Source of the DNA: Candidatus Heimdallarchaeota archaeon
GTDB lineage: Archaea; Asgardarchaeota; Wukongarchaeia; Wukongarchaeales; JBHIFL01
Reading direction: 5' to 3'
DNA: 15,414 bases
Assembly: GCA_046761065.1 (NCBI GenBank)
Contig: JBHIFL010000086.1
Location: 1 to 15,414, forward strand
Part shown: positions 1-15,414 of the stretch, piece by piece
Position numbering within the stretch: the stretch's first letter is position 1
How the letters are laid out: every line of letters starts with the position of its first letter
The notes under the pieces: model-generated
Told to the model about the DNA's origin: nothing
The model's input: the letters and a program-made list of their open reading frames with translations, nothing else
The model's database searches: none
Program-made: the position numbers and the translations under genes

Positions 1-113
1 CCTGATCTGAAAAAAGCAATTGCCCAAGAGATCAAAGTAGCTATAGATGCCGCCGATAATCTGAAACTCGATTCTGGTTGATTATAAATACAGTTTCAAA
101 GACAAGTAGCTAA
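1..113 (+). pseudogene. Possible degraded 3' end of an AAA+/DUF4143-type ATP-binding protein entering from the left edge
   Basis: Frame 1 reads PDLKKAIAQEIKVAIDAADNLKLDSG* (stop 79-81) and a shifted frame continues LIINT. This resembles the 'RE..AL..A...L....GLIIT' C-terminus I recall for this family. Short and recognised by eye only. Confidence 0.3.
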
Positions 114-280
114 TATCGTCGTTATATGGTAAAAAATTTTCAACTCTCTCTATTTTATTAATGGAAAGAATTACAATCAGATATTATGTATCAATATTAG
201 AGCTTGAAGCGGCAATACAAAATCAGGATAATTATGGATTACCTTTAAATTCTGATTCGCAATTAATTTAAAGTGGTAAA

Positions 281-586
281 ATGATGTTGACAAAACAGGA
301 GATCCTCAAAAAACTTGAAGAAAACGGAAAGCATCTTAAAGAATATCATGTGAACCTACTAGGTCTATTTGGCTCCTATATTAAGGATGAACAACAAAGT
401 ACGAGTGACATAGATATACTAGTAGAATTTGAAGACGGAATGAAAACTTTTGACCGTTATATGGACCTAAAATTTTTTCTTGAAGAATTACTTGAATGCA
501 AAGTTGATTTGGTCCTTTTTAATGCTTTATTACCTAAAATCAAACCATTTATGTTAAGAGAAGTCGAATATGTCAAGGGACTATGA
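281..586 (+). CDS. Minimal nucleotidyltransferase (MNT) antitoxin of a HEPN-MNT module
   Basis: 101 aa with the LFGSY...SDIDILVEF nucleotidyltransferase signature and a C-terminal KVDLV motif. It overlaps the start of a DUF86/HEPN reading frame. Confidence 0.92.
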   Translation: MMLTKQEILKKLEENGKHLKEYHVNLLGLFGSYIKDEQQSTSDIDILVEFEDGMKTFDRYMDLKFFLEELLECKVDLVLFNALLPKIKPFMLREVEYVKGL

Positions 587-923
587 GGGTTATCTTGATG
601 ATATAGTAATTGCTATTGTTATGATCGAAAAATACGTGACGAATTTGAATTTTGAAGAGTGTTAAAGAAACGAAATGGTAGTGGGTGCAGTAATTAGAAA
701 CTGAGAGATTATTGGTGAGGCTGTAAAAGGAATACCAAAAAATTTGAGAGAAAAGCACAAAGTGATCGAGTGGAAGAAGATAGCAGGCTTAAGAGACATA
801 CTTATCCACACATATTTTGCCGTTGATTTGGACATTCTCTGGAATATTATCAAAAATAAACTCCCGCCATTAAAGCAAAAAGTTTCTCAAATTTTAAAGA
901 ATAATAGGAAACTAAGATTCTGA
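570..923 (+). pseudogene. HEPN/DUF86 toxin (HepT-like RNase) disrupted by two in-frame stops
   Basis: From ATG 570, one frame reads [100 protein letters not shown]... to TGA 921-923. Stops are TAA 663-665 and TGA 702-704. The AVIRNxEIIGEA and W..IAG.RD.L.H (R-X4-H) DUF86 motifs are present. Confidence 0.9.
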
Positions 924-1186
924 AGAATTCCATGAAACAGGAGGAACTGGAACAGAAGGTACTCCATTTTTGACTTAAATTATACACCTGACTAAATTTC
1001 AGCGAATCCCAACTGTGAAAGGAGGAGCTTATAAGGGAAGGGTCTTTTAGTTATCGATCAGGAAAGTCACACCAAAAGGCTATATCCACGATTGAAGCCC
1101 GGAAGTTAAAAATTCCTTGGTCTTTAATATTAATCCCTAAATAGTGAGCAAGGAGCAGCTCTCCGGTTGATGCTTTCGCGGATTGG

Positions 1187-4135
1187 TTGGTGAGCACAAT
1201 CTTGGCAGATCTTCCCCCAAACCCACATGCTATGGATCTCGACACAATTATTACCACCCTCGATACAGATCCAAAGAATGGGTTGACTCAACAGGAAGCT
1301 GAACAGCGACTCCGCGATTATGGAGAAAATATGATTCCAGAAGTGAAGGGAAACTTCTGGCAGATCTATTTAGCGCCCCTCTTCAATTATTTGATCACTG
1401 TATATCTTATCATGTCTTTTGTGCTACTTATTCTGGCATTTCAAGAACCATCTATCTGGCCCCAAGTCGCACTTTGGCTTTCAATCGTCATCGCAAATTT
1501 TATAATCGCGATTATTCAACAACGCCGGGCACAAAAGAAATTCGAAGCTTTGAAGCGGTTAACTGAGCCGACTTCCGTTATTATTCGGGATGGCGTCTCT
1601 AGAGAAGCTCCTGCAGAGCAACTGGTCCCTGGAGATGTTATTGAACTAGATCCCGGGGATTGGATCCCTGCCGATGCAAGAATCCTCACGTGTGGCGGTT
1701 TCACCGTCGATGAAGCTTCGCTGACCGGAGAAAGCGTTCCAGTTGGAAAGACCACCACTCCTCAGTTGGATTCCGACACTCCTCTTTCAGACCGAACAAA
1801 TATGGTTTACCGAGGAACCTTTGTCCAGACTGGGACAGCTAAGACCCTTGTAATCCGAACGGGTAGTCAAACTGAACTTGGGCAACTTTCCACCGAGCTA
1901 GCCCAACTTCAAACCGGTGAGATCCCCCTGACTAAAAAAGTGAATGTGCTAGGAAAATGGCTGACATTTGCGATAGTAATCTTTCTAGCGGTTCAGCTTA
2001 TAGTCAAAGGATGGCTCCTCTCTCAAGGAGGGTTTAAATTATTCGAAAGAAGCTTTATAATCCGAGAAATTGCTAATAGCATTGTTGCTAGCATGTCTGT
2101 GATGCCGATAAACATTCCTTTACTCACTACCATCACTTTGCTTACAGGAGTCTTAGCTATGGCAACTCACAAGGTGTTGATCCGCGATCTCTCGGCAATA
2201 GAAAGCCTTGGTCGCATCTCTGTTCTTTGCGCTGACAAAACAGGCACGATCACTCGGAACCAGATGACTGTGAAGCGGGTTTGGGATGGAAATCAATTAT
2301 ATTCAGTAACAGGTTTGGGGTATGGCCCCTCTGGTATCATTTACCCAGTTGAATCGCAAGCAACTGCAAAAACACCTGAGAAACATGTCCCTGCAATGTT
2401 AGGACCCCCTCTCCCTGGATCTTCTCTTGAACGTCTCCTCATTGCGGGTTTTTTAAACAATGATGCTGAACTGGTAGTTGAGGAGTTCTTCGAGCCAACT
2501 GGTGAAATTACTTGGCGTGCGATCGGTGATCCCACCGAAGCGGCATTACTGGCGTTATTTAATAAATCTGGCTTAGATAAAGCCGTAGTTGAAGCCGAAT
2601 ACCAATTAGCTCAAGAATATGCGTTCGATTCGGAACTTAAACGGATGACTAAAGTCTTCAGGTGTCAGGGTAATCCCAGATTGATAGCCTATAGTAAAGG
2701 AGCTACAGAAGTTATCCTCGAGCGTTGCACTACTGTGATGGGACAAAGCAACAAGCAGATACAAAAGTTATCACCTGAGAAAAAAGCGGAAATTCAGACA
2801 TTCGCTGATGAATTCGCTGCTTTAGGCTTTAGAATTCTTTCTTTGGCATATAAGTCACTGCCAGATACACCCATGCCAGACGAGAAGCAACGGTCTACTA
2901 TTGAGAAGGATATGACCTACTTAGGGTTTGTTTGTCTGGTCGATCCCCCGCGTAGTGGGATCCGCGAATCCGTACGCGAGTGTGCAAGTGCTGGGATTGA
3001 TACGATCATGATTACAGGTGATCATGCTCTTACAGCTGAAACAATTGCACGGGAAGTCAATATCCTTAAGGAAGGACAATCTGTCCATGAAGGGGTCGAA
3101 GTCGCCTCTTTAGACAAAGAAGAGTTTATCAAGACAGCAGTATATGCTCGAGTTATACCTCAGCATAAGCAGACAATTGTTGAGCGCTATCAGGACATGG
3201 ATCGCGTTGTTGCGATGACCGGCGATGGAGTTAATGATGCTTTGGCCGTTTCCATGGCGGATGCCGGAATTGCGATGGGGATAACGGGAACTGATGTAAC
3301 TAAGGAAGCTGCCGATCTCATTATTACTGATGATAGCTTCAATTCAATTGTGACAGGGATTCGTGAAGGCCGCAGTCTCTTCCTAAAAATCCGGATGATG
3401 ATTTGGTTCTATCTGTGCGTTAATTTGGCTGAATTTTTAGTATATTTTGGGGCATCACTTATCCCCAATTTTGTGTTAATTACAAGCTGGCAACGAGTTT
3501 ATATCTTTTCACTAATTCATTCTTTCCCCGCATTTGGCCTTATTTGGGATCGTATAGGGCGTGAAATTATGCAACGGAAACCTCTCGACACCGAGGGAAT
3601 CATGAATCGGAAGTTAGCCAAAGCAATGCTCCTTGGAGCATTTGTCTTAGCCGGTGTCATTTCCCTTGTGTATTACATGACCTTTAATGGGATCATTCCA
3701 CTAAATGCAGACAACACTATTAAGGGAGGCTTTGTTCCACTTGCTTTTCAATTTCGATTTCTACCTTATACTGATCCAATAAGTCCCCTAGGATGGTTCC
3801 AAGCGAAGGCTCGAACCATGTTTCTTACCACTGTGTTTCTTTCGGAGGCTATTTTGGTTCTTAGCATCCGTCGAATGGATAAAAGCTTCTTTGCATCACT
3901 GAAATCTGCTTCTTGGTTCGTATATCTAACGGTCTTCTTCTGGCCAATTATGCATGGAGTCGTGATGTATAAACCACAAACCCAATACTTGTTGATTAAA
4001 TATATTTGGATCAATTTGGAGATTATTCGTCTGTCATATTCTGATTGGATGATTTGCGTGGGAATGAGTCTGATTCCAATCTTAGTGCTTGAGTTGTATA
4101 AATGGCATATAAGAAGGAAAGGAGAAGTCTTCTAA
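1187..4135 (+). CDS. P-type ATPase (P2-like scaffold, non-canonical membrane binding site), paralogue 1
   Basis: LTGES actuator motif, phosphorylation motif DKTGT (Asp codon at 2234), GDPTE, FDSELKRM, KGATE, DPPR, MITGD, MTGDGVNDA hinge and about 10 hydrophobic segments. The true start may be GTG 1190. Confidence 0.96.
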   Translation: MVSTILADLPPNPHAMDLDTIITTLDTDPKNGLTQQEAEQRLRDYGENMIPEVKGNFWQIYLAPLFNYLITVYLIMSFVLLILAFQEPSIWPQVALWLSIVIANFIIAIIQQRRAQKKFEALKRLTEPTSVIIRDGVSREAPAEQLVPGDVIELDPGDWIPADARILTCGGFTVDEASLTGESVPVGKTTTPQLDSDTPLSDRTNMVYRGTFVQTGTAKTLVIRTGSQTELGQLSTELAQLQTGEIPLTKKVNVLGKWLTFAIVIFLAVQLIVKGWLLSQGGFKLFERSFIIREIANSIVASMSVMPINIPLLTTITLLTGVLAMATHKVLIRDLSAIESLGRISVLCADKTGTITRNQMTVKRVWDGNQLYSVTGLGYGPSGIIYPVESQATAKTPEKHVPAMLGPPLPGSSLERLLIAGFLNNDAELVVEEFFEPTGEITWRAIGDPTEAALLALFNKSGLDKAVVEAEYQLAQEYAFDSELKRMTKVFRCQGNPRLIAYSKGATEVILERCTTVMGQSNKQIQKLSPEKKAEIQTFADEFAALGFRILSLAYKSLPDTPMPDEKQRSTIEKDMTYLGFVCLVDPPRSGIRESVRECASAGIDTIMITGDHALTAETIAREVNILKEGQSVHEGVEVASLDKEEFIKTAVYARVIPQHKQTIVERYQDMDRVVAMTGDGVNDALAVSMADAGIAMGITGTDVTKEAADLIITDDSFNSIVTGIREGRSLFLKIRMMIWFYLCVNLAEFLVYFGASLIPNFVLITSWQRVYIFSLIHSFPAFGLIWDRIGREIMQRKPLDTEGIMNRKLAKAMLLGAFVLAGVISLVYYMTFNGIIPLNADNTIKGGFVPLAFQFRFLPYTDPISPLGWFQAKARTMFLTTVFLSEAILVLSIRRMDKSFFASLKSASWFVYLTVFFWPIMHGVVMYKPQTQYLLIKYIWINLEIIRLSYSDWMICVGMSLIPILVLELYKWHIRRKGEVF

Positions 4136-4140
4136 TTCGC

Positions 4141-4190
4141 TTCAAAACCGTTCGTACTCGCTTTTCCATTATTTTCTATTTTTAAAAATT
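4141..4190 (+). terminator. T-rich tract after ATPase 1, possible archaeal-type terminator
   Basis: cttttccattattttctattttt lies just after the stop codon. No strong hairpin. Confidence 0.3.
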
Positions 4191-4440
4191 AAAATTACAA
4201 TGAATCGACTAAATCGTCTTAAATTGGTTCCCCTTCTTTAACTCCATTGAATTGTATTAAGATCATTTCTTCTGCTTGGGAGTTTATGAATGCTTGAACT
4301 CCCTGTTTTGAATTTCTAAAGTGTTTTATTGTATAATAGCCTTTTACCTCTAAATGATAAGATATCCATATAAGATATTGAAACATACGATTTCCACCGA
4401 ATCATTTATCATTAAATTAAAAGCAATTGAATCGGAATAT

Positions 4441-4455
4441 AATATTGTCAATATT
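4441..4455. promoter_or_regulatory. Perfect 7-1-7 palindrome AATATTG-T-CAATATT, candidate operator upstream of ATPase 2
   Basis: Inverted repeat about 120 nt before the 4574 start. The context is AT-rich, so chance is not excluded. Confidence 0.3.
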
Positions 4456-4573
4456 CATTGGGTGCTAAACTACTGCGACTCAAGATAGGGTAACCCGTAG
4501 GCACGTGTTCGAGCGTCAATCTGTCGTTAAACGGAATTGAGCAAGTAAATAATTAGCCGATAACATAATTTGG

Positions 4574-7495
4574 GTGAACAAAATCTGGCAAGAACTCAAT
4601 GGATATGATATGGGAGTAGAGGAGTTAGTTAAAACGCTCGAAACGGATCCGAAGAATGGATTGAGCCAAGCCGAAGCTATGCGACGTCTTCGTGATTACG
4701 GCCCGAATAAAATCCCTGAAGTACGGGGGAGCTTCTGGCAAGTTTATCTGGCTCCATTGTTCAATGTCTTGATCACGACTTATCTAATTATGTCGTTAAT
4801 TTTAGTCTTTTTGGCTATTCAAGATCCTACTGGAGGAATCTGGCCGCAAGCAATCATGTGGCTGGCAATAGTTATCGCAAATTTTCTAATTGCTATCGTT
4901 CAACAAAGAAGGGCACAAAAGAAATTCGAAGCGTTAAGGCGATTAACGCAACCTACAACGCGAGTCATTCGAGAAGGCCAAACACTTGAGCTACCCGCTG
5001 AGCAATTAGTTCCTGGTGACATTATTGAGTTGGAGCAAGGGAATCGAATCCCTGCCGATGCAAGAATCCTCACATTTCACGAATGTATCGTCAATGAGGC
5101 CTCTCTAACTGGAGAATCAGTCCCAATTTTAAAAAATAATTCTCCCGCATTAGATCCAAGCACTCCTCTGAGCGAACGAATGAACATGATCCATCGAGGG
5201 ACATTTATCCAAATTGGATTTATGAAAGCACTTGTTGTTCGAACAGGACCCCATACAGAATTAGGGCAAATCTCATCTGAGCTTGGTCAACTTAGCACAG
5301 GTGATATACCTCTTCAGAATAAAGTCAATGCTCTAGGTAAATGGCTAGTAATGGCAGTAGTAATCTTTCTAGCCGTCCAACTCATCGTGAAAGGATTGTT
5401 GTTTTCACAAAATGATTTTTTATTATTAGAAAAAAGTTTCGTAATCCAAGAAATCTTCACCAGCATTGTTGCGGCCATGTCGGTCATGCCAATAAATATC
5501 CCACTTTTATGCACCATCACTCTGCTCACCGGTGCCTTAGCGATGGCCACTCATCGAGTAGTCATCCGAAATCTTTCAGCCATTGAAAGCCTTGGCCGGA
5601 TAAGTGTTCTTTGTTCCGATAAGACCGGAACAATAACCTGGAGTCAAATGACCGTCAAACGGATCTATGACGCTGGTACGGGCCGATTACATGCGGTGAC
5701 AGGACTGGGTTATGGACCATCCGGGATCATTTTCCCAGTAGCAAGGAAAGTAACAGAGAAAGTCCCTGAAGAACATGTTCCTGAGATTTTGACACCTCCA
5801 TTCCCAGGATCATCTTTCGAATTACTGCTCATTTGCGGGTTCTTGAATAATGACGCGAGACTAATGGTCGATGAGGTTTTTGAGGCCGAAGGCGCAACGT
5901 CTTGGCGTGCGATCGGCGATCCCACCGAAGCGGCGCTACTGGCATTGTTTAATAAGTCCAGGCTCAACAAGATTGACATCCGACGAAAGTATGTAGTAGT
6001 TCGAGAATATCCCTTTGATTCACAATTGAAGCGGATGAGCAAGGTATTTATCATCAAAGATAGAGATCCGGAAACTCCAGGATTGATTACATTTAGTAAA
6101 GGAGCCACAGAAGTTATCCTTGAACGATGTACTATGGTAGGAGGCTTGAAAAACAAAAGAGAATTAACCTCGAAAGGAAAAACCGAAATTCAAGCTATTG
6201 CGGATGGATTTGCTAAACTAGGGTTTCGAATTCTTTCTCTAGCATACAAACCAATGACTGAACTGCCCCCTCAAGAAGCAGATGAACGGGAATGGATCGA
6301 GGAGGGGATGACCTATCTGGGGTTTGTATGCCTTTTAGACCCCCCTCGCGGAGGAATCCAAGAGTCCGTGCATGAGTGTGCAAGTGCGGGAATTGAGGCG
6401 ATTATGATCACTGGTGACTCGCCGATTACAGCTGGGACCATTGCAAAAGAAGTTGACATTCTAAAGGAAGGACAAGCTGTTCATGAGGGAGAGGAGGTCG
6501 CTGATTTAGACAATGAAGAGTTTAATAATACAAAAGTATTTGCACGGGTCTCCCCCCAACATAAACAAATCATTGTGGAAAGGTATCAACGTGTAAATCG
6601 AGTTGTAGCTATGACTGGAGACGGAGTAAATGATGCTTTGGCCGTTTCTATGGCGGACGCCGGGATTGCGATGGGGATAACGGGAACCGACGTAACTAAG
6701 CAGGCTGCCGATCTCATTATTACCGATGATAGTTTCAATTCAATTGTAAAGGGAATTCGTGAAGGACGGGGGCTTTTCGTCAAAATTAGGATGATGATTT
6801 GGTTCTATTTATGCATTAACTTAGCCGAAGCGCTTGTCTACTTTGGAGCGTCGCTAATTCCTAATTTTATCCTATTAGAAACTTGGCAACGTGTTTATAT
6901 TTTCAGTTTAATTCACTCTTTCCCCGCATTCGCGTTGATATTTGATTATATGGGACGGGAGATCATGGAAAGGAAACCGCTCGACACCGAAGGGATCTTA
7001 AACCGGAAGTTAACCAAAGCACTACTTTTCACAGCGTTCACTTTGGCCGGTGTTATTTCTCTCGTTTATTTTATAGCCTATAGAGGTATTATTCCGATTA
7101 CCCCATACAAGGAAGGAAGTTTCCTACCTTTGGAACTATGGACCAAACAAGATTGGGCCCAAGCAAAAGCGCGAACCATGTTTCTCACCATAGTATTTAT
7201 TTCTGAAGCCACCGTGGTTTTAAGTATCCGCCGGATGGATCAGAGTATCTTCACCTCCCTGAAATCTGTTACGTGGTTTGGTTATTTGATGGTCTTTTTT
7301 GTTCCTATCTTACATAGTATCGCCATGTACTACCCCACACTCCAATATTTCATGATTGATCTTATTGGTTTCAATGTGGAAATTCTTCGGCTAACATTGG
7401 TTGATTGGGTAATTTGCTTGGGCGGGGCGTTCACTCCGATCATGATTCTTGAACTGTACAAAAGGCATATCCGGCGTAAAGGAGAATTTTTCTAA
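4574..7495 (+). CDS. P-type ATPase (P2-like scaffold, non-canonical membrane binding site), paralogue 2
   Basis: Same motif set as paralogue 1 (LTGES, DKTGT at 5618, GDPTE, KGATE, DPPR, TGD, TGDGVNDA) and collinear with it end to end, both ending HIRRKGE(V/F)F. Confidence 0.96.
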   Translation: MNKIWQELNGYDMGVEELVKTLETDPKNGLSQAEAMRRLRDYGPNKIPEVRGSFWQVYLAPLFNVLITTYLIMSLILVFLAIQDPTGGIWPQAIMWLAIVIANFLIAIVQQRRAQKKFEALRRLTQPTTRVIREGQTLELPAEQLVPGDIIELEQGNRIPADARILTFHECIVNEASLTGESVPILKNNSPALDPSTPLSERMNMIHRGTFIQIGFMKALVVRTGPHTELGQISSELGQLSTGDIPLQNKVNALGKWLVMAVVIFLAVQLIVKGLLFSQNDFLLLEKSFVIQEIFTSIVAAMSVMPINIPLLCTITLLTGALAMATHRVVIRNLSAIESLGRISVLCSDKTGTITWSQMTVKRIYDAGTGRLHAVTGLGYGPSGIIFPVARKVTEKVPEEHVPEILTPPFPGSSFELLLICGFLNNDARLMVDEVFEAEGATSWRAIGDPTEAALLALFNKSRLNKIDIRRKYVVVREYPFDSQLKRMSKVFIIKDRDPETPGLITFSKGATEVILERCTMVGGLKNKRELTSKGKTEIQAIADGFAKLGFRILSLAYKPMTELPPQEADEREWIEEGMTYLGFVCLLDPPRGGIQESVHECASAGIEAIMITGDSPITAGTIAKEVDILKEGQAVHEGEEVADLDNEEFNNTKVFARVSPQHKQIIVERYQRVNRVVAMTGDGVNDALAVSMADAGIAMGITGTDVTKQAADLIITDDSFNSIVKGIREGRGLFVKIRMMIWFYLCINLAEALVYFGASLIPNFILLETWQRVYIFSLIHSFPAFALIFDYMGREIMERKPLDTEGILNRKLTKALLFTAFTLAGVISLVYFIAYRGIIPITPYKEGSFLPLELWTKQDWAQAKARTMFLTIVFISEATVVLSIRRMDQSIFTSLKSVTWFGYLMVFFVPILHSIAMYYPTLQYFMIDLIGFNVEILRLTLVDWVICLGGAFTPIMILELYKRHIRRKGEFF

Positions 7496-7556
7496 GGGAT
7501 GAAAAGAAAGGGATAAGGTAGAAGAATAAACTATTGAATGAAACGGCGGACAGAGG

Positions 7557-8645
7557 TTAATTTTTCTCATGCGTGAAAGCGTACGCAATATTGGCTCCCG
7601 TCTGAACCGCCTGTAGACTACCTGAGGTGCCGAGAGACTGTCCACAGGGGTAAGCCCAAGTGTAACCCTCCACAGGCATCTTTATCGTTTCGATGACATC
7701 GCCATATAGATCGTAGATCTCTGCAAGAACCTCACCTTGCTTTATTAGTTCACCAGGTTTTTTGAAATAGCGTATTAGGCCTCCTCGATTACTATGGAGG
7801 ATTCCATAAAACTTGTTAATACCGGGTACAATGGGGATCTCCTTTAAAGGCTCAGGTTTTCCATCGATCATATTGAAGGCCTTCATGATGTTGAGCACAC
7901 CTCTGATGCCAACGCTAGTAGAGGGGTCGGAGATCCAATGGCCATCGATTAGCTCTTCAAGGATGACGGGGATCCCTTTTCTCGCAGCTAGATTCGTGAG
8001 GGTAGGAGGAGCGTTCTCCTCTATTGGGTTATTATCAACAATAGTAGTGACCCCAAAAGCCTTAGCCATCTTGATCAACATTTCTTGTGTCTGAGGGTTT
8101 CCGACATTGATCCATTGGTAAATGAGTGAGTCAGGCCTTGTGTTACAGTGGATATTAACAATCATATCCGCTTTGCTCCACGCTTCAGTCCACAGGAGAT
8201 AGGTAAGCCGCTCAGTTGTGTTCCCCCTAGGGTTATCTGCCCTTTCACGACCGACATCTAAGTTATCAATCCAAGAAAGGTACTGATGGTGCATGAAGGC
8301 TAGTGGATTTCCTACAGGGATTCCAATGACAGCACCCCTAAGGCTTCTCGGGTTCAGTTGCTTTCGCATGACCCTCTGGATGACCTCAATCCCTTGGATT
8401 TCTGTCCCATGCTGGGTTGACATGAGAAGGAGCGTCGGGCCTTCCATGTCCCCGTTTATTACGAGGGTATGGATGTCTATACACATGGTATTGACAAGTT
8501 CAATACCTTTAATAACTCCTTTCTTCAATTCTCCTCTCCTTGCGACGATATTTCCTATTTCAAGCATATCAGGCATGTAAATTACCTTCATTCCGTTTGA
8601 TATTCTTTGTATCCCATCGAATATCAAGAAGATCATTTGGATCAA
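7557..8645 (-). CDS. Succinylglutamate desuccinylase/aspartoacylase-family (peptidase M14-like) zinc hydrolase
   Basis: GPTLLLMSTQHGTEIQG (HxxE zinc ligands), G.VIGIPVGNPLAF, IVNIHC (third ligand), P.ILEEL, and a C-terminal hybrid barrel (GGLIRYFKKPGELIKQGEVLAEIYDLYG). The real start is probably downstream (ATG 8591, 8576 or 8567). Confidence 0.88.
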   Translation of the reverse strand: MIQMIFLIFDGIQRISNGMKVIYMPDMLEIGNIVARRGELKKGVIKGIELVNTMCIDIHTLVINGDMEGPTLLLMSTQHGTEIQGIEVIQRVMRKQLNPRSLRGAVIGIPVGNPLAFMHHQYLSWIDNLDVGRERADNPRGNTTERLTYLLWTEAWSKADMIVNIHCNTRPDSLIYQWINVGNPQTQEMLIKMAKAFGVTTIVDNNPIEENAPPTLTNLAARKGIPVILEELIDGHWISDPSTSVGIRGVLNIMKAFNMIDGKPEPLKEIPIVPGINKFYGILHSNRGGLIRYFKKPGELIKQGEVLAEIYDLYGDVIETIKMPVEGYTWAYPCGQSLGTSGSLQAVQTGANIAYAFTHEKN

Positions 8646-8799
8646 ATCGAATTAATGGTTTTGGTAAGAAAGTATTTAATAGGGGGATGATTTCCAAGGG
8701 TGAAAGAGATTTTAATTCAAGAAATATCCAAAAGGACGCTATGCTTCTTTTAGAAAAGAATAAGAGAAAACATCTTCCTAACCATAGAGGTGGAGTTCT

Positions 8800-9819
8800 A
8801 TGATCATCAATCCGTTTGTTGATGCAATTGTATTACTTATTGCCATGTCTGTGGCCGCGGAATTCATTGCCAGATCCGCACAAATTCTTGAGCACAAATA
8901 TGGGGCTGGATTTGTTGGGTCAATCATTTTAGGGTTCGTGACAACTTTTCCGGAATTAGTTTTCGTATGTGTTGCAGTTCTCTCATTAGATTACGATATA
9001 GCAATGGGATCAGCAATTGGTGGGAATATTCTGCTTTTCACGGTCGGTTACGGATTTGTAATTGTGTTAGCCTATATTTTTCATCATAAAAGCATTAATT
9101 TAGACAATGTTTTTTTACGAGATGATCTCTGGTATCTCTTAATCTCATGTATCATGATTGTTTTATTTGCCCTTAATGGGGTTTTTCAAGCGTGGGAAGG
9201 CGTTGTACTGATTGGGGTTTACATAATTTACGTTCTTCACCAATATTACGAGAGTCGTCAGTATAAAATCATTCAACATACGAATCCAAGCGATTCTGAA
9301 AATGAAGAGTCATGTTCAAGCCCTCAAGCGGAAAAAAGCGTTCCTTTACAGTGGAAAAAATCAACCATCTATTTACTCATTGGAGGAGCTCTCTTACTAC
9401 TTTCGGCGGAACCCTTTGTCGAAGCCATTGGAGAATTAAGCCATGAAATCGGGATCTCTGCACTCGTTCTTGCACTTGTTATCAGTCCATTGGCAAGCGA
9501 AATGCCAGAAAAGATCAGTGCGTTTGTCTTAACATGTAAGGATATTAAAGGAGCGGAAATGAGCATTGCGAATTTTATTGGGTCAAAAGTTCAAAACAAT
9601 ACGTTACTCTTCGGGTTAATGATTATCCTTGCCTCATCGGTGGTAGGCGTTCCAATCGTGGATACCACAAAAGACTTTCTACTTTTGTTAGTTATGACCT
9701 TAACAACAATCGTAGGTGTAAAATTGACCTATGATTTGAAACTAAATCCAAGAGAAGGATTATACGCGGTTATTTTGTATATCATTGCAGTTTTCTTAGT
9801 ATTCTGGATTCATAAGTAA
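8800..9819 (+). CDS. Ca2+:cation antiporter (CaCA, sodium:calcium exchanger-like) membrane protein
   Basis: About 10 TM helices in two repeats, alpha-1 GFVTTFPEL...AIGGNI and alpha-2 SPLASEMPEK...IGSKVQN, with a hydrophilic central linker. GAGGTGGAG lies upstream. Confidence 0.9.
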   Translation: MIINPFVDAIVLLIAMSVAAEFIARSAQILEHKYGAGFVGSIILGFVTTFPELVFVCVAVLSLDYDIAMGSAIGGNILLFTVGYGFVIVLAYIFHHKSINLDNVFLRDDLWYLLISCIMIVLFALNGVFQAWEGVVLIGVYIIYVLHQYYESRQYKIIQHTNPSDSENEESCSSPQAEKSVPLQWKKSTIYLLIGGALLLLSAEPFVEAIGELSHEIGISALVLALVISPLASEMPEKISAFVLTCKDIKGAEMSIANFIGSKVQNNTLLFGLMIILASSVVGVPIVDTTKDFLLLLVMTLTTIVGVKLTYDLKLNPREGLYAVILYIIAVFLVFWIHK

Positions 9820-9840
9820 TTAAGTTCTTCTAACTTTTCA

Positions 9841-9857
9841 AAAAACGATTTTATATT
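9841..9857 (+). promoter_or_regulatory. BRE/TATA-like archaeal promoter upstream of the COG1751 pseudogene
   Basis: AAAAACGA followed by TTTTATAT, with a GAGGTGA Shine-Dalgarno at 9896-9902 before ATG 9905. Confidence 0.45.
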
Positions 9858-9904
9858 TCAAGACACACAGTAAAATGCAGCCGAGGAGGAAAATGAGGTG
9901 ATTG

Positions 9905-10594
9905 ATGACCTTGGTCAGTCTAAAGGAATTTTTCCTTTCATGTGTGTGGTCAAGTCAATACAGAAAAGACACTGACAATGAAACTAGCTCTTCAAATGGC
10001 TCGTGAACTGAAATTTGAAAAATTAATTGTTACTTCTAAGACGGGGCTTAGTGCTTTGAAAGCCGTTGATATATCTCATAAAATCTAATATTAAGTTAAT
10101 TTTTGTTACCTCAGCTGCCGGTACAAAAATCGAAAATACAGTTATTGACGACCTAAATATAGGAATCTTGGACCCTCAAATCTGGACTTATTTGGGAAAA
10201 GCGGATGCTACTTTTGTGTGAGCTACGGATCCCCTTGTACTACATTGGGGCTATCTTGGAACATCAAGATATTTCTACCTTGGCTACAACAATCCGAAGG
10301 TGTTTTGAGCTGCTTAGTTTAGGAACCGCTGTTTGTGTCACCGCAGTTCTTATGGCTACAGATGATAGAGTTTTGATCGACGGGGAAGATGTTGTGGCAG
10401 CCGCTGGGTCATAGCTCGGCTTAGACACTGCGCTTGGTGTGCAAGCAACAAACTCAGTAAATCTGTTGAGACCAAGAACACTACAAATTAAAGAAATCAT
10501 ATGTAAACCGCGAAGCCCTGTCCATAGTTGGCCTATCAACCAAGAAGACTGGGTAGGCAATTTAAACCAATACAAGCCCTTAATGGAAAAGTAG
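9905..10594 (+). pseudogene. COG1751 / pyruvate-kinase C-terminal alpha/beta domain-like protein, multiply disrupted
   Basis: Stitched across frameshifts and stops: MTLVSLKEFFLS / CGQVNTEKTL..KLALQMARELKFEKLIVTSKTGLSALKA / KLIFVTSAAGT...FV*ATDP / TIRRCFELLSLGTAVCVTAVLMATD...GEDVVAAAGS*LGLDTALGVQATNS...LQIKEIICKPR. This matches the family pattern G..NT..TL, IVVAS.TG, MA.D.G, G.DTA, I.EIICKPR. About three frameshifts plus TGA near 10219 and TAG 10412-10414. Confidence 0.88.
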
Positions 10595-10691
10595 GTAAAT
10601 TACTGTACTGTGTATCTACCATAAAAGATCTAGGACTTAGTTCAAATCAGTGCTCAAATAATTGATACTATTGATCAATTAAATGAAATCA

Positions 10692-11729
10692 TTAAACTCT
10701 CACCGTACCATGTTGCAATATATCAATTAGATCTGAATAGATACCAAATGCAGTGGTTTTCAAAGAAGGGTTTTGCTCAGCTATGACGAGTTCTCCGAAT
10801 AAATCGAGCGAAAAGACGGCGGCATTAGAAGTACTTCGACAGCCATAGAGGAAATCAAATGGGTGAACTGCCTCTAGGTTTACCCGATAGGTCTTTGAGT
10901 TGAAGTCTGCAATGGAAACTTGCCTGATGATTATGTTCTGATCGTAGAGACAAGTGTTTCGCGCATTTTCGAAGGTCTCTTGAGTTAAGGGTTGCTTTTC
11001 GACATCAGAGAGCTTAATCTTCATCTCACTAAGTGTATTAACTAGAATAACAAGTTTTGCGGCTGCGTCTATTCCCTCAAGATCCAACGATGGATCCTCT
11101 TCTGCAGTTCCTAGCATTTTAGCATTTTCAATGCCTTGTTCTAAGTTCAACTTCTGATGGAGGTAATCTAGCACTACATTGACAGTGGAATTCAGAATCC
11201 CTCGTATTCTCTTGACTCGGACTTTTGGCAAGGCATTCCTGAATATGGAGAAGATTGGAGTTCCATCTAACACTGTGCTTTCGTATCTAAGCCGGGCACC
11301 AGATCGGGCGGCGATTACTTGTAGGCGATCCATGGCGAGAACTAGAGGAGCCTTGTTACATGTGATGACATCCTTACCTTGCTCAAATGCCGTTTTTATG
11401 TAAGTTATAGCCGGCTCTCCTGTATCATAATTGGCAATTATCGCTTCAACGAGAACATCATAGTCTCCCTCGCGAAGCCAGGAGGTAATCTCGTAGGTAG
11501 CATCTTTTATTGTTTTTAACTTGGTATTTTGCAATGCAACATCTACTTGGGGCTTTACAGAAGATGGTGGTGCCTTATTAAGTTCTAAAAGACCTAATGA
11601 GCGACTTCCTATTGCTGAAAAAGTGAATTTTGTTCCTTTAGGGTCAACCTCAGCGAGCAGTTCTGTTACCGCTTTCCCGACATTTCCATATCCTATGAGT
11701 GCGATCCTCTTCCTAGTCAAGTACTTCAC
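10692..11729 (-). CDS. hom: Homoserine dehydrogenase (short form, no ACT domain)
   Basis: IALIGYGNVG Rossmann motif, G.DVITCNKAPL, YESTVLDGTPI, IRGILNSTVN, AE.DPSLDLEGIDAAAKLVIL, TAFGIYSDL. The start is set at GTG 11729 (alternative TTG 11720) rather than 11819 because the Rossmann motif is normally near the N-terminus. Confidence 0.92.
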   Translation of the reverse strand: MKYLTRKRIALIGYGNVGKAVTELLAEVDPKGTKFTFSAIGSRSLGLLELNKAPPSSVKPQVDVALQNTKLKTIKDATYEITSWLREGDYDVLVEAIIANYDTGEPAITYIKTAFEQGKDVITCNKAPLVLAMDRLQVIAARSGARLRYESTVLDGTPIFSIFRNALPKVRVKRIRGILNSTVNVVLDYLHQKLNLEQGIENAKMLGTAEEDPSLDLEGIDAAAKLVILVNTLSEMKIKLSDVEKQPLTQETFENARNTCLYDQNIIIRQVSIADFNSKTYRVNLEAVHPFDFLYGCRSTSNAAVFSLDLFGELVIAEQNPSLKTTAFGIYSDLIDILQHGTVRV

Positions 11730-12535
11730 AGTCCTTAACTTCCTTGTATGAAGCGGGATAGTTATTAAAGTACCGGTAATCTGTGCAAGATTATTAATTG
11801 CTTTGCTTAACAATCGCAAACTTGGGATCTGGAGTTTTACTCTCGGCCACTATTACGATGGTTACGTGTTTTACCTTACCTTTTGAAAAGGCTTTACAAT
11901 GGTGTTTGAAGGCATTTTACGACATATCAGGCAAGTTTTAAGCCCGATCACTATGTGAATTGTTGCAAAACACAGAGATCTTAGTGTTCCTTTATTTTAG
12001 GAGCATTTCTTGGCGGCATTAAGTTATTAGTAATATTTCTCCTATTCGGGTTAATAAAATGTCCAAAGACCCCTTAAATCCTTTTATTCGCAGAACCATT
12101 TCAGGTCTGATCAGCTGTGGGTGAAGAGGATTAAGGTGAAATCCTTAATATATAGGCATTCAAAAAATGTATAATTTTCACCTATTATCTCTACTATGAC
12201 CTTTTTGATGCAGATACACGCCCCACAATACTGATGATGGGGAGGTGCTCTATTGTTCTATGAAAATAGAATTTTGCCTAAATTTGTAGGACTATGATTC
12301 GTATGTCCTAGGCGTATTTAAGTTATCTAGTCATCTTTACCAGAACCATATTGTTTTGCGCCAATCTCTATTGTTGCGAAAGTAGAGACATTCTAATGAT
12401 GAAGATTTCATTTCTGTTGGTTAAGATCATCATACATCTTTCTGGTGTTGGAGATTTGGCTGATGTATAAGATTAAACTTCTTGATAGCTCGTTTTATGA
12501 AAAAGCTTGAATACATCGATGAGGAGGCTATATGA

Positions 12536-13186
12536 TTGGGTCAAATTGCGTATAAGTTGAGAGATTCGCTGTACTTAAATCTAACCAACCGATATACAAA
12601 CGATTGTGCGTTCTGTTTCCGAACCTTCGGAGACGAACTACTTAGTTACAATCTTAAATTGGATCGGGAACCGACTGTTGATGAGATCTTGAGAGCAATC
12701 AGCTTATGAACGAACAAGATGCCTTCTTCAGAGATCGTCTTCTGTGGATACGGCGAACCTCTTATTCGGCTTGATACCATCCTCGCCGCTACTCGGGAAA
12801 TTAAACAGAGATATCCCAAGGTTAAAGTTCGCTTAGATACAAATGGACAGGGTAGCCTTTAGCATCCATATCGTAATGTTGCAAGAGAATTGAAACGGAG
12901 CGGAATTGACCGGATATCGATCTCTCTTAATACGCCGGATAGTGAAATTTATATTTGGATCTGTAAACCCTCTTACGGCACAATTGCCTACAGTAGCGTA
13001 ATCCAATTCATCAAGGATTGTAAATCCGTAAACTTTGAGACCGAATTTACAATCCTCGCGATTCCTCAGCTCGATTTAGCTGCCTGCAAAAAAGTTGCAC
13101 AAGAATTGAGGGTTCCTCTCAGAATAAGACCATATAGAAGGTCCATAACCATTTTAGCAAAACGATTAGGTACTTTCACATCCTAA
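12536..13186 (+). pseudogene. TatD-family-associated radical SAM protein, inactivated
   Basis: GAGGAGG RBS at 12521-12527 then TTG 12536. One frame reads MGQIAYKLRDSLYLNLTNRYTNDCAFCFR...NLKLDREPT...AISL*...EIVFCGYGEPLIRLD...VRLDTNGQGSL*HPYRNV...IDRISISLN... Stops are TGA 12707-12709 and TAG 12860-12862. The first Cys of CxxxCxxC is Tyr (TAT 12593). Confidence 0.9.
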
Positions 13187-13474
13187 TATTTTTAAAATAA
13201 CAAACAAAAAACCCAATAAAAGAAATATCTACTGATCTGATAAGTATATTTAATTCTTCAAAACATAATTTGGGTTCTGAATTACAGGGTTAAAAATGCA
13301 ATAGTAATCGTATTGAGCACTACGTGGGTTATGAGGATACATTATCCGAAGGAAAAGGAATACTCGGGTTAATATTCACCATTTCACGATAAAACCAACT
13401 AAGAAATCCTATAGCCCAATGTAACTTGGCTTTCCCTATTTCTTCAATGGTTATGAAAGATAGATGGGAACAAT

Positions 13475-14380
13475 ATGGGTCTTTATCTGGATGAAAAAAC
13501 TCAGAGAGCTTTTGAAGAGGGGCTTGAGCACATACGAATAGCCCAAATGTGGAAAGGTGAGCAAGATGAACAAAAACGAACACGAGAAGTGAAAAAAGCC
13601 ATCAAGAGTTTTGAAGATGTAGTTTCAAAAGCTCCCGAGTTCGACCGGGGTTGGGTAGAAATGGCTCAAGCGTATATTGAGTTGTATGACTACGATCTAG
13701 CTAAATTTCTCCTTAACAAAGCACTTACCTATACACCACGATCGATAATCGCTTTAAGTGCTATGGGACGCCTTTTAAAGAAACTTGGCTTATTTGTCGA
13801 AGCAGCCCGAGTGTATAGTCGAGCGCATCGAATCGATTCCAAAGCCGGTTTCGATAAAAAACAACAGCAAGCACTCGAACGGATCATCGAACACGAGGGA
13901 GGAGTCCCGAAACTACCTAATACAGAGGTTCCATTACATCAAATCCTCTCAACGAGTTTCGCATGGAATGGTGCCGAAGCCACTCATGCCTCGATCACAC
14001 TTACTAGGCAACGAATCCTTTGTATTGGGAAAAAGGCACCAGATCATGGATTACGACCGAAACGATTAATACGACGACGTCCAGTTTCTTGGAGAGGTTC
14101 CGGGTACAAAGAGGCCTCAGATCTCCAAGCCATAGTCCCCTTGACTACAATAGAGAATGTTCATAAGGTTCGGTTTGGATCACGTGTTGCAATACACATC
14201 TGGGATCGTGAAGAGAATCATCTAGTTTTTCCAGATCTATTAGAGCCCGACACTGAAGCAATCTTCTCGTTTCTCGAGGAGCGACAGATTGAGATAGGCG
14301 AAGTTGAAGCAAAAATTTGCAGCATCTTGCTTATAATGTTCATTTCCTCGCTCCTTCTGAGTTTATTTCTCTTTCTGTAA
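13475..14380 (+). CDS. TPR-repeat protein with a putative PH/GRAM-like domain and a C-terminal transmembrane helix
   Basis: TPR-like helices (AIKSFEDVVSKAPEFDRGWVEMAQAYIELYDYDLAKFLLNKALTYTPRSIIALSAMGRLLKKLGLFVEAARVYSRAHRID), then ASITLTRQRILC...IVPLTTIENVHK (PH/GRAM-like pattern), and a 21-aa hydrophobic C-terminus. Confidence 0.75.
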   Translation: MGLYLDEKTQRAFEEGLEHIRIAQMWKGEQDEQKRTREVKKAIKSFEDVVSKAPEFDRGWVEMAQAYIELYDYDLAKFLLNKALTYTPRSIIALSAMGRLLKKLGLFVEAARVYSRAHRIDSKAGFDKKQQQALERIIEHEGGVPKLPNTEVPLHQILSTSFAWNGAEATHASITLTRQRILCIGKKAPDHGLRPKRLIRRRPVSWRGSGYKEASDLQAIVPLTTIENVHKVRFGSRVAIHIWDREENHLVFPDLLEPDTEAIFSFLEERQIEIGEVEAKICSILLIMFISSLLLSLFLFL

Positions 14381-14416
14381 CTTTGAAATACTTCTGAAAG
14401 TAAATTTTCAGGACTT

Positions 14417-15030
14417 TCATCGTAGAACATACCCCCATTCTTCAATATTTTCTTCCCAATAATTCCTTGCAAAAGGATTTTCTCTCAAGCTCTAATGAAG
14501 CCGAATGTAACTGTATGAAAACGCTAGTGTATCGAGAGCCTTATGCGTTCGTTTTTTTCGAGATTTAAAGTCCCTCATCAGAAGGTAACGCGGCTTAAAT
14601 ATGGTAAAAACCGTTCAACTATGTTATTTGATGGATGATCTTAACATTGTACTGGTGTTGTACGTGAGGATGTACGTAATGAATTGCATTTAGATTAGAG
14701 ACTGACCCATCAGCGACAATCACCTCAGATTCCGCCTGAATTATCTTCCTCACTTCTTTAAGCATCTGAATCGATTCCATCCAAGTGTGGCGTAATATCA
14801 TTCATAAAGGTAAGAAAAATCATCACCATTCCCTTAAAAGGTGAAAACAGAGCATCAGCGGCCTCCAAACTTGACGCATGTCTCATCAAGATGCCAAGTT
14901 CCTTCGATTGACAATTTTGCACCTTTTAAGATCGCTGAATATGTTTCTAGAAGTAATGAAGCCAATTTGCAAAAGAAACATGAAAGATTTGAAAATTAAA
15001 GAGATCTATGAGAGTTCAAAGATTTAGGAA
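14417..15030 (-). mobile_element. Degraded IS6-family (IS240-like DDE) transposase remnant
   Basis: Collinear minus-strand fragments in shifting frames: FQIFHVSFANWL (HTH, Trp at 14964-14962), GTWHLDETCVKFGGR* (first Asp 14887-14885), EVIVADG (second Asp 14711-14709), NNIVERF (Glu, 14628-14608), FKPRYLLMRDFKS, YSYIRLH*SL..NP. Boundaries are approximate and no terminal inverted repeats were identified. Confidence 0.85.
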
Positions 15031-15265
15031 AAGATCCTGTGATGTGCATAACTTTTGACGGCTAAGTTAAAAAGACAATGCATAAAGTAATAACAAGAGA
15101 GCTTTTTTTGTTTTTTCACTTTAAAGTAATATACTTAATCCTGGTTTTCTATACCTAGATTTGCTATAGCTATGCCGCTTAACAAGAAGTAAACATGAAT
15201 TTCTGGCTATAATATATCTTAAAATGAAGCAATAATCCTACACCGCGATCTATCCTCACCATACA

Positions 15266-15278
15266 TTAAGTATATAAA
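15266..15278 (+). promoter_or_regulatory. TATA-box-like element for a probably leaderless downstream gene
   Basis: TATATAAA at 15271-15278 ends about 22 nt before ATG 15300, and there is no Shine-Dalgarno motif. Confidence 0.45.
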
Positions 15279-15299
15279 GCCCTTATCATATTTAAGTAT

Positions 15300-15414
15300 A
15301 TGAAACGATACGATACGCTTATTATTGGATCCGGAGCAGGTATGAATGTCGCTGACGCTGCTTATCGACATGGAATGACCGTTGCGGTAGTTGAACATGG
15401 ACCGATGGGTGGAA
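15300..15414 (+). CDS. 5' end of a pyridine nucleotide-disulfide oxidoreductase (dihydrolipoamide dehydrogenase/mycothione reductase-like), truncated by the window edge
   Basis: MKRYDTLIIGSGAGMNVADAAYRHGMTVAVVEHGPMGG shows the FAD-binding GxGxG motif and the VAVVE...GG lead-in to the redox motif. Confidence 0.85.
   Translation, partial: MKRYDTLIIGSGAGMNVADAAYRHGMTVAVVEHGPMGG

Follow-up and report, generated by a model that had tools for sequence, protein, structure and literature searches.

A tandem pair of P-type ATPases from a Candidatus Heimdallarchaeota archaeon belongs to a distinct branch beside the P2A-like Ca2+ pumps, which is present nearly throughout the Asgard archaea and is apparently undescribed. 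One of the two Ca2+ sites of the canonical pumps is erased and the other one appears to be rebuilt around a histidine, and for this reason the pair would probably transport a small inorganic cation, though not Ca2+, through a single rebuilt site, a statement which, taken as a whole, is given a probability of about 60% on the strength of sequence analysis. That the branch, referred to here as the PINIP/His clade, is real, intact and under selection is close to certain.

The gene pair

The window, i.e. the whole stretch of DNA that was analysed (15,414 nucleotides), contains the two pump genes and the spacer between them:

1187 to 4135, forward strand: P-type ATPase copy 1, 982 residues from a TTG at 1187; the database gene call has 967 residues from an ATG at 1232
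4136 to 4573, no strand: inter-pump spacer, A+T-rich in sequence composition, with no Rfam match at E <= 1
4574 to 7495, forward strand: P-type ATPase copy 2, 973 residues from a GTG at 4574; the database gene call has 961 residues from an ATG at 4610

Both reading frames are open by ORF analysis and translation, and the earlier start of copy 1 is plausible because the tblastn alignment with the orthologue in the syntenic relative L001 already begins at 1190, ahead of the ATG at 1232. An Rfam scan of the whole window found no riboswitch or other RNA. The copies are 67% identical by BLASTP (69% in the codon alignment) and each has the full P2 architecture in Pfam, with the domains Cation_ATPase_N, E1-E2_ATPase, Cation_ATPase, Hydrolase and Cation_ATPase_C. 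The first-pass annotation, made from the DNA letters, had described the P2-type engine as intact in both paralogues, and the motifs TGES, DKTGT, KGA, DPPR, TGD and GDGVND could indeed all be located in copy 1 and copy 2, so that, as far as motifs can tell, the machinery for ATP hydrolysis and phosphorylation is complete in both.

The annotation had also argued for selection rather than decay, on the grounds that the two copies share their substitutions although their silent sites are largely diverged. This agrees with a third-position identity of 0.46 between the copies and a saturated dS of about 2.4, and is carried further by comparison of orthologues, in which dN/dS is 0.09 and 0.11. At such values, close to 0.1, purifying selection acts strongly on copy 1 as well as on copy 2. 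The loss of the canonical ligands would fit with decaying or non-transporting relics of calcium pumps, but this explanation is barely credible in view of the open frames, the intact catalytic motifs, the dN/dS of 0.09-0.11 and the conservation of the replacement residues across the whole phylum.

The pair arose by tandem duplication within the Heimdall-related lineage and is shared with L001, and the tandem pairs of the Loki lineage go back to a separate, older duplication. An ancient conserved two-gene unit was considered as well and rejected for the lineage of the window, where the copies are mutual closest paralogues in a nine-sequence clade. As both copies have the same ligand set, any difference between them probably lies in kinetics or regulation and not in the cargo.

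The transport site

In SERCA-type pumps, Ca2+ is ligated by E309 in transmembrane helix (TM) 4, N768 and E771 in TM5, N796, T799 and D800 in TM6 and E908 in TM8, with D800 ligating both Ca2+ ions. The corresponding segments of the pair are the following:

2105 to 2119, forward strand: copy 1 TM4, PINIP in the place of PEGLP, with Ile as the E309 and Asn as the G310 equivalent (HMMER, MAFFT)
5489 to 5503, forward strand: copy 2 TM4, PINIP (located in the sequence)
3422 to 3433, forward strand: copy 1 TM5, NLAE, the N768 and E771 equivalents retained (MAFFT columns)
6818 to 6829, forward strand: copy 2 TM5, NLAE (located in the sequence)
3488 to 3535, forward strand: copy 1 TM6, with the His codon at 3518 to 3520 as the D800 and Phe as the N796 equivalent (HMMER, MAFFT)
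6884 to 6931, forward strand: copy 2 TM6, with the His codon at 6914 to 6916 (located in the sequence)
3839 to 3850, forward strand: copy 1 TM8, LSEA, with the Glu codon at 3845 to 3847 as the probable E908 equivalent (MAFFT and ungapped hand alignment)
7199 to 7210, forward strand: copy 2 TM8, ISEA, with the Glu codon at 7205 to 7207 (MAFFT columns)

The TM6 string WQRVYIFSLIHSFPAF starts at 3488 in copy 1 and at 6884 in copy 2, and every coordinate that had been given for the PINIP and TM6 strings was found again in the sequence. The equivalences in TM4 and TM6 originally came from an ungapped alignment by hand, which is reproduced by HMMER, where PINIP is aligned with PEGLP and His with the TM6 Asp of SPCA1 and the same pairing of His and Asp is obtained for plant PMCA and Na,K-ATPase, as well as by MAFFT. 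In the MAFFT columns against 98 canonical pumps, I293 stands opposite Glu (96/98), N294 opposite Gly (86/98), F759 opposite Asn (95/98) and H763 opposite Asp (92/98). Of the 77 family members, 67-75 have retained these changes in TM4 and TM6, which is far beyond chance.

Site II, made up of the equivalents of E309, N796 and D800, is thus erased as judged by its ligand columns, because E309 is replaced by Ile, G310 by Asn, N796 by Phe or Tyr and D800 by His; the T799 equivalent of the pair is hydrophobic. The residues of site I by the same measure stay conserved, with the TM5 Asn in 69, the TM5 Glu in 75 and the TM8 Glu in 70 of the 77 members, next to the TM6 His in 75. The earlier reading that the site II side chains are lost and that TM5 NLAE and the TM8 Glu are kept is therefore borne out by the column counts for 77 members against 98 canonical pumps. 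The TM8 equivalence comes from MAFFT and the ungapped hand alignment, since the HMMER alignments to solved structures end before TM8, and the canonical pumps are divided in this column between Gln (53) and Glu (37). Next to the retained site I set, a TM4 Asn, the TM6 His and a TM1 Tyr are conserved as residues specific to the family, as shown by the columns that discriminate it from canonical pumps. The Arg at the start of TM6, pointed out before as a new residue, is a trait of the lineage and cannot be extended to the family, in which only 30 of 77 members have it.

The AlphaFold2 model (pLDDT 77.8) matches SPCA1, SERCA and Na,K-ATPase at TM-scores of 0.6-0.75 with a Foldseek probability of 1.00, and Pfam, model and Foldseek agree on the ten-helix P2 architecture with a SERCA/SPCA/NKA-like fold. 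In the 967-residue form, the TM4 helix is broken at residues 291-293, as in canonical pumps, and the TM6 helix at residues 763-764, so that the unwound stretches of TM4 and TM6 are predicted to be still where canonical pumps have them. Compared with bacterial relatives, the family has longer exoplasmic loops at L7/8 and TM3-4.

Class assignment

The generic P-type model TIGR01494 is passed by both copies with 262 and 259 bits (cut-off 62.3), and each specific P-type model leaves the pair below its curated cut-off (bits for copy 1 and copy 2 where two are given):

PMR1 type, TIGR01522: 454 and 441 against 798.3; the best HMM match
P2D, ENA type, TIGR01523: 400 and 385 against 645; the second-best NCBIfam model
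SERCA type, TIGR01116: 393 and 369 against 703.4
P2B, PMCA type, TIGR01517: 366 and 360 against 507
P2C, Na,K/H,K type, TIGR01106: 353 and 371 against 946; TM6 acid absent from the pair
P3A H+-ATPase, TIGR01647: 340 and 327 against 615.5; His at the Asp column
P3B, MgtA type, TIGR01524: 311 against 610.75
P5, TIGR01657: 256 and 267 against 618; TM4 MPINIP, no PP(E/A)LP
P1B heavy metal, TIGR01525: 226 and 222 against 346; TM4 without Cys
P4 flippase, TIGR01652: 83.5 against 431; TGES, not DGET

The ligands that define site II in P2A pumps, i.e. the TM4 Glu and the TM6 Asn and Asp, are replaced in the pair by Ile, Phe and His. The first-pass annotation had stated that the proteins lack the P4 motif DGET and the TM6 Asp of P3A, which is correct, and had suggested that they could bear on the origin of eukaryotic P4 and P5 pumps, which is not borne out. 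Transport of a lipid or another large organic substrate in the manner of P4 or P5 pumps, with the TM4 Ile as a flippase-like gate, would be in line with the resemblance of PI(N/S)IP to the P4 motif PISL (PISIP occurs in 5 of 77 members) and with the longer exoplasmic loops. However, the P4 and P5 scores are no higher than those of canonical pumps with PEGLP in this genome (81.5-98 bits with the P4 model and 237-268 bits with the P5 model), two buried Glu are retained at places that are hydrophobic or Lys in P4 pumps, and neither DGET nor PP(E/A)LP is present. In the neighbourhoods of 78 loci, no Cdc50-like partner recurs beside the family pumps, the second pump being the sole recurrent family; such a partner may be encoded elsewhere. 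Kinship of the pair to P4 or P5 pumps finds no support in these scores and motifs, and a lipid-like cargo is very improbable.

The PINIP/His clade

A search of 1.8 billion representatives separates the family from canonical pumps. All matches from 1025 down to about 510 bits have a hydrophobic residue at the E309 position and no TM6 acid, and nearly always the TM4 Asn or Ser together with the TM6 His; below about 490 bits, nearly all matches have PEGLP and N..TD. The clade is monophyletic with FastTree support of 97-100 and an SH-aLRT of 96 in IQ-TREE under LG+C20, and both window copies are placed inside it with a support of 96-100, sharing its P-hydrophobic-N/S-hydrophobic pattern in TM4, the TM6 His and N..E in TM5. 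When the tree is rooted on E. coli MgtA, which falls outside, the clade is sister to the canonical set, a position that hangs on one long outgroup branch in a tree of family members, canonical pumps and MgtA.

In the phylum of the window, the clade HMM has matches in 355 of 400 genomes and in 86 of the 90 high-quality ones, so the clade occurs in most genomes, frequently in at least two copies. A motif search, of the kind proposed before for archaeal genomes, retrieved 80 loci with the pattern PINIPLLTT. The clade truly includes 73 of them, nearly all with an Asgard label, and the cultured Ca. Lokiarchaeum ossiferum is represented among these. Named clade members in general are nearly all Asgard, and the closest named relatives of the pair are labelled Heimdallarchaeota, which supports the Asgard host that the first-pass annotation had considered as a condition.

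A paper describing the clade was not found in the literature, although one of the 'functionally uncharacterised' families of TCDB may cover it. An Asgard transportome study (PMC7997004) lists only best matches to TC 3.A.3.2.21 with 39-47% identity, and these are probably canonical pumps. The idea of a distinct and undescribed subfamily, raised by the first-pass annotation, is thus upheld by monophyly, by scores below every specific cut-off and by the outcome of this literature search.

Candidate cargo and mechanism

The preferred reading, a small cation other than Ca2+, would assume a single buried polar site in which the old site I (TM5 Asn and Glu, TM8 Glu) is joined by the TM4 Asn, the TM6 His and the TM1 Tyr, the latter in the place of L65, the gate residue of SERCA. 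One small cation would be bound from the cytoplasm, the Asp of DKTGT would be phosphorylated and the ion would be released outside, while the TM6 His may carry the proton or provide an internal counter-charge for the return stroke. The conservation of two buried Glu argues for an ionic cargo, and TGES rather than DGET was also counted toward it. Among the cations, the monovalent H+ or Na+ are favoured first, at slightly less than even odds. A ligand set with a single His and two each of Glu and Asn would be equally suited to Mn2+ or Fe2+ and to a proton or Na+.

Second in line, and doubtful, is a hard divalent metal, in which case His, the two Glu and the two Asn would bind Mn2+, Fe2+, Mg2+ or Zn2+ for export in metal-rich anoxic sediment. 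Of the 77 members, 69-75 have the set of His, carboxylate and amide ligands, P1B-4 metal pumps likewise use a TM6 His in their transport site, and PMR1-type pumps, the best HMM match, also move Mn2+. Against this, the genome already has about six P1B heavy-metal pumps, and no metal-binding domain, metal regulator or riboswitch was found nearby. The near-restriction to one phylum also points to a trait of the lineage more than of the environment, given that the clade is mostly absent from sediment archaea outside this phylum.

Genomic context adds one further feature:

8800 to 9819, forward strand: CaCA-family (Na_Ca_ex) exchanger, 339 residues, alpha-repeats TTFPE and SEMPE (Pfam PF01699, 130.6 bits)

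Its best NCBIfam model is a calcium/sodium antiporter (82 bits, under the cut-off of that model), and L001 has an 89%-identical exchanger gene directly downstream of its pump pair. This synteny in two genomes is a mild hint for Na+ or Ca2+. The exchanger is listed here as genomic context of the pump pair. In the survey of 78 loci, the only neighbour that recurs in different lineages is another copy of the family; all other synteny is lineage-specific (e.g. with subtilase, pantoate transferase, MFS and glutamine synthetase genes), and the CaCA neighbour is limited to the lineage of the window. The genomic context therefore names no ion.

The exchanger next to the pair is one of several points in favour of a pump that works alongside it and still transports Ca2+ with the retained site I residues only. 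The equivalents of the SERCA site I residues in TM5 and TM8 are present, Ca2+ pumps are the closest relatives among solved structures and models, and members are annotated as Ca2+-ATPases in the sources. This reading is nevertheless quite improbable: D800 is replaced by His, the T799 position is hydrophobic, and the association with CaCA genes is found in one lineage only. To our knowledge, the single-site Ca2+ pumps PMCA, SPCA and LMCA1 keep site II, not site I. Furthermore, another pump of the genome, with PEGLP and NLITDG, passes the SERCA-type cut-off (731 against 703.4 bits) and a second canonical-type pump is present as well, so the clade pumps are no stand-in for a calcium pump.

Implications

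The subfamilies of P-type ATPases are defined by their transport sites, and the characterised single-site relatives of calcium pumps keep site II. The PINIP/His clade appears to do the reverse, with site II erased and site I rebuilt around a His. In public annotation, its members are called 'Ca2+-transporting' or 'cation-translocating' ATPases, of which the Ca2+ label is probably wrong. Identification of the cargo would give a textbook pump family a new class of specificity and would show how cells of the archaeal phylum closest to eukaryotes handle ions or energise their membrane. As cultured members exist (Ca. Lokiarchaeum ossiferum), this question is experimentally tractable.

A more speculative and unlikely proposal is that the clade represents a housekeeping pump that energises the Asgard membrane by exporting H+ or Na+ via a Glu-His site. 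The plasma membrane is energised by Pma1/AHA in fungi and plants and by Na,K-ATPase in animals. If the proposal were true, the archaea related to eukaryotes would already have the eukaryotic style of ATP-driven membrane energisation by P-type pumps, through a transport site that no characterised pump resembles, and each of the recurrent tandem pairs would consist of two isoforms with different tuning.

Comparison with known pumps

The pair is closest to the P2A pumps SPCA1/PMR1, LMCA1 and SERCA, which are the best matches in sequence (E about 1e-112) and in fold and with which it shares the ten helices, the N- and C-terminal cation-ATPase domains, TGES/DKTGT/GDGVND, the TM5 Asn and Glu and the predicted places of unwinding in TM4 and TM6. 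The PINIP/His family is set apart from these pumps by its own clade and by the greater length of the L7/8 and TM3-4 loops. As far as is known, ENA pumps (P2D), like the pair, have neither the E309 nor the D800 acid (TM4 PSSL, TM6 ..SCFPA..) and still move monovalent cations, but they have no TM6 His. The P3A pumps AHA2 and Pma1, with PIAMP in TM4, resemble the pair in the hydrophobic residue at the E309 position, the single site and a protonatable residue at the TM6 kink; they differ in having a TM6 Asp and a TM5 Arg where the pair has the TM6 His and the Glu of TM5 and TM8. No match in the window's genome exceeds the cut-off of the P3A model. With P4 pumps, the similarity is that of PI(N/S)I to PISL, whereas TGES and the retained buried Glu set the pair apart. 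The P1B-4 pumps (Co/Zn/Fe) share a TM6 His in the transport site, where it is seen as an internal counter-ion (Palmgren review, PMC10654040), but have a different topology and SPC in TM4.

The two pump genes

Both pumps of the window, copy 1 and copy 2, lie in long reading frames without stop codons and carry the complete P2-type domain set of Pfam (Cation_ATPase_N, E1-E2_ATPase, Cation_ATPase, Hydrolase and Cation_ATPase_C). The two proteins are 67-69% identical, and every motif and coordinate named in the first-pass annotation was relocated exactly.

Features of the window
281-586, +, small nucleotidyltransferase (NTP_transf_2/Polbeta), 101 aa
1187-4135, +, P-type ATPase copy 1, 982 residues
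4574-7495, +, P-type ATPase copy 2, 973 residues
7557-8645, -, AstE/AspA-family deacylase
8800-9819, +, CaCA-family exchanger
10692-11819, -, homoserine dehydrogenase
12536-13186, +, radical-SAM gene
13475-14380, TPR protein

Public gene calls for the pumps begin slightly downstream, at ATG 1232 for copy 1 and ATG 4610 for copy 2. As the residues of copy 1 encoded 5' of 1232 are also conserved in one orthologue, its TTG start is plausible. No specific NCBIfam model claims either copy, and database names for their relatives are generic or refer to Ca2+ pumps. The only Asgard transportome survey found reports a 'putative Ca2+ ATPase' match alone (PMC7997004), and, within an incomplete coverage of the literature, the accessible part of a recent review of open P-type ATPase questions makes no mention of a PINIP-type clade (PMC10654040).

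A discrete Asgard family

The best 120 relatives in a database clustered at 90% share 44-88% identity, and all but one of them carry both the TM4 signature (PINIP-like) and the TM6 signature (a His at the calcium-pump Asp column). All named proteins among these 120 are from Asgard archaea (Heimdall-, Hod-, Thor-, Odin- and Promethearchaeota). The boundary of the family was probed with phmmer, exhaustively, across 1.8 billion representatives: every match scoring between about 510 and 1025 bits is hydrophobic at the position of SERCA E309 and lacks an acid at the TM6 Asp position, nearly always with TM4 Asn/Ser and TM6 His, whereas nearly all matches below about 490 bits read PEGLP and N..(T/S)D. 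The limit in score is thus a sharp boundary between PINIP-type and PEGLP-type pumps, and the distant members that have names belong to Hel- and Promethearchaeota. At E <= 1e-170 a family HMM matched 355 of 400 genomes of the window's phylum, among them 86 of the 90 rated high-quality, and the matches span 78 of 85 genera; a majority of the genomes gave two matches, with only two candidates scored per genome. The motif search proposed in the first-pass annotation, run as back-translated PINIPLLTT against 185,579 species genomes, returned at least 80 loci. Among those listed, 73 of 80 are real P-type ATPases, including those of Ca. Lokiarchaeum ossiferum and Ca. Atabeyarchaeum, and the other seven are chance matches in unrelated DNA. 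The PINIP family is a discrete clade that is nearly Asgard-wide.

Some true members lie on contigs with other labels. The Nitrososphaeria-labelled contigs L086 and L105 (54 and 94 kb) encode pumps that cluster with Atabeyarchaeia-type sequences, a placement suggestive of transfer or binning, and one member lies on a 2.5-kb contig labelled Bathyarchaeia (L135). Misbinning is probable for the 'Aerophobetes'-labelled L097, whose tandem pair is Loki-like.

Phylogeny and selection

The family forms one clade in FastTree analyses of 94 and 174 sequences (support 97-100) and in IQ-TREE (LG+C20+F+G4, PMSF; 41 sequences; SH-aLRT 96). With E. coli MgtA as the root, the sampled canonical P2A-like pumps are the sister group of the family, a provisional placement because the tree is rooted on one long branch only. 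In L001, the locus of a syntenic relative, the upstream pump falls into one group with copy 1, P0004 and P0005, and the downstream pump into another with copy 2, P0008 (labelled Heimdallarchaeota), P0009 and P0010. These groups are sisters within a nine-sequence clade (support 100), so the pair arose by tandem duplication inside this lineage, before the divergence from the L001 genome, and neither copy has been lost since. Tandem pairs also occur in the Loki-type loci L004, L005, L097, L098 and L150, but in these loci two deeply separated subclades hold the upstream and the downstream genes, and the Loki duplication is therefore older and independent of that in the Heimdall lineage.

The suggestion that the shared substitutions reflect selection rather than decay agrees with the strong selection found in this lineage, with dN/dS of 0.09 for copy 1 and 0.11 for copy 2 against their L001 orthologues (dS about 0.6 in each case) and 0.09 between the copies, where dS is saturated at about 2.4. 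Only 31 positions are fixed differences between the two orthologue groups, seven of them in membrane helices, and two adjoin proposed ligands (Val/Thr by the TM1 Tyr, Phe/Ala by the TM5 Glu); the copies do not differ in the proposed ligands themselves.

Genomic context

Gene order in L001 is locally the same: pump, pump, Na_Ca_ex, then homoserine dehydrogenase, radical SAM and TPR genes. Open reading frames around 78 family loci were clustered by all-against-all BLAST and recurrent clusters annotated; apart from a second family copy, no partner recurs across lineages, and no RNA element was found in the window. For these reasons the context, through the exchanger, gives only a weak and lineage-limited hint of Na+ or Ca2+ handling.

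The deacylase between copy 2 and the exchanger is present in the window only, and a 632-aa SdrD_B-domain gene after the exchanger in L001 only (13184-15082). The radical-SAM gene of the window is 74% identical to the intact 216-aa L001 orthologue, and has two in-frame stops (TGA 12707-12709, TAG 12860-12862); in its CxxxCxxC cluster motif Tyr replaces the first Cys. The gene is probably a pseudogene, unless the sequence contains assembly errors. Small nucleotidyltransferases of the NTP_transf_2/Polbeta kind pair with HEPN proteins, and no partner reading frame of at least 40 aa is evident beside that at 281-586. Elsewhere, an ABC ATPase gene adjoins the pump in six loci of different lineages (L003, L086, L096, L105, L112 and L123), in L003 divergently oriented and accompanied by a 1015-aa FtsX-type permease; this adjacency may be coincidence. 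In L084 (3202-5202, -) and seven further, mostly Thor- or Promethearchaeota-labelled loci, the region of the pump also encodes a recurrent protein of some 650 aa that weakly matches the eukaryotic E3 UFM1-ligase domain (PF09743, E 1.7e-7).

The transport site

The earlier hand alignment of TM4 and TM6 was reproduced by three independent alignments. HMMER aligns PINIP with PEGLP of human SPCA1 and the Asp of ..MDGPPA.. with the TM6 His; the same pairing of His and Asp results when the C-terminal third is compared by HMMER with plant PMCA and Na,K-ATPase. Columns were then counted in a MAFFT alignment of 77 family members and 98 canonical relatives.

Transport-site columns (967-aa numbering): family; canonical set
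TM4 293: Ile 67/77; Glu 96/98
TM4 294: Asn 68/77; Gly 86/98
TM6 759: Phe/Tyr; Asn 95/98
TM6 763: His 75/77; Asp 92/98

In the same alignment the family keeps the TM5 Asn (69/77), the TM5 Glu (75/77) and the TM8 Glu (70/77), the last in a column that is Gln or Glu in the canonical set. A scan for discriminating columns added a TM1 Tyr that aligns with SERCA L65 and is conserved in the family and absent from the canonical set; besides several non-membrane positions, the only strongly discriminating changes in membrane helices are those of TM4 and TM6, this Tyr and an adjacent TM1 Pro. The Arg noted earlier at the start of TM6 is no family trait, as only 30 of the 77 members have it.

The AlphaFold model (pLDDT 77.8) has its best Foldseek matches in SPCA1, SERCA and Na,K-ATPase, and its helices break at 291-293 (TM4) and 763-764 (TM6), the two points at which unwinding creates the sites of cation pumps. 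The conserved polar residues would assemble into one site.

The exoplasmic TM7-TM8 loop, which in Na,K-ATPases binds the beta-subunit, has a median of 42 residues in the whole family compared with 17 in bacterial relatives. It is 12 residues longer in copy 1 (window 3700-3800) than in copy 2 (7080-7140).

Other pumps of the genome

The assembly (4.4 Mb, 91.5% complete) has 8.2% contamination, a caveat for all same-genome statements. Besides the PINIP pair it encodes about six P1B pumps and two canonical P2 pumps, one with PEGLP and NLITDG that passes the SERCA-type equivalog cut-off (731 vs 703), the other with PEALA and NLATDG. With a SERCA-type pump co-resident, the pair is not the organism's replacement for a calcium pump. 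No P3A-type pump above cut-off was found in the assembly. A bearing on the origin of eukaryotic P4 and P5 pumps had also been proposed; the pair scores 83.5 bits on the P4 model (canonical pumps 81.5-98) and 256-267 bits on the P5 model (237-268), and since canonical pumps score alike, any special link to flippases or P5 pumps falls away.

Transport mechanism and cargo

As read from the sequences, the machinery of the catalytic cycle is intact, site II has been erased and a conserved polar set is left. One site formed by the TM5 Asn and Glu, TM8 Glu, TM6 His, TM4 Asn and TM1 Tyr would bind one small cation, which would be exported at the E1P to E2P transition. H+ or Na+/K+ is the favoured cargo (about 45%). 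A hard divalent metal is a weaker candidate and on balance unlikely, Ca2+ is improbable, and an organic or lipid cargo is least probable of these; other cargoes take the rest of the odds. That two buried carboxylates are conserved speaks for an ion over a lipid. The His at the TM6 kink could act as a proton carrier or as a fixed counter-charge, in the latter case like the Arg of P3A pumps or the His of P1B-4 pumps (PMC10654040).
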